Shown here one piece after another: positions 1-64,000 of a DNA stretch of 64,000 nucleotides. This DNA is from Patescibacteria group bacterium UBA2105 (lineage in GTDB: Bacteria; Patescibacteriota; Minisyncoccia; Phycocordibacterales; UBA2100): contig DCYR01000007.1 in NCBI GenBank assembly GCA_002331495.1, forward strand, positions 29,689-93,688, given 5' to 3'. The notes beneath the pieces were generated by a model. That model did no database searches and was not told where the DNA came from. It saw only the letters and a list, made by a program, of their open reading frames with translations. Each line of letters opens with the position of its first letter. Positions within the stretch are counted from its first letter, which is position 1. The translations under genes were made by a program, and so were the position numbers.

Positions 1-717
1 TCCTATTTCTTCGTGGTGGATGGTTATGTCGGAAAAATTTGAGCTTTGCTGTACGCCGAGTGTCCCTCGTTTTACAAGTTCGAGCAAAGCCAAGAAACTA
101 ACTATGGCTTCAACTCTGCTTGCGCCTTCTGTGGCCTTCCGGAACGAGTCCTTGAGTGCCGAGCGTATGCGCTTTGTTAGGTTTTCAATAACATCGTCGA
201 GCTTTATCTCTTTTGCTATACTGGTAGACGGAACCCTCTTAAATGAAGGGATCTCGGCGGCCAAGGTTCGTATTGTGAAAGCAAGGTTGTCAATGGTTAT
301 GTCCGTGGCAGGAGCAAATACAATCTCCCTCTCCGGCATATGCATAGGTAAAAAGCTTTGCTTCTTCCATTGTAGGCGAAGCAATCGAGTTCTGCGACGG
401 ACTTCTGCATACAGCCGAAGGCGCTCTTCTAGATCGTTGATGTCAGATTCCTCCTCTTGTGTCAGCTTTATTGTCGGCAGCAGCGATCGTGATTTTATTA
501 GTAGGAGCGTTGAAGCTACTACAACAAATTGTGCCGTCTCCGAGAGAGGGATGCGCGTTCTATCTTTTATATAGCCAATATAGTCGTCCGAGACTTGTGC
601 TAGAGAGACATCACTAACATGCAGCTTTCGTTGCTCGATAAGGTCCAAAAGAAGCCCGAGAGGGCCTCTAAAACCGTCTATTTCAAGCGTAAATCCGGAA
701 TTCGACATTCCCCACAT
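1..717 (-). CDS. scpA: Segregation and condensation protein A (ScpA), N-terminal ~239 aa; gene continues beyond window start
   Basis: Manual minus-strand translation from ATG at 715-717: MWGMSNSGFTLEIDGFRGPLGLLLDLIEQRKLHVSDVSLAQVSDDYIGYI..., matching the ScpA N-terminal signature (FEGPLDLLL...I.Y). Not in the ORF track because it is open at the window edge. Confidence 0.6.
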   Translation of the reverse strand, partial: MWGMSNSGFTLEIDGFRGPLGLLLDLIEQRKLHVSDVSLAQVSDDYIGYIKDRTRIPLSETAQFVVVASTLLLIKSRSLLPTIKLTQEEESDINDLEERLRLYAEVRRRTRLLRLQWKKQSFLPMHMPEREIVFAPATDITIDNLAFTIRTLAAEIPSFKRVPSTSIAKEIKLDDVIENLTKRIRSALKDSFRKATEGASRVEAIVSFLALLELVKRGTLGVQQSSNFSDITIHHEEIG

Positions 718-756
718 TATACAATGTATTCGGCGTTATTTTGCTGTGTATAAGGA

Positions 757-1995
757 TTAATCCAGAAGAAATTGCCCGTTGTCGTATACCACCCGAGTTT
801 TCCCATCCTTCAAATGTGCCGTCACTTTGCGGCGAGTTGTTGAGATTATGTCGGTGTGCACAGTGGAGTCGTTGTAGCCCAGTTTGTCTGCGAACTTCTT
901 GTTGCTAAGTTTCGTTATATCTCCTGTATAAGTATCGTGGTATGACATACCCAAGGCAATATGTGTATTTCCCTGTGGGCCACCCATATTCTCGTCATAG
1001 AGAGTCTCGGCCATTGGCTTGGTGATACGAGAGAATCGTTTGTCGGTGAGCGAGAACTCCCCCACCTTATCTGCATTTTCGGTTTTTATCATTTCCTTAA
1101 GAAGTTTTTCACCTTTTGTTGCCTTGCTCTTCACAACTTTTCCGTTCTTAAACCACAACTCGATTCCTTCAAGGACATTACCGTATCGGTACAGTGGTTG
1201 ATTGAAACGAATCCAACCTTCCGTTCCGCGCCAGTCAGGTGAGGTAAACACTTCAAAACTTGGGATATTTGCCCCGCGTCCGGAGAGCCACTTGCGCTTC
1301 TCACCAGGGGTAATCCAGAGGTCGACGTCAGGACCCTCAACGTGGAATTTCTCAGTTTTTTCGGTGACTTTCGATATCTTTTTACGGTGGTTCTCAAGGC
1401 CATCTGTGATCTCTTTCCACTTTTTGACAGGGTTTTTCTCGTCGAGGAAGCACGCCTTAATAATTTGGTTCCAGTACGCTTTCTCGCTCATGCCAACAGT
1501 AGCTGCCATCTGTGATGTTCCGTAGAGTGCGAGTGTCCAGGTGAACTTGCCCCGATTCTCCTTATCACGACGCCAATCCATGAACTGCTTCATAGCAAGG
1601 CCACGCCGCATTATTTTCTTGGGGTCGATACCCTTGAGCGCTTCCTTGTTGGTTTCAGCGATTAAGTAAATGGAATGGTCCATCGTATCGATAAGACCTT
1701 TCATATACTTGGTCGGAAAAAAGTCGATTTGATGACCATCGGCTTTAAGGTAGTAGTCACGAGATGGTGAGTACTTCTCGTCGTCGTCAGGGAGATAGTT
1801 GCTCATTACGTGAGCTCCCGCTTCAAGAATCTTACTTTGAACGGCTAAGAACAGAGGCTTGGTTACCTCCCCTCCAGTGAGGCGCACAACTTCGCCTTTC
1901 TTTACTCCCTTGCCGCCATTGAGGGCAAAGTTTACAAGAACATCCGCGTAGCGATCTAAGATTTTTTGTGGTGGTACGTAGGGTTGTTTGCTCAT
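757..1995 (-). CDS. M29-family aminopeptidase (AmpS/PepS-like); likely start at internal Met (MSKQPYVPPQKILDRYADVLVNF...)
   Basis: Length and N-terminal pattern (KILDRYADVLVNFALNGGKGVKKGE) typical of aminopeptidase T/S. The longest ORF (to 2082) would overlap the upstream aspS 3' end. Confidence 0.65.
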   Translation of the reverse strand: MSKQPYVPPQKILDRYADVLVNFALNGGKGVKKGEVVRLTGGEVTKPLFLAVQSKILEAGAHVMSNYLPDDDEKYSPSRDYYLKADGHQIDFFPTKYMKGLIDTMDHSIYLIAETNKEALKGIDPKKIMRRGLAMKQFMDWRRDKENRGKFTWTLALYGTSQMAATVGMSEKAYWNQIIKACFLDEKNPVKKWKEITDGLENHRKKISKVTEKTEKFHVEGPDVDLWITPGEKRKWLSGRGANIPSFEVFTSPDWRGTEGWIRFNQPLYRYGNVLEGIELWFKNGKVVKSKATKGEKLLKEMIKTENADKVGEFSLTDKRFSRITKPMAETLYDENMGGPQGNTHIALGMSYHDTYTGDITKLSNKKFADKLGYNDSTVHTDIISTTRRKVTAHLKDGKTRVVYDNGQFLLD

Positions 1996-2056
1996 GGTTT
2001 CTATCAGTAGTCGTGCGTTAGCGCGACCTCTTTTTATATCATTTAGTAAGTTATGC

Positions 2057-3388
2057 TTACTCTTCCGAGAGACGAGAGTCAATACGGTTCATGTCTCGCG
2101 GGAACGGAACCGCTTCTTTCACGTTCGCAATGTTAAGCACACGAGCCGTAAAGCGCTCAAGTCCGGTTGAGCACCCACCGTGCGGGGGCACACCATACTT
2201 GTGCATCTGTAAGTAGAAAGAAAATTTCTCCGGATCCATTCCGCGCTCCTTGATTGTTTCCACCATTTGGTCGTAGTCGTGAAAGCGCTGGCTGCCGCTG
2301 TTGATCTCAAGTCCTCGGAAAAGTAGATCAAAGCTGTATGAGCGCTCTGGGTTGTTCGGGTCAGGGTATGTGTAGAAGGCGCGTTTTGCTGTTGGAAACT
2401 CTGTAATGAACACGAAGTCACTTCCCTTCTCCTTCTTTGCCCACTCACAAATCTGTCGTTCATGTTCTGGCTCAAGATCTGGCTCACCTACCGCCTTGCC
2501 GCCGAACTCTTTCTCGATTATCTCCTGTGCCTCAAGAAGTGTGAGTACAGGAAACGCTTCGTTCGGAAGCAGTGGTGCTTCCGTGTCGAAGCGTGCAAAT
2601 ACGTCTGGGTGCTTCTCTACAACGGCTGCGCACACGTCACGAATTACTGCCTCGAGCATTTCCATAACATCGAGATGGTCTTCAATGAAGCCCATCTCAA
2701 AATCCATCTGGGTCACTTCTGAGAGGTGGCGTGTCGTTGCCGATTTTTCAGCGCGGAATATTTTCGCAATGGTAAATGCGCGTTCGTACACACCTGTCAT
2801 AATTTCCTTATACAGCTGTGGGCTTGTAGCGAGAAATGCGGTGCGGTCGTGAAAGTACTCTACTTTGAATACCTCGGCTCCTCCCTCGGCATCTCCACCT
2901 GTAAGTGCTGGTGCCTGGAATTCGGTGAACTCGCGAGTGATAAGTGCCCAACGATACGCCTGCACTATGGTTGCCGCGACGCTAAAAATATCACGCCCGC
3001 GCTGCGTTCGTAGGGTGAGTGGTCGATAGTCTAAGAGAGTATCTAGATTTAGCTCCGCGTCTAAATCGAACGGAAGCTCAGCTGCAGGAGCCAATACGGT
3101 AAGTTCTTCAATTACGAGCTCAATGTCGCCATTTTGCTCGTCTTTTTTCATATTGTCGGGACGCTCGTTCACTGTACCTTGTGCGCTTACTACCCACTGC
3201 TCGCGAAGTGGTTGGGCTGTCTCAAAAGCTTCCACACCACTTTTTACTACTGCCTGTGCTACGCCGCTGCGGTCGCGTAGCACCAGGAACATGAGCTTCC
3301 CGTGATCGCGGCGGACATCTACCCATCCGGCAATGTGCACTTTTTCGCCCTTCTTATCGCTAAGTTGTCCAATAGTCGTTCTCTCCAT
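2057..3388 (-). CDS. aspS: Class II aspartyl/asparaginyl-tRNA synthetase (archaeal-type AspRS or AsnRS, 443 aa)
   Basis: N-terminal OB anticodon-binding fold followed by class II motifs (FRAEKSATTRHLSE..., GGCSTGLERF). Asp versus Asn specificity cannot be decided by eye. Confidence 0.7.
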   Translation of the reverse strand: MERTTIGQLSDKKGEKVHIAGWVDVRRDHGKLMFLVLRDRSGVAQAVVKSGVEAFETAQPLREQWVVSAQGTVNERPDNMKKDEQNGDIELVIEELTVLAPAAELPFDLDAELNLDTLLDYRPLTLRTQRGRDIFSVAATIVQAYRWALITREFTEFQAPALTGGDAEGGAEVFKVEYFHDRTAFLATSPQLYKEIMTGVYERAFTIAKIFRAEKSATTRHLSEVTQMDFEMGFIEDHLDVMEMLEAVIRDVCAAVVEKHPDVFARFDTEAPLLPNEAFPVLTLLEAQEIIEKEFGGKAVGEPDLEPEHERQICEWAKKEKGSDFVFITEFPTAKRAFYTYPDPNNPERSYSFDLLFRGLEINSGSQRFHDYDQMVETIKERGMDPEKFSFYLQMHKYGVPPHGGCSTGLERFTARVLNIANVKEAVPFPRDMNRIDSRLSEE

Positions 3389-3395
3389 ACCCTAT

Positions 3396-4346
3396 CTATA
3401 GTGTTACTCCAACTTTCTGGCGTACGTCAATCATTTTTGCGGCCGCCTGCTCGTGAGCCCTTACTGCTCCTTGCGCTACAACATTCTTAATCTCCCCGTC
3501 AGTTATGCTTTCGTAACGCTCCCTCATCGGTGCAACGGACGCCTCGATATCTTCTATTAAGGCCTCCTTTAGCTCCTTGTAGCTTCCCTCCTTTTCAGAG
3601 TACAAAGCTTCGAGCTCACCTTCAGACTTGAATAGCTTGTGAATGGCGTAGACGTTCTCTGGGCGACCTCCTTCGGAGTCTGTGACGATACCCATTACCG
3701 CCTTACCAATTTCTTCTTTTGTGCCAAACAATGGGATTGTGTTGTTGTAGCTCTTGCTCATTTTCTGCCCGTCAGTTCCTGGTACTGTCGCGACACCTTC
3801 AAGAATAATGTGTTCAGGAACCGCAAATGTGTCGCCATAGAGATTGTTGAATTTCTCCGCAGTGTCACGTGCGTACTCGACGTGCTGCTGTTGGTCTTTG
3901 CCAACGGGTACGACGTCTGGATCGTACAGCAAAATGTCAGCCGCCATGAGCATCGGATAGTTGAACGTACCGACACTGATTTCCTTGTTCTTGGCCTCGG
4001 CGTCTTTGAATGCGTGCGCGCGCATCAAGTACGGCATTGTGGTCAGGCATTCAAAGATCCATGCAAGCTCGGTGTGCTCATGAACTGCTGACTGTTGGAA
4101 GAGAGTGGTTTTGTTTGGATCAATGCCGGCTGCAAGATACGTGCGCACCACATCTTTGATGGAGTTACGGACTTCTTCCGGGTTTTGTTGTGAGTGGGCT
4201 GTGGTGAGTGCGTGGTAGTCAGCAACAAACACGAAACTCTCGTACTCATCTTGGAGGTCAACAAATTGCTTTATAGCACCGAAATAGTTTCCTATGTGAG
4301 GCCGTCCTGTTGGTTTTACGCCCGAGAGAAGTCGCTTTTTTTGCAT
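3396..4346 (-). CDS. trpS: Tryptophanyl-tRNA synthetase
   Basis: GRPHIGNYFG (HIGH-type) and KMSKS motifs; 316 aa. Confidence 0.9.
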   Translation of the reverse strand: MQKKRLLSGVKPTGRPHIGNYFGAIKQFVDLQDEYESFVFVADYHALTTAHSQQNPEEVRNSIKDVVRTYLAAGIDPNKTTLFQQSAVHEHTELAWIFECLTTMPYLMRAHAFKDAEAKNKEISVGTFNYPMLMAADILLYDPDVVPVGKDQQQHVEYARDTAEKFNNLYGDTFAVPEHIILEGVATVPGTDGQKMSKSYNNTIPLFGTKEEIGKAVMGIVTDSEGGRPENVYAIHKLFKSEGELEALYSEKEGSYKELKEALIEDIEASVAPMRERYESITDGEIKNVVAQGAVRAHEQAAAKMIDVRQKVGVTL

Positions 4347-4395
4347 ATAACAGGCTCAATAGTAGCAACAAACCGCTAGCTTGAAAAGCATTATT

Positions 4396-6039
4396 TTACT
4401 TGACCTTTGCGGGTTCATGCGCGAACCGCGAAACCAAGGGTAGCTCCACTATGAAGGTTGACCCACGACCAACTCCCTGTGATTCTGCCCAGATTTTACC
4501 GTTGTGAGCCTCAACCATTTGGCGGGCGACATATAAACCAAGGCCGGTGCCATTCACATTTACTCCTGATGCACCCTCAGCGCGAACAAATTTCTCAAAA
4601 AGTTTGGAGATCTCCTTCGGGTCGATACCTATGCCACTATCGGATACCACGATGCGTATTGTATTGCCCCCCTCCCCTGGTTCGATGTGTACTTTAACCC
4701 AACCATGCTCGGTGTACTTAATAGCGTTGTCTATCAGATTAAAGAAAATATGACGAATCTTTGCATAGTCAGCGTGCACTGTACACTTTTTTTTCAAATG
4801 ATTGGCAAATGAAAGTTTCAAATGTCGTTCTTTTGAAACAGGCTGGAGCTCTTGTACAACCTCGGACACAAGTTCATCGCATTCCAAGTCTTTCATGTCG
4901 TAATCCATACGGCCTTGTTCGATACGAGATACATCAAGAAAATCGTTGATAGTTTGCGCGAGCATACCACTTGAGGCAAAGATTTGTTTTAGAATGACCA
5001 TAGCTCGATCAGGTATGCGCCCGTACGAACCGTCGACAATCAGCGAGAGGTGTCCGCGAATACCCGCGAGAGGGCCGCGAAGTTGATGAGTCGCGATTGA
5101 TAGAAACTCCGATTTTTGCTGGTCTAATTCTCGAAGCTTTACATTTGCCTTTTGCAACTTGTCTGTAATTTCTTGGAGACTCTTTCTTGTGTGTACTTCG
5201 TTATAGACACTTTGCAGTAAAAGATAGCTTGCAATTGAAATTAGAACAAAAAAAGCAATCTGCACTACTAAATTCACAAAAGATGAGGAGGTGAAAATTT
5301 GTATAAAGACCCCTGTGACAATGAAAAGAACCAAAAGCTCGGTCGCAATTGTTTTTAATGTAAACAATCTGTACCTAATTATTGAATATCCAAGCAGCGG
5401 AGGAAACATAATAATGGCGAAATTTCCGTAAGGAAGTATGGGTATATCGAACCAAAGATAGAAATTAATAGCTCCTCCGCCAAAGCCCAGCAAAGTTCCT
5501 GCTAACATTGAAGTAAGCTGACCCCTTCGCATCTCAGCCTTGACCAAAAAAAGCCTATAGGCTATTCGGAAAAGCGCTAGCGACACTGGAAGGACGTACC
5601 CCAGTATTATATGTGTTAGATATAGTGGTCCAGCTGTTGGCCAAAACGGGAAGATGATTTTCTCGCTTATTGCCCCGATTAATAGACTTGGATAAAATAC
5701 AAGTATAGATATGAATCCGAGTATGACTCCGTACGTACCTCCCAAAACAATACTCCAAAAGAATCCTGCGGCTCGAGTTACGACTAAAACCCAGTGAGTA
5801 AAGAACATTACGCTTAACAAGGATCCAGCAGTAAGAATGGAAATCCATATATACGCTTGCTCAACATTCGTTGAATTGGTCAACCAGAACCAATAAGATA
5901 CTCCCCACACGCTTATTGCAAGCGACATCAAAAAATATAGTCGGTTGCTTAGTTCACTGGAATCCTTAAGTATGACAAGACCTCCAAAAATCAAGGACAC
6001 TACCCCGGCTGCTAAGGCTGAAAGAGCAAAAAGTTCCAT
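4396..6039 (-). CDS. Sensor histidine kinase with polytopic N-terminal membrane domain (HisKA + HATPase_c)
   Basis: About 9 hydrophobic helices, then the H-box (SIATHQLRGPL) and N/G boxes (NLIDNAIKYT, GTGLGL). No response regulator gene nearby. Confidence 0.8.
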   Translation of the reverse strand: MELFALSALAAGVVSLIFGGLVILKDSSELSNRLYFLMSLAISVWGVSYWFWLTNSTNVEQAYIWISILTAGSLLSVMFFTHWVLVVTRAAGFFWSIVLGGTYGVILGFISILVFYPSLLIGAISEKIIFPFWPTAGPLYLTHIILGYVLPVSLALFRIAYRLFLVKAEMRRGQLTSMLAGTLLGFGGGAINFYLWFDIPILPYGNFAIIMFPPLLGYSIIRYRLFTLKTIATELLVLFIVTGVFIQIFTSSSFVNLVVQIAFFVLISIASYLLLQSVYNEVHTRKSLQEITDKLQKANVKLRELDQQKSEFLSIATHQLRGPLAGIRGHLSLIVDGSYGRIPDRAMVILKQIFASSGMLAQTINDFLDVSRIEQGRMDYDMKDLECDELVSEVVQELQPVSKERHLKLSFANHLKKKCTVHADYAKIRHIFFNLIDNAIKYTEHGWVKVHIEPGEGGNTIRIVVSDSGIGIDPKEISKLFEKFVRAEGASGVNVNGTGLGLYVARQMVEAHNGKIWAESQGVGRGSTFIVELPLVSRFAHEPAKVK

Positions 6040-6045
6040 ACTACT

Positions 6046-6993
6046 TTAGGATACAATATTACGTGCACACGTCACAGAGTGAATTTTGAGAGGTTCATAG
6101 AATGCAAAAATCGAATCCTTCTTAAATCCGGCCCTGATTAGTAAGGAAACTAGCTTCTCAGCATCACGATAAATCATCTTCCAACCTATGAAATTTGTCA
6201 CAAATTTACGCTCTCTATTGTCGCTTATATTTGCACAGATAAACACCCCTTCTGGTTTCAAAGAAGAGAGAATACTCCTAAAGGTATTAATTGCCTTATG
6301 GTCATCGAAGTAGTCAAGAAGTCCAACCATTTCCACTATATCAAAATGCTTCTCCCCTGCATTTTCTGCTAGGTAGTTGCCGACAGTAGCGGTAACCCAA
6401 GATATGTTGATTTCTTTGTGAGGAAGGAGCCCAAGTTCTTGGGCCAAGTGTTTACTGTATTGAGTTGCGTAAGGATTCTTGTCTAAAAAGGTTACTCTTA
6501 ATTGTCTACCGGGGCATTTCTCGATGGTGTTTGCTATTGCCTCCAGAACGGCACGGGCAGATCCAGAGGCAATACTAAGTACGTAAACAACCTCCTTTTT
6601 TTCGAATTGAATTGCCAATTCAGCCTGAACCTCCCTCTTTACAATCTTCAGTCGATTCCTTACTGCCATGGAGTTGTCAAGCCCAAACCATACCCACAAA
6701 GCAATTCTTTCCAACAGGTTTCTGGAAGAAAAGGTTGTGCCGTGGCTGTACAATACTTCAAGAGCAACATGTTCAGTTTTGTGCTCGATGACCTTTTTTG
6801 CAGAACGATGGGATTTCGCAAATACGGAAAGTGTCACGGGAGGTAGATTGTTTAGTACTGGGACTAAAAGAAAATTAAAAATTCTTCTAAAAGTGTTCGG
6901 GACTTCAAACCTGGTGACGTGAGTAGATCTCTCCACTACTATCCTACTAGTACTTGACTTAGTCTTAGTGGTCATTGTCAAATAGCCTAACAA
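6046..6993 (-). CDS. Class I SAM-dependent methyltransferase-like protein
   Basis: The C-terminal half shows a Rossmann-like methyltransferase pattern (VLSIASGSARAVLE ... DIVEMVGLLDYF). The N-terminal part is unrecognised. Confidence 0.5.
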   Translation of the reverse strand: MLGYLTMTTKTKSSTSRIVVERSTHVTRFEVPNTFRRIFNFLLVPVLNNLPPVTLSVFAKSHRSAKKVIEHKTEHVALEVLYSHGTTFSSRNLLERIALWVWFGLDNSMAVRNRLKIVKREVQAELAIQFEKKEVVYVLSIASGSARAVLEAIANTIEKCPGRQLRVTFLDKNPYATQYSKHLAQELGLLPHKEINISWVTATVGNYLAENAGEKHFDIVEMVGLLDYFDDHKAINTFRSILSSLKPEGVFICANISDNRERKFVTNFIGWKMIYRDAEKLVSLLIRAGFKKDSIFAFYEPLKIHSVTCARNIVS

Positions 6994-7792
6994 TCTGTGG
7001 TGCGCTTTGCTCCGAGTTCAAAAATATACCATCATGACTACCTTCTAGAACGTGGACGGGACATATGTCTGCCACCCGCAATTTGATATCTTTTAATGGG
7101 AAAACTCGATCCGTTGCACTGCACATTATGTGTACAGAAATACCATATTTCGCAACTTTGTGTATCAGAGGGAGTATGTCAGTGTTAAAAAGACCAAGTG
7201 CGTCACGAATCAATTGTATTGGATTTAAGCCAATGTACCATCCTACAGCGGCAAAATATTTTTTCCCGCGACGATCTTTAGTCTTAATCACTTCAGCCAA
7301 TTGTAGAAAAAATGATCTTAGAAAACCTGCGCTCAAACGCAAGAATCGCAAGTTAATAATTCCAGCAGGAGCCACCAAAATAATAGCTCGAACTTTTTTA
7401 TGAATAGGTTCGGCAGCAAGAATTCCTGTTACCGCTCCTTGAGAGTGAGCAACTATATAGACGTTTTCCGTGAGGGAATCGATGAACTCCGCAACTGCAC
7501 ACGCGCGAGCTCGTTCGGTAATGGGAAATGATGCATCTACTCCGCATGTTGCGGCTCGTTTTAGGTCACCCAAACCTCCATAGTCAATTATGGATGCGGC
7601 GTAGTTCTGTTCAGAAAATTCTCGTGCTAAATCCTTGGCTACTTCAGCTGGTTCTCCCCACCCAGGAATTATTATTATATGCCCCGCTACATTGTTACCG
7701 TGGGTTGGTCCAACCGTTGTGTAGACTGTAACTTCGCCATTAGATACTGTTGTATATTCGAAGTTACTTTCAGTCATATGAGAATCAAACAT
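6965..7792 (-). CDS. Alpha/beta-fold hydrolase (esterase/lipase-like)
   Basis: Nucleophile elbow VAHSQGA (GxSxG-type) and an oxyanion-region pattern (HIIIIPGWGE). Confidence 0.6.
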   Translation of the reverse strand: MFDSHMTESNFEYTTVSNGEVTVYTTVGPTHGNNVAGHIIIIPGWGEPAEVAKDLAREFSEQNYAASIIDYGGLGDLKRAATCGVDASFPITERARACAVAEFIDSLTENVYIVAHSQGAVTGILAAEPIHKKVRAIILVAPAGIINLRFLRLSAGFLRSFFLQLAEVIKTKDRRGKKYFAAVGWYIGLNPIQLIRDALGLFNTDILPLIHKVAKYGISVHIMCSATDRVFPLKDIKLRVADICPVHVLEGSHDGIFLNSEQSAPQIVRLFDNDH

Positions 7793-7855
7793 TTCTTACA
7801 TTATACTACACAGTAACAATCCTTTCTGGGCCCTACTTCTCACGAATATCATGAG

Positions 7856-8635
7856 CTACAGGAAAACCTCTTCAGATCTGAGGTGTCCAGCTCGCATCTG
7901 GTCAATGGTTTTCATGATTTCTTTAGCTGCCGTTTGGTACCGTTCTGGGATGGGAAGCGAAGTGTCAACAATATCATGATGGGTTAGGGGTGTGCCGTAT
8001 GATATGCGGAGCCTCCGCCTTCGTTTAAGAAAATCACCCACACTCATACCAGAAGCACCAGATACAGCAACGGGCACCACAATCGCCCCTGTTGCCTCAC
8101 TAAGGTATCCAACCCCGCCATGAGCGCGTTCTCCACTTGCGCCCTTTCTTATCTTGCCTTCGGGGAAGATGCAAACACTCTTTCCCATTTTCAGAATTCT
8201 CTCATGATATGAAAGAGCCTTACTGTAATCGTTTTGTCCTGCTATGTATTGATGAGCACCCCACGACACTAAGAATGCGGGAAGGCCATAGATATGTCGA
8301 CGCCAACCAAAAGCAGTTTCTTTTTGATATCGCGATCGACCGTGCGTGACGTAAAACATTGGAAATAACGGGGAAAGTGGAGAAATGGCGACAAGGGGAA
8401 ACAAAATATCAAGCTCGCTAGTGTGATTGAGTGCGAAAACAACGCCCACCCCACGTTCCTTTGAATTTCGAATAGCCGTAGTCAGGTTTTCTCTCCCAGA
8501 TATTTTGAGCCGAGTAAAAAAATCTAGTGCAAAACGACCAAATGGCCATGCCACCCCCTGTAGGATAAACGGAGCCCAAAAATGCAGTTGACGTACTGTC
8601 GGTAGGTTCACAGATTTGCAAGTTTGTTCATTCAT
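7856..8635 (-). CDS. Lysophospholipid (1-acyl-glycerol-3-phosphate) acyltransferase, PlsC-like
   Basis: HX4D motif (NHTSELD) and FPEG motif (CIFPEGK). Confidence 0.7.
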   Translation of the reverse strand: MNEQTCKSVNLPTVRQLHFWAPFILQGVAWPFGRFALDFFTRLKISGRENLTTAIRNSKERGVGVVFALNHTSELDILFPLVAISPLSPLFPMFYVTHGRSRYQKETAFGWRRHIYGLPAFLVSWGAHQYIAGQNDYSKALSYHERILKMGKSVCIFPEGKIRKGASGERAHGGVGYLSEATGAIVVPVAVSGASGMSVGDFLKRRRRLRISYGTPLTHHDIVDTSLPIPERYQTAAKEIMKTIDQMRAGHLRSEEVFL

Positions 8636-8711
8636 ATGTTGATTAGGTCACAAAAAGCGCAAAAGTGCCAGGGACAACGGCCATCAAAGTTAATATCGGA
8701 GTGTAGTTCCG

Positions 8712-9779
8712 CTAAACTCCCTCCTTTCTGAGTTCCTCAACAAGCTTTTGCGCGTTTCTTGAGAGCTTCTTTGGAAGGTCAATACGTACTGTCACCAGTA
8801 AATCTCCGCGAGTTCCGTGTTCGCGCGGGATTCCTTTGCCGGGAACTCTGAGAACTTCGCCGTGCGTGATTCCAGCTGGTATTTTAAGCTCAATGCTTTT
8901 TTCAAGAGTAGGAATAGTGTACGAACCCCCCAAAAGTGCGTCGGTGAGCTTGACGTTTAGATTCAGGCGCAGATTTTTGCCGCTGCGTATAAAATCTTTG
9001 TGGGGACGAACATGGACCTTAACGTATAAGTCGCCACTCTCTCCTCCTCGAACTGCTTCTCCCCTTCCCGGAAGGCGGATCATTTCCCCGTTGTCGATTC
9101 CAGCTGGTATCGAAAGTTTAATTTCTTCTTGTTGGCGATAAACTCCTTGCCCCTTACACCCTTCGCAGGGAGTTTTGGGAATCTTCCCTATTCCATGACA
9201 TTCTGAACATTCTCTCGTGCTTGTAAATGTACCAAGCATTGAGCGGCGTGTTTCGCGTATGGAACCGTTTCCATTACAGGTTCCACAGGTCTTCATCTCG
9301 CTCTTGTCCTTTGCACCACTCCCGGTGCATGTAGCACAGGCGGCAATCTTGTTTAGTAAGATGGAGCGCTCTACTCCAAAGACTGCATCTTTGAAATCTA
9401 GCTCCACGTCCATCGAAATGTCACGTCCACGGCGTACCCGTGTGCGGTGAGAGCCAAAAACTTCGCTGAATATATCCCCCAGGTCGAATTCAAACCCACC
9501 GCTGTGCCCCTGCTGAAATTGTGAAAAGTCGAATCCGTCAAACCCACCTCGTGGACCACCGCCGGCAAAAGTACGACCATAGGCGTCGTACTCTGCACGT
9601 TTCTTTTTGTCTCCTAGCACCGCGTATGCTTCGCTGGCCTCCTTAAACTTTGCTTCGTCGCCTGTCTTTTTGTCCGGATGGTATTTCTGAGCAAGAGCCC
9701 GAAACGCTTTCTTGATCTCGGATTCAGAGGCGCTCTTTTTAACCCCAAGAATGTCGTAGTAATCTTTCATGCCAAACAA
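8712..9779 (-). CDS. dnaJ: Chaperone DnaJ
   Basis: J domain (YYDILGV...KYHPD), Gly-rich linker, four CxxCxGxG zinc-finger repeats. Confidence 0.9.
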
Positions 9780-9781
9780 GA

Positions 9782-11677
9782 CTACTTGTTCTTGTCGTTC
9801 TCGTCAAACTCTGCGTCACGTGTCTTTTCGTCGTCGCCTTTGGTCTCCCCCTCGGACTCAGGCGTTTTTTCTTGTGCGGCTTTTGCCATAGCTTCGCCAA
9901 TAGCACTTATGGCAGTACTGAGAGATTCTGAGGCGCTTGTGATAGCTGCTACGTCGTCCCCGTCACGAGCTTTCTTCAAGGCTTCTACTTTCTCCTGTAT
10001 GTCCTTGGTGATTCCCTCATCTACTTTGTCACCATGCTCTTTCAGAGCCTTCTCTGCTGAGTACACAAGTTGCTCGGAAGCATTTTTAGCCTCAATGAGC
10101 TCTTTTTTCTTTTTATCCTCATCTGCATGCGATTCGGCATCTGCCTTCATTTTCTCGACTTCCTCCTCGGAAAGCCCCGACGATCCTTCAATTTTGATTG
10201 ACTGTTCTTTACCCGTACCTTTGTCGAGCGCCTTTACGTTAAGGATTCCGTTTGCATCAATATCAAACGAAACTTCGATTTGCGGTGTGCCCCGTGGCGC
10301 AGGCGCGATGCCATCGAGAACAAATCTCCCGAGAGTCTTATTGTCGGCCGCCATTTCACGCTCCCCTTGTGTTACCACAATCTCTACCGACGGCTGGTTG
10401 TCTGCCGCCGTTGAGAATATTTGAGATTTGCTCGTAGGGATTGTTGTGTTTCGTTCGATAAGCTTTGTGGCGATGCCACCCATAGTCTCGATTCCTAACG
10501 ACAGAGGTATGACATCGAGAAGCAGTACGTCTTTCACGTCACCTTGCATGATTCCGGCTTGTATTGCAGCACCGAGCGCCACGACTTCATCTGGGTTAAT
10601 AGATTTGTTTGGCTCCTTTCCGAAAAGGTCTCTCACCTTTTTTACAATAAGTGGCATTCGTGTCTGTCCCCCAACTAGGATGACCTCATCGATGTCACTT
10701 AGCTCGAACGGACTTGCTTCAACAGTTCGCTTCGTGATCTCAAGTGCACGGTCCACATACTCGCTCGCGAGCTCCTCTAGAGTTGCCTGAGTGAGTTTAA
10801 GGAGAAGATGCTTGGGGCCGCTATCGTCTGAAGTAATAAAGGGGATATTTATCTCGGACTCCTTCGCAGTTGAGAGTTCTATTTTTGCCTTCTCGGCTGC
10901 TTCATCCAGTCGTTGTAGAGCCAAGGGATCACCACTTATATCTATGCCAGAATCTTTTTTGAACTGCGTAATAATCCAGCTGATTATCTTCTGGTCAATA
11001 TCGCGTCCTCCCATATGAGAGTCCCCATCGGTTGCCTTTACTTCTATGACCTCGTCACCTACTTCAAGAACCGAAACATCAAATGTACCGCCACCAAAGT
11101 CAAACACCACAATCTGTTCGTCTTTTTTCTTGTTAAATCCGTATGCAAGAGCTGCAGCAGTAGGTTCATTTATAATTCGCTTTACGTCCAATCCCGCAAT
11201 TTTGCCCGCGTCCTTAGTGGCTTTTCTCTGCGTGTCATCAAAATATGCAGGTACAGTTATAACCGCTTCTGTTACTTTTTCTCCCAGGCTTTCCTCTGCA
11301 TCTCTTTTTAATTTTTGCAGTATCATTGCAGATATTTCCTCCGGGCGATAATTTTTGTCAGCAAGGGTAATGAGCACTCCCTTGTCGGCTCCTTCGCTCA
11401 AAGTATAGGGAACTATGTCCTTATCTTTTTGCACGGAATTGTCTGAAAATTTGTGCCCCACAAAGCGCTTTACACCAAAGATGGTATTTTTAGGATTGGT
11501 CACCGCCTGTCGCTTGGCCAGGGTTCCAACCAAACGCTCTCCGGTCTTCGAGATACCAACTATAGAAGGAGTCGTGCGCGCTCCCTCGGCGTTTTCAATA
11601 ATTTTTGGTTCCCCTCCCTCCACCGCGGCCATGGCGGAGTTGGTTGTCCCTAAGTCGATTCCTAAAATTTTAGACAT
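9782..11677 (-). CDS. dnaK: Chaperone DnaK (Hsp70)
   Basis: [18 protein letters not shown] and the rest of the Hsp70 signature; 631 aa. Confidence 0.95.
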
Positions 11678-11708
11678 AATGCATATACATTTATAGCTGA
11701 ATAATTCT

Positions 11709-12050
11709 CTATTCGATCACTCCCTCAAAACCTCTTCGCAGGGCAACATCGCGCAAATATGCAGAGACACTCGAGTATCCGGCTTTACGAGCGTTCTGCT
11801 CAATGGCCCCCTTCTCTTCGTCTGTTACCCGAAAGCGCAGTATCTCAGTTTGGGCAACACTCTGGAGAAGACCGTAATTTTCGCGAATGATTTGAGGCAG
11901 TTGTGAAAGAATACGAGGTATTTCATCATTCGGAAATCTCTCCTCGATATTTGCGCTCTTGCAGATGAGAGTGGTGACTTTTCGGGCGGGCTGTAGCGTG
12001 TAACCATGGCGACGATTTCCTATCACAATATAATGTTTCCGGACAGACAT
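11709..12050 (-). CDS. Small protein with C-terminal ribbon-helix-helix (CopG/MobC-like) DNA-binding domain
   Basis: The C-terminus ([40 protein letters not shown]) fits the RHH beta-alpha-alpha pattern. The gene lies between grpE and dnaK. Confidence 0.5.
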
Positions 12051-12053
12051 GTG

Positions 12054-12066
12054 GCTACATTGTAGC
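12054..12066 (-). promoter_or_regulatory. Palindrome GCTACA-T-TGTAGC overlapping a predicted -10 (TACAAT) just upstream of the RHH gene; -35-like TTGCGA 16 nt further upstream
   Basis: Seen directly on the minus strand: TTGCGA-N16-TACAAT-N8-ATG. The palindrome spans the -10. Confidence 0.4.
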
Positions 12067-12113
12067 TACAAGCGATACGATCGCAATATTGACACGAGGG
12101 TGCAATTACTGTT

Positions 12114-12632
12114 CTAACTATATACAATTACTTGCGCTGCACGGATTATGGTGTCGCCAATTTTGTACCCTCGACGTTCAACTCGAGCAATCGTCCCGCT
12201 TTCTTTGCCCCCCTTCTCGTACCCGACAGCTTCATGCTCTTTGGGGTCAAATGTACTACCAGCCTCGCCGTAGACATGCACGCCGTAGTCCTCCAGGCTA
12301 GCAAGCAGTTGCGAATACACCTGCTCGACACCTGTACGCCAGTCTTCGTCAACATTTCGCCAGGCCTTGCCCCTCATGGCTATATCAAAGCTGTCTAGCG
12401 CAGGAAGCAGTCCTTGCAACAGGTCGGCAACGGCTCGGCTTTTCGCTTCAGCCAAGGTCGCGGCGTAGTGCTTTTTTGCGTTGAGTGCATCCGCTTTCTG
12501 GCGCTGCCAGCCGTCCAAGTATTCTTTCTTTTCCTGCTCGCACTTTTTAAGCTTGGTACGGAGCTTTTTGACCAGGTCTGCGCCCTTGTCTTCCTCGTAT
12601 ACAATATCGTCCAAATTTTCGTTTGAGTCCAT
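12114..12632 (-). CDS. grpE: Nucleotide exchange factor GrpE
   Basis: Coiled-coil N-terminus and GrpE C-terminal pattern (DPKEHEAVG...GYKIGDTIIRAAQV). Confidence 0.85.
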   Translation of the reverse strand: MDSNENLDDIVYEEDKGADLVKKLRTKLKKCEQEKKEYLDGWQRQKADALNAKKHYAATLAEAKSRAVADLLQGLLPALDSFDIAMRGKAWRNVDEDWRTGVEQVYSQLLASLEDYGVHVYGEAGSTFDPKEHEAVGYEKGGKESGTIARVERRGYKIGDTIIRAAQVIVYS

Positions 12633-12682
12633 ACCGCGGATTGATTATAGTATGCGCAAAAACGCCCTCAGGAGGCGCGTTG

Positions 12683-13075
12683 CTATCGTTTACTCCACTG
12701 CGGAGCGCGACGTGCCGAACGAAGTCCAAATTTCTTTCGCTCTTTCATGCGCGGATCTCGTTTAAGATACCCTGCTGCTTTCAATTCCTTTCGTTGCGTT
12801 TGGTCGTTTTTTACCAAAGCCCGAGCGATCCCGTGACGAACGGCCTCAGCTTGGGCCGGTACTCCTCCCCCTGTTACTTTCGCACTCACCTTAAATGCTC
12901 CACCTGTGGTAGCGAGGGCGTCTTTCACTACTTTTTGCAGTTCGGCAGTCGAAAAGTACTCATCCACCTTTTTTTCATTTATCGAGTAGGTTGTTTTTTT
13001 TGCAGGGGTAATTCGCACCCGAGCGGTTGCCGTCTTGCGACGTCCCACTGCTTCAATATATTTTTCTTCAGCCAT
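12683..13075 (-). CDS. rpsI: 30S ribosomal protein S9
   Basis: GRRKTATARV ... C-terminal ...KR. Confidence 0.9.
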   Translation of the reverse strand: MAEEKYIEAVGRRKTATARVRITPAKKTTYSINEKKVDEYFSTAELQKVVKDALATTGGAFKVSAKVTGGGVPAQAEAVRHGIARALVKNDQTQRKELKAAGYLKRDPRMKERKKFGLRSARRAPQWSKR

Positions 13076-13079
13076 ATTT

Positions 13080-13433
13080 TTACTTAATTATCAAATTTTT
13101 CATCCGGTTTTTTCTGAGACGATTTGCCGGCAACATGTTGTAGACGGCTTTTTTAAGCGCCTCGCTCACGCCTTTCTTAGCAATAAGTTCTCCTAATGAT
13201 TCCTCTTTTCGTCCTCCGTGGAATCCTGAGTAGCGGTCGTAAATCTTTGTTGCACGTTTCTTCTCGGAAATATTTAGGTCGTTAACGTTCTCTACGACAA
13301 CAGACACGTTAGACACAGTGTTTTTTGAAAAATCCGTTCTGTCTTTGCCGAGCAGAACATATGCGACTTGAGAAGCTACACGACCAAGTCGTTTGCCTCC
13401 GGCATCTACTATATGTGTACGTTTTTCAGTCAT
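13080..13433 (-). CDS. rplM: 50S ribosomal protein L13
   Basis: MTEKRTHIVDAGGKRLGRVASQVA...; start moved to the internal Met to avoid overlap with rplQ. Confidence 0.85.
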   Translation of the reverse strand: MTEKRTHIVDAGGKRLGRVASQVAYVLLGKDRTDFSKNTVSNVSVVVENVNDLNISEKKRATKIYDRYSGFHGGRKEESLGELIAKKGVSEALKKAVYNMLPANRLRKNRMKNLIIK

Positions 13434-13434
13434 G

Positions 13435-13797
13435 CTATACGAATTCGATAATCGTCTTATCACGCCTTACGTCCTCGAAGGTTCCTAGCTTACTGATGCG
13501 TGTGTATCCTCCAGGGCGATGCTTATAGCGCGGAGCGATAACCTCGTGAAGCTTTTTTGAAACCTCGGCATCGTTACCTAGTCGAGACGCAATAAGGCGT
13601 CGCGACGCAAGTGTATCTTTTTTAGCCAAAGTTACGAGCTTCTCAATTTGCGGGCGAAGTTCTTTAGCTTTTGCGATAGTGGTTTCTATGCGCTCATGAA
13701 GAACCAAACTACGCACCAAGCTGCGCAAAAGACCGGTGCGCACCTTCCGCACCCGCCCTAACTTCCGCTGTGTTTTATGGTGTCTCATAAACGTCAC
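13435..13797 (-). CDS. rplQ: 50S ribosomal protein L17
   Basis: MRHHKTQRKLGR... signature. Confidence 0.9.
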   Translation of the reverse strand: MTFMRHHKTQRKLGRVRKVRTGLLRSLVRSLVLHERIETTIAKAKELRPQIEKLVTLAKKDTLASRRLIASRLGNDAEVSKKLHEVIAPRYKHRPGGYTRISKLGTFEDVRRDKTIIEFV

Positions 13798-13811
13798 TAC
13801 CCTACCATAGT

Positions 13812-14786
13812 TTAATTGCGAAGTGTAATTCCCAGGTTAGACAATGATCGTTTGATCTCCTGGAGCCCTTTTTGCCCGAGCCCCTCGATTGCAAGGATGT
13901 CCTCCTCACGCTTCCGTGCGAGACCGCCTACCGTCCGAATACCCGACTCATCAAGCGCAGCCTCCACGCGAGCGGACAGCTCAAGTTCGCTGATCCTCGT
14001 TTTAAACGCTTCCTTATCCGCGTCTTTCTTTGCTGCATCCTCCTCCTGTGGCTTTGTTATGTGTGTTGGTTCTCCCTTGGGTTCAACGGCAGTTTCTTCC
14101 TGAAAGCCGATAACTGCTTTAAGCTGGTGAATCATTATCTCAATAGAGTCTTCGAGAGCTTCACGTGGGGTAATAGTTCCATCGGTTTCGACAAAAATAC
14201 GAAGGCGGTTGAAATCTGTGCGGTCGCCTACTCGCATGTTTTCGACTTCGTAATTTACCCGTCGAATTGGCGAAAAAACCGCATCGAGTGCAATCGTGCC
14301 GATGTCTACACGCTCTCTTTGTAACGCTTCCTTAGCCACGTATCCCAAGCCCCGCTCCACAGTCATGTTCATGTCAAAAGTACCCTTGCCCGAAACTTCG
14401 GCTATATGTTGATCGGGGTTAAGTATTTGAACTTGTCCTGGGGCTTCGATATCTGCGGCGGTCACAGTTTTGGGTCCTTTTACATTTAGTCTAATCTCCT
14501 GTGGTTCGTCGGTAAGCATTTTTATACGCACCTTTTTCAAGTTCAAAAGCAGCATAACGGTATCTTCCACTACCCCCTCGATAGTTGAGAACTCATGCGA
14601 CACCCCGTCGATCTTTATATTGGTAATGGCGGCACCGGGTAGTGATGAAAGAATAATGCGGCGAAGAGAATTTCCGAGAGTATGCCCATACCCAGGATAT
14701 AAACCGTCAATCTCATATGTTCCTGCAAACTCTTTTTCAGATATAATGCGGGGCTTTGATGGAACTGTGACTTGATGATCTGACAT
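13812..14786 (-). CDS. rpoA: DNA-directed RNA polymerase alpha subunit
   Basis: N-terminal dimerisation domain and a C-terminal domain with helix-hairpin-helix (ISELELSARV...GLGQKGLQEI). Confidence 0.9.
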   Translation of the reverse strand: MSDHQVTVPSKPRIISEKEFAGTYEIDGLYPGYGHTLGNSLRRIILSSLPGAAITNIKIDGVSHEFSTIEGVVEDTVMLLLNLKKVRIKMLTDEPQEIRLNVKGPKTVTAADIEAPGQVQILNPDQHIAEVSGKGTFDMNMTVERGLGYVAKEALQRERVDIGTIALDAVFSPIRRVNYEVENMRVGDRTDFNRLRIFVETDGTITPREALEDSIEIMIHQLKAVIGFQEETAVEPKGEPTHITKPQEEDAAKKDADKEAFKTRISELELSARVEAALDESGIRTVGGLARKREEDILAIEGLGQKGLQEIKRSLSNLGITLRN

Positions 14787-14833
14787 ACGAATAGTCTTAA
14801 GATTAGAAGGTGATAAATAACTATTAATGACTT

Positions 14834-15436
14834 TTAACGGCTATAGAATTCAAATACGGCCGACAAATCAAAAACGGTATCTCTGGCAACAAATTCAGGC
14901 GTGGCCTTCACGCTTGCGGTAAGCTTTTTTGCGTCTGTTGAGAGCCATTTCGGAGCCGTGTGGGTTGAGATGATATCCATGTTTGCAACAAACAAAGGCT
15001 TGTTTGTACTCCCCCCCCGTACCGCAATTGCATCGCCCTTCTTCACGGCGTGTGAGGGTACTGTCATCTTTTTTCCATTTATCTGTATGTGTCCGTGGCT
15101 GACCATTTGGCGAGCTGCTCGTCGTGTTGGTGCAAAACCGAGGCGATATATAGTATTATCAAGGCGAGTTTCTAGCTTCTTGAAAAGTTCTGTAGCCGGG
15201 TTCTTGGCTCCAAGTGCGTCCGCTACGTACTTGCGAAGCTGCTTTTCGGTAATGCCATATGCATAGCGCACCTTTTGCTTTTCAAGTAACTGACGACCGA
15301 AGTCGCTCAAATTACGTCGCCTTCCAAACGACTTTTTGACACGAGCTTCTGAAAGGGCGAACTTTTGTGTTTGACACTTTTCGTAGACGCCATTTCCCAA
15401 ACGCTTGCAAATTTTGTATTTTGGTTTCGTTAGCAT
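14834..15436 (-). CDS. rpsD: 30S ribosomal protein S4
   Basis: KICKRLG...RLDN..YR.G.A.TR.AR.Q.V.HGHI. Confidence 0.9.
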   Translation of the reverse strand: MLTKPKYKICKRLGNGVYEKCQTQKFALSEARVKKSFGRRRNLSDFGRQLLEKQKVRYAYGITEKQLRKYVADALGAKNPATELFKKLETRLDNTIYRLGFAPTRRAARQMVSHGHIQINGKKMTVPSHAVKKGDAIAVRGGSTNKPLFVANMDIISTHTAPKWLSTDAKKLTASVKATPEFVARDTVFDLSAVFEFYSR

Positions 15437-15450
15437 AAAACAGTGACTTA

Positions 15451-15885
15451 TTACACGCGTCGTGAACGGCGTTGGCGAGGTCCATTGAAAGGTACTGGTG
15501 TCTTGTCCGCTATACTTGAAACATCTATGCCCTTTCCTGCAAATGCTCGTAATGCAGACTCGCGACCTGCGCCGACTCCCTTGATAACAGCGTCAACCGA
15601 CTGAACTCCCATCATTTGTGCTTTTTCGGCTATGAGCTCACCCACCTTTGCTGCGGCAAACGGAGTCCCCTTCTTAGCTCCGGCAAATCCGAGACCGCCA
15701 GATGATGACCATGTTACGGTGTTTCCCTCAGTGTCTGAGAGGAGAACTTTCGTGTTGTTGTACGTAGCGTGAATGTGTAAAACCCCGGTTTGCATCTTCC
15801 TTTTTGGTGCGCGACTCAAGGCGCGAGATTTGAGTCCCTTGTTTACACTGCCTCCAGACTTTTTAACGATTCTTTTTTTCCCCAT
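15451..15885 (-). CDS. rpsK: 30S ribosomal protein S11
   Basis: HIHATYNNT...SSGGLGF...PHNGCRPPKRRRV-type C-terminus. Confidence 0.9.
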   Translation of the reverse strand: MGKKRIVKKSGGSVNKGLKSRALSRAPKRKMQTGVLHIHATYNNTKVLLSDTEGNTVTWSSSGGLGFAGAKKGTPFAAAKVGELIAEKAQMMGVQSVDAVIKGVGAGRESALRAFAGKGIDVSSIADKTPVPFNGPRQRRSRRV

Positions 15886-15886
15886 A

Positions 15887-16267
15887 CTACTTCTTCTCTA
15901 CTTTACGACGACCGCTGGTCATAGTTTTCCGGACGTTCCCACGCACACTTCGAGAATTTGTTTTCGTGCGTTGTCCGCGAGCAGGTAAACTACGCGAATG
16001 GCGATCACCCCGGTAGCTCCGTATATCCTTCAAGCGCTTGATGTTGCTACGTATTTCGCGTCGCAACTCTCCTTCGATTCTATATTCCGCTACTAATTTG
16101 CCTAGCAATCCCTCCTCTTCACTTGATAGATCTACAGGTTTCTTACCAGGATCCACCTTTGCGTTCGATAATATTTTTTTTGCCCGAACACGGCCAATAC
16201 CATACACAGCGGTGAGACCTATTTCGAGCCGCTTAGAATCAGGGATTGTGATACCAGCTATACGCAT
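15887..16267 (-). CDS. rpsM: 30S ribosomal protein S13
   Basis: MRIAGITIP...YRGDRHSRSLPARGQRTKTN. Confidence 0.9.
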   Translation of the reverse strand: MRIAGITIPDSKRLEIGLTAVYGIGRVRAKKILSNAKVDPGKKPVDLSSEEEGLLGKLVAEYRIEGELRREIRSNIKRLKDIRSYRGDRHSRSLPARGQRTKTNSRSVRGNVRKTMTSGRRKVEKK

Positions 16268-16282
16268 ATTTATCCAAATTAA

Positions 16283-16396
16283 TTAGCCTTGCCGTTGTTT
16301 ATGGCGGGGATTGCTACACACGACAAACAGACGTCCGCGGCGGCGCACGCTCTTACACTCCTTACATTGCCTCTTGATTGAACTTCTTACCTTCAT
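16283..16396 (-). CDS. rpmJ: 50S ribosomal protein L36
   Basis: Manual translation: [37 protein letters not shown] (37 aa). Below the ORF-track size cut-off. Confidence 0.85.
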
Positions 16397-16419
16397 GCAT
16401 GTAGGAAAAGTGTGCATGT

Positions 16420-16629
16420 TTACACACGCCTGATAATTCGTCCCTTACCTCCATAAGGGTCGATCTTAACTTGCACAGTGTCGCCTAGTAGAACTTTAAT
16501 TCTATGCAGTCGCATCTTGCCAGCAAGGTAGGTAATCATTTCCTCGCCACTTTCAAGCTGAACGCGAAAAAGCGCATTCGGCAGCGCCTCAATTACGACT
16601 CCTTCCACGGAATCGCTACCTCCTTTCAT
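16420..16629 (-). CDS. infA: Translation initiation factor IF-1
   Basis: [69 protein letters not shown] (internal Met of the longer ORF). Confidence 0.9.
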
Positions 16630-16699
16630 GTCTTCACTCACAGTGCGGGGACATCGTACCAGAATGTATTGGTATTGACAAGCGCTCTGTGGACAAAAA

Positions 16700-18037
16700 T
16701 TAACTTTCGGGAACGACTTCAACCGATATCCCGCCTGTCTCAGATGGAAACTCGCTCTTCCAGAAGGGTCGAATTGTAGCCTGGGCACTTTTTATGCCAG
16801 GATACCCGCTCATAACAGTATTGAGAGCGCCGCTGTTCTTTCCCACAAGGTCTTGTTTTAGGCCTTCTATGTCGACCTGCCACGTAAGAGTTGACCGTCC
16901 CTCAAGAGTAAACTGTATTAACGCATCGTCAACGATATCGACTCCGTCCTTGTTTACAATCTTCATGGTCAGGTTCTCGGGATTGTCAATCAAAATGTCT
17001 CCGTCTTCGGGGTTGGCTAAAGCAGCGGTTGCGAGCATGCGCGCTAATTCATTCTTTTCAAATGCTACCGCATTTATTCGTGCAACTTCTCGCACTGTGG
17101 CGGTATCGTTTCCGGAGTACGTGACCTGCATCGACTCAAATGTTGTGAATATTCCACCAGCGAACACTTCAGTTGTTTCAGAGGCCTGCTCGGCTACCGC
17201 AGATTCAACTTGATCGCGTAGTTGGGATCGTAACTGTGTACGGACAGCATTAAGAATATCTTCATCTACAATAGCGCGCTCGCCAACAAAACCTCCCGTT
17301 ATTGGTTCTTTAAGTTCCGCATAAAATGTATCGTATCGAGGGTCTCCTTTCAGCCCAGGGATAGTGAACCTAGTGCCAACATCGGATATGTTCTGATCTT
17401 CACCAGGTTTGTCAGCATAGACAGTAATTTCAATCGAACCTGGCGTATCTCCACTCATGCCAGGAACTACAAATGAATTGCGTACTCTATAGATCTCGCC
17501 ATTAGGAGCTTCAAATCGAGTATTTTTGATAAGCCGTTGAGGTGCTGGCCCGTGATTATTGTATACCACAATACGACCCGAGGCCTTTTCCTCGACCGTT
17601 TCGCGTCCGGTCGCAGCAATATTGTCGGTTGATTCAATTGTGTACGTTAGTAGGGTATACGAAAGCTCTCCCTCCTCAGCATCCCGATAAGCCGTGTACA
17701 CAACGTTCGCAGAAAGGTTTACCTCTTCTTGTTGCGGCACTATGGTGATAGTTGTTTTTCCGATAAATACAAATCCAACGGCGGAAAATGCCACAACAAG
17801 TACCAAAATTGCGATAGCCCAGACAGCAAACTTTCCATTGGATGTCTTCCTGTTTCTATTGTCTATACCTACTGCATTAGCAAGAGTGCGCCGCTCTGCC
17901 CGCCTTGCGCGCCGGGTCTGTCGCTCCTGTGTGGTTACCGGGGTGACATCTCTTATAGAATGTCCGCCACTTGGCACCTCCTTGGAGTCCTCCTCGCCTT
18001 CGGGTGGCTTTATATCGTCAAACATTGTTCGTCCCAT
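16700..18037 (-). CDS. Hypothetical bitopic membrane protein (disordered basic N-terminus, one TM, large extracytoplasmic domain)
   Basis: ORF with an internal Met start (MGRTMFDD...), TM helix FAVWAIAILVLVVAFSAVGFVFI. No recognisable family. Confidence 0.4.
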   Translation of the reverse strand: MGRTMFDDIKPPEGEEDSKEVPSGGHSIRDVTPVTTQERQTRRARRAERRTLANAVGIDNRNRKTSNGKFAVWAIAILVLVVAFSAVGFVFIGKTTITIVPQQEEVNLSANVVYTAYRDAEEGELSYTLLTYTIESTDNIAATGRETVEEKASGRIVVYNNHGPAPQRLIKNTRFEAPNGEIYRVRNSFVVPGMSGDTPGSIEITVYADKPGEDQNISDVGTRFTIPGLKGDPRYDTFYAELKEPITGGFVGERAIVDEDILNAVRTQLRSQLRDQVESAVAEQASETTEVFAGGIFTTFESMQVTYSGNDTATVREVARINAVAFEKNELARMLATAALANPEDGDILIDNPENLTMKIVNKDGVDIVDDALIQFTLEGRSTLTWQVDIEGLKQDLVGKNSGALNTVMSGYPGIKSAQATIRPFWKSEFPSETGGISVEVVPES

Positions 18038-18086
18038 GTAATGTAGTATACCAGGAAAAAATAAAATATACGCCCCTGTGCGTGTG

Positions 18087-19238
18087 CTATTTATCCACAA
18101 AGAGAACTCCAAGAGAAAGCATTGAATCCTTCTTCGCATTCTCCTTAAAAATAAGCTCTCGGCCAGTTCTCTGGGTGCTCAGAGATTTAGTTTCTAGAGG
18201 TTTGCCAGTGACAGTAAATTGACCAAAGTCTAAACGTTCAATGGCTTTTGCGAACCAAGGTTTGTATCGCTTATCGATGGAAATAAACGTAGTTGTAGGT
18301 ATGCGCCTGATGCGGCTTAATTCGGAACAAGCGTCGCCGAAAGTCTTAATCCATTCCTGTTCACTGTCTTGTAGCAGCTTCTCTATTTTTCGACATTGTG
18401 CCGGAGTGCAGCTGTTGTTTATGTACATAGTTAGCTCAGATACAGCGCTTAGTCGACTCATCTCGTCGCCTTTGGCTATGGTGCGAACGAGATATTCGGT
18501 CCCAAAATTCACCCAGGAGCTTCCTTCAACTGCTTCATTTCGCACTATGCTTATTGATGTGTATTCGCCCCCCACATCCACGATGGTATATGCATCGTGT
18601 TCCTCTGGCGACTTATTCAGTTGCATTGCAGCGAATAGAAATGCATCAATGTGAACGGAGTGGTTTGGCAATACGTCCGCAAGTGCACCTTGTATTGCAG
18701 TATGAATCACTTCAGACATACTACTTTTAAGCACAGTGACGGCTATGGACTCTGCTCGCTTCTTATACGGTTTTGTGGTCGCATAGCCGTTGAGCTCTAT
18801 TTTCATGACATGCCTGTCGAATTCTATGCGGCCTTTGGTTGCTGTGACCGGCAGCTGCTGAGCAATAAATTGCTGTAAGACCTCCTTGGTAATCATTGTT
18901 TCTGCATCAAGTGTGCTCTCAGCTCGGTCTGACCGTGAGTCTGCCCATGGAGTATGCACTATTGCACGCACGTCATACTTGCCCCGCACTCCCTCAAGGC
19001 GTCCCAGCGCTTCAATAGCCTCCTTCCCGGCTGCCTTGATTGCAGCTCCGACATACGATCCTAGTGCCGCGGCGTCTTGCTCATCACCAAAAGCGATGGG
19101 CTCTCGATGCGTAAAGAGGACATCGATGGTTCCTTCGCGATACCGGGCAATGGCGACACCCACTGAAGCACTTCCGATATCAAAAACGAGAACGTGCAAT
19201 GCTTTCGAAAAGCCTGGGAGTAATGAAAGAACGTTCAT
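18087..19238 (-). CDS. ASKHA-superfamily ATPase (Ppx/GppA- or FtsA/PilM-like actin fold)
   Basis: Phosphate-1 (VFDIGSASVGVAI) and phosphate-2 (DVGGEYTSISIV) motifs. Confidence 0.4.
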   Translation of the reverse strand: MNVLSLLPGFSKALHVLVFDIGSASVGVAIARYREGTIDVLFTHREPIAFGDEQDAAALGSYVGAAIKAAGKEAIEALGRLEGVRGKYDVRAIVHTPWADSRSDRAESTLDAETMITKEVLQQFIAQQLPVTATKGRIEFDRHVMKIELNGYATTKPYKKRAESIAVTVLKSSMSEVIHTAIQGALADVLPNHSVHIDAFLFAAMQLNKSPEEHDAYTIVDVGGEYTSISIVRNEAVEGSSWVNFGTEYLVRTIAKGDEMSRLSAVSELTMYINNSCTPAQCRKIEKLLQDSEQEWIKTFGDACSELSRIRRIPTTTFISIDKRYKPWFAKAIERLDFGQFTVTGKPLETKSLSTQRTGRELIFKENAKKDSMLSLGVLFVDK

Positions 19239-19294
19239 TGCGATTAGTATAGCAATGAAATAGGCGAACGAAACACATAAGTTGTGTATGCATG

Positions 19295-21223
19295 CTACTC
19301 TAAAACACCTCGAATCCTACGTACTTCGGCCGAGCTAGCTTTCTCTTTTTTGATTCTAAAAACGCCTTGTATCTCTCCAGTGTTCGATACATGAGGGCCT
19401 CCACAAAACTCAAGTGAAAATGATTCATCCAGTCTAGGGTCGTCCGGGCTTGCCCCCGCTGGTCCGATCGAGTATACGTTAACGATATCAGGATATTTTT
19501 GTCCGAATTCCTGTTCGGCTCCAAGAGCTTCGGCTTCCCGCCTGGGGAGTGTCGTTTTGAGAACGGGGAGTTTGGCCTGGATCTGATCGTTCACTATCCG
19601 TTCCACCTCAGCTTTCTGCTCATCCGAAAGTTTTTCATGATGTGAAAAGTCGATGCGCAAGCGTTCCCCAGTAATATTGGACCCTCGCTGTTTGACGTGG
19701 CCCCCAAGCACAATTTGCAAAGCTTTCAGGAGCAAGTGGTGTGCAGTATGAAGTTGAGTTGTGGCGTTTGAGTGGTCGGCAAGTCCGCCCTTGAACTTTT
19801 GTTCAGCACCGGCACGACTTTTCGCTTTGTGCTCCAGTATAAGAGCTTCTACTTCCTTCCACTCTGTCTTGGTTCCATGTTCTTCCAAAATTTCCGCGAC
19901 AAGCTCCTTCGGAAAGCCGTCAGAGGTAATAACTTCAAAAACCTCGTTAGCCGGAATTGCTTTTTCGAATTCTTTTTGATTCCCAACCTCTCCCTCGTGC
20001 TTCAGCATCACCTTCTCCAGCTTCGATAGACCTCGTTTTAATGTCGCTCTAAAACGAGCCTCCTCATCCCCCACGGCTCTTTCAATCTCTGTGCGCCGCT
20101 CTTCCAATTCTGGATAGTGGTCTTTATAGGTGTCAGTGATGATGGCCACCGCCTCAACGAGCGTTCCCTCTTGTATGCCGAGCGTGTCAGCGTACTGAAC
20201 GCTGCGACGAAGCAAGCGGCGTGCAAAGTAGCCCTGCTCCGTGTTTGAGGGCCTTACGCCGTCACTGATCATGAACACGGCTCCTCGTAAATGATCTGCA
20301 ATTATGCGAAAACTTTTCAAATCATCCTTGTAGTACTTGTTACTCGCCTCTTCAAGATGTTTGATAACGTTGCTAAGGGAGTCCACGGCCAAAAACATAT
20401 CTGATTCGTTCGCTGAGGCGGCGGCAATACGCTCAAGACCACCACCAAAATCAACATTTTTCTGCGCTAGTTTCTCAAAGCCTTTGCCGGTCTTCGTGTA
20501 CTCCATAAAAACAGAGTTCCCTATCTCAAGGAAACGCCCACAGTCGCAGTTAGGGTGACAGTGTTCACCCCACGACGAGTCGTGTTCAGTTTCAAAGTCA
20601 TAAAACACTTCTGAGTCTGGCCCGCCGGGTTCTCCAACTGGCATATTATCAGGTACTCCTGATCGACTCCACCAGTTTTTCTTAGCGTCATAGCTAAAAA
20701 TGCGGGCTCCATCTTCCATTCCCTTCTTATACCCGTTCTCCTCTGAACCTACTTCCTGAAACCCATTTGAAATTCCAGTCTCACCAAAAAGTCGCCTCCA
20801 GATCTCAATGGATTCTTCGTCGCGTGGCACGCCTATATCTTCTGCACCGTCAAATACCGTTACGTAGAGTTTGTTTGGATCGAGACCAACTTCTTTTGTT
20901 AGAAATTCGAAAAACCATGGCAATTGCTCTTGCTTGAAGTAGTCTCCGAGCGACCAGTTTCCAAGCATTTCAAAAAAAGTGGTGTGACGGTTGTCCCCCA
21001 CCTCTTCGATATCTTCAGCACGAAATGATTTTTGAGAGTCTGTGAGACGGGTGCCCTTAGGATGCCGCTCACCCAAAAGGTAGGGCAGTAATGGTTGCAT
21101 TCCCGATCCAGTAAAGAGCGTGGTCGGATCGTTCTCGGGAACGAGTGACGCTGAAGGAATAGCCGCGTGACCTCTCGCCACAAAAAAGTCTAGATATTTT
21201 TTCCGAAGTGCCTGAGTGTCCAT
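19295..21223 (-). CDS. alaS: Alanyl-tRNA synthetase, short form (catalytic, tRNA-recognition and editing HxxxH...CxxxH domains; C-Ala domain absent)
   Basis: Class II AlaRS N-terminus (FTGSGMQP, GNWSLGDYFK) and editing motifs (HTAHHLL...H..., CGG). 642 aa. Confidence 0.85.
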   Translation of the reverse strand: MDTQALRKKYLDFFVARGHAAIPSASLVPENDPTTLFTGSGMQPLLPYLLGERHPKGTRLTDSQKSFRAEDIEEVGDNRHTTFFEMLGNWSLGDYFKQEQLPWFFEFLTKEVGLDPNKLYVTVFDGAEDIGVPRDEESIEIWRRLFGETGISNGFQEVGSEENGYKKGMEDGARIFSYDAKKNWWSRSGVPDNMPVGEPGGPDSEVFYDFETEHDSSWGEHCHPNCDCGRFLEIGNSVFMEYTKTGKGFEKLAQKNVDFGGGLERIAAASANESDMFLAVDSLSNVIKHLEEASNKYYKDDLKSFRIIADHLRGAVFMISDGVRPSNTEQGYFARRLLRRSVQYADTLGIQEGTLVEAVAIITDTYKDHYPELEERRTEIERAVGDEEARFRATLKRGLSKLEKVMLKHEGEVGNQKEFEKAIPANEVFEVITSDGFPKELVAEILEEHGTKTEWKEVEALILEHKAKSRAGAEQKFKGGLADHSNATTQLHTAHHLLLKALQIVLGGHVKQRGSNITGERLRIDFSHHEKLSDEQKAEVERIVNDQIQAKLPVLKTTLPRREAEALGAEQEFGQKYPDIVNVYSIGPAGASPDDPRLDESFSLEFCGGPHVSNTGEIQGVFRIKKEKASSAEVRRIRGVLE

Positions 21224-21234
21224 GCTCGAGCAAC

Positions 21235-21456
21235 CTAAAAGAATCCGAAGTGAGCAAGTTCGAGAAGGTATCCAACAAACATCAACGCGATGGCAAATAT
21301 AGCCATCATTTGTTCTCGATGCATTTCCATAAGCACGATACCATCTATGCGCTTCTCTCGAGTTATTTTTCGATGCACCATAATAACTGCAACGCCAAGC
21401 AGCGCTTTCCCTAGGAAGCTAAGTGTTAAACCCCAAAACAGCATAAAATCTAGCAT
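21235..21456 (-). CDS. Small hypothetical membrane protein (2 TM)
   Basis: Hydrophobic 73-aa ORF. Divergent from the M16 peptidase gene. Confidence 0.3.
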   Translation of the reverse strand: MLDFMLFWGLTLSFLGKALLGVAVIMVHRKITREKRIDGIVLMEMHREQMMAIFAIALMFVGYLLELAHFGFF

Positions 21457-21489
21457 ACCACTTTTGTTAATTTGAGCAAAAGATGTATG

Positions 21490-21576
21490 CCCCGTTCCAC
21501 AACTTCAAATGTACTCCGCACTCAAGACACAACTTTTTTCGCACACACGGTAGTGGTTTGAAGTTGTGGAACGGGG
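21490..21576. repeat. 20-bp perfect inverted repeat (CCCCGTTCCACAACTTCAAA / TTTGAAGTTGTGGAACGGGG) separated by 47 nt
   Basis: Seen directly. It sits in the divergent intergenic region between the small membrane protein gene and the M16 peptidase gene, ending 17 nt before the peptidase ATG. Confidence 0.7.
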
Positions 21577-21592
21577 TATGCTAGCTAGCACG

Positions 21593-22864
21593 ATGAAATT
21601 TGAAATATATACTTTAAAGAATGGCATGAGGGTACTCCTTGCCCCCAGCTCGGCGGCTGAATCAGTGACTGTTATGATTATGACAGGCACGGGCTCTCGC
21701 CATGAAAATAAAGCGGAAAATGGCATGGCCCACTTCCTCGAACATATGTTGTTCAAGGGTACCAAGAAACGTAAGACTGCCAGGGCGATTTCCGAAGAGC
21801 TTGATGGAGTTGGCGGTCAGTTCAATGCGTTTACTGGGAAAGATCACACGGCATATTATGCAAAAGTAGATAAACGTCACTTTCAGACAGCATTAGAAGT
21901 AATTTCGGATATATTTCTAAACCCCACGTTGCCTGCGACAGAAATAGAAAAAGAGCGTGGAGCAATCATTGAAGAGATAAACATGTACGAAGATATGCCA
22001 ATTCGCTCGGTTCTCAACGAGGCAGACAAGACACTTTTTGGTGATGATACCCCGATGGGCAGAACGATTCTGGGGCCAAAGAAAAATATCTCCTCGTTTA
22101 CTCGGGAAGAATTTCTCGCGTACTTGAATCGCAACTACGTGGCAAGTAATTCGGCGCTCTGCATAACAGGCTCTTTCTCAAAGACTAAGGCACTTAAGGA
22201 AGCACGTAGGATCTTCGCCACCATGCGTACGGGAGATACTCCGGTACACGTTCCCCACACACACGACCAGAAAGAACCACGGGTCAAAGTAAAGTATAAA
22301 AAAACTGACCAAACACACTTTGTACTCAGTGTCCCTTCATTTCCTCTTAATCACAAAGACGAGTTTGTTGCTGAAGTGCTGGCGGCAGTTTTAGGGGGTG
22401 GAATGTCCAGTCGCCTTTTTACTGAGATTCGTGATAATAGAGGGCTTGCTTACTACGTTAAGGCGGATAATGACGCATACGATGATATAGGTGTACTCTA
22501 CATGAGGGCAGGAGTTGCTAATGAAAAAACGGAAAAGGCAGTCGAACTTGTCGTCAAGGAAATGCGAAAATTAGCCAACACAGCTATTTCCACCCCGGAA
22601 CTTAAAAAGGCAAAAGAGTACTTGAAAGGAACGGCAGCATTGTCACTCGAAACTACCGATGCGCAGGCAGATTACATCGGATATGCGGTACTCGTTCGAA
22701 GAAGTGTTCATGGTTTAGAGGAGTTTAACCGTAAGGTAGATGCAGTGACGGCACGACAGATTTACGTTGTGGCAAAAAAGCTATTTACTACAGACAAACT
22801 CAACCTCACGATAGTCGGGCCGCACAAAGACGAGGCGAAATTCAAAAGACTTCTCAAAATCTAG
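21593..22864 (+). CDS. M16-family zinc peptidase (insulinase/pitrilysin-like), HxxEH motif present
   Basis: AHFLEHMLFKGT motif. Start chosen at MKFEIYTLKNGMRV, which avoids overlap with the upstream inverted repeat. Confidence 0.8.
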   Translation: MKFEIYTLKNGMRVLLAPSSAAESVTVMIMTGTGSRHENKAENGMAHFLEHMLFKGTKKRKTARAISEELDGVGGQFNAFTGKDHTAYYAKVDKRHFQTALEVISDIFLNPTLPATEIEKERGAIIEEINMYEDMPIRSVLNEADKTLFGDDTPMGRTILGPKKNISSFTREEFLAYLNRNYVASNSALCITGSFSKTKALKEARRIFATMRTGDTPVHVPHTHDQKEPRVKVKYKKTDQTHFVLSVPSFPLNHKDEFVAEVLAAVLGGGMSSRLFTEIRDNRGLAYYVKADNDAYDDIGVLYMRAGVANEKTEKAVELVVKEMRKLANTAISTPELKKAKEYLKGTAALSLETTDAQADYIGYAVLVRRSVHGLEEFNRKVDAVTARQIYVVAKKLFTTDKLNLTIVGPHKDEAKFKRLLKI

Positions 22865-22886
22865 GCTTAAAGTAGCTATAACTGTA

Positions 22887-22902
22887 TCAATTAACTGATA
22901 CA
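22887..22902 (+). repeat. 16-mer TCAATTAACTGATACA, left copy (in the convergent gap downstream of the TrpR-like gene)
   Basis: Exact 16/16 identity with the reverse complement of 23356-23371. Confidence 0.7.
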
Positions 22903-22907
22903 GGAAC

Positions 22908-23345
22908 TCACTTACCGCCCGACCGAAATGCATCAGCACTACGTTGCATTTGCTCACGTAATCTCTTCTGTGGATTGGGGGCTATTCCGCCGACGGTTAC
23001 TATATTTTCCAGCATACCTAAAAAACTTTCGCGGTACTTTTTGCGTTTGAAAATATTTGATACGTGTACAAACTTTTCGTGGTTCAGCTGTTCTGATAGT
23101 TTGAAAACTGTTGCAGTACTCACCTTGAGGGTCGAGCTGATGGTCCGAATAGAACTACCGTACGTAAGCATACTCATAATTCCAACTCGCTTAGCCAACA
23201 TTAAGCGCTCCGTAGGCGTAAGTATCTCAAACAACGTTTTAGAAAAGTCGCTTTTCCGTGTATTTGCCAGGAACAGGCTTGCCAATTGGTCGTATATTTG
23301 GGCAGTTATCTGTGGTGATACTTTATTTTTTGAGACGTGAACCAT
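22908..23345 (-). CDS. TrpR-like (YerC/YecD family) helix-turn-helix regulator
   Basis: Sequence pattern (LTPTERLMLAKRVGIMSMLTYGSSIRTISSTLKVSTATV) typical of the Trp-repressor-like family. Confidence 0.55.
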   Translation of the reverse strand: MVHVSKNKVSPQITAQIYDQLASLFLANTRKSDFSKTLFEILTPTERLMLAKRVGIMSMLTYGSSIRTISSTLKVSTATVFKLSEQLNHEKFVHVSNIFKRKKYRESFLGMLENIVTVGGIAPNPQKRLREQMQRSADAFRSGGK

Positions 23346-23355
23346 GTCTACGTAG

Positions 23356-23371
23356 TGTATCAGTTAATTGA
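23356..23371 (-). repeat. 16-mer TCAATTAACTGATACA, inverted copy 11 nt upstream of the TrpR-like gene start
   Basis: The plus strand reads TGTATCAGTTAATTGA; candidate operator. Confidence 0.7.
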
Positions 23372-23434
23372 CACATGAGAGAAGTCCTCTAAAGGGAATA
23401 GTATGTGGAACGGTGCGACAGTATGAGGAGGCGC

Positions 23435-23845
23435 TCATTCGTTTTCAGGGTGCAGCAACTGCTTACCCTGCCCGGAAAACTTTGTTGCAAATACGTCGAT
23501 GGCAACTCCGTAGATTGCTCCTGAGAGAATAACCATCCAGAATAATCCCCATGTAGCAGTGTCGTCAAAGAACACTGACGCGGCGAGTGATAGCGAGACC
23601 CAGATTCCAACAAATGCGCCGCGGATCGGAAACATTTTGAAGTTCAGAAGTGGATGAATTGTTACTATGCCGACGATCGCGACGAAAAAACCAATTGCAG
23701 CGCGGTTGAGGAACACATACCAGAACATTGGTCCATCAAGATCCCATGCATTTGAGACGGTGGCGCTCGAGAGCCACACATCTACCAACGCGATACCGAA
23801 ACCGGCACCAAGAGCTAATAACATCCGTTTAACCATTAGAGGCAT
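23435..23845 (-). CDS. Hypothetical polytopic membrane protein
   Basis: Four hydrophobic helices; no family recognised. Confidence 0.35.
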   Translation of the reverse strand: MPLMVKRMLLALGAGFGIALVDVWLSSATVSNAWDLDGPMFWYVFLNRAAIGFFVAIVGIVTIHPLLNFKMFPIRGAFVGIWVSLSLAASVFFDDTATWGLFWMVILSGAIYGVAIDVFATKFSGQGKQLLHPENE

Positions 23846-23854
23846 ATAAAATTA

Positions 23855-24124
23855 TTACATTGCTAATACTCCTTCTTGTTTAAGAATAGCCCTTTTTTTC
23901 TTCGCGCCGCCACGATTGTATTCGCCCACCGACCCATCGGACTTCACCACGCGATGGCATGGCACGTCTGTAAGATAGTTGTTCCTCATTATAGTTCCGA
24001 CTGCCCGTGCAGCTCCCGGTGATCCAGCAGCCGTGGCAACCTCCGTGTATGATCGAGTCTCGCCCTTGGGTATATTTCGTACCACGTTTTGGACACGTTC
24101 TGAGAAGGTAGTCGCTTTCTTCAT
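23855..24124 (-). CDS. Mini methylated-DNA-protein-cysteine methyltransferase (Ogt/MGMT DNA-binding/active-site domain only)
   Basis: Active-site signature PCHRVV...GEYNRGG; about 90 aa. Confidence 0.65.
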   Translation of the reverse strand: MKKATTFSERVQNVVRNIPKGETRSYTEVATAAGSPGAARAVGTIMRNNYLTDVPCHRVVKSDGSVGEYNRGGAKKKRAILKQEGVLAM

Positions 24125-24125
24125 A

Positions 24126-24959
24126 TTAAAACAGTGTATCATTTTTACCGCCAATTTTTGAGTTGGACATATCAGGTGGCGTTTTTAGATGCACCTGATC
24201 CTCCTTATTCTTTCGGAGAGCCTGCCCAGCTGCTTCACGATAGCGGCAGTAATCGCAGTCGTCGACCGCCTTAGGCGCACGCGGATCGTCGAGACATGAT
24301 TTTATGCTTGCTAGCACCCCTTCCACCCAAGAATCATCACCGTTATAGGGAATGAGCGTCACTTCAAAGTCGAGCCGATTATCAAACATTTCCTTGTCCC
24401 TTCCGGCATTGGCATAGACAAAGTACCCGGTGTCTGAAACATTAAGCTCCTTTTGGCGTAAAAGCCATTGGTACACTTCCATTTGTCGCTTATAGCCGTC
24501 ATGCCAGTCTTGGTCGAGAGCTTCGATGCGAGCGTCTTTACTCGTAGATTTGTAGTCAACAACGTGCAACTCTCCCCTTGAGTTTATCCATATATCGTCA
24601 ACTGCGCCAGAAACAGTGAAGCCAGTCGGTTCGTGGCTTACCTGGATACCTTTAAAGTTTTCACGCCATTCGTCGATGTCTTTGTGCTGAAACGGGACTG
24701 CGTCAATTTTGTACCCCACCATTAATGGGTGTGGCGTTTGTGCCTTGCGGTGGACATCAAATTCTTTTTTAAAAAGTTCGTCGACTGCAGAATTAAGATT
24801 GAATGGGAAGCCGGGTGGGCGCGCCGTCCCCAGTTTGTTATCTACATAAAAACAACGCGGGCACTCCACGAAGAGATCAATCTTTGATCTGGAAAGCCGC
24901 CAACGAGGGCCGCCATAATTCCATCCTGAGTTTCGGTTAGGTTTGTAGTACTGCGACAT
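24126..24959 (-). CDS. PD-(D/E)xK nuclease of the Cas4/RecB family with Fe-S cysteines
   Basis: N-terminal CPRCFY, D...VVDYK, QMEVYQW (QxxxY) and C-terminal C...CDYC cysteines. Confidence 0.7.
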   Translation of the reverse strand: MSQYYKPNRNSGWNYGGPRWRLSRSKIDLFVECPRCFYVDNKLGTARPPGFPFNLNSAVDELFKKEFDVHRKAQTPHPLMVGYKIDAVPFQHKDIDEWRENFKGIQVSHEPTGFTVSGAVDDIWINSRGELHVVDYKSTSKDARIEALDQDWHDGYKRQMEVYQWLLRQKELNVSDTGYFVYANAGRDKEMFDNRLDFEVTLIPYNGDDSWVEGVLASIKSCLDDPRAPKAVDDCDYCRYREAAGQALRKNKEDQVHLKTPPDMSNSKIGGKNDTLF

Positions 24960-24982
24960 CGCGTCAGTATATCACACCGCAA

Positions 24983-25498
24983 TCACTCGTCGTCTAGTTG
25001 AGACGAGGACGTATGGTCCTTGTTGACAACGGGTTCAACGTTATGGCGTCCGAAGTATAGCTTCAAGTTTGCCTCGATGAACCATACTGCGGTGAAAATT
25101 AAAAGGGTAAGCAAGGTAGTGAACGTGGCGATGTAGTACAGGCCAAATCCAACCGCTGCACCAACTCCCGCTGCTACCCACATTCCCGCCGCCGTCGTAA
25201 GACCGCGCATAAGATTTTGGCGGAACATTATTAACCCAGCCCCGATGAACCCTATTCCAGATATTATTGCTGCGGGCACGCGCATGGGGTCAAAATTCAC
25301 CTTGCCAAAGTACTGGGTGGTGATGAGTACGGACACTACCACAAACAAGCATGCTCCTAGCGATACGAGCGCGAATGTCCGCATCCCGGCACTTTTTCCC
25401 GCAATAGAACGCTCCGCTCCAAGCAGTAGTCCCAGGAATGCAGCCAGGGAAAGCTGTAAAAATGTCGTAGCCAGAGTTGGGTCAAATTCAAAAAACAT
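24983..25498 (-). CDS. MgtC/SapB-family membrane protein
   Basis: LGAERSIAGKSAGMRTFALVSLGA ... ISGIGFIGAGLI ... GLTTAAGMW signature. Confidence 0.75.
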   Translation of the reverse strand: MFFEFDPTLATTFLQLSLAAFLGLLLGAERSIAGKSAGMRTFALVSLGACLFVVVSVLITTQYFGKVNFDPMRVPAAIISGIGFIGAGLIMFRQNLMRGLTTAAGMWVAAGVGAAVGFGLYYIATFTTLLTLLIFTAVWFIEANLKLYFGRHNVEPVVNKDHTSSSQLDDE

Positions 25499-25503
25499 AC
25501 TCG

Positions 25504-26013
25504 TTACTGAACAAGAAACGACCTGGTAATGGGATATTCCGCATTGTCGCGCAAAGGAAAGTCATCACGTAAGCTAAATTGCTTGTCGCCATTGTCGCTG
25601 TAGAGAACTACCCAATAGCGTAAATTTGCGATCGTACTGCGCAAAAGGGGAACCTCTATGTTTTGATACGTTCCGGCATTTCGTCGTACTGCCCCGAGAG
25701 CATTGCCGATCAGCCCGTTGTTTTCTTCGTGGATCACTATCCAACCATCTGAGCTGAGTGTGGCAGATGCAACAGCAACTCGCTCCCCAGCGATCTGGTC
25801 GCGGACTTCAATATTCGTTGACTCCGCAGTGCTCTCAATGTTTCCGCTTACGATCGCATCTGGTGCCTTAGATTCTTGCACAATCAAATTTGCAGGAGCT
25901 GTTGCTTCTGCAGGCACGTCCAAAGCTGGTCGATCGGTGTATGCATTCCACGACCAAACGATTAAGAAACCCACTGCAAAACCACCTATAAAGCTGAAAA
26001 TTGTCTTCACCAT
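25504..26013 (-). CDS. Hypothetical secreted or membrane-anchored protein
   Basis: N-terminal signal-anchor; no family recognised. Confidence 0.35.
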   Translation of the reverse strand: MVKTIFSFIGGFAVGFLIVWSWNAYTDRPALDVPAEATAPANLIVQESKAPDAIVSGNIESTAESTNIEVRDQIAGERVAVASATLSSDGWIVIHEENNGLIGNALGAVRRNAGTYQNIEVPLLRSTIANLRYWVVLYSDNGDKQFSLRDDFPLRDNAEYPITRSFLVQ

Positions 26014-26041
26014 ATTCAGTTAGTATTGTAACGCCTAATCA

Positions 26042-26884
26042 TTACTCTGTCATATTTGAATTTTTTGACAACGAACAAAGCTGTTGCACCTCACTTCTCA
26101 CAGCGTCATGTTTTTCACGTGGGATACCGTAGCTGCTTAGCTCGCCGGAGTCCGTTGGTACTTGCCTGCAAAGTACCACATTTGCATCAAGCATCTCCTT
26201 TTTTTCACTGTCCGAGAGTGTTGTAAGAGCGGTAACTGGATGCACTCCTGCCTCGTCAATCAAAACCTCGAGCCCGCGACCCTTCGGATAGTCCCAGCCT
26301 AGCAGATTCATGCCACTGCAGTTGCCGAATCGCGCGGCATTGCGGGTAAAGCGGGTGTTCGTGATGAGCCACCCCTCGTCAACTGATGACCCCTTCCTGG
26401 AGAGGTCATCAAACCGGGACTTCACATAAAGCGCAACCTTGAGGTCAGTTTTTATACCTAGACTGTTGTGGAACTTGACCTCTGCTGCGACTCTCTTGCC
26501 ATCATGGAGAGCCATCACGTCAACCTCGTGTGGGGCGCACAGTCCCTGAGCAGCGACTCCAGTTTCGACATTCGTATAACCGATAGATTGCAGAACATTC
26601 CCTATAAATCTCTCAAAAGGAAACCCTGAGGGACCAAGGTCGAGAACTGCCCGCTTCACTGAATATCTCGCCGCGACCGGTTGTATCTCCTCTTGACGAA
26701 GCAACTCAAATGCATGTTCATAAATTTCCTGCGTGGACATACCGTCACGAAGTTCTGAGACAGTATGGCTGATAATTTTCTCACGAATCTCCTTGGAGGC
26801 ACCGACTCGTTCGAGAGACCTATCTAATTTAGACTCGTTGAACGGCTCTTGCTCACCGTTCATTTTCGTAATCAAGGTAGCCAT
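26042..26884 (-). CDS. ATP-cone domain protein fused to a PD-(D/E)xK restriction-endonuclease-like (Mrr-type) domain
   Basis: N-terminal ATP-cone pattern (ITKMNGEQEPFNESKL...) and a D...EVK motif (VDVMALHDGKRVAAEVK) in the C-terminal half. Confidence 0.5.
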   Translation of the reverse strand: MATLITKMNGEQEPFNESKLDRSLERVGASKEIREKIISHTVSELRDGMSTQEIYEHAFELLRQEEIQPVAARYSVKRAVLDLGPSGFPFERFIGNVLQSIGYTNVETGVAAQGLCAPHEVDVMALHDGKRVAAEVKFHNSLGIKTDLKVALYVKSRFDDLSRKGSSVDEGWLITNTRFTRNAARFGNCSGMNLLGWDYPKGRGLEVLIDEAGVHPVTALTTLSDSEKKEMLDANVVLCRQVPTDSGELSSYGIPREKHDAVRSEVQQLCSLSKNSNMTE

Positions 26885-26947
26885 AACATGTGTAATTATA
26901 CGTGAAAGTACCTGCTTGATACACTAACGAACGTGCATAGATGCCTC

Positions 26948-28003
26948 TTAGACCACGATTCCCCCTCCTACACAAACGTCATCATCATAGAGAACAAGTG
27001 ACTGCCCTGGAGCCATCACCACTTTCTCATCTAAGAGGATGCGAGCATTTTTGCTGTCAAAACTCTTGAGCGTGCATGCTATTGGTTTTGCGTGGTAGCG
27101 AATTTCACACGAATAATCCGCACTTTCCTTGAGTGGAATGAGCTGATTAAGCTGCCTCAGCTCAAGCATGTCTGTCGCCTCTTTCGTTTCAAGTTGTTCG
27201 GTTGAGATAGTGATTGTGTTCTTTGGTATGTCTTTTGCAACGACGTAGTGCACCAGGCCCTGTGCGTCTTTGTCCGTTATAGTAAAGCCTCCTCGCTGAC
27301 CTAAAGTCACAAGCTCGGCTCCGTCGTGTGACCCTATCACTTTGCCTTGCTCATCTAAAACATGGCCTGGTTTTGTTTCTATGAAATTTTCCAAGAACGA
27401 GCGCATGTTCACGTCGCCCATAAAGCACAACCCTTGGCTGTCGGGTTTATGTGCGCTCGGAATCCCGTGCTGCCTAGCGTAACTACGGACCTCCTGCTTC
27501 GTCATTTCTCCTATCGGCATAAGCGTATGTCGCAGTTCTTTTTGTGTGAGCTTCCAAAGGAAGTACACTTGGTCTTTACCCCGATCTATACCCCTGAGTA
27601 GCTTAGAAATTCCCCCCTCTTCCCGTATACGAGCGTGATGACCCGTAGCTATTTTGTCAGCCCCCTCTGCTAGCGCGTAGTCTAGAAAAGATCCGAACTT
27701 TATCGTTGAATTACAGAGCACATCAGGGTTAGGGGTCCGGCCAGCTTTGTACTCCTCGACCATCTCGTCGACCACGCTACGTTTGTACTCTTGGGCAAGG
27801 TCAAGGTGTCGAAACGGAATGCCTAGCGAGGCCGCGACACGTTTTGCGGCCTGTTCTTCTTCGTCTTGGTTGCATGCCAAAAAAGCAGGTTGCCAGACAC
27901 GAATAAACACACCGGTCACTTCGTGACCTTCGTTTTTTAGCATGTGGGCGGCAACTGCACTGTCCACCCCACCTGAAACGGCTACGAAAACCTTTTTCTT
28001 CAT
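26948..28003 (-). CDS. mnmA: tRNA-specific 2-thiouridylase MnmA
   Basis: PP-loop SGGVDSAV, catalytic cysteines; 351 aa. Confidence 0.85.
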   Translation of the reverse strand: MKKKVFVAVSGGVDSAVAAHMLKNEGHEVTGVFIRVWQPAFLACNQDEEEQAAKRVAASLGIPFRHLDLAQEYKRSVVDEMVEEYKAGRTPNPDVLCNSTIKFGSFLDYALAEGADKIATGHHARIREEGGISKLLRGIDRGKDQVYFLWKLTQKELRHTLMPIGEMTKQEVRSYARQHGIPSAHKPDSQGLCFMGDVNMRSFLENFIETKPGHVLDEQGKVIGSHDGAELVTLGQRGGFTITDKDAQGLVHYVVAKDIPKNTITISTEQLETKEATDMLELRQLNQLIPLKESADYSCEIRYHAKPIACTLKSFDSKNARILLDEKVVMAPGQSLVLYDDDVCVGGGIVV

Positions 28004-28033
28004 TGTTGTGCGAGCATAAATTGGCCTCGTCCC

Positions 28034-29104
28034 CTAGTCAACATAGCGGCGCTTTTTTGCGAGATGTTCTTCATAGGTGACACTGTAGTACGTTGTTCCG
28101 CGTCGGTCTGCAAGATAGAAGAGATACTCACTTGGCGTTGGATTCAGTGCGGCATATAAAGACGAACGACCTACTGCCGCTATGGGGCCAGGTGGAAGTC
28201 CTTTGTATACGTAAGTATTATAGGGATTATTTTCATCGGTGAGTTCATCAATGGTGATGTCATATGTTCCCTTGGCGTGTGTATATACAAATGTCGCGTC
28301 AACCTGCAGAAGCATGTTTCGACTAAGGCGGTTGTGAAGGACCCCAGAGATAAGTTGCCGATCCTCGTCATTCCAAGCTTCTTTTTCGATAATCGATGCT
28401 AGGGTAAGTATCTCGTGTAGTGTATACGGCGACTCTTCTATTTGTTGTCGGAATTCCGCGATTTGCCTGTCGAAATTGTCACGCATCACGCGAATAACTT
28501 CATCTTCTCGCACATTGGGGAGGAAGTAATAGGTATCCGGATATAAGTAGCCTTCATAATCTATTGCGTTCGCAAAAAATCTCTCTGGATCAAATTTAAA
28601 CAATCGTTGTGCATATATAACAGTCATGTCGGCAACCGTAGAACCTTCGGGTATTGTGATGCTTATGGGTTCCAGCCCAAAGACTCCTGTAGTTATTCTC
28701 CGTGCTATAGAAAACGTACTTACAGGTTTTGCAAATAAGTAGTCTCCCGCCTTCACGCTTCGCTGGCCTCCGCGCAAACGTACGATCATTTCGAGCCACC
28801 AAGCACTTCTGACAATCCCCTCTTCTTCAAGCGAAAGAGCAAGGGTAGCAAGGCTATCACCCTCCTCGATGGTTACATATTGTTCGGTGGGGAAATTCGA
28901 CGGTGGTCGAAACGCCCCAATATACAAGGCGGAGTACAACACCAGAATAAGAGTAATGATTAATAATGTGCGTCGGTTCAAATTGTGAAGCCGGTCTTCC
29001 TGCCAATTCTCAACGGAGCCACGAATTCGCTTCTGCCACGCAAAAAATCTCACGTAGGAACGAGACATCAGTTGTTGCAAATTTCTGTATAATCCATCGA
29101 GCAT
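28034..29104 (-). CDS. mltG: Endolytic murein transglycosylase MltG (YceG family)
   Basis: N-terminal TM plus YceG-like domain pattern. Confidence 0.7.
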   Translation of the reverse strand: MLDGLYRNLQQLMSRSYVRFFAWQKRIRGSVENWQEDRLHNLNRRTLLIITLILVLYSALYIGAFRPPSNFPTEQYVTIEEGDSLATLALSLEEEGIVRSAWWLEMIVRLRGGQRSVKAGDYLFAKPVSTFSIARRITTGVFGLEPISITIPEGSTVADMTVIYAQRLFKFDPERFFANAIDYEGYLYPDTYYFLPNVREDEVIRVMRDNFDRQIAEFRQQIEESPYTLHEILTLASIIEKEAWNDEDRQLISGVLHNRLSRNMLLQVDATFVYTHAKGTYDITIDELTDENNPYNTYVYKGLPPGPIAAVGRSSLYAALNPTPSEYLFYLADRRGTTYYSVTYEEHLAKKRRYVD

Positions 29105-29107
29105 GCT

Positions 29108-30466
29108 TTATGTAGGAAGATTTGCTGGAGGCTCACCCTTGGTTGAGGAAATACGGTCAATTCCAGGAGCCTTCGTTTCTCCCGTTGGGAAGTGATATAT
29201 AGTCGCCATCTCTTCGGTGGTGAGTACAAAGCGAGGGTGTTCGTACGGGGGATGGAACATGGCACGCCTATGGTAGGCGTCTAGTATGCGGCGCGAGTAC
29301 AAGCGCTCCAGAATACCACCTATTTCTTGCCACGGATAATCAATAGAGACATGCCACTTCGGAGCGGGACTAAACTTGTTGAGGTGACCAGAGGAAAAAG
29401 AGTTCCACAACCCTACAATATGAGTTGGTATGTTATTTCCCTTAAATGCGTCAGGTTTTGTTATGTACACTGCGCGTATACCAGCATCAAAGCCGGGTTT
29501 CTCTAGGCTCCGCTCAAGTGCCTTTATTGTGTTTACTTCCGCTGGCTTAAGAAGTGGGTAACCCTCAGAAAGTTCTCCGGTAATTAAATCCTTGGTCTTT
29601 GGTTTCGCTTTTTCGTAAATTTTCTCAATTTCCTCTGATGCTTCTTCTTTCCAACTCTTTCTCGGGCTCCAAGGTGTGGTGCGTATTTTTGCACCTTTGT
29701 TTTGACGGACAATTATCTGCACCCATAATTGCTCGCCAGGTCCTAAGTCGCTGAGGCGTTCGAACACACCCGAAAGTGGATCAACTATTTGCTCCTCTTT
29801 CTTTGCATCTTGGTCAAGCTCAAAGTCTATGTATGTTTTTATGGGGTACGGGTCGGGTTTCGCGAGCTCGTATTCCATTCCCCACACAGTGTTAATGTTA
29901 GGGTCATAACGAACACCTGCCGAATAGTCTTCGACCTCCTGAATTTCAAGATCAGGATATTGTGCATAAAATTGCGTTATGACATAGTCTTTGTGCTTAC
30001 CCCACACCCATACATAGAAGTGGATCTTCCCTTCGATAGAAACAAGCTCGAAGGACAACCATGGACGTACCTTTCCGTCCCACCAACGTGAAATAAAAGT
30101 GGTTTCCCCTGGGCCAAAGTTTAGGTTGGTAAAGACTTGTTCCATTGCACGAGGAGTCTTGAATATTTGTCGGGGAACCTTTATCTCCAATAGAACCGGA
30201 GTTTGCTCCGCAATAAAACGAGCACGTATGTACTTTTTCCATTGCTCCCACCACATAACGACAAGTATAAAGGGACCCCAAATGGGTGAGAATATAAAAA
30301 TCCACGTCAAAATGATAACAAGTAATGGTGGGTATATGCTTATTCCCAGAATGAGGATCCCCACGAAGGCAGAAACTGGTATAAGCCAGAGTGGTACGCC
30401 CAAGTAGTGTGTCCCCTCGACCTTAAAGAGAGCCATATGCAACGTATCATAACACGCGCTTCGCAA
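29108..30466 (-). CDS. Hypothetical membrane protein (2-3 N-terminal TM, large cytoplasmic domain)
   Basis: No family recognised. The stop codon overlaps or abuts the mltG start, so operon membership is likely. Confidence 0.4.
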   Translation of the reverse strand: MRSACYDTLHMALFKVEGTHYLGVPLWLIPVSAFVGILILGISIYPPLLVIILTWIFIFSPIWGPFILVVMWWEQWKKYIRARFIAEQTPVLLEIKVPRQIFKTPRAMEQVFTNLNFGPGETTFISRWWDGKVRPWLSFELVSIEGKIHFYVWVWGKHKDYVITQFYAQYPDLEIQEVEDYSAGVRYDPNINTVWGMEYELAKPDPYPIKTYIDFELDQDAKKEEQIVDPLSGVFERLSDLGPGEQLWVQIIVRQNKGAKIRTTPWSPRKSWKEEASEEIEKIYEKAKPKTKDLITGELSEGYPLLKPAEVNTIKALERSLEKPGFDAGIRAVYITKPDAFKGNNIPTHIVGLWNSFSSGHLNKFSPAPKWHVSIDYPWQEIGGILERLYSRRILDAYHRRAMFHPPYEHPRFVLTTEEMATIYHFPTGETKAPGIDRISSTKGEPPANLPT

Positions 30467-30498
30467 GAGCTTACACGGATTGAGAATGATTTGTGAAT

Positions 30499-31536
30499 TT
30501 AAACAAGCTCGAACCGACCGTCCTCGAGTCGTGTAAATGTATCCGAATCCTGTAAGTTTACCGCAATGGTATTGTCTTTAACGTATCGCTCGCGTTTCAC
30601 TCGGTCGATAATCTCTTTCTTGGTGAGCGGGCCAAGCTCTTTGAGTAGCTCACGTATGACATCTTTCACCACACCCTTTGAGTATCCCCACTCAGCTAGT
30701 GCATAGAGACCACGTCCGACAAGCACAAATCGAGGGTCTTTGATGAGTTCATTGTGAGTAGTTGCTACGTGTGCCTTACGGCCGAAAAGCTCTTCGATTT
30801 GTTGTGCTACTTCTGAGAAGTGCATCGGAGAACCGTGTCGCTTAAGTGTAAGATATGCGAAATCACGCATACCTTTTACACGCACTGAAGGTGACGTAGT
30901 AAGACCCCACTCACCCAGAGGGTTGCGCGCAATTTTTTTGGATAAGGAGAGCCAGCGAAGCAAGGTTTCTGCATTATCTTGTGCAATCTCTGCCTTCGCG
31001 AGCTCTTCTTTATAGCGCGCAACGATCTCTTCTTCTGGAAGTACAATGGAGTCGTCGAGGGACCCAAACACACCGGTAAGAGCGTCACGTATACCCTTGG
31101 CATACGCCTCGTCGATGTACCAGTGACTTACAAAGTCTCCTCCCTCTTTTACGCGGTAAAATTGTTCCCCAACAGTACAAAGGAACAGCAGCGCGTTTTC
31201 ATCAGCTTTGGTTTTCGCAATTGACTTAATAAGTTCGTGTTGCGATGTTACGCCCCCAAATTGCTCAAAGACACCCCTCAGCTCGTCAAATACTGGCTTA
31301 AGATCCTTGTAGCGTTCGGATTTTTGAATGCTCTTAATAGCGTGGTTTTCAATCTGTCGAACACGTTCGCGGGTGATGCTGTATGATTGACCAACAGACT
31401 CAAGTGTCTCGATTGTATTCGAGTCGATAAGTCCGTAGCGACGCGTGAGAACGTCGCGTGCCCGTTCATTTTCAACAACGCTCACAAGTTGAGAAGCGAT
31501 GTGCTTAGGTTTGAATGTGACTTTCATGGTTGTCAT
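30499..31536 (-). CDS. DNA-binding protein with N-terminal sigma-70 region-4-like HTH and C-terminal HARE-HTH-like motif
   Basis: TLESVGQSYSITRERVRQIENHAIKSI (region 4.2-like); C-terminus HFSEV...DPRFVLVGRGLYALAEWGY (HARE-HTH-like). Confidence 0.45.
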   Translation of the reverse strand: MTTMKVTFKPKHIASQLVSVVENERARDVLTRRYGLIDSNTIETLESVGQSYSITRERVRQIENHAIKSIQKSERYKDLKPVFDELRGVFEQFGGVTSQHELIKSIAKTKADENALLFLCTVGEQFYRVKEGGDFVSHWYIDEAYAKGIRDALTGVFGSLDDSIVLPEEEIVARYKEELAKAEIAQDNAETLLRWLSLSKKIARNPLGEWGLTTSPSVRVKGMRDFAYLTLKRHGSPMHFSEVAQQIEELFGRKAHVATTHNELIKDPRFVLVGRGLYALAEWGYSKGVVKDVIRELLKELGPLTKKEIIDRVKRERYVKDNTIAVNLQDSDTFTRLEDGRFELV

Positions 31537-31670
31537 ACTGTATCGGGCACGTAAAGCAGTTTTATCACGACAATACTACCCCGTCAAATATACGCCCGGA
31601 GTATTGGCCAATAAAGAAACTTTCGTGTGCGAGTATAAAAACATAGAAACAATTATTTGTCAAATAAATT

Positions 31671-34600
31671 CTATAGCACTAGGTTTATGAGTCTATTTGG
31701 CACAAATATTACCTTTTTCGGCTCCCCCTCAAGCCACCTTGAGAGTTTGTCTTCTCCCTGAACAACCTCCAAGACTGTCGCCTCGTCGGAATCGTTGGCT
31801 ACCACGACGCTGCCGCGCACTTTTCCGTTTACTTGTACCGCGATAGTGACCTCTTCATCCTTTGCGAGAGATTCGTCAAATTTTGGCCACGGGTGTGTGT
31901 GGACTGAACCTTCGCCCCCTCCGGCCTCCCAAAGTTCCTCAGCTATATGTGGTGCGAAAGGTGCCAAGATGCGGACGAATGTGGCGTACTGTTCTTTGGT
32001 GATTGAGCTCTTTTCTACTTCGTTCACAAACGACATCATTGCGGCTATTGCCGTGTTGAACTTGAGCTCTTCAATGTCGCCTCCAACCTTTCGTATCAAT
32101 TTGTGGAGACTCCGCTCTGCATCTGGACTCTTTTCGTCCACAGTATTCCCCTGGAGTCGCCACACTCGTTCAAGAAAACGAACAACGCCCACAATCCCAT
32201 TCTCATTCCAAAGGATTTCGTCTGCTAACGGTGCTGCAAACATCATATACATACGCACAGAGTCTGCACCGAAGCGCTCTACCATGTCGTCGGGGTTCAC
32301 TATGTTTCCTTTCGATTTGCTCATCTTCACACCTTCGGCATCAAGTACCATTCCCTGGTGGCGCATCTTCAAAAATGGCTCATCAAAGTCCAGAAGACCA
32401 ATCTTTTGCATTGCTTTGGTGAAGAAGCGCGCGTACATCAGGTGCAAATACGTGTGCTCTGCCCCGCCCACGTAGAGGTCGACTGGAAGCCAGTGCTTGA
32501 GCCTGCTCTCGCGGCAGAATTCTTCGTCGTTGTGTGGGTCTGGGTAGCGAAGGTAGTACCAAGAAGAGCAAACAAACGTGTCCATAGTGTCTACTTCCGG
32601 AGTCCAGCCTTCACCGAATATCTTCTCAGTACGCTCTTTGAGCTCTTTAGATTGCGCAAGCGGCGCCTCACCTGTCGGCATGAAATCGACATCTTCCGGG
32701 AGTAGCCACGGCAGATGCTCATCCGGTACCACGTGGGGGTTCCCCTCAGGGTCGTACACAATCGGAATTGGTGCTCCCCAGTAGCGCTGTCTAGAAATAG
32801 ACCAGTCACGAAGTTTGTAGGTGGTCTTCATCTCCCCACCTACGGCCTTGGTAATCATTTCTTTCGCCTCGAGATTATCAAGGTCATTAAATTTATCCGA
32901 GTTAACGAGGTTGCCATCACTCACGTATGGACTATCTCCTTTCTCAAATACCTCAACTGCGTGGTGGTGTGTTGGTGCAGTTAAAAAGCTTTTCAACTCA
33001 TCTAAGGTTAGCCACTCAACGCTGTGCCGCGCTTCTTCCTCGTCGGAGATTTGCTCTTGTGCGTCGTCCTGCAGTTCTATGTAGAACATGTGTCCGTGTA
33101 CAGTCCGATTCTCTTTCTTGGGGACGTGGTAGAACATGCCATCGACGACTCCCATGTCGCGGGTAATCTTTGCGTTCATGAACCCGGTCTCTTCGCGAAC
33201 TTCTTTCAAAACCGTTTGCTCTGGCGTCTCGTCATCTTCGATTCCGCCAGTCAAAAGTGTTCCCCACTCTACCTCCTTCCACTTAAGTGCTATGTACTTA
33301 TCTTCGCTCCAGTGTTTTACCAGTGCTATCACTCCGTTGCGAAACACCATCGGCTCCCCCTCTCGGAAGGCGCCTGGCTCAGTTGTTTGAATTAAACGAG
33401 GAGCGATTACCTGTCGTATCTCAATACCAAATTGTTTTGCGAAGTCCCAATCGCGCTCATCGTGGGCAGGTACGGCCATAATTGCACCGGTTCCATAGTG
33501 TGCGAGTACGTAGTCGGCAATAAAGATCGGGACCTCCTCGTTGTTTGCTGGGTTGATAGCCTTTACCCCCTTAAGCTCGACACCGGTTTTCTCTTTCGTC
33601 TCTACGGTGCGCTCAAGGTCGGTTTTCTTTGCAGCTGCAGCTACGTATTTGTCGACATCCGCTTTGTTCTCAATTTTCTCGGAAAGTTTTCCTACGAGTT
33701 CATGTTCTGGCGAGAGCACCATGTATGTTGCTCCGAAGAGTGTGTCGGGTCGAGTAGTAAATACTCTTACCTTCGGAACTATTGGTGCATACCAACTGTT
33801 GTTAGCGAGCCATGCCCACGCCGATTCATCGGTTGGCTCGTCATCGTTAAATTTGTTGCCAAGCTCAACGATGGCTGCGTCGGTTTCTTCGCTAAGAACA
33901 AGGCGCTCGACTGAGCTGTCCTTATGTTTAAAAATAAATACCACTTCGTCGTCGGTGAGGTATTCATTCCAAAAACCGGGCTCCATTTTCTCCACGATTA
34001 ATTCCTCAAATGCTTTGGCCGATGATTTCGGAAAACGCACACAGAGGAATCCATTTTTCGTGGCCTCAACTATCTCACCACCAACGGCATTGATGTCTTT
34101 CTCGGAGATATTTTTCTCGCCCATGATGAAGCTGCGCGCCTCATTCGGATCATCGTTTACAACTCTGGGAACCACGAACTCAATTTCTGCTCCCTCGCTT
34201 TTACCGATCCAGTTTATTTGATTCTTGCGTGTGTGTTCTGGCCAATCAATCTTTTCGTGCCCGTCGATAAGGTCTTGCGCAAAGTCAGTGATTTTGAAAA
34301 ACCAACTCGGTATTGGTTTTTGCATTACGTCTTTCTTACATCGCTCGCATGCGCCGCCTTCGACCTGCTCGTTTGCGAGTACTGTTTTGCAGGAATCACA
34401 CCAGTTTACGGTATCGGTCTTTTTGTATACGAGATCGTTCTTGAAAAATTGAATGAAGAGCCATTGTGTCCACTTGTAGTAGTTGGGCTCTGACGTCGTG
34501 ACCATTTCGTCGTAATCGTAGTCGATACCGAGCGATTTGAGCTGTCGCGTAAAGTTTTCAGAGTTTGTTTTGGTTGTCTCTTTTGGATGTACGCCCGTTT

Positions 34601-34877
34601 TTACCGCGTAGTTTTCTGCGGGAAGACCAAACGAGTCGAACCCCGTTGGATGCAATACGTTAAAGCCGGTCGCCTTCTTATATCGGGAGAAAATATCGTT
34701 GGCCGTATAGGCTTCGGTGTGCCCCATGTGAAGTCCGTCACCAGACGGGTACGGATACATGTCGAGGAGATAGAATTTTGGTTTCGCGGTGTCGTCTTTG
34801 TCTATTTTGTTGGCACCGGTCTCGTCCCAGGTCTTTTGCCACTTCTTTTCGACTTTCTGGTGGTCGTATTTCTGCAT
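31671..34877 (-). CDS. leuS: Leucyl-tRNA synthetase carrying an inserted Nudix hydrolase domain and a second ~125-aa insertion
   Basis: HMGH, TTRPDT, GTGAIMAVPAHDERD (CP1 editing site intact), KLRDWSISRQRYWGAPIP and KMSKS motifs. Start taken at MQKYDHQKVEKKWQKTW. A Nudix box G-X5-E-X7-KE-V-X-EE-X-G-F is encoded at about 33180-33248. Confidence 0.9.
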   Translation of the reverse strand: MQKYDHQKVEKKWQKTWDETGANKIDKDDTAKPKFYLLDMYPYPSGDGLHMGHTEAYTANDIFSRYKKATGFNVLHPTGFDSFGLPAENYAVKTGVHPKETTKTNSENFTRQLKSLGIDYDYDEMVTTSEPNYYKWTQWLFIQFFKNDLVYKKTDTVNWCDSCKTVLANEQVEGGACERCKKDVMQKPIPSWFFKITDFAQDLIDGHEKIDWPEHTRKNQINWIGKSEGAEIEFVVPRVVNDDPNEARSFIMGEKNISEKDINAVGGEIVEATKNGFLCVRFPKSSAKAFEELIVEKMEPGFWNEYLTDDEVVFIFKHKDSSVERLVLSEETDAAIVELGNKFNDDEPTDESAWAWLANNSWYAPIVPKVRVFTTRPDTLFGATYMVLSPEHELVGKLSEKIENKADVDKYVAAAAKKTDLERTVETKEKTGVELKGVKAINPANNEEVPIFIADYVLAHYGTGAIMAVPAHDERDWDFAKQFGIEIRQVIAPRLIQTTEPGAFREGEPMVFRNGVIALVKHWSEDKYIALKWKEVEWGTLLTGGIEDDETPEQTVLKEVREETGFMNAKITRDMGVVDGMFYHVPKKENRTVHGHMFYIELQDDAQEQISDEEEARHSVEWLTLDELKSFLTAPTHHHAVEVFEKGDSPYVSDGNLVNSDKFNDLDNLEAKEMITKAVGGEMKTTYKLRDWSISRQRYWGAPIPIVYDPEGNPHVVPDEHLPWLLPEDVDFMPTGEAPLAQSKELKERTEKIFGEGWTPEVDTMDTFVCSSWYYLRYPDPHNDEEFCRESRLKHWLPVDLYVGGAEHTYLHLMYARFFTKAMQKIGLLDFDEPFLKMRHQGMVLDAEGVKMSKSKGNIVNPDDMVERFGADSVRMYMMFAAPLADEILWNENGIVGVVRFLERVWRLQGNTVDEKSPDAERSLHKLIRKVGGDIEELKFNTAIAAMMSFVNEVEKSSITKEQYATFVRILAPFAPHIAEELWEAGGGEGSVHTHPWPKFDESLAKDEEVTIAVQVNGKVRGSVVVANDSDEATVLEVVQGEDKLSRWLEGEPKKVIFVPNRLINLVL

Positions 34878-35052
34878 CTGGCAATAGTAGCACTGGTTCT
34901 GAGGAACATACAAGAAAGAAGTGTTGCTTGAGTACGGGTATGATGTTACAAAGTACGCATGCAATTTGCACAGCACAACACAGATTTGCTGATGCTAGGG
35001 GCGACCAAGGTCGGTTGTGTTTTGCGTACCTAGAACATAGATACATAAAACA

Positions 35053-35090
35053 GAGTCGACCTTCCCGGTCGGCTCGTTTTGCTCTTTTTA
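35053..35090 (+). terminator. Intrinsic-terminator-like hairpin (9-bp stem incl. one G.U, 5-nt loop) followed by GTTTTGCTCTTTTT
   Basis: Seen directly: gagtcgacc-ttccc-ggtcggctc then a T-run. Confidence 0.35.
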
Positions 35091-35108
35091 ACCCAGCGGG
35101 AGAGGATC

Positions 35109-35243
35109 CATGGGCAAGAAAAGAAAGCCCAAGTGCAACGGCAATCAACATGCGGCGTATCTTCGAGCTGCGGCGAAGCGACGAGCATTTCGGGCTCAAG
35201 AAGCCAAGAAGGCGCGTAAGAAAAGACAGGGAAAATGAGATAG
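35109..35243 (+). CDS. Candidate 44-aa highly basic small protein (MGKKRKPKCNGNQHAAYLRAAAKRRAFRAQEAKKARKKKTGKMR)
   Basis: GGAGG 4 nt upstream of the ATG, which is rare in this window. Preceded by a hairpin+T-tract and followed by a strong hairpin+T-tract on the plus strand. Below the ORF-track cut-off. Confidence 0.25.
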
Positions 35244-35290
35244 TTCTTCATGCCTGAACCACCGTTTTTTCAGAATCGGTGATTCGGAGC

Positions 35291-35334
35291 CTGCAACGAT
35301 GCAATGAAAGGGGTCGCGAAGATAATTCTTCGCG
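35291..35334 (+). terminator. Strong intrinsic terminator (12-bp stem, 4-nt loop, then TGATCTTTTGGCTTTT)
   Basis: gggtcgcgaaga-taat-tcttcgcggccc + T-rich tail. Confidence 0.5.
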
Positions 35335-35352
35335 GCCCTGATCTTTTGGCTT

Positions 35353-36324
35353 TTAGAAGTTGAGAGCCCGAATAGGCACGGGTTCCTTGAATGGAACGAT
35401 GCGTTCTGGATCGACCTCTCGCTCAAAGCACGTTCGTCCTTCGCCGTGAGGCCAGTCTTGCGTGGTCTGCTGCAAGTCGCGCACACGCCAATCGCTTAGG
35501 TCTGCCTTGTCGATGTCGAATGCTGGTAGCGGCAAGCTGAATGTTGCACAAAGCTCAAAAGCAAGGTTGCCAGTCTTTGTGTACTCATAGTCGTCTCCTG
35601 TCTCTGGGTCGACTTGAATTTGAGCACCCACGAGTGGGTTTTTAAGTTCGTCGAGAGACTCAGGAAGTCGTTCGGTCGTTTGATAGTAGTTAGTTACTTG
35701 GTATTGGATGCCTTGCAGGTCATTAATACGTTGTTGATCGTAGCGAAGTAGGCGCTGCGTATAAGGAGAGCCCATAATGAAGAATCCGGCCATGATTGAT
35801 ACAAGAACAACCAACGACACAGCAGCCGCTATTGTTTTTGAAAGACTTTCCCTATTTTCCCACTTGCCCTTGATGTCTGAGATGTAGTAATAGAACACTC
35901 CCGCCGCGACAACAAGTACCGTTATAACCTTAAGTAGGAATGCAGCGGTAATCTCCTCGCCGCTGAGAAATGTGTTAATAAGCACAATTAGGTCAGCAAG
36001 TATTGCAATTCCGGCGACAAACACCGCTAGGAATACAAGCCAACGACGAACCCATAGTTCCTTCTTAAGCGGGTCTTTCCGGATATCCTGATTGAGCATG
36101 CGCGTAAGCGCAATGTATACAGGGAAGATTACGATAAGGCTCGCAATGGCAAATTGAATACCTCCCGAGTATGGGTCGTAGCCAATTATGGCTGTGTCAC
36201 CCACTAAACGCTCAATGTACTCGAATGTCAGTGCAATAAAGCTTCCCACTGAAAAGTAGAGTGCAACCATAGCTCCGAGCCACATAAAGAAGTCTTTTGG
36301 TGTTACTTTGAGTTTTTCAGACAT
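35353..36324 (-). CDS. Hypothetical polytopic membrane protein with C-terminal soluble domain
   Basis: About 6 TM helices then a domain of about 130 aa; no family recognised. Confidence 0.4.
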   Translation of the reverse strand: MSEKLKVTPKDFFMWLGAMVALYFSVGSFIALTFEYIERLVGDTAIIGYDPYSGGIQFAIASLIVIFPVYIALTRMLNQDIRKDPLKKELWVRRWLVFLAVFVAGIAILADLIVLINTFLSGEEITAAFLLKVITVLVVAAGVFYYYISDIKGKWENRESLSKTIAAAVSLVVLVSIMAGFFIMGSPYTQRLLRYDQQRINDLQGIQYQVTNYYQTTERLPESLDELKNPLVGAQIQVDPETGDDYEYTKTGNLAFELCATFSLPLPAFDIDKADLSDWRVRDLQQTTQDWPHGEGRTCFEREVDPERIVPFKEPVPIRALNF

Positions 36325-36382
36325 AAAATACTATTGTGAGAGCTAATGCTCAAATTGTACACTTTTTTCTCCGAAGCGCGAC

Positions 36383-36847
36383 TCAATCTCCACCTGCTCC
36401 GTACGGCGAGTAACCGGCGAAGATCGGTGGTGCTCCAATAGCACGCGCAGCTATATCCATGTTCTCACGGGCTTCATCGCTCCAATAGAAATTAGTGTTT
36501 AGCACCGCACGTACCTCCGTGTGCGAAAATCCGCATTCGTTCAGAAATGCAAGAAGCGGCTGATGCCACCCCTTCTTCTTGTCACGTTGCACTTCCAAAA
36601 TGTAGTCGCGCAGATGTGTCACAAGCATGGTCTCGCCTTTTCTCGAACCAGAGAGGAGTTCAAAGCCAGCGAAGTCTCTTCTCAAAAGCGAAAGCAAACT
36701 TGCAAGAACGTCACCAGCGCCCATTTTTCTGATTCCCTCAATGTTTCCCTCGTGTGCCAGTTGAAGGAGCTCAAATTTGGAGTCTTCTTCTCTTGATTCC
36801 AGTTGAGCATCGGTCTTCTGGTATGAAAATCCTTCTTTTTCTCTCAT
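36383..36847 (-). CDS. Hypothetical protein
   Basis: 154-aa ORF immediately upstream of ychF in the same orientation. Confidence 0.35.
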   Translation of the reverse strand: MREKEGFSYQKTDAQLESREEDSKFELLQLAHEGNIEGIRKMGAGDVLASLLSLLRRDFAGFELLSGSRKGETMLVTHLRDYILEVQRDKKKGWHQPLLAFLNECGFSHTEVRAVLNTNFYWSDEARENMDIAARAIGAPPIFAGYSPYGAGGD

Positions 36848-36852
36848 ATAAG

Positions 36853-37953
36853 CTATCCGTGTCGAAACTCCATTGTATCACCGTCCTCAATAATATACTC
36901 TTTTCCCTCTGTACGAACCAAGCCTCGTTCTCTTGCTGCAGACCACGAACCTGCAGCAACAAGTGATTTCCAATGAATGGTTTCCGCGCGAATAAATTTG
37001 GTTTGAAAGTCAGTATGAATAACACCCGCCGCTTGCGGGGCCGTACTCCCGGCCTTAATGGTCCACGCTCGAGTTTCTTTCGGGCCGGTTGTAAAAAATG
37101 ATATGAGGTTGAGCAGTGCGTATCCGGTACGAATAAGCTCGTCCACCCCGCTCTCAATTACGCCAAACTCACGGCGAAACTCCGCCGTGTCGTCGTCGGC
37201 GACATCTTTTAGTTCGTTTTCAACCCCGGCATCTACTTCTACCCAAAATGCACCAGAGTCTTCAAGAAAGCGCTTTAGCAGCTCTCCCCGCTCATCAGAT
37301 TGCTCATGCACATTCAGCCCCGCACTTTTCTTGTTAAGTACGTACATGAATGGCTTCATCGTAATTAGGTGCAGTCCCTTAACCTGTTCGAGTTCCTTTT
37401 CGTCTAAGTTAGTGGCGCGAGCGAGTTTCCCAGACTCTAGAGTTGTCAAAAGTTTCTCCAAAGCTCCTCTCAAGACCGTGGCTTCCTTACTCCCGGATCG
37501 TATGTCTCGGTCAATAGTTCCGAGTCGCTTTGTCACTGTCTGAGTGTCCGCAAGGACGAGCTCAATGTTGATTATATCGATATCGTGGGTTGGATTAACC
37601 GCTCCGTGTACATGCACCACGTCTTCGTCATCAAAAACTCGCACCACTTGCGCGATGGCATTTACCTCACGAATGTTTGCAAGGAACTGATTTCCCAGCC
37701 CTTCCCCCTCCGAGGCGCCTTTCACAAGGCCTGCTATGTCTACAAACTCAACTGCGGCGGGGATTGCTTTTTCAGACTGTGACATTTCAGCAAGGCGCTT
37801 TAATCGCGTATCGGGAACAGCCACAACGCCGACAGATGGGTCGATTGTGCAAAATGGGAAATTCTCCGCCTGTACAGATTTTTTAGTAAGTGCATTAAAA
37901 AGTGTCGATTTGCCGACATTCGGTAGACCGACTATTCCAATAGATAAACTCAT
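36853..37953 (-). CDS. ychF: Ribosome-binding ATPase YchF (Obg-family GTPase)
   Basis: GIVGLPNVGKSTLFNALT, DIAGLV, NxxD pattern, TGS C-terminal domain. Confidence 0.9.
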   Translation of the reverse strand: MSLSIGIVGLPNVGKSTLFNALTKKSVQAENFPFCTIDPSVGVVAVPDTRLKRLAEMSQSEKAIPAAVEFVDIAGLVKGASEGEGLGNQFLANIREVNAIAQVVRVFDDEDVVHVHGAVNPTHDIDIINIELVLADTQTVTKRLGTIDRDIRSGSKEATVLRGALEKLLTTLESGKLARATNLDEKELEQVKGLHLITMKPFMYVLNKKSAGLNVHEQSDERGELLKRFLEDSGAFWVEVDAGVENELKDVADDDTAEFRREFGVIESGVDELIRTGYALLNLISFFTTGPKETRAWTIKAGSTAPQAAGVIHTDFQTKFIRAETIHWKSLVAAGSWSAARERGLVRTEGKEYIIEDGDTMEFRHG

Positions 37954-38094
37954 GACGTCTGAGTATAGGGGTATTTTACAAAATTAAAAGCCGCAGATGA
38001 GGCAAAAAAGAAAGGCAGGAAATGTCCACACGTGAAAAATGCCAGTACAAGTACTGACATCTTTCAGTGGTGCTCATTTCCCGAGGGAAATGGA

Positions 38095-38134
38095 CACCAT
38101 GGAATCCGGTTCCGAAGAACTGGATTCCATGGTG
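38095..38134. other. 13-bp perfect stem (CACCATGGAATCC / GGATTCCATGGTG) with 14-nt loop, flanked by two further hairpins (38043-38056, 38075-38092)
   Basis: Seen directly. It lies in the 315-nt spacer between the small protein gene and ychF, with no adjoining T-tract. Confidence 0.5.
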
Positions 38135-38268
38135 GCCACTTCTGATCCGAAGACCTGAAATAGTCACCAGTACGGCAATTAGCAAGCTAACTACCGTTTC
38201 AGTAAGATAGCAAACCGCAAAAAAATGTCAACAACTAATTTATGCTATGCAATCAAATGCGCAATATG

Positions 38269-38562
38269 TCAAATCTGCTTGCCCAACTGCTCAAGTTCCT
38301 TACGGTATTTTTTGCTTACTTCCATCATGGCCGTCATCTGGTCTTTGCCGCCCTTAACGAGCTCCTGGGATTCTTTGGCTATCTTCATGAAAAGCTCCGG
38401 GTTTTTTTCCACCATGGCCCCAATCATTTCGGCCTGGTCCTTGGGGAGGTTTTTGAGCTGCGCCTTCATCAATTTTTTTACAAGGAAGTTTTTAAACATA
38501 ATGTATGTATCTATTATCGGCTGCTTAGCTTGGCATTGTATCGTAAATGAAGATTGAATCAA
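38269..38562 (-). CDS. Hypothetical small helical protein
   Basis: 97-aa ORF; Lys/Glu-rich; no family recognised. Confidence 0.3.
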   Translation of the reverse strand: MIQSSFTIQCQAKQPIIDTYIMFKNFLVKKLMKAQLKNLPKDQAEMIGAMVEKNPELFMKIAKESQELVKGGKDQMTAMMEVSKKYRKELEQLGKQI

Positions 38563-38617
38563 CTAGTATTGACAGAAATATAATTTGGTGTTACAAATGC
38601 TCCACATTTAATAATGC

Positions 38618-40270
38618 ATGACTATGAGAAGTTTCTTTACGGCCGCAGGTATAAAGCTGCGAGCGTTCATATTTAGGTATTCGAACAAGCGTACTATTGC
38701 TGCTCTATTGGTAGTGATAGCTTTTTTGGCTTTTGGTGTTCTCAAGGCACTACTGTCAACAGAATCAGAGGAGGATTTGGGAATTGCACCGCGACAAGTA
38801 CAAGTTGCTCCGGCAGGGGCTCTGTCAGAGCTGGATTCAGTTTTTGAGTCTACCGGAGAAGTAAAGTCTCGTACACAAGGAGATCTACGTGTTCAAAGTG
38901 CCGGAATTGTGACGAACGTAAATTATCGTGTCGGACAGAAAGTCGAAGCCGGGACGATAATTGGGTCAGTAGAAAACGCTTCTCAACGGGCAGCAGTCGC
39001 TCAGGCCCAGGCTGGAGTAGCACAAGCCTTAGCTACTCGCAACAAGGTTGTTGGAGGAACTCGAGAAGAACAATTGGCGGTGCTCGCCACGAATACTCAA
39101 AGCGCTGAAAGATCTCTCATCGAGGCGTTAATCGCAACCAGGAATGCACTTCTTAGCATATATACAACAACTAACCGAGCCTTCACTGGTGGAGTAGATG
39201 TACTTTTTGACGATGCTGATGGAGCAAACCCGCAACTTTTATTTACCTCAACAAAAAACACCCAGCTACTGACTGCTGAGCATGAACGCCTTCTTTTGCA
39301 AAATATAATTGAACGCCATGTCGTGGCCTCGACACAGGTAAGCTATTACGACTCCACAAAGCTTCGCGAAGAAATGAATACAGTGGAAGAAGAGCTTCGT
39401 AAATTGAAGTCAATGCTCGACAGTCTTGTGGTAGCACTTGACGGCGCAGTCGCCGGAGGCCCAATAACAAATACATCCATTTCAACGTATAAGGCGATAG
39501 CAACTGAGGCGCAAGCCAGTGTACTTTCAGCTCTCACTACTCTTTCATCAACACGTGGTGTTCTCAACAACACCGAAGCTGCGCTTGTCGTGGCACAGAA
39601 AAATGAAGCTCAGGGGGTAAGGGGAGCCCAACAAGAAGACATAGATGCGGCGGAGGCGCAACTCTCCTCAGCAAAGGCGACTCTCGCACAGGCAGTGGCA
39701 CAGTTAGAGAAGACTCGGGTTCGGGCACCTGTCACGGGTGTCGTCACCATTCTAAACATTGAGCCGGGCGATTTTGTGACCTCCTTCCAAGATGTAGGGT
39801 TGGTAGCAAACAATGAATCTCTCGAGATACAAACGTACGTGTCTTCATCAGTTGTTGATCGCATTCGACTCGGAGGTTCGGTAACCGTGGGGGGAGCCTA
39901 CCCAGGAATTGTGACCAGTATTGCTCCTGGTGTAGACCCAGTGAAGCGACAGATTGAGGTTCGTGTGGCCCTTATCGAAGAAGGGACCCCAATGCTAAAC
40001 GGTACAAGAACCACTGTTGTATTTCTTGACTCGGGCGATGATAGGGCCATGGGTACGCTTCGTATTCCAATCTCGGCTTTAAAACTAGTAGGAGATTCGG
40101 CGTTTGTGTTTACCGTTGGACAAAACAGTACACTGGAGGCCCGCAGAGTGCAGCTTGGAAAAGTTATTCAATCAGCAGTCGAAATTCTTGCGGGTATTGA
40201 TCGCACAACCACAATCGTACTCGACTCTCGAGGACTCAACGACGGTGACAAAGTAGTCATCGCTAATTAG
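38618..40270 (+). CDS. Efflux RND-type periplasmic adaptor (membrane fusion protein, HlyD-like)
   Basis: N-terminal TM, long Ala/Gln-rich coiled coil, beta-barrel region RVRAPVTGVVTILNIEPGDFV. Confidence 0.75.
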   Translation: MTMRSFFTAAGIKLRAFIFRYSNKRTIAALLVVIAFLAFGVLKALLSTESEEDLGIAPRQVQVAPAGALSELDSVFESTGEVKSRTQGDLRVQSAGIVTNVNYRVGQKVEAGTIIGSVENASQRAAVAQAQAGVAQALATRNKVVGGTREEQLAVLATNTQSAERSLIEALIATRNALLSIYTTTNRAFTGGVDVLFDDADGANPQLLFTSTKNTQLLTAEHERLLLQNIIERHVVASTQVSYYDSTKLREEMNTVEEELRKLKSMLDSLVVALDGAVAGGPITNTSISTYKAIATEAQASVLSALTTLSSTRGVLNNTEAALVVAQKNEAQGVRGAQQEDIDAAEAQLSSAKATLAQAVAQLEKTRVRAPVTGVVTILNIEPGDFVTSFQDVGLVANNESLEIQTYVSSSVVDRIRLGGSVTVGGAYPGIVTSIAPGVDPVKRQIEVRVALIEEGTPMLNGTRTTVVFLDSGDDRAMGTLRIPISALKLVGDSAFVFTVGQNSTLEARRVQLGKVIQSAVEILAGIDRTTTIVLDSRGLNDGDKVVIAN

Positions 40271-40274
40271 TCGT

Positions 40275-43200
40275 TTGCGCATGTACAATTTTTGGAGCTT
40301 CTTTACGATTCGCAGTAGGTTTGGGGTCATACTCATTCTGGCAATTCTCTTTCTCGGTACGATGTCAATTGTTGACATCCCAAAGGAGTCTGCCCCTGAG
40401 GTAGATGTTCCTATCGCGGTGGTCACAACTCTGCTGCCTGGGGCATCACCCGAGGATGTAGAAAAGCTTGCTACAAACGTTTTGGAGGAGCCGCTAAAAA
40501 ACAGCCTCGACAACGTGCGTAACATTACCTCCAGTTCGAGCGAAGGACTTTCAGTGATTACAGTCGAATTTGAAGCAAGTGCCGATATACCTAAATCAAT
40601 GCGGAGTGTTCGTGATGAGGTAGATGCTGCCAAAGGCGATCTACCTTCCGAAGCTATTGACCCTCGCGTTGTCGAGATTGACTTCGCATCTGATCCGGTG
40701 GTTACAGCGACTCTCTCTGCGGACATACCGAAGGAACTGCTGTATCAGATAGGAGAAGATGCCGCTGATGAACTTGAAGATATTCGCGGAGTCTCCTCGG
40801 TTTCAATCGGAGGTGTTGAGAAACGTGAGGTCAGTGTCATCATCGATCGAAGCGCCCTACCGCAGCACGGTCTTACCGTAAACGATGTAACGCGGGCGAT
40901 AACCGGCGCGAACATCGCGTTGCCTGTTGGGAGTATACAAATTGGAGATGTAGAGTTTCCAGTCCGTTTGGCAGGAGATATCGCGACTTCGGAGGAAATA
41001 GCTGACATACCTATAATTGGAATCAGCGGGGTTCCCGTATACGTACGCGACATCGCTACTGTTGTTGATGGGCGTGGAGAGTCAGCCACACTTAGTCGAA
41101 CAAGCGTCGACAACAAGCCCTCAATAAATTCCGTGTCGTTTGAAGTATTTAAGAGTTCAGGAGCGAAGATAACACAAGTAAGTTCCCGTGTGCGTGACCG
41201 CCTGGATGAGATGACAGCAACGGGGGGGATGCTAGAGGGTATGCAAGTGTACGTCATGTTCGATAGTGGCGAACAACTAAATGACGACCTCACCACCCTC
41301 ACTCGTAGCGGGATACAGACAATCGCGTTGGTGACAATAGTACTGATGTTTGCTGTTGGGTGGCGAGAGGCGCTTATCGCGGCTGTATCCATTCCACTTT
41401 CTTTTTTGACTGCTTTTGTCGGACTCAACTATTCGGGAAATACACTAAACTTTGTGAGCCTCTTCGCGCTCATACTCTCAATTGGAGTAATCGTTGACTC
41501 GACCATTGTTATCGTCGAGGGCATTAATCGCCGCTTGCGTATCCTTGAGTCACATGAAGGTGAGTCGCGCGATGAACGTGAAGAGGTCAAGTCACACGCA
41601 GCTCTTGATACTGTTAAAGAGTTTTATGTGCCGCTTACCGCTGGGACACTAACGACCGTTGCAGTATTCGCACCACTGTTTATGGTTTCAGGAATTACTG
41701 GAGAATTCATAAAAAGTATCCCGTTCACGATTATTTTTGTACTACTCTCCTCACTTCTCGTCGCACTTGGTTTTGTACCTCTATTTGCAACCAAATTGCT
41801 TCGACGTGGCACTACCACATTGAACAACTTTGCGCGCAAGCGGGACAAATTTGTAAGACGTGCCGAAAAGAAATATCGTGAATATTTAGTAGAGTTTCTT
41901 GCAAACCGAGAGTCAGCGAACACTCTTTTGATAACGCTGCTTGTTCTTTTTGTGATGTCCTTGTCGCTACCGATTATGGGCGCAGTGGGAGTGATCTTTT
42001 TTGAAGATTCAAATTCCGACTGGATGTTTGTAGAGATTGAACTCCCGACTGGGACAATTCTCGAACGAACAGACCTTGAGGCATACAAAGCTGAGGAGAT
42101 ATTGTATACAATCCCCGAAGCTACTTCGTTTGCCACAACTGTTGGACGCACCAGTGCCTTTGCGGACCCGTTTGCCGGAGCTTCTGGAAGCGCGCGCTTT
42201 GCAAACATATTTATTACGCTTGACGAAAATCGTAAACGAGAGACTACTGAAATAGTAGATGACATCCGTGAAAAAATGAAAGTCATCCAGTCAGCTACTA
42301 TTCGTGTCGATCAGCTCAGCGACGGGCCTCCATCCTTGGCACCCGTGACAATAACTCTTGCAGGCGAGAGTCTTGCCGATCTCGATCAGTCTTCCCTTTT
42401 GGTAGAGGACATTCTTGAGGAAATACCAGGTACAACTGATATAACCTCCAGTGTAAAGAACAATACCAATGAGATTGTACTCAACATTAACCGCGCAGAA
42501 GTTGTTGCTCAAGGTGTAAGCATTGCAGCTATTGCGAGCAACCTCCGTGCTGCACTCTACGGGGAAGAAGCTACTGAGATCAAGCAGCTTGGAGATGACA
42601 TAGACATTGTTACCCGTCTTTCTCTCGACGGAGAGAATGGTGCAGACATTTTTGCGACAAATGCAACCACAATCGATGCACTCTCACAGATAGAAGTTGC
42701 CGCTCCCGGAGGTGACACACTGCCCCTGTCATCCTTTGTGACAGCTGAGGTTAAACCAAGTCGTGCAACCATAAGTCACAAAGACGGCTCTCGTATAGCT
42801 ACAGTCTCCAGTCGTCTTACGCAAGAGGGTAACGCTCTTGAAGTATCTCGCGAATTTGAAAAGCGCATTGAAGCCGCGCCTATGCCAGAGGGTGTTGCGG
42901 TTTCAATCGGCGGAGAAAGTGAGGATATCGACCAGTCATTTCGCGATATGTTTACCGCCCTTGTTATCGGAGTAGTGAGTATGTTCGCGATTCTTGTGCT
43001 TCAGTTTAACTCATTCCGCTATGCACTCTATGTGCTCGCGATTGTCCCACTTTCTCTTATTGGAGTATTTTCCGGCTTGATGATTACCGGAAGTCCACTC
43101 TCGTTTCCATCAATCATGGGTTTCATTGCACTTTCAGGTATTGTGGTGAACAATTCCATTATCCTTGTTGACACCATAAATAACGAGCGTCGTCGTTACG

Positions 43201-43430
43201 GAGCCTCCAAAACAATTAATGAAATCGTTGCAGATGCCAGTGCCTCGCGCCTGCGCCCAGTCATTCTCACCGCGCTTACGACGGTAATCGGTATGGTCCC
43301 GCTTCTCTTTGCGGCTGCTTTGTGGGTGCCACTCGCCTACGCCATAATGTTTGGACTTGCGTTTGCAACGATTATTACCCTCTTACTTGTACCAAGCATT
43401 TATGCTCGTTGGCCAGGAACACTTCATTAG
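40275..43430 (+). CDS. Efflux RND transporter permease (AcrB/HAE family, 12 TM, two large periplasmic loops)
   Basis: 1051 aa; characteristic alternation of TM bundles and periplasmic domains; adjacent adaptor gene. Confidence 0.85.
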   Translation: MRMYNFWSFFTIRSRFGVILILAILFLGTMSIVDIPKESAPEVDVPIAVVTTLLPGASPEDVEKLATNVLEEPLKNSLDNVRNITSSSSEGLSVITVEFEASADIPKSMRSVRDEVDAAKGDLPSEAIDPRVVEIDFASDPVVTATLSADIPKELLYQIGEDAADELEDIRGVSSVSIGGVEKREVSVIIDRSALPQHGLTVNDVTRAITGANIALPVGSIQIGDVEFPVRLAGDIATSEEIADIPIIGISGVPVYVRDIATVVDGRGESATLSRTSVDNKPSINSVSFEVFKSSGAKITQVSSRVRDRLDEMTATGGMLEGMQVYVMFDSGEQLNDDLTTLTRSGIQTIALVTIVLMFAVGWREALIAAVSIPLSFLTAFVGLNYSGNTLNFVSLFALILSIGVIVDSTIVIVEGINRRLRILESHEGESRDEREEVKSHAALDTVKEFYVPLTAGTLTTVAVFAPLFMVSGITGEFIKSIPFTIIFVLLSSLLVALGFVPLFATKLLRRGTTTLNNFARKRDKFVRRAEKKYREYLVEFLANRESANTLLITLLVLFVMSLSLPIMGAVGVIFFEDSNSDWMFVEIELPTGTILERTDLEAYKAEEILYTIPEATSFATTVGRTSAFADPFAGASGSARFANIFITLDENRKRETTEIVDDIREKMKVIQSATIRVDQLSDGPPSLAPVTITLAGESLADLDQSSLLVEDILEEIPGTTDITSSVKNNTNEIVLNINRAEVVAQGVSIAAIASNLRAALYGEEATEIKQLGDDIDIVTRLSLDGENGADIFATNATTIDALSQIEVAAPGGDTLPLSSFVTAEVKPSRATISHKDGSRIATVSSRLTQEGNALEVSREFEKRIEAAPMPEGVAVSIGGESEDIDQSFRDMFTALVIGVVSMFAILVLQFNSFRYALYVLAIVPLSLIGVFSGLMITGSPLSFPSIMGFIALSGIVVNNSIILVDTINNERRRYGASKTINEIVADASASRLRPVILTALTTVIGMVPLLFAAALWVPLAYAIMFGLAFATIITLLLVPSIYARWPGTLH

Positions 43431-44239
43431 TATTGTTTAACCCAAAACTTTAAGGGGCCAAACTGCTTATAGGTACCTACTTTAGTTCGATTTATCTCGA
43501 GTGCGAGGCCGCCGACGCCAAGTTTCTTTCCTACCTCGTGAGCGAGCGTGCGCATATAGGTACCAGCGCTTGCGGTGCAGGTTATGTCGAGCACCTGCAA
43601 TGGCTGCACATCAGTTTTGTGCCAAGCATTCCATGAATCGATCACTTCATGTCTGCGGAAGTCACGGCCAAGGCGCTTCGACTCATCGGTTACAATTGCG
43701 AGTGAATGAATTTTCTCTAGTGTTCGTTGTTTGAGCTTCTCTGGGGAAATGGTGCGCACGCCGTTAAGTTCAAGTTTGTATACTTCCCCTGTCGACTCCG
43801 GTACTTCAATCTCATCAAGTCGATCCTCCAGGAACCATTGAAAGAGAGGCTTGCCTCTAACAGGCTTCGAAGATATGACCGGGTACGGCCACTTGTAGGG
43901 GCCGACGAACTCCTCAAGCGGGACCTTCAGGTAGTCTTCTGGGAACGTACGGGTGTCTTTCTTGTATGTGAGTCTACCCAGTACATCGTGAGAATCGCTT
44001 GCTAGTCCGAGCACGATAGAGACCTCATACTCCTTATCTAGATTCCAGTATTTGTTGACGTCTTTGCATTCAGTTCCGGTAAGCACCAAAAGTTTTCCCT
44101 CTGCCATTGGGTCCAGTCGGCCAGCATAGGCCATCGGTATATGCTCGGGAAGTTCTTCTTCCTTTCGCGAGCGCTCTAAGGCTTGCAGAGGGGTTTCCCC
44201 TACTTCTTTTTTGAGTACGTAGACTCTGTCCGTATTCAT
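43427..44239 (-). CDS. truB: tRNA pseudouridine(55) synthase TruB-like
   Basis: AYAGRLDPMAEGKLLVL (catalytic Asp motif) and TASAGTYMRTLAHEVG. Confidence 0.65.
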   Translation of the reverse strand: MNTDRVYVLKKEVGETPLQALERSRKEEELPEHIPMAYAGRLDPMAEGKLLVLTGTECKDVNKYWNLDKEYEVSIVLGLASDSHDVLGRLTYKKDTRTFPEDYLKVPLEEFVGPYKWPYPVISSKPVRGKPLFQWFLEDRLDEIEVPESTGEVYKLELNGVRTISPEKLKQRTLEKIHSLAIVTDESKRLGRDFRRHEVIDSWNAWHKTDVQPLQVLDITCTASAGTYMRTLAHEVGKKLGVGGLALEINRTKVGTYKQFGPLKFWVKQY

Positions 44240-44544
44240 TTGTTTGCTAGTTCGCGCGCAAGTTCAACCACTGTCTCCATGTTGTCGTTGCGGGCAAGTT
44301 TATTCTTTTTAACGTAGTCGCACTTAGTGCATTTGTGCATCAAAATATAGTCGTTTCCACTCTGTACAACCTCAATAGGCTTCATTAATCCACCGCACGT
44401 TGCGGCTCTGTCCCCTGGGTTCACATCCACATGCTTACTCCAGAGACACTCCGGACAATGATTGGTATACCCGTCTCCTTCCACGTGAGCGTCACAATGC
44501 TCACAATCAAAGTCCTCAACTCTACGCTGGAATTCTTTGGCCAT
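44236..44544 (-). CDS. RNHCP-domain zinc-ribbon protein
   Basis: TNHCPECLWSKHVD plus flanking CxxC pairs. Overlaps the truB start by 4 nt. Confidence 0.55.
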   Translation of the reverse strand: MAKEFQRRVEDFDCEHCDAHVEGDGYTNHCPECLWSKHVDVNPGDRAATCGGLMKPIEVVQSGNDYILMHKCTKCDYVKKNKLARNDNMETVVELARELANK

Positions 44545-44621
44545 AATCTAGTGAAATGAGCGCCGTGAAGTTCGCCTAGCGAATTCATGGCCGAATGAAC
44601 GACGATTATATGAGAGCAATT

Positions 44622-44891
44622 TTAATTGCTGCTCTTATCACTAGAGCATAGCACCACAGCCTTGTTATCGGCAACTTCCAAAACCCCACCGTTAATGGGG
44701 AATTCTTTTTTCTCGCCGAGGGTTGTGGTCACTCGTAGTGTGCACGGGTCAAGTGGAGTTATGAATGGCTCGTGATTTGCGAGCACTGACATCTCCCCGC
44801 CAACTCCACGACAGTGTAGTTCGAACGCCTCACCATCAAAAATTGGCTCGGCAACTGTTACTATTCTCAATGTGAAAGGTTTTCGTGCCAT
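44622..44891 (-). CDS. atpC: F1 ATP synthase epsilon subunit
   Basis: N-terminal beta-sandwich pattern; last gene of the atp operon. Confidence 0.8.
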   Translation of the reverse strand: MARKPFTLRIVTVAEPIFDGEAFELHCRGVGGEMSVLANHEPFITPLDPCTLRVTTTLGEKKEFPINGGVLEVADNKAVVLCSSDKSSN

Positions 44892-45014
44892 GATTCCGAT
44901 TTTTAAAAAATGATAGAACGTATTGCAGTTCGAGGCGCGTGCGCATTTTGGACGAGGTGTATGTGGGATACAGCGAGGAACAAAATGCGAAACGCAACAA
45001 AGAAATGCGGTACG

Positions 45015-46980
<1,966 letters not shown>

Positions 46981-46984
46981 ACAA

Positions 46985-47902
46985 CTACTTCATGGCTTCG
47001 ATGCCGCTGGTAATTTCACTAACCTCTCGGGTAATAACTGCCTGGCGAGCTTTGTTGAACTTCAACATAAGCTCGTGACTGAGCTCACCCGCTTTGTCAG
47101 TTGCGTTTTTCATGGCCACCATTCGTGCAGAGTGCTCAGACGCTTTTGATTCCAAGAGTGAGTGGTAGACAACAATATTTACAAGGGCAGGGATAATTGA
47201 TTCAAGAACAACCTCGGGTGATGGCTCAATTGTGTAGGCTGTGGCGGTTCGCCCATTATGTTCGGTGTCTGAATACTTTCCTGTCTCAGGCACAATAGCC
47301 TCCACAACTTCGTCCAATGCTCCTCGTGAGAGCGGCAAGATGCGACGAAGTACTGCTTCTTGCTCAAATGTTGATCTAAAGTTGGTGTATGCGACGTACC
47401 AGGCGCGCGTATCTCCATCTTCGTGCATTTTCACAACCATATCGGTGATCTCCCGCATGTCTTCCTCGCCCACGGAGTCACTTTTATTTTCTTGATATGA
47501 GAGAACTTCCAAGTCGCGACTACGAATGAATTCATGTCCGCGCCGGCCGATACACATGAATACTTTATCCCCATCTTTGTACTTGGGGTCACCCAAGAAA
47601 GCATCAACCTTCCTGAGAACCGCGCTGTTGAGCGAACCTGCAAGGCCTTTGTCGCTCGTCACGACAATGATTCCGTACTTTCCTTGCGTGCGCGGTTGCA
47701 TCATAAAATGGTTTTGTGTGTCCACACTCCCACTTAGGTTGCTCAAGATACGTAATGCGCCGGCAGCGTAGGCGCGGCCACCTAAGGCGCGCTCTTGAGC
47801 TTTACGCATTTTCACAGCAGAAACAGCCTCCATTGCTCGCGTTACTTTACGCGTTTTGTTGATAGATTCTCTCTTCGATTTTAGCTGCTTCAATCCGGCC
47901 AT
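46985..47902 (-). CDS. atpG: F1 ATP synthase gamma subunit
   Basis: N- and C-terminal coiled-coil helices (KSKRESINKTRKVTRAMEAVSAVKMRKAQ). Confidence 0.9.
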   Translation of the reverse strand: MAGLKQLKSKRESINKTRKVTRAMEAVSAVKMRKAQERALGGRAYAAGALRILSNLSGSVDTQNHFMMQPRTQGKYGIIVVTSDKGLAGSLNSAVLRKVDAFLGDPKYKDGDKVFMCIGRRGHEFIRSRDLEVLSYQENKSDSVGEEDMREITDMVVKMHEDGDTRAWYVAYTNFRSTFEQEAVLRRILPLSRGALDEVVEAIVPETGKYSDTEHNGRTATAYTIEPSPEVVLESIIPALVNIVVYHSLLESKASEHSARMVAMKNATDKAGELSHELMLKFNKARQAVITREVSEITSGIEAMK

Positions 47903-47907
47903 ACTTT

Positions 47908-49482
47908 CTACTCTTCGTCTGTACTAAATAGATCCGTGTGCGTTTTCTTGAAGTCTTCCATTGCCGAGTCGATCTTCTCCGTTGTGGCGTCTTCAAGCTT
48001 TCCTGTGCTGTGAATCTCTTTAAGAACATCGCTGTGTTGACCGTCGATGTACTCAAGCCACTTGCCCTCTGCTGTCGTCACATCTTCAACCTTTATGCCA
48101 GCGAAGAGGCCGTTGATACCTGCGTAAATTGAGACGACTTGCTTCTCAAACGGCAAAGGTTCACCGTTGCGTTGCTTCAAGAGCTCGGCCATGCGGCGGC
48201 CAGAGTCAATTCGCTTTTTGGTAGCCTCGTCGAGGTCTTGTGCGAACTGCATGAATGCCTCGAGCTCGCGGAACTGCGCAAGCTCAATTCGAATTGAGCC
48301 ACCTACTGCTTTCATAGCTTTTGTCTGCGCACTTGAGCCCACACGTGAGACCGAGTTACCAACATCGATCGCTGGACGTGTTCCTTTGTTGAAGAGTCCT
48401 GCGTCGAGGAAGATTTGCCCATCGGTAATCGAGATAACGTTCGTCGGGATGTATGACGATACGTCACCTTCTTGGGTTTCAATAATTGGTAGCGCGGTAA
48501 GCGAGCCCCCGCCTTTCTCATCTGAGAGCTTTGCTGCGCGTTCAAGGAGACGTGAGTGTAGATAGAAAATGTCTCCAGGGTACGCCTCACGCCCTGGCGG
48601 CCTTCGGAGCAAGAGTGAGAGCTGGCGGTACGCAACAGCTTGTTTTGAGAGGTCATCGTAGATCACCAGTGCATCACGACCCCTATCCATGAAGTACTCA
48701 CCAATGGTGGCTCCAGAAAAAGGCGCAAGGAATTGCAGCGCAGCAGGCGCTGCGGCTGAAGCTGAGACGACCACAGTGTAGTCCATCGCTCCTGCTTCTT
48801 CGAGTTGGGCAACGATACGAGCAGTTTTAGATTCCTTTTGCCCAACAGCGACGTAGATACAGATCGGTCGCGTATCTTCAGGTTCGTTTTTTTGGTTGAG
48901 GATGGCGTCGATTGCCACGGTGGTCTTACCGGTAAATCGGTCACCGATAATGAGCTCGCGCTGTCCGCGGCCGATTGGCACCATGGCGTCAATCGCCTTA
49001 ATACCGGTGTGGATTGGAGTATCTACCGACTTTCGATCGATTACTCCGTACGCATCACGCTCAATTGGCGCGTAGGAATCAGATTCAATTGGCCCCTTGC
49101 CATCGAGTGGCTCAGCCAGGGTATTCACAACGCGGCCGAGGAGTGACTCTCCAACTGGAATTGAAAGGACACGCCCGGTGGACTTCACCAACATCCCCTC
49201 CTGGACACGCTCTACATCACCAAGAACCACGGCCTTCACCGCGTCTTCTTCAAGGTTGAGCACCAATCCATACAGCGCCTCCTTTGAAGACATTGCTTCC
49301 TCAAGGCTCTTGTCTCCTGAATCGTCAAAGAGCACCATTTCGCTCATGACTGCGTTCTCAAGCCCCTCGATCTCGGCGACTCCATCTCCGACGCGCACCA
49401 CGCGCCCCACTTTTTCTAGGTCGGTTGTCGGTTCGAACTTCTCTATCTCTTTCTGTATTTTCTCAATTATTAACGTGTCCAT
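47908..49482 (-). CDS. atpA: F1 ATP synthase alpha subunit
   Basis: GDRFTGKT P-loop; 524 aa. Confidence 0.95.
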
Positions 49483-49495
49483 ATGTTTTTTGCTT

Positions 49496-49879
49496 TTAAA
49501 GTGTTGTAACGCGTCGGTAGAGTTGTAGCAACGCGGTTTTGTAACTGGCGTCGACGAGTGTGTCGCCGTCGGTGTAACGCCACCCCCCTACGAGCCGTTC
49601 ATCTGTCTGGATTTCGACTTCAGGTACTGACCGCAAGTGGTTTCCCAACTCCTTCAGGGCCTTTTGAGAGTCGCTCTCCTTGGTGACAGTAAGCGTTGGT
49701 TTTTGCGCATACTCTCGTGCTTGTAGCCGCTCGAGTTCTCGCAAAATAGCAGGGAGAGCACGCATCTTGCCCTCTCTCTTGAGTACGGCCACTAGCTCAT
49801 CAACATGGGCCTCAGCTTCGCTGCTGTTGGCTGCGTTCTCAAGTGATCGCGATAGTGCGTGTGCATACTCAACGGGCAT
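49496..49879 (-). CDS. atpH: F1 ATP synthase delta (OSCP) subunit, shortened (127 aa)
   Basis: Position in the operon and a delta-like C-terminus ([28 protein letters not shown]). A stop codon lies immediately upstream in frame, so it is not longer. Confidence 0.55.
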
Positions 49880-50015
49880 ACCTGGTTAGAACAACTTCGA
49901 ACCTAACCTGTGCGGGTTAGTGAAGTGGTTTAGTGATGTTAATAATTTCGTCATACTTTTTGATATGGTGTCGGTAATATACCCTATCGCATTCGAAGTT
50001 GTACTACCGGGCATA

Positions 50016-50465
50016 CTACGATTGCTTTTCTTTTAGGATTCTCTCAGCTGCAAGAACTGCGGCTTTGCCGATTTCTGCTTTGCTCTCGCGAAGCGCTTGC
50101 TCCTTCGCTTCTTGTGCGCGTTGCTCTGCACTTACAAGAATTGAATCAGCTCGAGTATTTGCATCGTTCACAATTTGTGACGCCTGCTCTTGAGCGCGCT
50201 CTTTTGACGAGGCAAGAAGCTCCTCCGCTGATTTAGTGGCCTCTTTGAGGACCGTGTCACGTTCGCCTTCAATCTCTCGGAGGCGCTCCTGAGACTTCTC
50301 AGCACTTTTAACACCCTCTTCGATCTTTTCTCGACGGGTGTCGAGCATCTTTAAGACGGGCCGGTACAAGAAGTACCACAATGCTAAGAGGAGTACGCCG
50401 AAGTTAACTGCCTGTACAATAAGCAGTTTCCAGTTGAGTCCGAATACTTTTACAATTTCTTCCAT
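50016..50465 (-). CDS. atpF: Fo ATP synthase subunit b
   Basis: Single N-terminal TM then long charged helix. Confidence 0.8.
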   Translation of the reverse strand: MEEIVKVFGLNWKLLIVQAVNFGVLLLALWYFLYRPVLKMLDTRREKIEEGVKSAEKSQERLREIEGERDTVLKEATKSAEELLASSKERAQEQASQIVNDANTRADSILVSAEQRAQEAKEQALRESKAEIGKAAVLAAERILKEKQS

Positions 50466-50606
50466 GGTTAGTTGTGCGTGAGCTCAAGAATTCAAAAATT
50501 TTGGATGGAGCGCGAGGAGGTCGAGAGAGAATGTTCGAGGTGTATTTGCTATATAGTGAGGTCATTCTCGTGAAGACCAACAAAGCGCTGCGCCAAAATT
50601 AGTGAA

Positions 50607-50858
<252 letters not shown>

Positions 50859-50907
50859 TTACTCTGCTCGCATTCACAGAGTCACGCTAAACCTGAATTC
50901 CTCAGGG

Positions 50908-51735
50908 CTAGTGTGGCTCTGTGATTGCTATCTTGATGAAGAATAACGTCAACAGTGCAAAGATTGCTGCCTGGATCAGTCCCACGAATACTTCAAAAAG
51001 CATCATTGGCACTGGCACCAGGTACGGAACAAAAAACATTATCACCACGATCAGCACCTCACCTGCAAGGATGTTTCCAAACAGACGAAACGAGAATGAA
51101 ATAAGACGAGCAACCTCACTGAAGAGTTCGATAATACCTACGAGGAATCCGATGACCGACTTAAAGTTCAGGAACTTACTTGCGTACTTCATTATTCCGA
51201 GAGTTGCGACACCGACAACCTCAATAACAATGAAGGCGATCACGGCAAGTGCGAGCGTGACATTAAGATCAGTGTTAACACTTCGCAGGAGCGGGGTAAA
51301 TGCTTCTCCCCCGTGACTTGACTGTTCAATGAAACCGATACTCCCAATACCTGGAGTGAATTCGAGAACATTCGATGCAAATATGAAGAGAAAGAGCGTG
51401 GTTATGAATGGAAATAACTTTCGTGCGAGCTTTCCATCCTCAAGCACCTCGGTCATGTAGTTTAGGATAAAGTTGAGCATCTCCTCGAAAAGAGTCTGCA
51501 CTCTACCTGGAATCATCTTTAAGTTACGCCCAACAAAAAAAGCGATGGTAAAGAGAATCGCCATCACTATCCAGCTTGTTATGAGAGTATTCGTAAGCGG
51601 GATTCCAAGAAATTCCCCAACTCGCTCTGCAGCAAGCGCAATGTGTATACCTGAGTCTGCATAAGAGCTGGCGGTCTCTACTGCGTATATTGTCGCCTCT
51701 GATATCTGCTGGCCGTCGATTGAAATATCTTCCAT
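50908..51735 (-). CDS. atpB: Fo ATP synthase subunit a
   Basis: Conserved Arg-containing helix (FSFRLFGNILAGEVL). Start is uncertain; the longest ORF extends to 51777. Confidence 0.85.
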   Translation of the reverse strand: MEDISIDGQQISEATIYAVETASSYADSGIHIALAAERVGEFLGIPLTNTLITSWIVMAILFTIAFFVGRNLKMIPGRVQTLFEEMLNFILNYMTEVLEDGKLARKLFPFITTLFLFIFASNVLEFTPGIGSIGFIEQSSHGGEAFTPLLRSVNTDLNVTLALAVIAFIVIEVVGVATLGIMKYASKFLNFKSVIGFLVGIIELFSEVARLISFSFRLFGNILAGEVLIVVIMFFVPYLVPVPMMLFEVFVGLIQAAIFALLTLFFIKIAITEPH

Positions 51736-51805
51736 AATATGTCTAACGCGCCTCTTGAGGAAAAGAGGCGCGCGCATTGTAGCACAGAATTCTGACGACT
51801 CCAGG

Positions 51806-52987
51806 CTATTTTACTTCCTCCCCTTTTACCTTTTTTCTCTTTCCAGCAGCCTTAAGAAGTTTGGGCTGTGTACTTGAGGAGCCTTCGTCTTCCGGTATGC
51901 TCTTAAGGAGATACCAGGCAAGAAGTCCCAAAAATAGACCAATGGCAACCAGTGTTATGTAGTAAAACATAAACACTGCAGATATAATCGCAAGAACTAT
52001 GGTACCGAATAACCAATACAAAGTAGAGTTGCGAAGCGTCATTCCCAGCGCTGGCAACACTAGATGCTGCAGCAGGAACAAAAGCCCAAGGAAAAACAGC
52101 GTAGGGATGATGTAGCGGTCTTTCTCGAATAACCCTATGCTTGACGACAAACGAAGTCTGTCCCTGTCAGGTATGAGTTTTGCGAAGAATGCTTGAAGCC
52201 CTGTCCAGAGATCGCGTTCCCGCGAGGAATCCAAGGCCTCTTCGGCAGCGGTTACCGCAGCAGGGACGGTCGAGGTTGTGTCAATGTCTCTCCTAGTCTC
52301 TTCCTCGGTGGGAGGCGCTTCTTGGTCAATAAATTTTGCAGCTGGCGAAGTAACTGCTGGCGCGAGAGGGAACTTTTCGGAGTCAAACGCAGGGGCGGGT
52401 ACGGAACGAGTGGGGGTTGGTGTTCCGGAAATCGAGGGTGTCATCGAGGCTAGGCTAGCAACTGAGGGCCCGGCTATGAAAACCTGGGGGTCGCTAATAG
52501 TCGGCATTGCAGTTGGATGAGATCGGGTCACGAGCCGATAGGTGTACGCCTTGCCAGGCTCAAGACCCGTAAGAATGGCTGTGTGCAGTGAATTCCCAGC
52601 GTTGTTTTGTACGGTGGCATGAGGGTATCCAAAGTTTTCTTCAGACACAACAATCGTTACAGGCTCGCTAGAGAGCTCCGAAAACAATACTTGTGATGCC
52701 GCGGGGGCATCGCTCTCCCACTGCACGACAGCGCAGTTCTCAGTTGAACTTATAAAGCTAACCTGCGCATTCGCAGTTTGAACAGAACCGGGGCCTTGCA
52801 TCATTCCGGCACCGTAGCCAAAAATATCAACACTGTAAGAACCACACGTTTCTCGCTCTAAAACTCCCGGTGGGAGTGAGTCCAAAGACGCTGATGCAAG
52901 CTGTGGAAAAAAAAGGAAAATCAAAAAACTCCCCAATAAAATCATTTGTAGTGTGCGCCGTTGCGCAGCTGTGTAAAACACGCTCAT
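51806..52987 (-). CDS. Hypothetical signal-peptide protein with fibronectin-III-like domain, Pro/Thr-rich linker and C-terminal TM helices
   Basis: AYTYRLVTRS (FN3-like), PTPTRSVPAPA linker, three C-terminal hydrophobic helices, Lys-rich tail. Confidence 0.4.
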   Translation of the reverse strand: MSVFYTAAQRRTLQMILLGSFLIFLFFPQLASASLDSLPPGVLERETCGSYSVDIFGYGAGMMQGPGSVQTANAQVSFISSTENCAVVQWESDAPAASQVLFSELSSEPVTIVVSEENFGYPHATVQNNAGNSLHTAILTGLEPGKAYTYRLVTRSHPTAMPTISDPQVFIAGPSVASLASMTPSISGTPTPTRSVPAPAFDSEKFPLAPAVTSPAAKFIDQEAPPTEEETRRDIDTTSTVPAAVTAAEEALDSSRERDLWTGLQAFFAKLIPDRDRLRLSSSIGLFEKDRYIIPTLFFLGLLFLLQHLVLPALGMTLRNSTLYWLFGTIVLAIISAVFMFYYITLVAIGLFLGLLAWYLLKSIPEDEGSSSTQPKLLKAAGKRKKVKGEEVK

Positions 52988-53164
52988 GTTGTTTGTTTAT
53001 TTAAAGCAAATTCCCAGCAAGGGATCGAAAGGAACAACAACAAAAGAGCACAAGCTCCTCGATTATAGGGGTGCTCATACGGTGATGTCAAGAACAAAAA
53101 AAGTCGCCCGCGTTCTGGTTTCTTTAAGGACATAAACAGCCAAAGTAGGCTTAGGTCGTGCCAT

Positions 53165-53848
53165 TTATTGTCCCTTAGAGAGGAAGTTGTGTAAACGCCT
53201 TAGATCTTCCATATCTGAGACCTGGTGCCACCCCGTCGCTTCTATGATTCTTATGGGGAAATCGGCAGCGGCGAGTACCACCGTTTGCGGTAAGCCAAAC
53301 TCCTTTCCACCCTTGATTGGCTGCATTTCATACCTGAAATACTCGGGGCCAAGTACGAAACAATTGGTCCCAACAAATCCTTCCTTTACATTATGGGTAC
53401 CTTCATTTACTGCGACCACATGGTCGTTGTCATCATACATAATTTGTCCCCCGGTGAATTTTCCACGTACTTTTTTGACCAACCACGCCCAGTCATGTTT
53501 CAGGCAGACGTGGATATCGTCTTCTCCATACATGTCGTCTCCCATAAGTACGATAAAGCGGCCAGTGATGTGTCTCTGACATAGAGATAGCGCATGAGCA
53601 GTACCAAGAAGCTTCTTTTGTCGAACATAGGAGATTTTTCTACCTTTGTATTCGCTACCAAAGTGATTCGTTATCTGCTCGGCCAGGTAACCGACCACGA
53701 TTATAAGCTCATCGACTTCCGCGGGTAGCTTGTCTATGTTGTGCTCGAGCAGGTTCTTTCCACCTGCCCGTGCCATGGGCTTAGGAACGTGGTAAGTCAG
53801 TGGGCGCATGCGAGTACCTTCACCAGCTGCTAGTAGTATTGCTTGCAT
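53165..53848 (-). CDS. Sugar-phosphate nucleotidyltransferase (NTP_transferase family)
   Basis: LLAAGEGTRMRPLT...PKPM signature. Confidence 0.75.
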   Translation of the reverse strand: MQAILLAAGEGTRMRPLTYHVPKPMARAGGKNLLEHNIDKLPAEVDELIIVVGYLAEQITNHFGSEYKGRKISYVRQKKLLGTAHALSLCQRHITGRFIVLMGDDMYGEDDIHVCLKHDWAWLVKKVRGKFTGGQIMYDDNDHVVAVNEGTHNVKEGFVGTNCFVLGPEYFRYEMQPIKGGKEFGLPQTVVLAAADFPIRIIEATGWHQVSDMEDLRRLHNFLSKGQ

Positions 53849-54064
53849 AATATCTCGTATTGTACTGTTTGCCCGGCACTCTTCAAGGTGTTGTGTTTAT
53901 CCTTATATCACCAGCCGATTGCGCTTCTCAGCTTGCGGGGGTGATTCTACGGACATAAGTTTAAAAAAGCGAGGTTTCATACAAAGCAAAACTGGTAGGT
54001 CGTCTATCTGTTTTCAGGCTTTGTTGGGCCCACATCTCTTCTATGCTTCAATCGGTGCTCTGTT

Positions 54065-54889
54065 CTAGCCTCGGATGGCCTCTAAGGCATCAAATAGCGC
54101 CGAGTGCATATCCACGTGCGTATCGACCTTTCTAAAATAGGGCCGGTTGTCCGGTCTTTTAAAAAGAACACCACGTCGTTGCCACAATCCTACAGCAATA
54201 AAATAGTTAGCTAGCCCAGAGTCATACACTTCAACATCAGTCGCGCCGTCACCAATCATAATTGCTCGTGAAGGGTCCGTAATTATACCGCTAACAATAT
54301 CAAGCTTTGAGTTCATAATCCGTGAGTTCAGTTGATCCAGATCCCCGTTTTTTGTGATGACAATCTTGTTGCCGATCCCTGCAAAATGTACTTTCGCGCA
54401 TCCCTCCTGCTCCATCTGCTTTTGCAATTCCGAAACAGCTGCATTTACACAAATTTGCGGCCCGCCGCTCACTACTGAAATTCTTAGCGTTCGCCGGCTG
54501 CAAGAAATACTTTCTTGGCTAAGAGCCGAAACCAGACTTTTCGTGAGCGTATTCGGGACTATGCTGGCCACTATTTCAAAGTGTTCGGGAAGTACCGGTG
54601 CTCCTAGCTGTTTTGCTATTGCAATTCGTGCCGGGATCGTTTCCCTCATTGTCGCAGCTCCAGACATGCCTCTGTCCATCTCAAATTGGACTCGCTTCAT
54701 AGCCTCTGCGACCGCATCAGGGAGCAACCGCGCACTCAAAGCTGTTTCAATAATAGAATCCAGGCTCTCTATTGATAATAGAGTGCTATCCATGTCTAGA
54801 ATTATATGGGCATGGTTATTAGTCATCGAGGAAAAGTTATTCATGCGATCTTCGCTCAGCTCAGCATCCGCTGGTATCGTTTGCAGCAA
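54065..54889 (-). CDS. HAD-superfamily hydrolase (phosphoserine-phosphatase-like subfamily IB)
   Basis: DxDxT motif ILDMDSTL; later GDGATD motif. TTG start inferred from the ORF track. Confidence 0.6.
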   Translation of the reverse strand: MLQTIPADAELSEDRMNNFSSMTNNHAHIILDMDSTLLSIESLDSIIETALSARLLPDAVAEAMKRVQFEMDRGMSGAATMRETIPARIAIAKQLGAPVLPEHFEIVASIVPNTLTKSLVSALSQESISCSRRTLRISVVSGGPQICVNAAVSELQKQMEQEGCAKVHFAGIGNKIVITKNGDLDQLNSRIMNSKLDIVSGIITDPSRAIMIGDGATDVEVYDSGLANYFIAVGLWQRRGVLFKRPDNRPYFRKVDTHVDMHSALFDALEAIRG

Positions 54890-55216
54890 TGTTCGGCAAC
54901 ATTGATATCCACATTTTTCAGTATAGTTCTATTTTGACTATAAACTCTAAAATCGGGTTCATTAAGTCGTACTAGTTTCTGCGTGATACAAGAATATCAA
55001 GAATAATAAGAAATGCACAGAATTGCGAGCTATGTTTTTTTAGTACAAAACCTGTGACATCTTGATACAGAGAATGCCACCAGCAGCAAAAAAAAGAGCT
55101 AATCACAAAAAGTGGCCCAACACAGAGGTTCAAGGGCATGGTAAAGCTAGCTAGACTTTAGACCAGACCCGGTCGAGGGAGAATAAAAAATTCCCTAATC
55201 ATTTGCGCGGATGAAA

Positions 55217-55244
55217 CAATAAGGCCCGCTTTAGCGGGCCTTAT
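55217..55244. terminator. Perfect 12-bp stem / 4-nt loop hairpin (AATAAGGCCCGC-TTTA-GCGGGCCTTATT), probable bidirectional terminator
   Basis: Seen directly; T/A-rich flanks on both sides. Confidence 0.5.
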
Positions 55245-55249
55245 TATGA

Positions 55250-55321
55250 TTTACTCCGTTTCTTCGTCCTCTTCCTCACCTGCGCTTGCCTGGCATGCTT
55301 CGCATGATCCATCTTCACACA
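55250..55321 (-). CDS. Candidate 23-aa Cys-rich acidic micro-protein (MCEDGSCEACQASAGEEEDEETE)
   Basis: Manual translation. The stop codon lies 5 nt before a perfect 12-bp hairpin terminator. No homolog known to me; could be fortuitous. Confidence 0.2.
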
Positions 55322-55541
55322 TAGTTGAATTTATTAATTGCTAAGCACCTCTTGGTGCCCCTTAATCATGCCTTTTGGCTAGACCTTTGCAATCCCCATG
55401 TGAAAAAGTGAGCTTGCATATATTTTTAAGTTTGTTCTAGCTATGGCGTTCCCAACGTCAAGGACCTTTCACTACGTCATGCGCTCCCCTTAAATTCCAA
55501 CCACACGTCATTCGCTGCTTGTTCAGGAAATGCTCAATGTA

Positions 55542-56090
55542 TTATTGGACAAACTCCCGAATCTTATCAGCATCAAAGACTTCTAGGACCTCTCGCTTTC
55601 CTGCCCGAGTCATTATTATTTTGCCATCATAGGTATTTGGAGCAAGATAGACATTCTCTGGATAGTCATCGGCAATAGCGGTCAGTCTGCCGATCAGGTC
55701 TGGCTCGCACTCATAATCGAGGCAGTTGTATTGGATGATAATTCCTGGTGCGCCTCTCCCGTCTGAATGTTCAAGCATATGCCGCTGCATTCGATCCGGT
55801 AGTGGAGATGTTACAATATGCGCCGCGGGGGAGTCTTCGCTATGTCCTTCCACGGTTATAGGCGGCAGGTTAGGGACAAGTGTGAAAAGCCACATTATAC
55901 TCCCCAAAATCACCAACACGGTGAGGGATATGAGGATATATTTTCCGGCTTTCTTGGGGACATCGGCGAGTTTTTTCTTCGCTTTCGCGTGTTGTTTTGC
56001 CTTGGCTTTATTAGCCTTCTCGAGATCATACTTCTCTTTTGGGGAGAGTTCTTCGGAGTCTTGTGGTTGCTCATTGTCGGTCATGCGCAT
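55542..56090 (-). CDS. Hypothetical membrane-anchored protein (Lys-rich N-terminus, one TM, DUF3105-like extracytoplasmic domain)
   Basis: TM YILISLTVLVILGSIMWLF; C-terminal region with His residues and a CxxxC pair. Confidence 0.4.
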   Translation of the reverse strand: MRMTDNEQPQDSEELSPKEKYDLEKANKAKAKQHAKAKKKLADVPKKAGKYILISLTVLVILGSIMWLFTLVPNLPPITVEGHSEDSPAAHIVTSPLPDRMQRHMLEHSDGRGAPGIIIQYNCLDYECEPDLIGRLTAIADDYPENVYLAPNTYDGKIIMTRAGKREVLEVFDADKIREFVQ

Positions 56091-56203
56091 TTTGCTAACT
56101 TAGTTTAGAGCTTATTTCTTGTAATCGAACACTTTTTAAAAGACTATCAAATATTGCACCCAGTGCAATTGCTCTGCAGACCTAGAGTCTTGAGCCAGCG
56201 AAA

Positions 56204-56884
56204 TTAATAGCCTTCGAACGACTCCGTAAAAATGTGGTCACTCAGTACTCCACCAGTGCGCAATCCACTTATAACGACCGCTACCATGGCAGGTGGCCCC
56301 ACAATCCACCACACTGCATTCGGATGTTTTTCTACCAGATCTGAAAATAAATCGGGAGAGGGCTGGTGATAGAGATTATGGATTGAAAATTGCTGCTGTT
56401 CTTCAGACAACTGTTCAAGCTCTGCAAGATAAGCAGCGCTGTGTGAGTCCTTGTTGCCATAGTATAGAGTGAGAGGATGATGCAACGTTTTCTCTCTTTG
56501 CTGAGGCAAGTAGCTCATAAACGGAGCTATGCCGACTCCACCAGCAACAAACACGTGAGATTTATTGACTTCATCAGGGAAGAGAAAGCTGCCGGAAGCC
56601 TGTTCAATGGTCACTGTTGAATTCTTCGGGATAGACATTAAAGTTTTTTTAAAGCCGCTCCCTGAAGCGCGAAATACCACTCGCAAATGTTTACGGTCCT
56701 CCGGTGGAGATGCAAGCGAGAACTGACGTGAGCGCCCTTTTGGGTCTGGCGCAATAAGCTTGGAGACAGCTACTTGAGTGTATTGTCCAGCCTTAAACTC
56801 AAAGCCAGCAGGTCGCTTGAAGGTCACTTCGTGCGTTCCATTTGCTACGGTTCTATGTGCGACTATTTGTGTGTTAAACAACAT
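56204..56884 (-). CDS. FAD/NAD(P)-binding oxidoreductase (ferredoxin-NADP-reductase-like)
   Basis: RQFSLAS (RxYS-type FAD motif) and AGGVGIAPF (NAD(P) motif). Confidence 0.6.
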   Translation of the reverse strand: MLFNTQIVAHRTVANGTHEVTFKRPAGFEFKAGQYTQVAVSKLIAPDPKGRSRQFSLASPPEDRKHLRVVFRASGSGFKKTLMSIPKNSTVTIEQASGSFLFPDEVNKSHVFVAGGVGIAPFMSYLPQQREKTLHHPLTLYYGNKDSHSAAYLAELEQLSEEQQQFSIHNLYHQPSPDLFSDLVEKHPNAVWWIVGPPAMVAVVISGLRTGGVLSDHIFTESFEGY

Positions 56885-56896
56885 GTTCGTTTGTTA

Positions 56897-57610
56897 TTAC
56901 CATTGAGTATTTCGCTGCTTGCGTACAGTTTTGACAAAAGCCCAAGCTTGCACCACGAATACACTCAGAAGTGCCGCTAGGTAGTAATATCGCAGAGGAT
57001 TAACCGGATACTCAGTTGGTGCCCCCATCATAACCCGCTGTAGCGAAGGGGTATAGTGGATAAACGCGAAATACACAACGTGTGCAACGGAAAGATAAAA
57101 TATGACGTAAGCAAACATGTGTAGCCATTTCCACGAAGATACTCCTAACCAGTTCACCGCTCTGTCAAACGATGTGGCAGCAAGAGCGAGAGCGAACACG
57201 AGTGCCATAAGACCGATGAGGTTTGCAAGGCCAAAACCCGCTTCAACTCGAAGATATGTGTCGACTTCGGTTATGTATTGATACCCAAAGAAACCCCACA
57301 CGCTCCACCGGACCCAGCCGTCAAGTATGAGGTATCCATGGATCAGGGCGACAATAGTAAACCAGACACCAGCCTCGCGCCGGAACGACAATATGCGATT
57401 AAGGGGCGGCCAAATGACAGCTGCCGGCCCGATAAAGACTGCAAACCACAACAAAAAGAACGAACTGCCGCCAAATGACTTCCAAAGGCGCATGTCCGGG
57501 CTCCATGTGGAATTAAGCATCCACACAAGTCCGACAAGTGCGGCTGCAATTACTGCAAACAATATGTGGCGCAAGAATGCTACTTTGCTACTTTTTATTC
57601 CCAACAACAT
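56897..57610 (-). CDS. Ferric-reductase-like transmembrane (bis-His heme) domain protein
   Basis: Six TM helices with conserved His pairs (IHGYLIL..., HMFAYVIFYLSVAHVVYF). Immediately upstream of the FNR-like gene, like a split NOX/FRE. Confidence 0.5.
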   Translation of the reverse strand: MLLGIKSSKVAFLRHILFAVIAAALVGLVWMLNSTWSPDMRLWKSFGGSSFFLLWFAVFIGPAAVIWPPLNRILSFRREAGVWFTIVALIHGYLILDGWVRWSVWGFFGYQYITEVDTYLRVEAGFGLANLIGLMALVFALALAATSFDRAVNWLGVSSWKWLHMFAYVIFYLSVAHVVYFAFIHYTPSLQRVMMGAPTEYPVNPLRYYYLAALLSVFVVQAWAFVKTVRKQRNTQW

Positions 57611-57621
57611 ACTTTTTTAGA

Positions 57622-58404
57622 TTATTGAACAATCACGACACCCATTTGGCTGGCGTTCACATGGTCGTGGTATGTCCACTCCCCCACTTGGTCGAACGTA
57701 TAGCGGTAACTTCCACCGGTAGCAGTAGACGAGAACTGGTCAAAGGTTGGCAGTATGGTGTGTGCCGGGTGCAAGTTTGATGCTACCCACATAGGGCGAC
57801 TGCTTTTGTTGACAAATACGACAGTTTCTCCCGCCGAGATCGTTACCTCCCGTGGCACGAAGCCCTCGTTAGTATACGTTACGACCACTGCTGCCTCGTC
57901 AGTTTCCGATGACGAGACGTCCCCTTGCGGAACCACGGAATTTGGTGCGTATTCCCCCGTTGTAACGTACCGGGCAAGCAATTGCCCATCGACATATTGT
58001 GGCATATCACGTATCGGGTTGAAGCCCTCGTCGCCGTCATCTAGATACACAACGGCAACCATGTCCACTGAAACAGGAAACGAACTACTAATGTCTATTT
58101 GCTCATTCCCAGTCAACGGATCAGAGAGATCTATTTGCACATTCTCATGCACTCCGGACGACAAGTACGGACTGACTTCAACGATCTGGCCCGGCCTATC
58201 ATTTACAACTTCACGAAGTACCACAAAACCAGGAGAAGTTAGTTCCACGCGGTTTACGATGACCACCGATCCCAACTCTTGGGGGACGATTTCGAATCTT
58301 TCGCCAATAGTTTCAGGGGAGACACCCCGCTCCGATGATAACAGGGTCCACGCCCCAAAGCTCACGGCAAGGATTGTCGCCGCAATAATACCAATTTTCT
58401 TCAT
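57622..58404 (-). CDS. Secreted protein with C-terminal cupredoxin-like domain lacking the canonical Cys ligand
   Basis: Signal peptide; C-terminus TISAGETVVFVNKS...HPAH...WTYHDHVNASQMGVVIV. Confidence 0.35.
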   Translation of the reverse strand: MKKIGIIAATILAVSFGAWTLLSSERGVSPETIGERFEIVPQELGSVVIVNRVELTSPGFVVLREVVNDRPGQIVEVSPYLSSGVHENVQIDLSDPLTGNEQIDISSSFPVSVDMVAVVYLDDGDEGFNPIRDMPQYVDGQLLARYVTTGEYAPNSVVPQGDVSSSETDEAAVVVTYTNEGFVPREVTISAGETVVFVNKSSRPMWVASNLHPAHTILPTFDQFSSTATGGSYRYTFDQVGEWTYHDHVNASQMGVVIVQ

Positions 58405-58406
58405 AA

Positions 58407-58844
58407 TTAGATGATACGTACGATTAATTCTTCACCGTGGTCGTCAGTTTTATCAGAAGGATTAGGACCACCGCATACTGCAGCATCAGTGTCGATCGGT
58501 CGATCCGCAATAAATTCCATGCGAGCAGTTCCTCCTGCGGGAACATGCCCGCCGGGTACGGTTGCGTTGAACTGAGGTAACGCAATACCGTGGTCCACTG
58601 AATCTCGGTTGGTGAAGTTGATAATTACTCTATCGCCTACAGAGGCCACAATTTCTGAGGGGTTGTAGCTATTGTTTTCCATTACGATATCAAATCGCTT
58701 GGTGCTGGGCAGACCCCCATTTAGTGAAAGGAGCAACGCCGCCACCACAAGGGCAGCTGCGATGATTGACGCAGCTATGGTTAGTTGAGTATTGGTGTTC
58801 ATGATGTTAGTAGTTAGGTGGTAATGAGGGAGGGCTGCATACAA
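58407..58844 (-). CDS. Membrane-anchored cupredoxin_1-like domain protein
   Basis: TM then VASVGDRVIINFTNRDSVDHGIALPQF pattern, typical of cupredoxin-like domains found with metal transporters. Confidence 0.4.
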   Translation of the reverse strand: MYAALPHYHLTTNIMNTNTQLTIAASIIAAALVVAALLLSLNGGLPSTKRFDIVMENNSYNPSEIVASVGDRVIINFTNRDSVDHGIALPQFNATVPGGHVPAGGTARMEFIADRPIDTDAAVCGGPNPSDKTDDHGEELIVRII

Positions 58845-59367
58845 GCGGTCGATCTATTTTTTTCAGCAGAGTATAAATGGAGTACACAAGGAGGACGATG
58901 CCCAACAATCCAAATTCCTCCCCGCCCAGGGGCAAAAATACCAATGAGCCGGCAGCGCCGAAAAGACCAAGCAGTCCGGTGAGAATGAACGTCCCGCACG
59001 ATGCACACCCCACGCCCAGAAATCCACTCACAATGCCCCCGAAGCTCGTCCATGTTCCCTTATTTGAAGTTCGGATCTTTCTCGTTGTGCGAACGTAGTG
59101 GACGAGTACCACAATGTTTACACCAAAAAGCAAAGCTATGGTGATTGTGTACAGAGCGGAGAAGGTCGTAAAGTTTGTCAGGATGGAACCGTACAAACTC
59201 GTCAAAAGCGATACTTTTTCGGCAAACGTCGCCGATTGCGAAGGTATGATGGTTAGCACCAATCGCCAATTTGGTAACCAAACTGCAATGGTAAACACGA
59301 CAAGGGATATGCCTGCTGACAGCAGCACATACGCAGGTCGTGCCCAAATAGACACGAGTAATTTCAT
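58807..59367 (-). CDS. Hypothetical polytopic membrane protein with intramembrane GCASCG motif
   Basis: Five hydrophobic helices; CxxC within a helix suggests thiol-redox or metal handling. Confidence 0.3.
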   Translation of the reverse strand: MKLLVSIWARPAYVLLSAGISLVVFTIAVWLPNWRLVLTIIPSQSATFAEKVSLLTSLYGSILTNFTTFSALYTITIALLFGVNIVVLVHYVRTTRKIRTSNKGTWTSFGGIVSGFLGVGCASCGTFILTGLLGLFGAAGSLVFLPLGGEEFGLLGIVLLVYSIYTLLKKIDRPLVCSPPSLPPNY

Positions 59368-59373
59368 AGGCAG

Positions 59374-60099
59374 CTATTGGCTGTTAAGAGCGATCTCGAT
59401 GATTTGCTTGACGGCGCTAAACGGTTGCGCTCCCGAAAGCGGGAATGTGTCACCATTTGCAGCGATAACAACGCTCCACGGAGTACCCTGCCCACCGGAA
59501 GCGATGGCATTGTCGACATCATCTTGAATGTGCTGATCATATTTACCGCTTGCCACGCATTCGTCGACGGCAGTTTGAGATAGGCTGAGGTTCGAAATGA
59601 TCTCAGGCAAAACAGTTTCGAGGTCAGTCTGGTTGTTTGAAGGGGTCACTGCGAAAAAGGCGTCAGAAAACTCCCAGAAAGCGTCGTTGCCGGCAAGTTC
59701 CGCCACACACTCTGCCGTAGCAGCTTCTCTTCGGGCTTTTACCGGATGGAGCTGGTCAAGAGGAAAGTGTCGATACACCCACGCCACTTCCCCGCTATCA
59801 CCGTATTCATCCATGACTTGCCTCATGGTCACGTGAAAGCGTTTGCAGAAGGGACATTCGTAGTCGGAGTATTCGACGATTTTTACTGGAGCATCTATGC
59901 TGCCACGAATATGATCTTCGGAAGTGACGGGCCGGACCTGGTCCGTGGTGTCAATAAAGCTCGGGGGCGTTGGTGCAGGCTGCGCACTGGCAACCGGCGC
60001 ACGGGTGTTCCCAAGTGAGAAGAAGAGAGCGGCAGCCACCAAGGCTCCTGCAATCACAATTGCTCCGGGGATCGCATAGTTGACATTATTTGATTGCAT
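59374..60099 (-). CDS. DsbA-family thiol:disulfide oxidoreductase (secreted/anchored)
   Basis: Signal anchor and CPFCKRF active site in a thioredoxin fold. Confidence 0.75.
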   Translation of the reverse strand: MQSNNVNYAIPGAIVIAGALVAAALFFSLGNTRAPVASAQPAPTPPSFIDTTDQVRPVTSEDHIRGSIDAPVKIVEYSDYECPFCKRFHVTMRQVMDEYGDSGEVAWVYRHFPLDQLHPVKARREAATAECVAELAGNDAFWEFSDAFFAVTPSNNQTDLETVLPEIISNLSLSQTAVDECVASGKYDQHIQDDVDNAIASGGQGTPWSVVIAANGDTFPLSGAQPFSAVKQIIEIALNSQ

Positions 60100-60205
60100 A
60101 TCGTTTTCTTTTGTTTGCTAGTAAGACTTATCTTTACGCGTAAGCGTTTCTTTGCGGTAGAGCGTACAAATTCCTCATACGCTCGTCGCGAGTAAATTCC
60201 TAAAG

Positions 60206-60649
60206 TCAGGTGCTCTCGTACAGCCGAGGGTGAATGATGCCGCGACGAAATGCGTCCTGCAGGTCATTGATAATACTCGGTGTCATGCGTATGGCTACGA
60301 CTGTCGCGAATTTATGTAGGCCGGGAGGTTCTCCAACCATTCCCTCAAACAGCGGGCGAGTCGCCAATAAGCTCACTACGGCAAGCAAAAGCAACAAGCC
60401 TCCCACCGGACCTAAGAATTCTCTAGAAACTGGCGAAGAAGCAGCAGACGACGCGTCGCCACACTCTGCAAAAGCCGGTAATGGCACGATCGTGTGATCA
60501 ACAAGGGAAAGCTGCCCGCATGAGAGAATTACTGATACAAAAACAAACAAAGCCCCTACAACAGCCATTTTTTTTCCCAAAGAATATCCCATACTTACAA
60601 TAGAAGTAGTATACCCAAAATAGCTTTTGCAACAAATGACTCCATGCAT
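60206..60649 (-). CDS. Hypothetical membrane protein
   Basis: Two hydrophobic helices; flanked by ACGCGT-centred palindromes. Confidence 0.3.
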   Translation of the reverse strand: MHGVICCKSYFGYTTSIVSMGYSLGKKMAVVGALFVFVSVILSCGQLSLVDHTIVPLPAFAECGDASSAASSPVSREFLGPVGGLLLLLAVVSLLATRPLFEGMVGEPPGLHKFATVVAIRMTPSIINDLQDAFRRGIIHPRLYEST

Positions 60650-60655
60650 AACTAA

Positions 60656-60671
60656 CTGAAACGCGTTTCAG
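60656..60671. promoter_or_regulatory. 16-bp perfect palindrome CTGAAACGCGTTTCAG, 7 nt upstream of the start of the 60206..60649 gene
   Basis: Seen directly. A related palindrome, TTACGCGTAA, sits at 60133-60142 downstream of the same gene. Confidence 0.4.
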
Positions 60672-60821
60672 ATCAATGGCATGTGTGGGGTGAGTGGAGG
60701 TACCAGGGCACCCAAACTCACCGCCCAGAACGGTTAGGAGGTCGCTTTAGGATGCGGTTTCGTAACTTACCTTTCACATGAAGGCTACTACTAGAAAAAC
60801 AGGGAAGTCAAAACGAGGAAA

Positions 60822-61079
60822 TCAGGTCAAAGATTGAAGCTTCTCAACCAGCTTGTCTTTGCTTACACCTCCTGTGGAAAATAGCTCGTCATTAATGATG
60901 ATACCAGGTGATGCCATCACACTGTACTTCTGCACTAACTCCTGACCCTCAGGACTCGCAATGTCAACCTCGGTTACGGTAACTTTGCCTTCAAACTCAG
61001 GTAGCACTTCCTCGAATATTTTTTTAGCCTCGGCACAGTTGTGACATCCAACCATTGTTAGGAAAATGATAGTGTTCAT
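60822..61079 (-). CDS. Small thioredoxin/glutaredoxin-like protein
   Basis: GCHNCAEA CxxC motif in an 85-aa thioredoxin-fold-sized protein. Confidence 0.65.
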   Translation of the reverse strand: MNTIIFLTMVGCHNCAEAKKIFEEVLPEFEGKVTVTEVDIASPEGQELVQKYSVMASPGIIINDELFSTGGVSKDKLVEKLQSLT

Positions 61080-61116
61080 AGATAATTCTTATCTGGTAAG
61101 TTAACTAATAATTACG

Positions 61117-62163
61117 TTAAGGTGTTTGCCTCCGCTCCCGACGCCAATAAAAAGCAAGTGGCAAAACAATCAGCCCCAGTAGGGTTATCCAAGACCATGG
61201 CGCAGGTATGTAGTCAGGTGAGTCTGCGTGGTCGTCTACTTCTTCAATGATTACCTGGTCATGTCCATGTTGTTCGGGTGTTCCAGGTTCCTCTTCATGT
61301 TCCTCAATCTCCGCAATGCTACTATTCTCCCCTCCAGAAACCAATTGCACGACTTGATTCCAGCCTTTGTGAAGCACGGTACTTTCATACCATTGGTGTG
61401 ACGTTCCGCTAATAAAGATAAAGGCTCCCAAAATCACAAGGCTGATTCCTGTAATCTTCGATACCAGTGCTGTCTTGCTTGCAATACTGCTCACTGCGTT
61501 TACGCCAAGTATCCCCAAAATTGCCAAAAACAACAATGGAGTTGCTCGTCCTATGCCGTGAATAAACCCTAGCCACCACCCGCTGGCAGCTTCTCCTATA
61601 ACGGCTATGTTCCCAAGAAGAACGTAGAACAGGGGGTTAGGACACCCGACACCGGCATTTCCTAAGAACAAACCAAGGAAGAACGCTTTAAGGTAGTCCC
61701 CCTGGTTTTGTATAAATGCGGGATATGCGCCCCCGTAACTGGGAATGTTAAATCGGATCAGCTTTAACTCAGAGAGCCCAAATATAAAGGCAGAAAGGCC
61801 ACCGATTATAAACAGGATACGGCTCACGGTACCCGCCGAGCTGATCGCGTCGTCTAGACCGAGCGTTCCGCCAAGCAAGCCTACAAAAAGCCCGTACAGT
61901 GAAAGAGTTATAGAAACTCCAAGCCCAAAAAATATGGCCATGAACAGACCTTTCTTGGGTTCCTTGCCCATTGCCAGCGGTACAATCACAAATGCCAGTG
62001 GCAGTGTACACGGGAGTACAATCATGGAAAGCCCGACAACATAGGCAAACGCCACATTCGCCGTCTCCCCAGGGGTCATGAAAAGATAGAACCCTCCTAC
62101 TAACAAGGCTGAAAATAGTATGAAGGCAATAAATACGAGAGTCTTTTTCCAAACGTCTGTCAT
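61117..62163 (-). CDS. CcdA/DsbD-family transmembrane thiol-disulfide electron transporter with His-rich C-terminal extension
   Basis: LPCTLPLA Cys-in-TM1 motif; about 8 TM helices; C-terminal EHEEEPGTPEQHGHDQ... tail plus an extra TM. Confidence 0.6.
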   Translation of the reverse strand: MTDVWKKTLVFIAFILFSALLVGGFYLFMTPGETANVAFAYVVGLSMIVLPCTLPLAFVIVPLAMGKEPKKGLFMAIFFGLGVSITLSLYGLFVGLLGGTLGLDDAISSAGTVSRILFIIGGLSAFIFGLSELKLIRFNIPSYGGAYPAFIQNQGDYLKAFFLGLFLGNAGVGCPNPLFYVLLGNIAVIGEAASGWWLGFIHGIGRATPLLFLAILGILGVNAVSSIASKTALVSKITGISLVILGAFIFISGTSHQWYESTVLHKGWNQVVQLVSGGENSSIAEIEEHEEEPGTPEQHGHDQVIIEEVDDHADSPDYIPAPWSWITLLGLIVLPLAFYWRRERRQTP

Positions 62164-62193
62164 AGCTATTGATGTATTAAAGCAGAAGTATAG

Positions 62194-62685
62194 TTAATTG
62201 TCATTCCCCACATTCCAGACAAATACGCGCTCAGGAATATCTCCGATGTCGCGGGCAACAATAGTCACGCGTTTTGGCTTTGGTTGAATGGATTGGAAGG
62301 CAAGTACAATTTCGCGGTGGTGCCCCCCGGGCGGGTCGCCTTCCCACGAGGTAACAGGATACGTATTGTTCTTGTCATCGAGCAACACGAATGCTTGCGA
62401 TACGTCCATCGACAATTCAACACTGTGCGTGTTCAGTTCAAGTGCAAATTTCCAAAGCCCTTCCCCGCTCTCGCTATCAAAAGTATTAAGCGGCACCAAG
62501 GTAACAGTCACAGCTCCTTCATTGTTCACAAGTTCGGAGAGATCAGTGTTGTCGTCCCTTATCCTTACATCACTTATAACCTCGTTGTCTGGAGGGGTAG
62601 AGATGCTATTTTGCGCGGCCCAAAACCCGAGCAGGGTGAGAAACGCTATTCCGGCTAAAAATAATGAAAATGATGTCTTATTCAT
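62194..62685 (-). CDS. Hypothetical secreted protein
   Basis: Signal peptide; no family recognised. Confidence 0.3.
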   Translation of the reverse strand: MNKTSFSLFLAGIAFLTLLGFWAAQNSISTPPDNEVISDVRIRDDNTDLSELVNNEGAVTVTLVPLNTFDSESGEGLWKFALELNTHSVELSMDVSQAFVLLDDKNNTYPVTSWEGDPPGGHHREIVLAFQSIQPKPKRVTIVARDIGDIPERVFVWNVGNDN

Positions 62686-63136
62686 GGTGCTTGTTGAACG
62701 CTACTATCTTGCTTGCAATATAAAGAATGCCCAGTGCATTTGCCACTAAACCAACCCAAAAAAGTGATATTTGATATTGCGCGATCAATGTAACGAGTCC
62801 TGCAGTTCCAAGAACTGGCAGTATGTTAATCAAGTAATGAGCACAGCACGAAATCATGGCCGCAGTTGAGGTAGTACCTGAAACAGCAACAACACTACCG
62901 CCAGCTTGTTTGTTGTGCACACGCTTTCGTAAATATATGTACAATCCGACTTGAGTCCCAAACCCAAGAGCCAGACTCACGATGAAGAACCAGAAGGTCG
63001 CAAGCTGATCAAGCATGTACTCTTGACCAGAGACGAGTGTTAACACTAAAACATATATTCCGAATAATAACGAAGCCCCGAGAGTGCCCCATAGCAAGCT
63101 TTGTATTAGAGTCAGACGGTGTTCAATATCGGTCAT
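62678..63136 (-). CDS. Hypothetical membrane protein with CC motif
   Basis: Four hydrophobic helices; SCCAHY motif. Confidence 0.3.
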   Translation of the reverse strand: MTDIEHRLTLIQSLLWGTLGASLLFGIYVLVLTLVSGQEYMLDQLATFWFFIVSLALGFGTQVGLYIYLRKRVHNKQAGGSVVAVSGTTSTAAMISCCAHYLINILPVLGTAGLVTLIAQYQISLFWVGLVANALGILYIASKIVAFNKHHE

Positions 63137-63163
63137 ATGTTTAGAAAATATCCGAGGGTTCCT

Positions 63164-63994
63164 CTACACCCCGCAACCCGGCCCACTCTGCGGGGCGGTG
63201 GGTTTCATTGCTTGCAGGACATTATTAAACCCATAAGCACTTGAATAGTCTTCGCCAAGTACCAGCTTGGGATCGACATCAGCCCACGCAATTCCTTGGG
63301 CTTCGAAATAGGTTGCTATCGTGTAATAGACACCGGGGAACCAATAGGAGTTTACTTGTAGTGCAACTGTGTACATTTCATCCTCCGATGCTCCCTCAGC
63401 GGCAAGCAGTTCGAGCAGGCCAAGCATGGCCATACCGTGGTTGCAATCTGGGAAATACGTCGAGTTTCCACAGCACGGTCGGTAAATATTTTTTGCTACA
63501 CGCTCGACGAGTTCCTGTTGCTCCTTAGTTAGAGTCACAAATGTATGTGCGCTGTAGTGATCCATTGTGTCGCCAACAGCGAGAGTCCACCCACCAGTAG
63601 AGGCAAAATACTGTGCTCCTCCGTACTGTTCGTCTTGCATAGGCCCCTCTTCAAGAATGCGGTTCTTATTGGAAAGACCAAAAGCCCAGAGCAGATTGAG
63701 TATAATTCCAGAATTTTCAGGATTGATTATGATTCCTTCGTTCTGGGTACCATACAACATGTCTCGAGATTGAGCATCGAGACCTCCTCGTCGTGCATAC
63801 AAATCCTCAAAGGCCTCAGCATCGATTACTCCTTCTTTAACCATTTGTGAACCCAGGGACCCCCATGTAATCGGTAAAGCTACTCCCGCGGAAGGAGTCA
63901 CGATATCCTGATCAATAGGCACCGTTTGCGAGGCGAGAGGCACATCGTTTTTGCTTGCAAGCCTTCCATAGTCCCCCATTACAACAAGGAACAC
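63164..63994 (-). CDS. Hypothetical Cys-rich protein (possibly 5'-truncated by the window end)
   Basis: ORF reaches within 6 nt of the window end; motifs PCCGNSTYFPDCNHG and PGCGV. Confidence 0.3.
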   Translation of the reverse strand: MFLVVMGDYGRLASKNDVPLASQTVPIDQDIVTPSAGVALPITWGSLGSQMVKEGVIDAEAFEDLYARRGGLDAQSRDMLYGTQNEGIIINPENSGIILNLLWAFGLSNKNRILEEGPMQDEQYGGAQYFASTGGWTLAVGDTMDHYSAHTFVTLTKEQQELVERVAKNIYRPCCGNSTYFPDCNHGMAMLGLLELLAAEGASEDEMYTVALQVNSYWFPGVYYTIATYFEAQGIAWADVDPKLVLGEDYSSAYGFNNVLQAMKPTAPQSGPGCGV

Positions 63995-64000
63995 CGCGAT

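What the first reader, a model, noticed from the sequence alone, without database searches (positions are those of the whole stretch)
32937..33398. Leucyl-tRNA synthetase with a complete Nudix hydrolase domain inserted beside the leucyl-specific region
What the sequence shows: after the conserved ...QFGIEIRQVIAP segment, the LeuRS ORF encodes about 150 extra residues. They contain a near-canonical Nudix box, GGIEDDETPEQTVLKEVREETGF (G-X5-E-X7-[K]E-V-X-EE-X-G-F), a preceding beta-strand region (GVIALVKH...KYIALKWK) and the W-G-T-L-L-T-G-G variant of the W.LPGG element. The ORF then resumes with recognisable leucyl-specific and KLRDWSISRQRYWGAPIP sequence.

The CP1 editing site (TTRPDT ... GTGAIMAVPAHDERD) appears intact, so the insertion does not replace editing.

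Established knowledge: aaRS can make Ap4A/Ap3A from aminoacyl-adenylates, and Nudix enzymes hydrolyse such dinucleoside polyphosphates and other nucleoside-diphosphate-X compounds. A cis-fused Nudix could therefore destroy Ap4A made by the synthetase, clear misactivated aminoacyl-AMP, or sense nucleotide alarmones.

I do not know of a described LeuRS-Nudix fusion.
Basis: partly seen in the sequence, partly recalled or inferred. Interest (0 to 1): 0.8.

Follow-up and report, generated by a model that had tools for sequence, protein, structure and literature searches.

The report
Nudix hydrolase nested inside leucyl-tRNA synthetase
A complete, apparently active Nudix nucleotide-pyrophosphatase domain sits inside the proofreading (CP1) domain of this uncultured bacterium's leucyl-tRNA synthetase, and it belongs to an undescribed Nudix subfamily that, in every multi-domain case inspected, occurs only in LeuRS.

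Summary

It replaces an 11-residue loop inside the CP1 editing domain. It is not beside the leucine-specific domain, which this enzyme lacks.

It is not a chimera. The identical protein is recorded on 8 contigs, GC3 matches the rest of the gene, and dozens of Patescibacteria (CPR) LeuRS carry the same insert.

New here:
- The Nudix belongs to a subfamily that, among its 150 best relatives in 1.84 billion proteins, occurs only in LeuRS or as a small free-standing gene.
- It sits at several different LeuRS sites, in one to three copies.
- Three of seven free-standing relatives looked up lie beside or just upstream of leuS.
- The catalytic Glu triad is intact in 224 of 239 copies.
- Syntenic close relatives have a plain 788-819 aa LeuRS, so the module is accessory.

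Nearest characterised folds are ApnA/polyphosphate hydrolases. The substrate is inferred, probably Ap4A-like, and untested. I found no publication describing this fusion.

The parts
31671..34877 (-). leuS coding sequence, 1068 aa plus stop, counted from the ATG at 34877 (the mechanical ORF extends to a GTG at 34976)
   Evidence: ORF. (100% identity and coverage to 1068-aa P0001). (TIGR00396, 913.7 bits against cut-off 548.4).
34170..34877 (-). LeuRS residues 1-236: first half of the catalytic Rossmann fold, with HMGH (34719-34730) and the ZN1 region, ending at ...GKSEGAEIEFVV
   Evidence: aligns to T. thermophilus LeuRS 1-236..
33774..34169 (-). Ins1: a 132-aa insertion of unknown family at 'site A', the entry into CP1, where T. 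thermophilus has 5 residues
   Evidence: gap between Tt 236 and 242. (no Pfam or PDB match). (modelled as an alpha/beta unit; block pLDDT mostly 77-91 over residues 237-330, falling to 52-60 over 331-368). (homologous module in 8 other LeuRS sequences, at site A or site B).
33402..33773 (-). CP1 editing-domain core, residues 369-492, with TTRPDT (33741-33758) and GTGAIMAVPAHDERD
   Evidence: PF13603, residues 369-495 on profile positions 22-144 of 185. (aligns to Tt 242-363).
32934..33401 (-). Nudix hydrolase domain, residues 493-648, nested in CP1 at 'site B'
33180..33248 (-). Nudix box GGIEDDETPEQTVLKEVREETGF, residues 544-566. Expected metal-binding residues are E559, E562 and E563.
   Evidence: (E559/E562/E563 intact in 224 of 239 family domains).
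33105..33134 (-). Family-specific motif FYHVPKKENR, residues 582-591. It lies at the end of a strand plus the following loop, the position of the Nudix 'X-loop' that reads the substrate's X moiety.
   Evidence: K587 and N590 nearly invariant, R591 about 80%, aromatic residues at 582/583. (strand 569-584, loop, strand 589-602). (X-loop concept, PMC5389931).
32802..32933 (-). C-terminal part of CP1, residues 649-692: SPYVSDGNLVNSDKF...YKLRDW, returning to the catalytic core
   Evidence: aligns to Tt 375 onward. (Y.G.G.L.NSG.F motif conserved in insert-less LeuRS).
31671..32801 (-). Second half of the catalytic domain with KMSKS (32313-32327), no leucine-specific domain, then the anticodon-binding and C-terminal domains

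Best explanation
Shown: the segment is a genuine, complete Nudix pyrophosphohydrolase domain with intact catalytic residues. It is nested in a loop of the CP1 editing domain of the organism's orthologous bacterial-type LeuRS. This makes a three-level nesting: Nudix inside CP1 inside the Rossmann fold.

Shown: it belongs to a distinct Nudix subfamily with signature ...KHW...W...GG-x4-[EQ]-x7-[RKAM]E-x2-EE-xG[YF]...[FY][YF]-x3-K-x2-NR...H-x3-W. Among the multi-domain proteins inspected, this subfamily is found only in LeuRS of Patescibacteria/CPR bacteria. It occurs at several LeuRS sites, in one to three copies, or as a small separate gene that is often beside or near leuS.

Inferred: each copy is an active Mg2+-dependent pyrophosphohydrolase for a polyphosphate-bridged nucleotide. 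My best guess is that it degrades dinucleoside polyphosphates (Ap4A, Ap3A, Ap4N). Many aminoacyl-tRNA synthetases are known to make these when the aminoacyl-adenylate reacts with ATP or another NTP, and I assume LeuRS can too. The domain would act in cis by proximity to the synthetase rather than through a fixed channel.

Shown: the module is accessory. Close relatives with the same gene order have a plain LeuRS.
For: Identity and fold:
- PF00293 at 54 bits.
- AF2 pLDDT 96.7.

Catalytic competence:
- E559, E562 and E563 are all Glu in 224 of 239 family domains, including every copy in the multi-copy (double- and triple-Nudix) LeuRS examined.
- Box positions 550 and 558 covary: E-R in 33 sequences, Q-M/A/T in 28. 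This is what I would expect if the two box residues form a structural pair (my inference), and it does not touch the Glu triad.

Link to LeuRS:
- An exhaustive phmmer search of 1.84e9 representative proteins found 413 relatives at E<=1e-3.
- Of the best 150, every multi-domain protein is LeuRS or a LeuRS fragment.
- In the 270 sequences held, the domain sits after the CP1 core 158 times (plus 8 probable), before it 23 times and in the C-terminal half 5 times. 38 are free-standing and 7 are in unclassified contexts, several of them LeuRS fragments.
- Site-A copies are up to 68% identical to site-B copies of other LeuRS.
- Of 7 free-standing homologues looked up, P0138 lies 10 bp and P0164 3 bp upstream of leuS, and P0134 lies in a same-strand cluster ending in leuS.
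- L008 shows YchF-DUF5671-...-Nudix-leuS. The window shows YchF-DUF5671-leuS with the Nudix inside.

Substrate class:
- Foldseek ranks Aquifex and Chlamydia Ap4A hydrolases 2nd and 4th.
- The NCBIfam models matched by most members are RppH, which I know also to have ApnA hydrolase activity: 38 of 54 members.
- The loop motif carries invariant K and N and a mostly conserved R, which suits a phosphate-rich X moiety (inference).

Not an artefact:
- The identical protein is recorded on 8 contigs and in seven source collections.
- Composition is uniform.
Against: - No biochemical data exist, and substrate prediction for Nudix enzymes from fold or sequence is notoriously unreliable.
- Sequence identity to all characterised enzymes is 10-24%. 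The top structural match, 2AZW, is itself uncharacterised.
- All NCBIfam hits fall far below their cut-offs, about 24 bits against 103-259.
- Variable insertion site and copy number, and absence from syntenic close relatives that also lack a neighbouring Nudix gene, argue against tight mechanistic coupling to LeuRS chemistry.
- If Ap4A removal were the purpose, other synthetases would be equally good hosts.
- Four of seven free-standing homologues are not near leuS.
- I could not obtain model coordinates, so I do not know where the Nudix active site points.
Confidence: 0.4

Rival explanations
1. Piggy-backing house-cleaning enzyme. The Nudix is a general nucleotide-pool sanitising or salvage pyrophosphatase (NTP/dNTP or damaged nucleotides). 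It has no mechanistic link to leucylation. It is carried in permissive CP1 loops of an essential, constitutively expressed protein as a way of co-expressing small enzymes in a tiny genome.
For: - Site A of other CPR LeuRS carries a Ham1/ITPase house-cleaning domain (P0051) or a PF06821 serine hydrolase (P0104, P0084, P0085, P0100, P0120, P0054).
- L001 clusters TatD, Nudix, an HD-domain YfbR-like nucleotidase and a second Nudix between metG and leuS.
- Insertion site and copy number vary.
- The module is dispensable in syntenic relatives.
- NTP pyrophosphohydrolases (NudB, NudI, YmfB, MutT1) are among the fold neighbours.
Against: Pure piggy-backing predicts many host proteins. Among the 150 best relatives in 1.84e9 proteins, the only multi-domain host is LeuRS. 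Free-standing copies also recur immediately upstream of leuS.
Confidence: 0.25
2. RNA 5'-end enzyme. The Nudix is an RppH-like RNA pyrophosphohydrolase or decapping module. It is held on a tRNA-binding scaffold so that it acts on the 5' end (ppp, NAD or Np4A cap) of tRNA-Leu or another LeuRS-bound RNA.
For: - RppH and YtkD models are the NCBIfam families matched by most members: 38, 36 and 17 of 54.
- The domain sits next to CP1, which handles the tRNA acceptor end (established knowledge of LeuRS).
Against: - Scores are far below the RppH cut-offs.
- Bacterial tRNA 5' ends are normally made by RNase P as monophosphates (established knowledge).
- Nothing in the window suggests unusual tRNA-Leu processing. 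No tRNA genes were found in the window.
Confidence: 0.12
3. Extra editing step. The Nudix hydrolyses misactivated aminoacyl-adenylates (for example norvalyl- or isoleucyl-AMP) released from the synthetic site. This would be a pre-transfer proofreading add-on.
For: - It is located within the editing domain.
- The other inserted modules at these sites with a Pfam assignment are also hydrolases.
Against: - Aminoacyl-AMP is a mixed acyl-phosphate anhydride, not a pyrophosphate-linked NDP-X. I know of no Nudix enzyme with this activity.
- The canonical CP1 editing motifs are intact, so no editing deficit needs compensating.
Confidence: 0.05
4. Non-catalytic module. The Nudix fold serves as a nucleotide sensor, tRNA-binding surface or structural spacer.
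For: - About 40% of family members replace the first box Glu with Gln and the box Arg with Met, Ala or Thr.
- The window's domain has Lys in place of the box Arg.
Against: The Glu triad is kept in 94% of 239 copies across deep divergence, including all copies in the multi-copy proteins examined. That is the pattern expected of active enzymes.
Confidence: 0.07
5. Assembly chimera or mis-join that brought a Nudix gene fragment into leuS.
For: None found.
Against: - The reading frame is continuous.
- GC and GC3 are uniform.
- The identical 1068-aa protein is recorded on 8 contigs and in seven source collections.
- 74 of the 120 best LeuRS hits carry a Nudix at exactly this site.
- The full-length AF2 model is confident across both junctions.
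Confidence: 0.01

Closest known systems
Bacterial-type leucyl-tRNA synthetase (T. thermophilus 1H3N, E. coli 4AQ7 and similar)
   Same: - Full collinear match to the catalytic core, CP1 editing domain, anticodon-binding domain and C-terminal domain.
- HIGH, KMSKS and the editing motifs are present.
- TIGR00396 scores above its cut-off.
   Different: - Carries two large insertions flanking the CP1 core: Ins1 of 132 aa and the Nudix of 156 aa.
- Lacks the leucine-specific domain that precedes KMSKS in the T. thermophilus enzyme.
Nudix (di)nucleoside/polyphosphate hydrolases: Ndx1 (Ap6A), Rv2985/MutT1 (ApnA), Aquifex and Chlamydia Ap4A hydrolases, NUDT2, DIPP/DDP1
   Same: - Canonical metal-binding Glu residues.
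- An aromatic residue and basic residues in the loop after the box.
   Different: - Only 10-21% identical.
- Own signature motif K-x2-NR.
- Not free-standing here but nested in an aminoacyl-tRNA synthetase.
- Activity untested.
2AZW, the Enterococcus faecalis MutT/nudix family protein (structural genomics, function unknown)
   Different: 21% identity. It is a free-standing protein from a Firmicute. Its uncharacterised function gives no functional transfer.
RppH / YtkD RNA pyrophosphohydrolases
   Different: Scores are about 24 bits against cut-offs of 116-259, so these are not members.
Other synthetases with added catalytic domains, for example IleRS with a GNAT domain (NCBIfam NF040702)
   Same: An accessory enzyme domain fused to a class Ia synthetase. 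The family appears in the NCBIfam hit list.
   Different: Different enzyme and different domain. Here the added domain is nested inside the editing domain. A 2026 survey of domain insertions reported PF13603 as never acting as a host in 213 events (PMC13114784).

Membership tests
Bacterial leucyl-tRNA synthetase (TIGR00396 leuS_bact) | Whole-protein HMM score above the curated cut-off | tested here: met
   913.7 bits against cut-off 548.4.
Bacterial leucyl-tRNA synthetase | Class I signature motifs HIGH and KMSKS | tested here: met
   HMGH at residues 50-53 and KMSKS at 851-855. Both lie in invariant alignment columns.
Bacterial leucyl-tRNA synthetase | CP1 editing domain with the threonine-rich motif and the conserved Asp of the GTG...HD.RD segment | tested here: met
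   PF13603 at 189 bits. TTRPDT and GTGAIMAVPAHDERD are present and align to Tt 242-363.
Bacterial leucyl-tRNA synthetase | Leucine-specific domain before KMSKS (typical but not universal) | tested here: not met
   Query residues 849/850 map to Tt 582/636. Only 6 residues lie between QGMVL and KMSKS. All 120 best hits also lack it.
Nudix hydrolase superfamily (PF00293) | Pfam NUDIX score above the gathering cut-off | tested here: met
   54.2 bits against 21.1 on the excised segment.
Nudix hydrolase superfamily | Nudix box G-x5-E-x7-R-E-U-x-E-E-x-G-U | tested here: met
   GGIEDDETPEQTVLKEVREETGF. All positions fit except Lys for Arg. The Glu triad is conserved across the family.
Nudix hydrolase superfamily | Alpha/beta/alpha Nudix fold | tested here: met
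   [not shown]
Nudix hydrolase superfamily | Mg2+/Mn2+-dependent hydrolysis of a pyrophosphate bond | not testable with these tools
   Needs an enzyme assay.
Nudix ApnA (Ap4A/Ap6A) hydrolases | Conserved tyrosine in the loop downstream of the box that stacks on adenine (Dunn et al. 1999, as summarised in PMC5389931) | tested here: inconclusive
   F582 and Y583 lie 16-17 residues after the box. These positions are F/Y and Y/F in nearly all family members. I could not check structural equivalence to NUDT2 Tyr87 without model coordinates.
Nudix ApnA hydrolases | Hydrolysis of Ap4A-Ap6A | not testable with these tools
   [not shown]
RppH RNA pyrophosphohydrolase (NCBIfam PRK00714 models) | HMM score above the curated cut-off | tested here: not met
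   19-24 bits against cut-offs of 116-259.
MutT 8-oxo-dGTPase (NF008044, TIGR00586) | HMM score above the curated cut-off | tested here: not met
   24.3 bits against 148, and 18.5 against 97.9.

The most novel reading that the evidence does not exclude
Patescibacterial LeuRS is a modular platform whose CP1 flanks, and a few other loops, accept interchangeable hydrolase 'plug-ins'. These are a LeuRS-dedicated Nudix subfamily in up to three active copies, a Ham1 ITPase, a serine hydrolase and the unknown Ins1 module. In this reading the Nudix provides a previously unrecognised clean-up or proofreading activity tied to leucylation. Candidate activities are destruction of synthetase-made Ap4A/Ap4N or processing of the 5' end of bound RNA. 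That would make it a new class of synthetase-associated quality control.
Probability: 0.25. Interest if true: 0.8.

Novelty: new variant of a known kind. Interest (0 to 1): 0.65.

Why it matters
Aminoacyl-tRNA synthetases are the long-known source of Ap4A and related dinucleotides. Whether these are signals or damage products is still debated.

A natural, recurrent and LeuRS-specific physical coupling of a synthetase to a Nudix pyrophosphatase would give a direct experimental handle on that question. One could compare wild type with a Glu-triad mutant and measure Ap4A output, fidelity and growth.

It also shows that the CP1 editing domain can itself host a folded enzyme domain. A recent survey of 213 insertion events found this domain only ever as an insert, never as a host (PMC13114784).

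Finally, it illustrates how ultra-small CPR genomes build multifunctional proteins. The Nudix subfamily, its K-x2-NR motif and the Ins1 module are all uncharacterised.

Tried and rejected
- Assembly chimera or frame disruption: rejected.
- Insertion beside the leucine-specific domain: rejected. That domain is absent and the insert lies in CP1.
- Leader RNA or T-box upstream of leuS: Rfam finds nothing at gathering score over the whole window, or at E<=1 over 34800-35400.
- tRNA genes in the window: none.
- Ins1 identity: no Pfam hit at E<=1 and no PDB sequence hit better than E=2. The word-indexed homology search returned one LeuRS fragment only.
- The single-sequence scan recovered one close relative (L013, 83% identity) plus generic Nudix genes, so it gave no taxonomic survey.
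- The AFDB fold library was unavailable.
- Model coordinates are not exposed. I therefore could not measure where the Nudix active site points relative to the editing and synthetic sites (one search shows no model file).
- Literature: six full-text searches and two targeted paper look-ups found no description of a LeuRS-Nudix fusion.
Full report
**1. The observation**

The - strand carries one long ORF, 31671..34976. Its likely start is the ATG at 34877, giving a 1068-aa protein. This protein is 100% identical over its full length to a database protein recorded on 8 contigs (longest 303 kb) and in seven source collections, named only 'hypothetical protein CL652_02985 [bacterium]'.

The whole protein is a bacterial-type LeuRS. 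TIGR00396 scores 913.7 bits against a cut-off of 548.4. The motifs HMGH, KMSKS, TTRPDT and GTGAIMAVPAHDERD are all present.

The finding's interval translates to residues 494-647. It scores 54.2 bits on Pfam NUDIX, against a cut-off of 21.1, with E=2e-14. The box GGIEDDETPEQTVLKEVREETGF is canonical except for Lys in place of the box Arg.

GC and GC3 of the insert match the rest of the gene. The full-length model is confident through both junctions, with mean pLDDT 89.1 and pTM 0.79.

**2. Where the domain sits**

I aligned the protein to T. thermophilus LeuRS (1H3N):

| Query residues | T. thermophilus residues |
|---|---|
| 1-236 | 1-236 |
| 369-492 | 242-363 |
| 649-849 | 375-582 |
| 850-1067 | 636-875 |

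- The Nudix (493-648) therefore replaces the loop Tt 364-374. By my knowledge of the published structure, that loop lies inside the CP1 editing domain (Tt 224-417).
- The Pfam editing-domain profile is interrupted at about position 144 of 185.
- The sequence that resumes after the insert (Y.S.G.L.NS..F...) is the C-terminal part of CP1. It is conserved in insert-less LeuRS.
- The real leucine-specific domain (Tt ~577-634, boundaries from my knowledge) is missing. Only six residues separate QGMVL from KMSKS, in this protein and in all 120 best homologues.
- A second insertion, Ins1 (residues 237-368, window 33774-34169), replaces Tt 237-241 at the entry to CP1. It matches no Pfam family and no solved structure.

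**3. Distribution**

*Among the 120 best LeuRS homologues*
- All hits that carry a specific lineage name are Patescibacteria/CPR: Kaiser-, Adler-, Moran-, Campbell- and Pacebacteria, and Paceibacterota.
- 78 have an insert of more than 120 aa at this same site, and 74 of those are Nudix domains.

*Among all proteins*
- An exhaustive phmmer search of 1.84 billion representative proteins with the Nudix segment found 413 relatives at E<=1e-3 and 154 at E<=1e-10.
- I mapped LeuRS segments onto the best 150. Every multi-domain hit is a LeuRS or a LeuRS fragment. The rest are free-standing proteins of about 150-200 aa.

*Position and copy number*

| Position of the Nudix domain | Count among 239 instances in 270 held sequences |
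|---|---|
| After the CP1 core (site B, as in the window) | 158, plus 8 probable |
| Before the CP1 core (site A) | 23 |
| In the C-terminal half | 5 |
| Free-standing | 38 |
| Unclassified longer proteins (several are LeuRS fragments) | 7 |

- Some LeuRS carry two or three copies. P0121, P0122 and P0111 have two in tandem at site A plus one at site B.
- P0100 has one inside the anticodon-binding domain.
- Site-A copies are often most similar to site-B copies of other LeuRS, up to 68% identity.
- Free-standing P0134 and P0138 are 60-63% identical to embedded copies.
- The module has therefore moved repeatedly between sites and between fused and separate states.

**4. Gene neighbourhood**

I looked up seven free-standing homologues.
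- P0138 lies 10 bp upstream of a gene starting MTKYNPSKIEKKW...HMGH, which is leuS.
- P0164 lies 3 bp upstream of a Pfam-confirmed leuS.
- P0134 lies in a same-strand cluster: metG, TatD, Nudix, an HD-domain nucleotidase, a second Nudix, then an insert-less leuS.
- The other four are not near leuS.

The window's gene order is YchF, DUF5671, leuS, Sigma70_r4/HARE-HTH, a 452-aa ORF (no Pfam hit; it occupies the place of the DUF8128 gene in relatives), YceG, MnmA.
- The same order occurs in the closest Nudix-less relatives, including a complete 688-kb Kaiserbacteria genome. There LeuRS is 788-819 aa and no Nudix gene is nearby.
- L008 shows YchF, DUF5671, two small genes, Nudix, leuS.

So the window's gene is the orthologous leuS. 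The Nudix and Ins1 are lineage-specific, dispensable additions. The same locus can carry the Nudix either as a separate upstream gene or inside leuS.

**5. Is the domain an enzyme, and of what kind?**

*Catalytic residues*
- Across the 74 site-B domains from the LeuRS search, G544, G545, E559, E562, E563, G565, K587, N590, L602, H618 and W622 are at least 90% conserved.
- Across all 239 instances, the Glu triad E559/E562/E563 is intact in 224. This includes every copy in the multi-copy proteins examined.
- Box positions 550 and 558 covary: E with R in 33 sequences, Q with M/A/T in 28. This is what I would expect if the two box residues form a structural pair (my inference), and it leaves the Glu triad untouched.
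- Both types occur within single triple-Nudix proteins, which hints at two sub-specificities.

*Substrate-reading loop*
- The strand end and loop after the box carry the family motif [FY][YF]-x3-K-x2-NR. This is the position of the Nudix 'X-loop' that reads the substrate's X moiety (PMC5389931; secondary structure).

*Structural and family neighbours*
- Next come Rv2985 ApnA hydrolase (16.3), Ndx1 Ap6A hydrolase (15.6), DDP1/DIPP1 (15.3/14.8) and the decapping effector AvrM14 (15.1). RppH scores 13.4.
- Foldseek gives the same picture.
- RppH models are the NCBIfam families hit by most members, 38 of 54, but far below their cut-offs.

*Inference.* The domain is an active pyrophosphohydrolase for a substrate with a long phosphate chain, of ApnA, NTP or RNA 5'-end type. 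It is not a member of any named family.

**6. Mechanism**

*Shown*
- A nested Nudix with intact catalytic residues.
- A subfamily found only in LeuRS among the multi-domain contexts inspected.
- Recurrent fusion and adjacency to leuS.
- Accessory status.

*Inferred (confidence about 0.4)*
- It removes dinucleoside polyphosphates formed when Leu-AMP reacts with ATP or another NTP.
- It acts by proximity rather than through a fixed channel, because its position and copy number vary.

*Main rival (0.25)*
- It is a nucleotide house-cleaning enzyme merely carried by LeuRS.
- Supporting this, Ham1/ITPase and PF06821 serine-hydrolase domains occupy site A in other CPR LeuRS, and the module is dispensable.
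- Against it, no host other than LeuRS appears among the 150 best hits.

*Other rivals*
- RppH-like action on bound RNA: 0.12.
- Non-catalytic role: 0.07.
- Aminoacyl-AMP editing: 0.05.
- Artefact: 0.01.

**7. Comparison with what is known, and novelty**

- LeuRS and Nudix are both well-known families.
- Sequences with this architecture sit in public databases under generic names such as 'leucine--tRNA ligase', 'class I tRNA ligase family protein' and 'NUDIX domain-containing protein'.
- Six full-text searches found no paper describing a LeuRS-Nudix fusion.
- The main Nudix-clan review never mentions tRNA or synthetases.
- A 2026 survey of domain insertions reported the LeuRS editing domain as exclusively an insert and never a host.
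- I rate this a new variant of known kinds: an undescribed architecture plus an uncharacterised Nudix subfamily found fused only to LeuRS.

**8. Verdict**

The function remains inferred. Interest is 0.65.

Noticed in passing
window 33774-34169 (- strand), LeuRS residues 237-368: A second 132-aa insertion, 'Ins1', sits at the entry to CP1. It has no Pfam or PDB match and is modelled as an alpha/beta unit; block pLDDT is mostly 77-91 over residues 237-330 and falls to 52-60 over 331-368. Homologous modules occur in 8 other LeuRS sequences: at the same site in P0047, P0109 and P0116, at the Nudix site in P0232, P0100, P0069 and P0073, and in the fragment P0251.
   Followed up: partly
window 32313-32345 (- strand), LeuRS residues ~845-855: The leucine-specific domain that precedes KMSKS in T. 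thermophilus LeuRS (about 50 aa) is absent. Only six residues separate QGMVL from KMSKS, in this protein and in all 120 best homologues.
   Followed up: partly
related proteins P0051, P0104, P0084, P0085, P0100, P0120, P0054: Other CPR LeuRS carry a Ham1/ITPase domain or a PF06821 serine-hydrolase domain at the site before CP1, often together with one or more Nudix domains. P0100 also has a Nudix inside the anticodon-binding domain. Every inserted module with a Pfam assignment is a hydrolase.
   Followed up: partly
related proteins P0121, P0122, P0111: These LeuRS carry three Nudix copies with intact catalytic residues. They mix two box subtypes, E...RE and Q...[AMT]E, which covary across the family. 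This suggests two sub-specificities.
   Followed up: partly
L001 2482-11389: A same-strand cluster runs metG, unknown gene, TatD, Nudix (P0134), two small genes, an HD-domain YfbR-like nucleotidase, unknown gene, a second MutT-like Nudix, then an insert-less leuS. This is a nucleotide-hydrolase block bracketed by two class I synthetase genes.
   Followed up: no
window 26948-37953 compared with L010, L011, L012: The order YchF, DUF5671 membrane protein, leuS, Sigma70_r4/HARE-HTH protein, a 452-aa ORF without Pfam hits (at the place of the DUF8128 gene in relatives), YceG, MnmA is strictly conserved between the window and Kaiserbacteria-like genomes. This places the window in that part of the Patescibacteria.
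   Followed up: yes
window 34878-35352: A long 476-bp spacer lies upstream of leuS. It contains a terminator-like GC hairpin plus T-run just after the DUF5671 gene (about 35303-35335). It also contains a 42-aa very basic ORF on the opposite strand (35110-35238 +, MGKKRKPKCNGNQHAAYLRAAAKRRAFRAQEAKKARKKRQGK). There is no Rfam match.
   Followed up: partly
window 19295-21223 (- strand): The alanyl-tRNA synthetase is only 642 aa. It has the catalytic domain and the tRNA_SAD editing motif but apparently no C-terminal C-Ala region.
   Followed up: no

Follow-up and report, generated by a model that had tools for sequence, protein, structure and literature searches.

A putative leaderless, leucine-sensing attenuator upstream of a conserved small-protein gene next to leuS in a Patescibacteria bacterium

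In the genome of a marine Parcubacteria-like (CPR) bacterium, leuS and the next minus-strand gene, which encodes a DUF5671 protein, are separated by a spacer that raises the question of what, if anything, is encoded on its plus strand. The spacer belongs to a 64,000-nt stretch of DNA that was analyzed as a whole (hereafter, the window). It is 475 nt long (34878-35352) because leuS starts at ATG 34877 (MQKYDHQK...), the start that is used by gene callers and is common to the homologues; a first-pass annotation had arrived at 376 nt by placing the start at an upstream GTG, 34976. The leuS gene lacks a Shine-Dalgarno (SD) sequence and has its own -10 box 6 nt before the ATG (TACTAT-N6-ATG). A scan for hairpins followed by T runs yielded seven terminator-like sites in 1.4 kb, compared with 1.7 +/- 1.4 in shuffled sequences, and, with a stricter script, two of the approximately eight perfect-stem terminator-like hairpins across the 64-kb window fall in the spacer. 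The plus-strand ATG open reading frame (ORF) that had been reported between leuS and its minus-strand neighbor is present and is preceded by a structured leader (Table 1); this arrangement of leader and small gene is the sole example in the window and adjoins leuS in six of six lineages. The spacer is best explained as a plus-strand transcription unit of its own that diverges from leuS.

Table 1. Features of the spacer between leuS and the DUF5671 gene (positions within the window)
Feature	Position	Strand	Details	Evidence
Predicted promoter	34924..34952	+	-35 TTGCTT 34924-34929, 17-nt spacer, extended -10 TGt-TACAAA 34944-34952	Conserved geometry
Predicted leaderless leader-peptide ORF	34959..35033	+	24 codons, MQFAQHNTDLLMLGATKVGCVLRT, then stop	Homologous uORFs
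Regions 1 and 2	35002..35017	+	Region 1 CGACC 35002-35006; region 2 AAGGUCGGUUG 35007-35017	Hairpin scan, alignment
Central hairpin	35018..35052	+	5' arm 35018-35032, loop 35033-35037, 3' arm 35038-35052	Common to both conformations
Candidate attenuator terminator	35053..35089	+	Region 3 35053-35063, loop, region 4 35067-35075; U run GUUUUGCUCUUUUU 35076-35089	Hairpin scan, conservation
Shine-Dalgarno sequence	35098..35105	+	GGGAGAGG, reads GAGG-N4-ATG	Ends 4 nt before ATG
Small basic protein gene	35110..35238	+	42 aa, MGKKRKPKCNGNQHAAYLRAAAKRRAFRAQEAKKARKKRQGK	Homologues, substitution pattern
Small-gene terminator	35310..35349	Both directions probable	13-bp hairpin 35310-35339, T-rich tail	Terminator scan, conservation

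A conserved gene for a small basic protein

The ORF comprises 42 codons and a stop, not the 44 codons first assigned to it. Its product contains 17 Lys or Arg residues (18 of 44 in the first-pass annotation) and one Leu, and ends in KKARKKRQGK rather than in the KKKTGKMR given previously. Five ORFs of at least 40 amino acids overlap the spacer, so that the size of this one is unremarkable by itself and its significance comes from conservation in relatives. They were reached through the DUF5671 neighbor, which evolves faster than LeuS; scans of GTDB genomes and metagenomes seeded by the LeuS N-terminus gave nearest matches that are 60% and 78% identical and lack the module. L163, L164, L166/L167/L174, L172 and L176 encode homologues of 42-49 amino acids, with locus and orientation unchanged. 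The frame, the start, the GGAGG-type SD and a terminator are kept in six lineages, in which the neighboring DUF5671 protein is 70-100% identical. In close relatives with a spacer of 85-89 nt, the whole module is absent and leuS is present, and a small ORF in the corresponding slot of L083 turned out to be unrelated.

The substitution pattern is that of a protein-coding gene under purifying selection. By the Nei-Gojobori method, synonymous differences are near saturation (pS 0.51-0.97) and nonsynonymous ones are few (pN 0.07-0.37), omega is 0.08 for the closest pair, L163 and L164, and in most pairs third codon positions differ about twice as often as first or second ones. This is also the sole frame that is open in all five lineages tested, in which no conserved antisense frame or element was found. 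The comparison of frame and substitution types in relatives, on which the first-pass annotation had made the reality of the ORF depend, therefore came out in its favor. That the 42 codons are untranslated, the locus being a non-coding sRNA or a chance ORF, is already contradicted by the synonymous saturation, the low amino-acid change and the conserved SD and ATG, and we consider it extremely improbable, even though ORFs of similar length are common in the spacer, no gene was called at this site in the window's own contigs, and an exact-sequence look-up of the 42-residue peptide returned no record. The earlier proposal of an sRNA antisense to the 5' region of leuS is likewise not supported, given that leuS, preceded by a -10 box of its own, begins at 34877 and the plus-strand transcript is predicted to start at about 34959, so that the two do not overlap.

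The signals that flank the gene are also conserved. What had been described as GGAGG-N4-ATG is indeed an SD with a 4-nt spacing, but it does not contain a contiguous GGAGG. The homologous sites read GGGAG, GGGAGG, GGAGGGAG or AGGAGG, about 2-10 nt before the ATG, in the six lineages. As previously remarked, such sequences are rare elsewhere: GGAG, GAGG or AGGA occurs at the SD position in 0 of 17 called neighboring genes. This rarity rests on 17 called gene starts, which were used since a liberal count across the window is uninformative owing to chance internal matches. The strong downstream terminator of the first-pass annotation was likewise found, with a 13-bp stem instead of the 12 bp that had been placed at 35291-35334. 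It is kept with compensatory changes in the alignment of L163, L164 and L166, and L172 and L176 have strong terminators of their own at the corresponding place; the hairpin probably serves both directions, since the end of the convergent DUF5671 gene, at 35353, is 13 nt from it.

The protein could not be assigned to a known family. Neither the peptide nor its homologues gave a credible match in Pfam, NCBIfam, PHROGs or PADLOC, and for the five homologues no Pfam or NCBIfam entry matched at E-values up to 10; a lone PADLOC match (E = 0.053) involved a single member of the family. The best matches of a PDB profile search (E 0.6-1.1) were to unrelated proteins, at chance level. A word-indexed protein search with the single peptide found nothing, and with a five-sequence profile it recovered only P0121, a copy called independently by JGI, which is also the one called copy detected by a HMMER scan of 1.84 billion representative proteins; no homologue was found in viral contigs. 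On the strength of its conservation and substitution pattern, the 42-codon ORF is a genuine, conserved and previously unrecognized gene that is almost never annotated. AlphaFold2 predicts one helix, residues 11-40, with a mean pLDDT of 84. A type I toxin is not supported, the peptide being highly basic and hydrophilic, with a predicted single soluble helix, rather than a hydrophobic or membrane toxin, and no antisense frame or element being conserved in the five lineages. Identification as a ribosomal or ribosome-hibernation protein is not supported either: there is no Pfam or NCBIfam membership and no similarity to any solved ribosome chain. Several close relatives lack the gene at this locus, as would not be expected of a core ribosomal protein. 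Of the first-pass proposal of a small ribosomal-type or nucleic-acid-binding protein with an attenuator-like leader, the ribosomal identity is thus not borne out by any family or structure match; the remainder is supported by the conserved frame and by the anatomy of the leader, described below.

Alternative pairings in the leader RNA

The best-conserved part of the spacer is an element of 75-90 nt upstream of the SD, with a column identity of 79-82%, above that of the ORF. A covariance model of this element finds it once per locus, always beside the small gene, with scores of 65-109 bits. Rfam, which curates leaders of enterobacterial amino-acid operons and had been named as a check, contains no family that matches either strand of 34000-36500 at E-values up to 10, and at the gathering score there is no match at the element or elsewhere in the window. 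A T-box leader, the usual regulator of leuS in Firmicutes and some other phyla, was rejected on the basis of the Rfam result and of the location of the element on the strand opposite leuS.

Both hairpins with T runs that had been noted upstream of the ORF were recovered. The first (35001-35018, six pairs) is a weak hairpin of regions 1 and 2, followed by the U-rich GUUGUGUUUUG, and is a possible pause element. The second, formed by regions 3 and 4 (35053-35075), has nine base pairs, six of them G-C, and the tail GTTTTGCTCT. Its stem is conserved in six lineages, with 94.4% of cells paired and compensatory changes at two positions (A-U/G.U/G-C and U.G/U-A/C-G). Between them lies a central hairpin of 13 pairs, 93.6% of cells being paired across the six lineages; its arms are conserved, its loop varies from 3 to 11 nt, and a G.U pair is kept in five lineages and is G-C in L176. 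Region 3 can pair either with region 4, forming the terminator, or with region 2, forming an antiterminator, and the two pairings are mutually exclusive. The 2:3 helix is as well kept as the others (93.9% paired), and region 2 is almost invariant across lineages; in the free fold of L176, it pairs further upstream instead, with a segment overlapping the Leu codons of the leader ORF.

In each of the six lineages, the two conformations have almost equal computed energies (-23.6 versus -23.7 kcal/mol in the window). When a ribosome is made to occupy the stop codon of the leader ORF, only the 3:4 terminator forms in the computed fold. With region 1 masked, the equilibrium fold favors the terminator in four of the six lineages, by 0.1-3.3 kcal/mol, so that a switch would have to be kinetic; the switch of the trp attenuator is kinetic. 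The observed covariation measures were reached by 80-168 of 500 shuffles, statistics that are weak because only six, rather similar, sequences are available.

Since the element is an imperfect inverted repeat located 125-200 nt upstream of leuS, with -35-like and -10-like hexamers inside its arms, it might be thought to act on the minus strand or as DNA, either as the leuS leader (as the first-pass annotation had also suggested) or as an operator palindrome for divergent promoters, in which case the terminator-like features of the plus strand would be incidental. The strand preference of the fold argues against this: the plus strand reaches -47 kcal/mol (z = -2.96) and the minus strand, 8 kcal/mol weaker, -38.6 kcal/mol (z = -2.0), the conserved G.U pairs would correspond to A.C mismatches in a minus-strand RNA, and the U run exists on the plus strand only. 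Moreover, the -35 and -10 boxes of leuS are located directly at its ATG and are retained in relatives without the module, including those with the 85-89-nt spacer that keep leuS; the 8-nt variation in loop length would alter promoter spacing across the loop; and neither a T-box nor any other Rfam family is present on either strand. A role on the minus strand or at the DNA level appears, accordingly, very improbable. A promoter inside the hairpin (TTGTGT/TTGCGT ... TAGATA) was rejected too, as the loop indel shifts its spacing by 7-8 nt between lineages and the resulting transcript would start with its own terminator.

The leader ORF and a model of attenuation

A short ORF of 24 codons precedes and partly overlaps the paired regions, and its start lies 6 nt after a predicted -10 box. 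The geometry TTGC(T/A/G)N - 16/17 nt - TAnAAn - 6/7 nt - ATG recurs in five of the six lineages, L164 deviating with a poor -35 box, and the -10-N6-ATG layout is that of other SD-less genes of this genome. The predicted promoter was missed by a consensus scanner because the scanner requires T at position 6 of the -10 box. Both this promoter and the leaderless start at ATG 34959 are predictions from sequence.

Homologous upstream ORFs (uORFs) begin at a conserved ATGCA. In five of the six lineages, the distance from the start to region 2 is 48, 48, 48, 48 and 54 nt, so that the frame is preserved through a 6-nt in-frame indel, and the stop is found at an identical place, at the apex of the central hairpin (35031-35033 in the window), as TAG in four lineages and TAA in L176. 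A Leu-rich run occupies codons 10-13 (34986-34997) in the window. Across the same five lineages, two to four Leu codons occur within codons 10-15, with Ile or Met adjacent, and end two to three codons before region 1. The run is maintained through synonymous codons (TTG, CTG, CTA, CTC, CTT), Gly14 is encoded by GGG, GGA or GGC, and for codons 2-16 pS (0.41-0.85) exceeds pN (0.20-0.56) in every pair. The runs are short and are broken by Met or Ile. In L164, the uORF is frame-shifted to 30 codons and an Ile/Phe run replaces the Leu run; the small gene is intact. In the 3' half of the uORF, RNA pairing alone accounts for part of the conservation.

In its layout, the leader resembles the classical transcription attenuators, with leucine as the amino acid sensed and a leader peptide that is apparently leaderless, and we lean towards the view that ribosome-mediated attenuation induces the small protein when Leu-tRNA is in short supply. 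Transcription would begin at or beside the A of ATG 34959, giving a leaderless mRNA on which a 70S ribosome would translate the leader and meet the Leu-rich codons just 5' of region 1. With charged tRNA-Leu plentiful, the ribosome would continue to the stop, which lies at the tip of the central hairpin, and occlude region 2; regions 3 and 4 would then pair, and the 9-bp hairpin with its U run would end transcription before the small gene. With charged tRNA-Leu scarce, the ribosome would stall at the Leu run and occlude region 1 only, which would allow the 2:3 helix to form, stacked on the central hairpin. The terminator being blocked, RNA polymerase would read through, and the SD-led small gene would be expressed up to the terminator at 35310-35339. 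What the comparisons show is that the coding frame, the uORF and the alternative pairings are conserved; the transcription start, the stalling, the readthrough and the specificity for Leu are inferred.

Two other readings of the plus-strand leader have to be weighed. One, which we regard as unlikely, is that the small gene has a structured 5' leader that senses no amino acid: the hairpin with its U run would act as a partial terminator that is constitutive, or in RNA stabilization or processing, as a long stem of the RNase III type might, and the 24-codon ORF would either encode a micro-protein of its own or not be translated. The free RNA does fold as one long imperfect hairpin of roughly 30 bp followed by the U run, the covariation support for a switch is statistically weak, and in L164 the small gene is present despite the altered uORF frame and the loss of the Leu run. 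Left unexplained, however, are the conservation of uORF frame, length and stop position in five of six lineages, the upkeep of the Leu run through synonymous changes, the conserved -10-N6-ATG geometry, and the near-isoenergetic, exclusive pairings of region 3 in six lineages. The other reading, less probable still, is autoregulation, in which the basic helical peptide would bind the leader hairpin and control how its own mRNA is terminated or translated, on the model of an arginine-rich motif that binds an RNA stem-loop. In its favor, RNA-binding peptides typically have the composition of this protein, a single helix rich in Lys and Arg, and the leader is conserved beyond the needs of pairing and more than the ORF; but the double constraint of uORF coding and pairing already explains this surplus, no homology to a known RNA-binding or antiterminator family was found, and the conserved uORF is unaccounted for.

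Under leucine-responsive attenuation, the product would be an effector made during leucine shortage, and its composition, single helix and single Leu codon suggest that it binds nucleic acid (ribosome, tRNA or RNA). Since the regulated gene is not one for leucine biosynthesis or charging, and leuS, on the opposite strand, is outside the transcript, the physiological logic is a conjecture.

Relation to known systems and significance

The proposed attenuator shares most of its anatomy with trpL and leuL of E. coli and with pheM, the leader of pheST. In all of these, a short leader ORF contains a run of codons for a single amino acid, four RNA regions allow exclusive 2:3 and 3:4 pairings, the 3:4 hairpin is followed by a U run and a 1:2 pause hairpin is possible, and the leader stop is positioned such that a terminating ribosome occludes region 2. 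The present leader differs in that its ORF lacks an SD and is apparently leaderless, regions 2 and 3 are separated by an additional conserved hairpin, the controlled gene encodes a 42-residue basic protein instead of a biosynthetic or tRNA-charging enzyme, and the host is a CPR/Patescibacteria-type bacterium.

A parallel for the leaderless start comes from Deinococcus deserti, in whose genome, dominated by leaderless mRNAs, genes for aminoacyl-tRNA synthetases and for amino-acid biosynthesis are predicted to follow leaderless leader peptides; transcription start data exist for these cases and place the start at the AUG of a short peptide in which one amino acid is abundant, and the downstream gene on the shared mRNA is SD-led (PMC4007540). 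A predicted leaderless leader peptide, an SD-led downstream gene and a leaderless-type genome are common to both systems, the start being predicted from sequence here. They differ in their targets: a synthetase or pathway is regulated in D. deserti, whereas the proposed target here is a novel small protein and leuS is a divergent neighbor.

The protein itself resembles ribosome-associated small basic proteins, such as RMF, bL34, bL36 and those of the Sra/bS22 type, and arginine-rich peptides that bind RNA, such as those of the lambda N type, in size (about 40-55 amino acids), high Lys/Arg content and predicted helical structure, in contrast to its lack of sequence similarity to any Pfam, NCBIfam or PDB entry. 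RMF is induced under starvation, and the proposed induction of the small protein would resemble this. A bolder interpretation, which we put forward as tentative and somewhat doubtful, is that the leaderless Leu-codon-sensing attenuator near leuS forms, in an amino-acid-auxotrophic CPR bacterium, a minimal starvation module for a new family of helical proteins that act in trans on translation when Leu-tRNA is short. The Lys/Arg-rich proteins of 42-49 residues would then be, for example, tRNA- or ribosome-binding cofactors that aid the capture of tRNA-Leu by LeuS, or hibernation-type factors. If true, this would be the first attenuator of the leader-peptide kind to be described in the Candidate Phyla Radiation and would add a new class of attenuator target.

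Members of the CPR/Patescibacteria have tiny genomes and cannot make amino acids, and to our knowledge almost no gene regulation has been characterized in them. The locus illustrates how standard gene callers miss a conserved micro-protein or substitute spurious antisense ORFs for it: with one called copy among 1.84 billion representative proteins, it exemplifies the hidden small-protein genes of uncultivated bacteria. All parts of the proposed system lie within about 430 nt, so that the hypothesis is directly testable with synthetic DNA in a heterologous or cell-free setting, and the locus offers a testable handle on how the cell responds when an amino acid runs out. A complete attenuator at this site, with a conserved micro-protein as its target, would mean that these bacteria sense tRNA charging by classical coupled transcription-translation, on a leaderless mRNA.

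A conserved micro-protein gene beside leuS

The window genome is marine and Parcubacteria-like (CPR/Patescibacteria), with identical contigs in Tara Oceans and Logan assemblies and with neighbouring-protein homologues whose source labels are Parcubacteria or Kaiserbacteria. A leuS start at GTG 34976 was rejected, as homologues and public gene calls agree on ATG 34877 (MQKYDHQK...); the spacer between leuS and the DUF5671 gene therefore measures 475 nt (34878-35352), not the 376 nt of the first-pass annotation. The plus-strand basic ORF recognized there exists, but has 42 codons instead of 44, its last residues having been misread, and its conspicuous Shine-Dalgarno (SD) sequence is present but is not GGAGG. 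A terminator scanner, which reports 7 terminator-like sites in 1.4 kb versus 1.7 +/- 1.4 in shuffles, recovers both the weak and the better upstream hairpin with T run, at 35001-35018 and 35053-35075 (9-bp stem), and confirms a downstream terminator, although with a 13-bp stem and not the proposed 12 bp at 35291-35334.

Features of the leuS-DUF5671 region (window positions)
Feature	Position	Strand	Remarks
leuS	31671..34877	minus	1068 aa; TIGR00396 match, E = 1e-274
leuS promoter	-35 34913..34908; -10 34889..34884	minus	TTGTAT; TACTAT; read as leuS's own promoter
Predicted promoter	-35 34924-34929; -10 34944-34952	plus	TTGCTT; TGtTACAAA; ATG 34959
Leader ORF	34959..35033	plus	24 codons
Central hairpin	35018-35032 with 35038-35052	plus	loop length varies
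Antiterminator	region 2 (35007-35017) with region 3	plus	stacks on central hairpin
Terminator	region 3 (35053-35063) with region 4 (35067-35075)	plus	9 bp beside U run
Ribosome-binding site		plus	GGGAGAGG, ends 4 nt before ATG
Small gene	35110..35238	plus	42 codons, MGKKRKPKCNGNQHAAYLRAAAKRRAFRAQEAKKARKKRQGK
Hairpin + T run	35310-35339		13 bp; downstream of small gene; terminator scan
DUF5671 membrane protein gene	35353..36324	minus	upstream of leuS

Direct searches with the window peptide gave no match, and LeuS-seeded scans reached distant genomes only. With the faster-evolving DUF5671 neighbour as seed, relatives at 66-86% identity were obtained, and tblastn of their contigs revealed homologues of the peptide in five further lineages, between the same two flanking genes and on the strand opposite leuS. 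In a five-sequence alignment leaving out L176, one of these lineages, 15 residues are invariant (M1 K3 G11 Q13 H14 L18 A20 K23 R24 R25 F27 A29 A32 A35 R36). In a comparison of five lineages, synonymous sites approach saturation (pS 0.51-0.97) against a pN of 0.07-0.37, dN/dS is 0.08 in the closest pair, and in most pairs differences at third codon positions are about double those at the first or second; the frame is the sole one of six open in all five lineages tested. The first-pass annotation had proposed frame conservation in relatives as a check, and the frame is indeed kept, under a purifying pattern. The same pattern contradicts a reading of the locus as non-coding, and a GGAGG-type SD and a strong downstream terminator accompany every copy. 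Comparative sequence evidence thus makes the small ORF very probably a real protein-coding gene, and the earlier observation stands, with more of interest than its first description suggested.

The small protein has no family match in Pfam, NCBIfam, PHROGs or PADLOC, no credible match among PDB chains and no relatives in viral contigs, and a HMMER scan of 1.84 billion representative proteins returned only P0121 (JGI), which is also the sole correct call of the gene. AlphaFold2 predicts a single helix (residues 11-40, pLDDT 84). The protein represents a family of Lys/Arg-rich, predicted-helical micro-proteins that is new and narrow in distribution; that it might bind the ribosome, tRNA or RNA in leucine shortage is conjecture. 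Public gene calls mostly overlook the gene, and none covers it in the window's own contigs. In relatives, antisense ORFs are called over it in L163 (1464..1712, +, 82 aa) and L166 (5070..5582, +, 170 aa), and in L172 (1991..2311, -) a 106-aa in-frame upstream extension swallows the leader; in such ways metagenome annotation can hide micro-genes.

A variable spacer and its flanking genes

The module of leader and small gene is missing at the leuS locus of L165, L168/L169 and L175, where spacers are 85-152 nt, and of L170/L171 and L083, which have unrelated sequence there. In L083, found via LeuS (78% N-terminal identity), an unrelated hydrophobic ORF (1946..2314, -; 84-122 aa by start chosen), with an AAAGGAG SD and followed by a bidirectional terminator, occupies the same slot and orientation, so that the spacer seems to vary in which small divergent gene it hosts.

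The LeuS protein itself carries a NUDIX hydrolase domain inserted at residues of about 534-638 (PF00293, E = 1.4e-12), on which nothing was found in the literature searched. The insertion is present in L163, L165, L166, L172 (with an additional faint HAD match) and L175, absent from L164, L168, L170 and L083, and uncorrelated with the module. A separate 73-aa ORF in the L170 spacer (4786..5007, +) has a sequence (…GGLFEVGDATPLDILKRELKEEYK) resembling a NUDIX box, and may represent a NUDIX gene, free-standing or in remnant form, adjoining leuS. Downstream of leuS, a neighbour kept in relatives (30499..31536, -) encodes a 345-aa protein with sigma-70 region 4 and HARE-HTH domains.

The leader RNA and its upstream ORF

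Conservation of the spacer peaks not in the ORF but in an element of 75-90 nt that lies shortly before the SD (35001-35075; 79-82% column identity). A covariance model of this element detects a single copy per locus, and only alongside the small gene (98-109 bits; 65 bits in L176, outside the training set), and none further in the 64-kb window; Rfam, scanned on both strands, has no match. The plus-strand fold (-47 kcal/mol, z = -2.96) is matched by no shuffle and exceeds that of the minus strand (-38.6 kcal/mol), several conserved G.U pairs become A.C mismatches on the minus strand, and the U run follows the structure on the plus strand only. It follows that the element functions as plus-strand RNA; this asymmetry contradicts a minus-strand or DNA-level element and led us to reject the leuS leader seen from the opposite strand, which had been offered earlier.

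Two mutually exclusive conformations are predicted around a common central hairpin. Of four successive segments, region 3 pairs either with region 4 (terminator; 94% paired across lineages, compensatory changes at two positions) or with region 2 (antiterminator; 94% paired, region 3 changes being tolerated via wobble pairs). Once all sequence 5' of region 2 is masked, the two conformations have nearly equal energy in each of the six lineages. Covariation statistics are weak because there are just six, similar sequences.

Lineages with the module: small peptide, DUF5671 identity, predicted energies (kcal/mol) and leader peptide
Lineage	Peptide (aa)	Identity	Antiterminator	Terminator	Leader peptide
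Window	42		-23.6	-23.7	MQFAQHNTDLLMLGATKVGCVLRT
L163	48	85%	-21.3	-24.6	MHHAQYNANPLILGTTKVGCVLRT
L164	49	86%	-19.5	-20.7	
L166/L167/L174 (last three columns, L166)	42	75%	-22.2	-23.2	MHHASHNAILLLLGTTKVGCVLRT
L176	45	75%	-27.6	-24.0	MQYAAHNTTLLLIGEVKVGCVLRT
L172	44	70%	-26.5	-19.9	MQPIVCSIIGLLILLSTKKVGCVVRI

An ATGCA motif stands upstream of the element in every lineage. A TAnAAn box, itself with a TG upstream, lies 6-7 nt before the motif, and in five of the six lineages TTGC(T/A/G)N is found a further 16-17 nt upstream of the box. The -10-N6-ATG layout of the leader ORF matches leuS (TACTAT-N6-ATG) and other SD-less genes of this genome, and a leaderless mRNA is therefore predicted. The SD rarity noticed earlier is borne out: an SD-like motif occurs at none of the 17 called neighbouring genes (starts transferred from L001 and L002), and in most of them the ATG follows a TAnnnT-like -10 box by 5-10 nt, so mRNAs with no leader or a very short one would predominate in this genome, a predicted habit that matters for gene calling in this lineage. 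Elsewhere, a 23-codon acidic, Cys-containing ORF (55251..55322, -; MCEDGSCEACQASAGEEEDEETE) whose ATG is immediately preceded by a -10-like box, and which is directly followed by a strong 10-bp bidirectional terminator (55220-55243), may be a further unannotated leaderless micro-gene.

The leader ORF is itself conserved in five of the six lineages. Distances from ATG to region 2 are 48, 48, 48, 48 and 54 nt, the indel thus being in frame, and the stop stays at the same position of the central-hairpin apex (TAG in four lineages, TAA in L176). Immediately before region 1, a Leu run that includes Ile or Met persists despite differing Leu codons (TTG CTG..CTA; CTA..CTA; CTG CTG CTG CTC; CTT CTA CTT), Gly14 is encoded by GGG, GGA or GGC, and in codons 2-16 pS (0.41-0.85) exceeds pN (0.20-0.56) in every pair. 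L164 is the exception, with a frame-shifted 30-codon uORF, an Ile/Phe run and a poor -35 box.

A putative attenuator

These parts correspond to those of a classical leader-peptide attenuator. A ribosome arrested at the Leu run would sit over region 1, and region 2 could then pair with region 3 as antiterminator, allowing readthrough into the SD-led small gene; one at the stop codon would occupy region 2 together with the central hairpin's 5' arm, and only the 3:4 terminator could form. The weak 1:2 hairpin, which precedes GUUGUGUUUUG and is the first weak element noticed originally, may be a pause site synchronising RNA polymerase and ribosome. The leader may alternatively be a constitutive structure without sensing, or the basic peptide may bind its own leader in autoregulation, yet both leave the conserved uORF unexplained. 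Judging from the sequence, ribosome-dependent attenuation is the reading we moderately favour; that its signal is specifically Leu-tRNA we consider evenly balanced.

For synthetase and biosynthesis genes of Deinococcus deserti, TSS data accompany the prediction of leaderless leader peptides with an SD-led gene behind them (PMC4007540), whereas the target here is a novel 42-aa basic protein. For the Candidate Phyla Radiation, no account of leader-peptide attenuation turned up in the literature searched. Two features are unusual: the host of the predicted attenuator is a CPR bacterium, and its target, that novel basic protein, has only one Leu codon, leuS being a divergent neighbour with its own promoter. 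This type of regulation is already known; what is new is this variant and the small-protein family joined to it. The locus joins an unannotated, conserved micro-protein gene to a complete, sequence-readable putative attenuator in a CPR bacterium.
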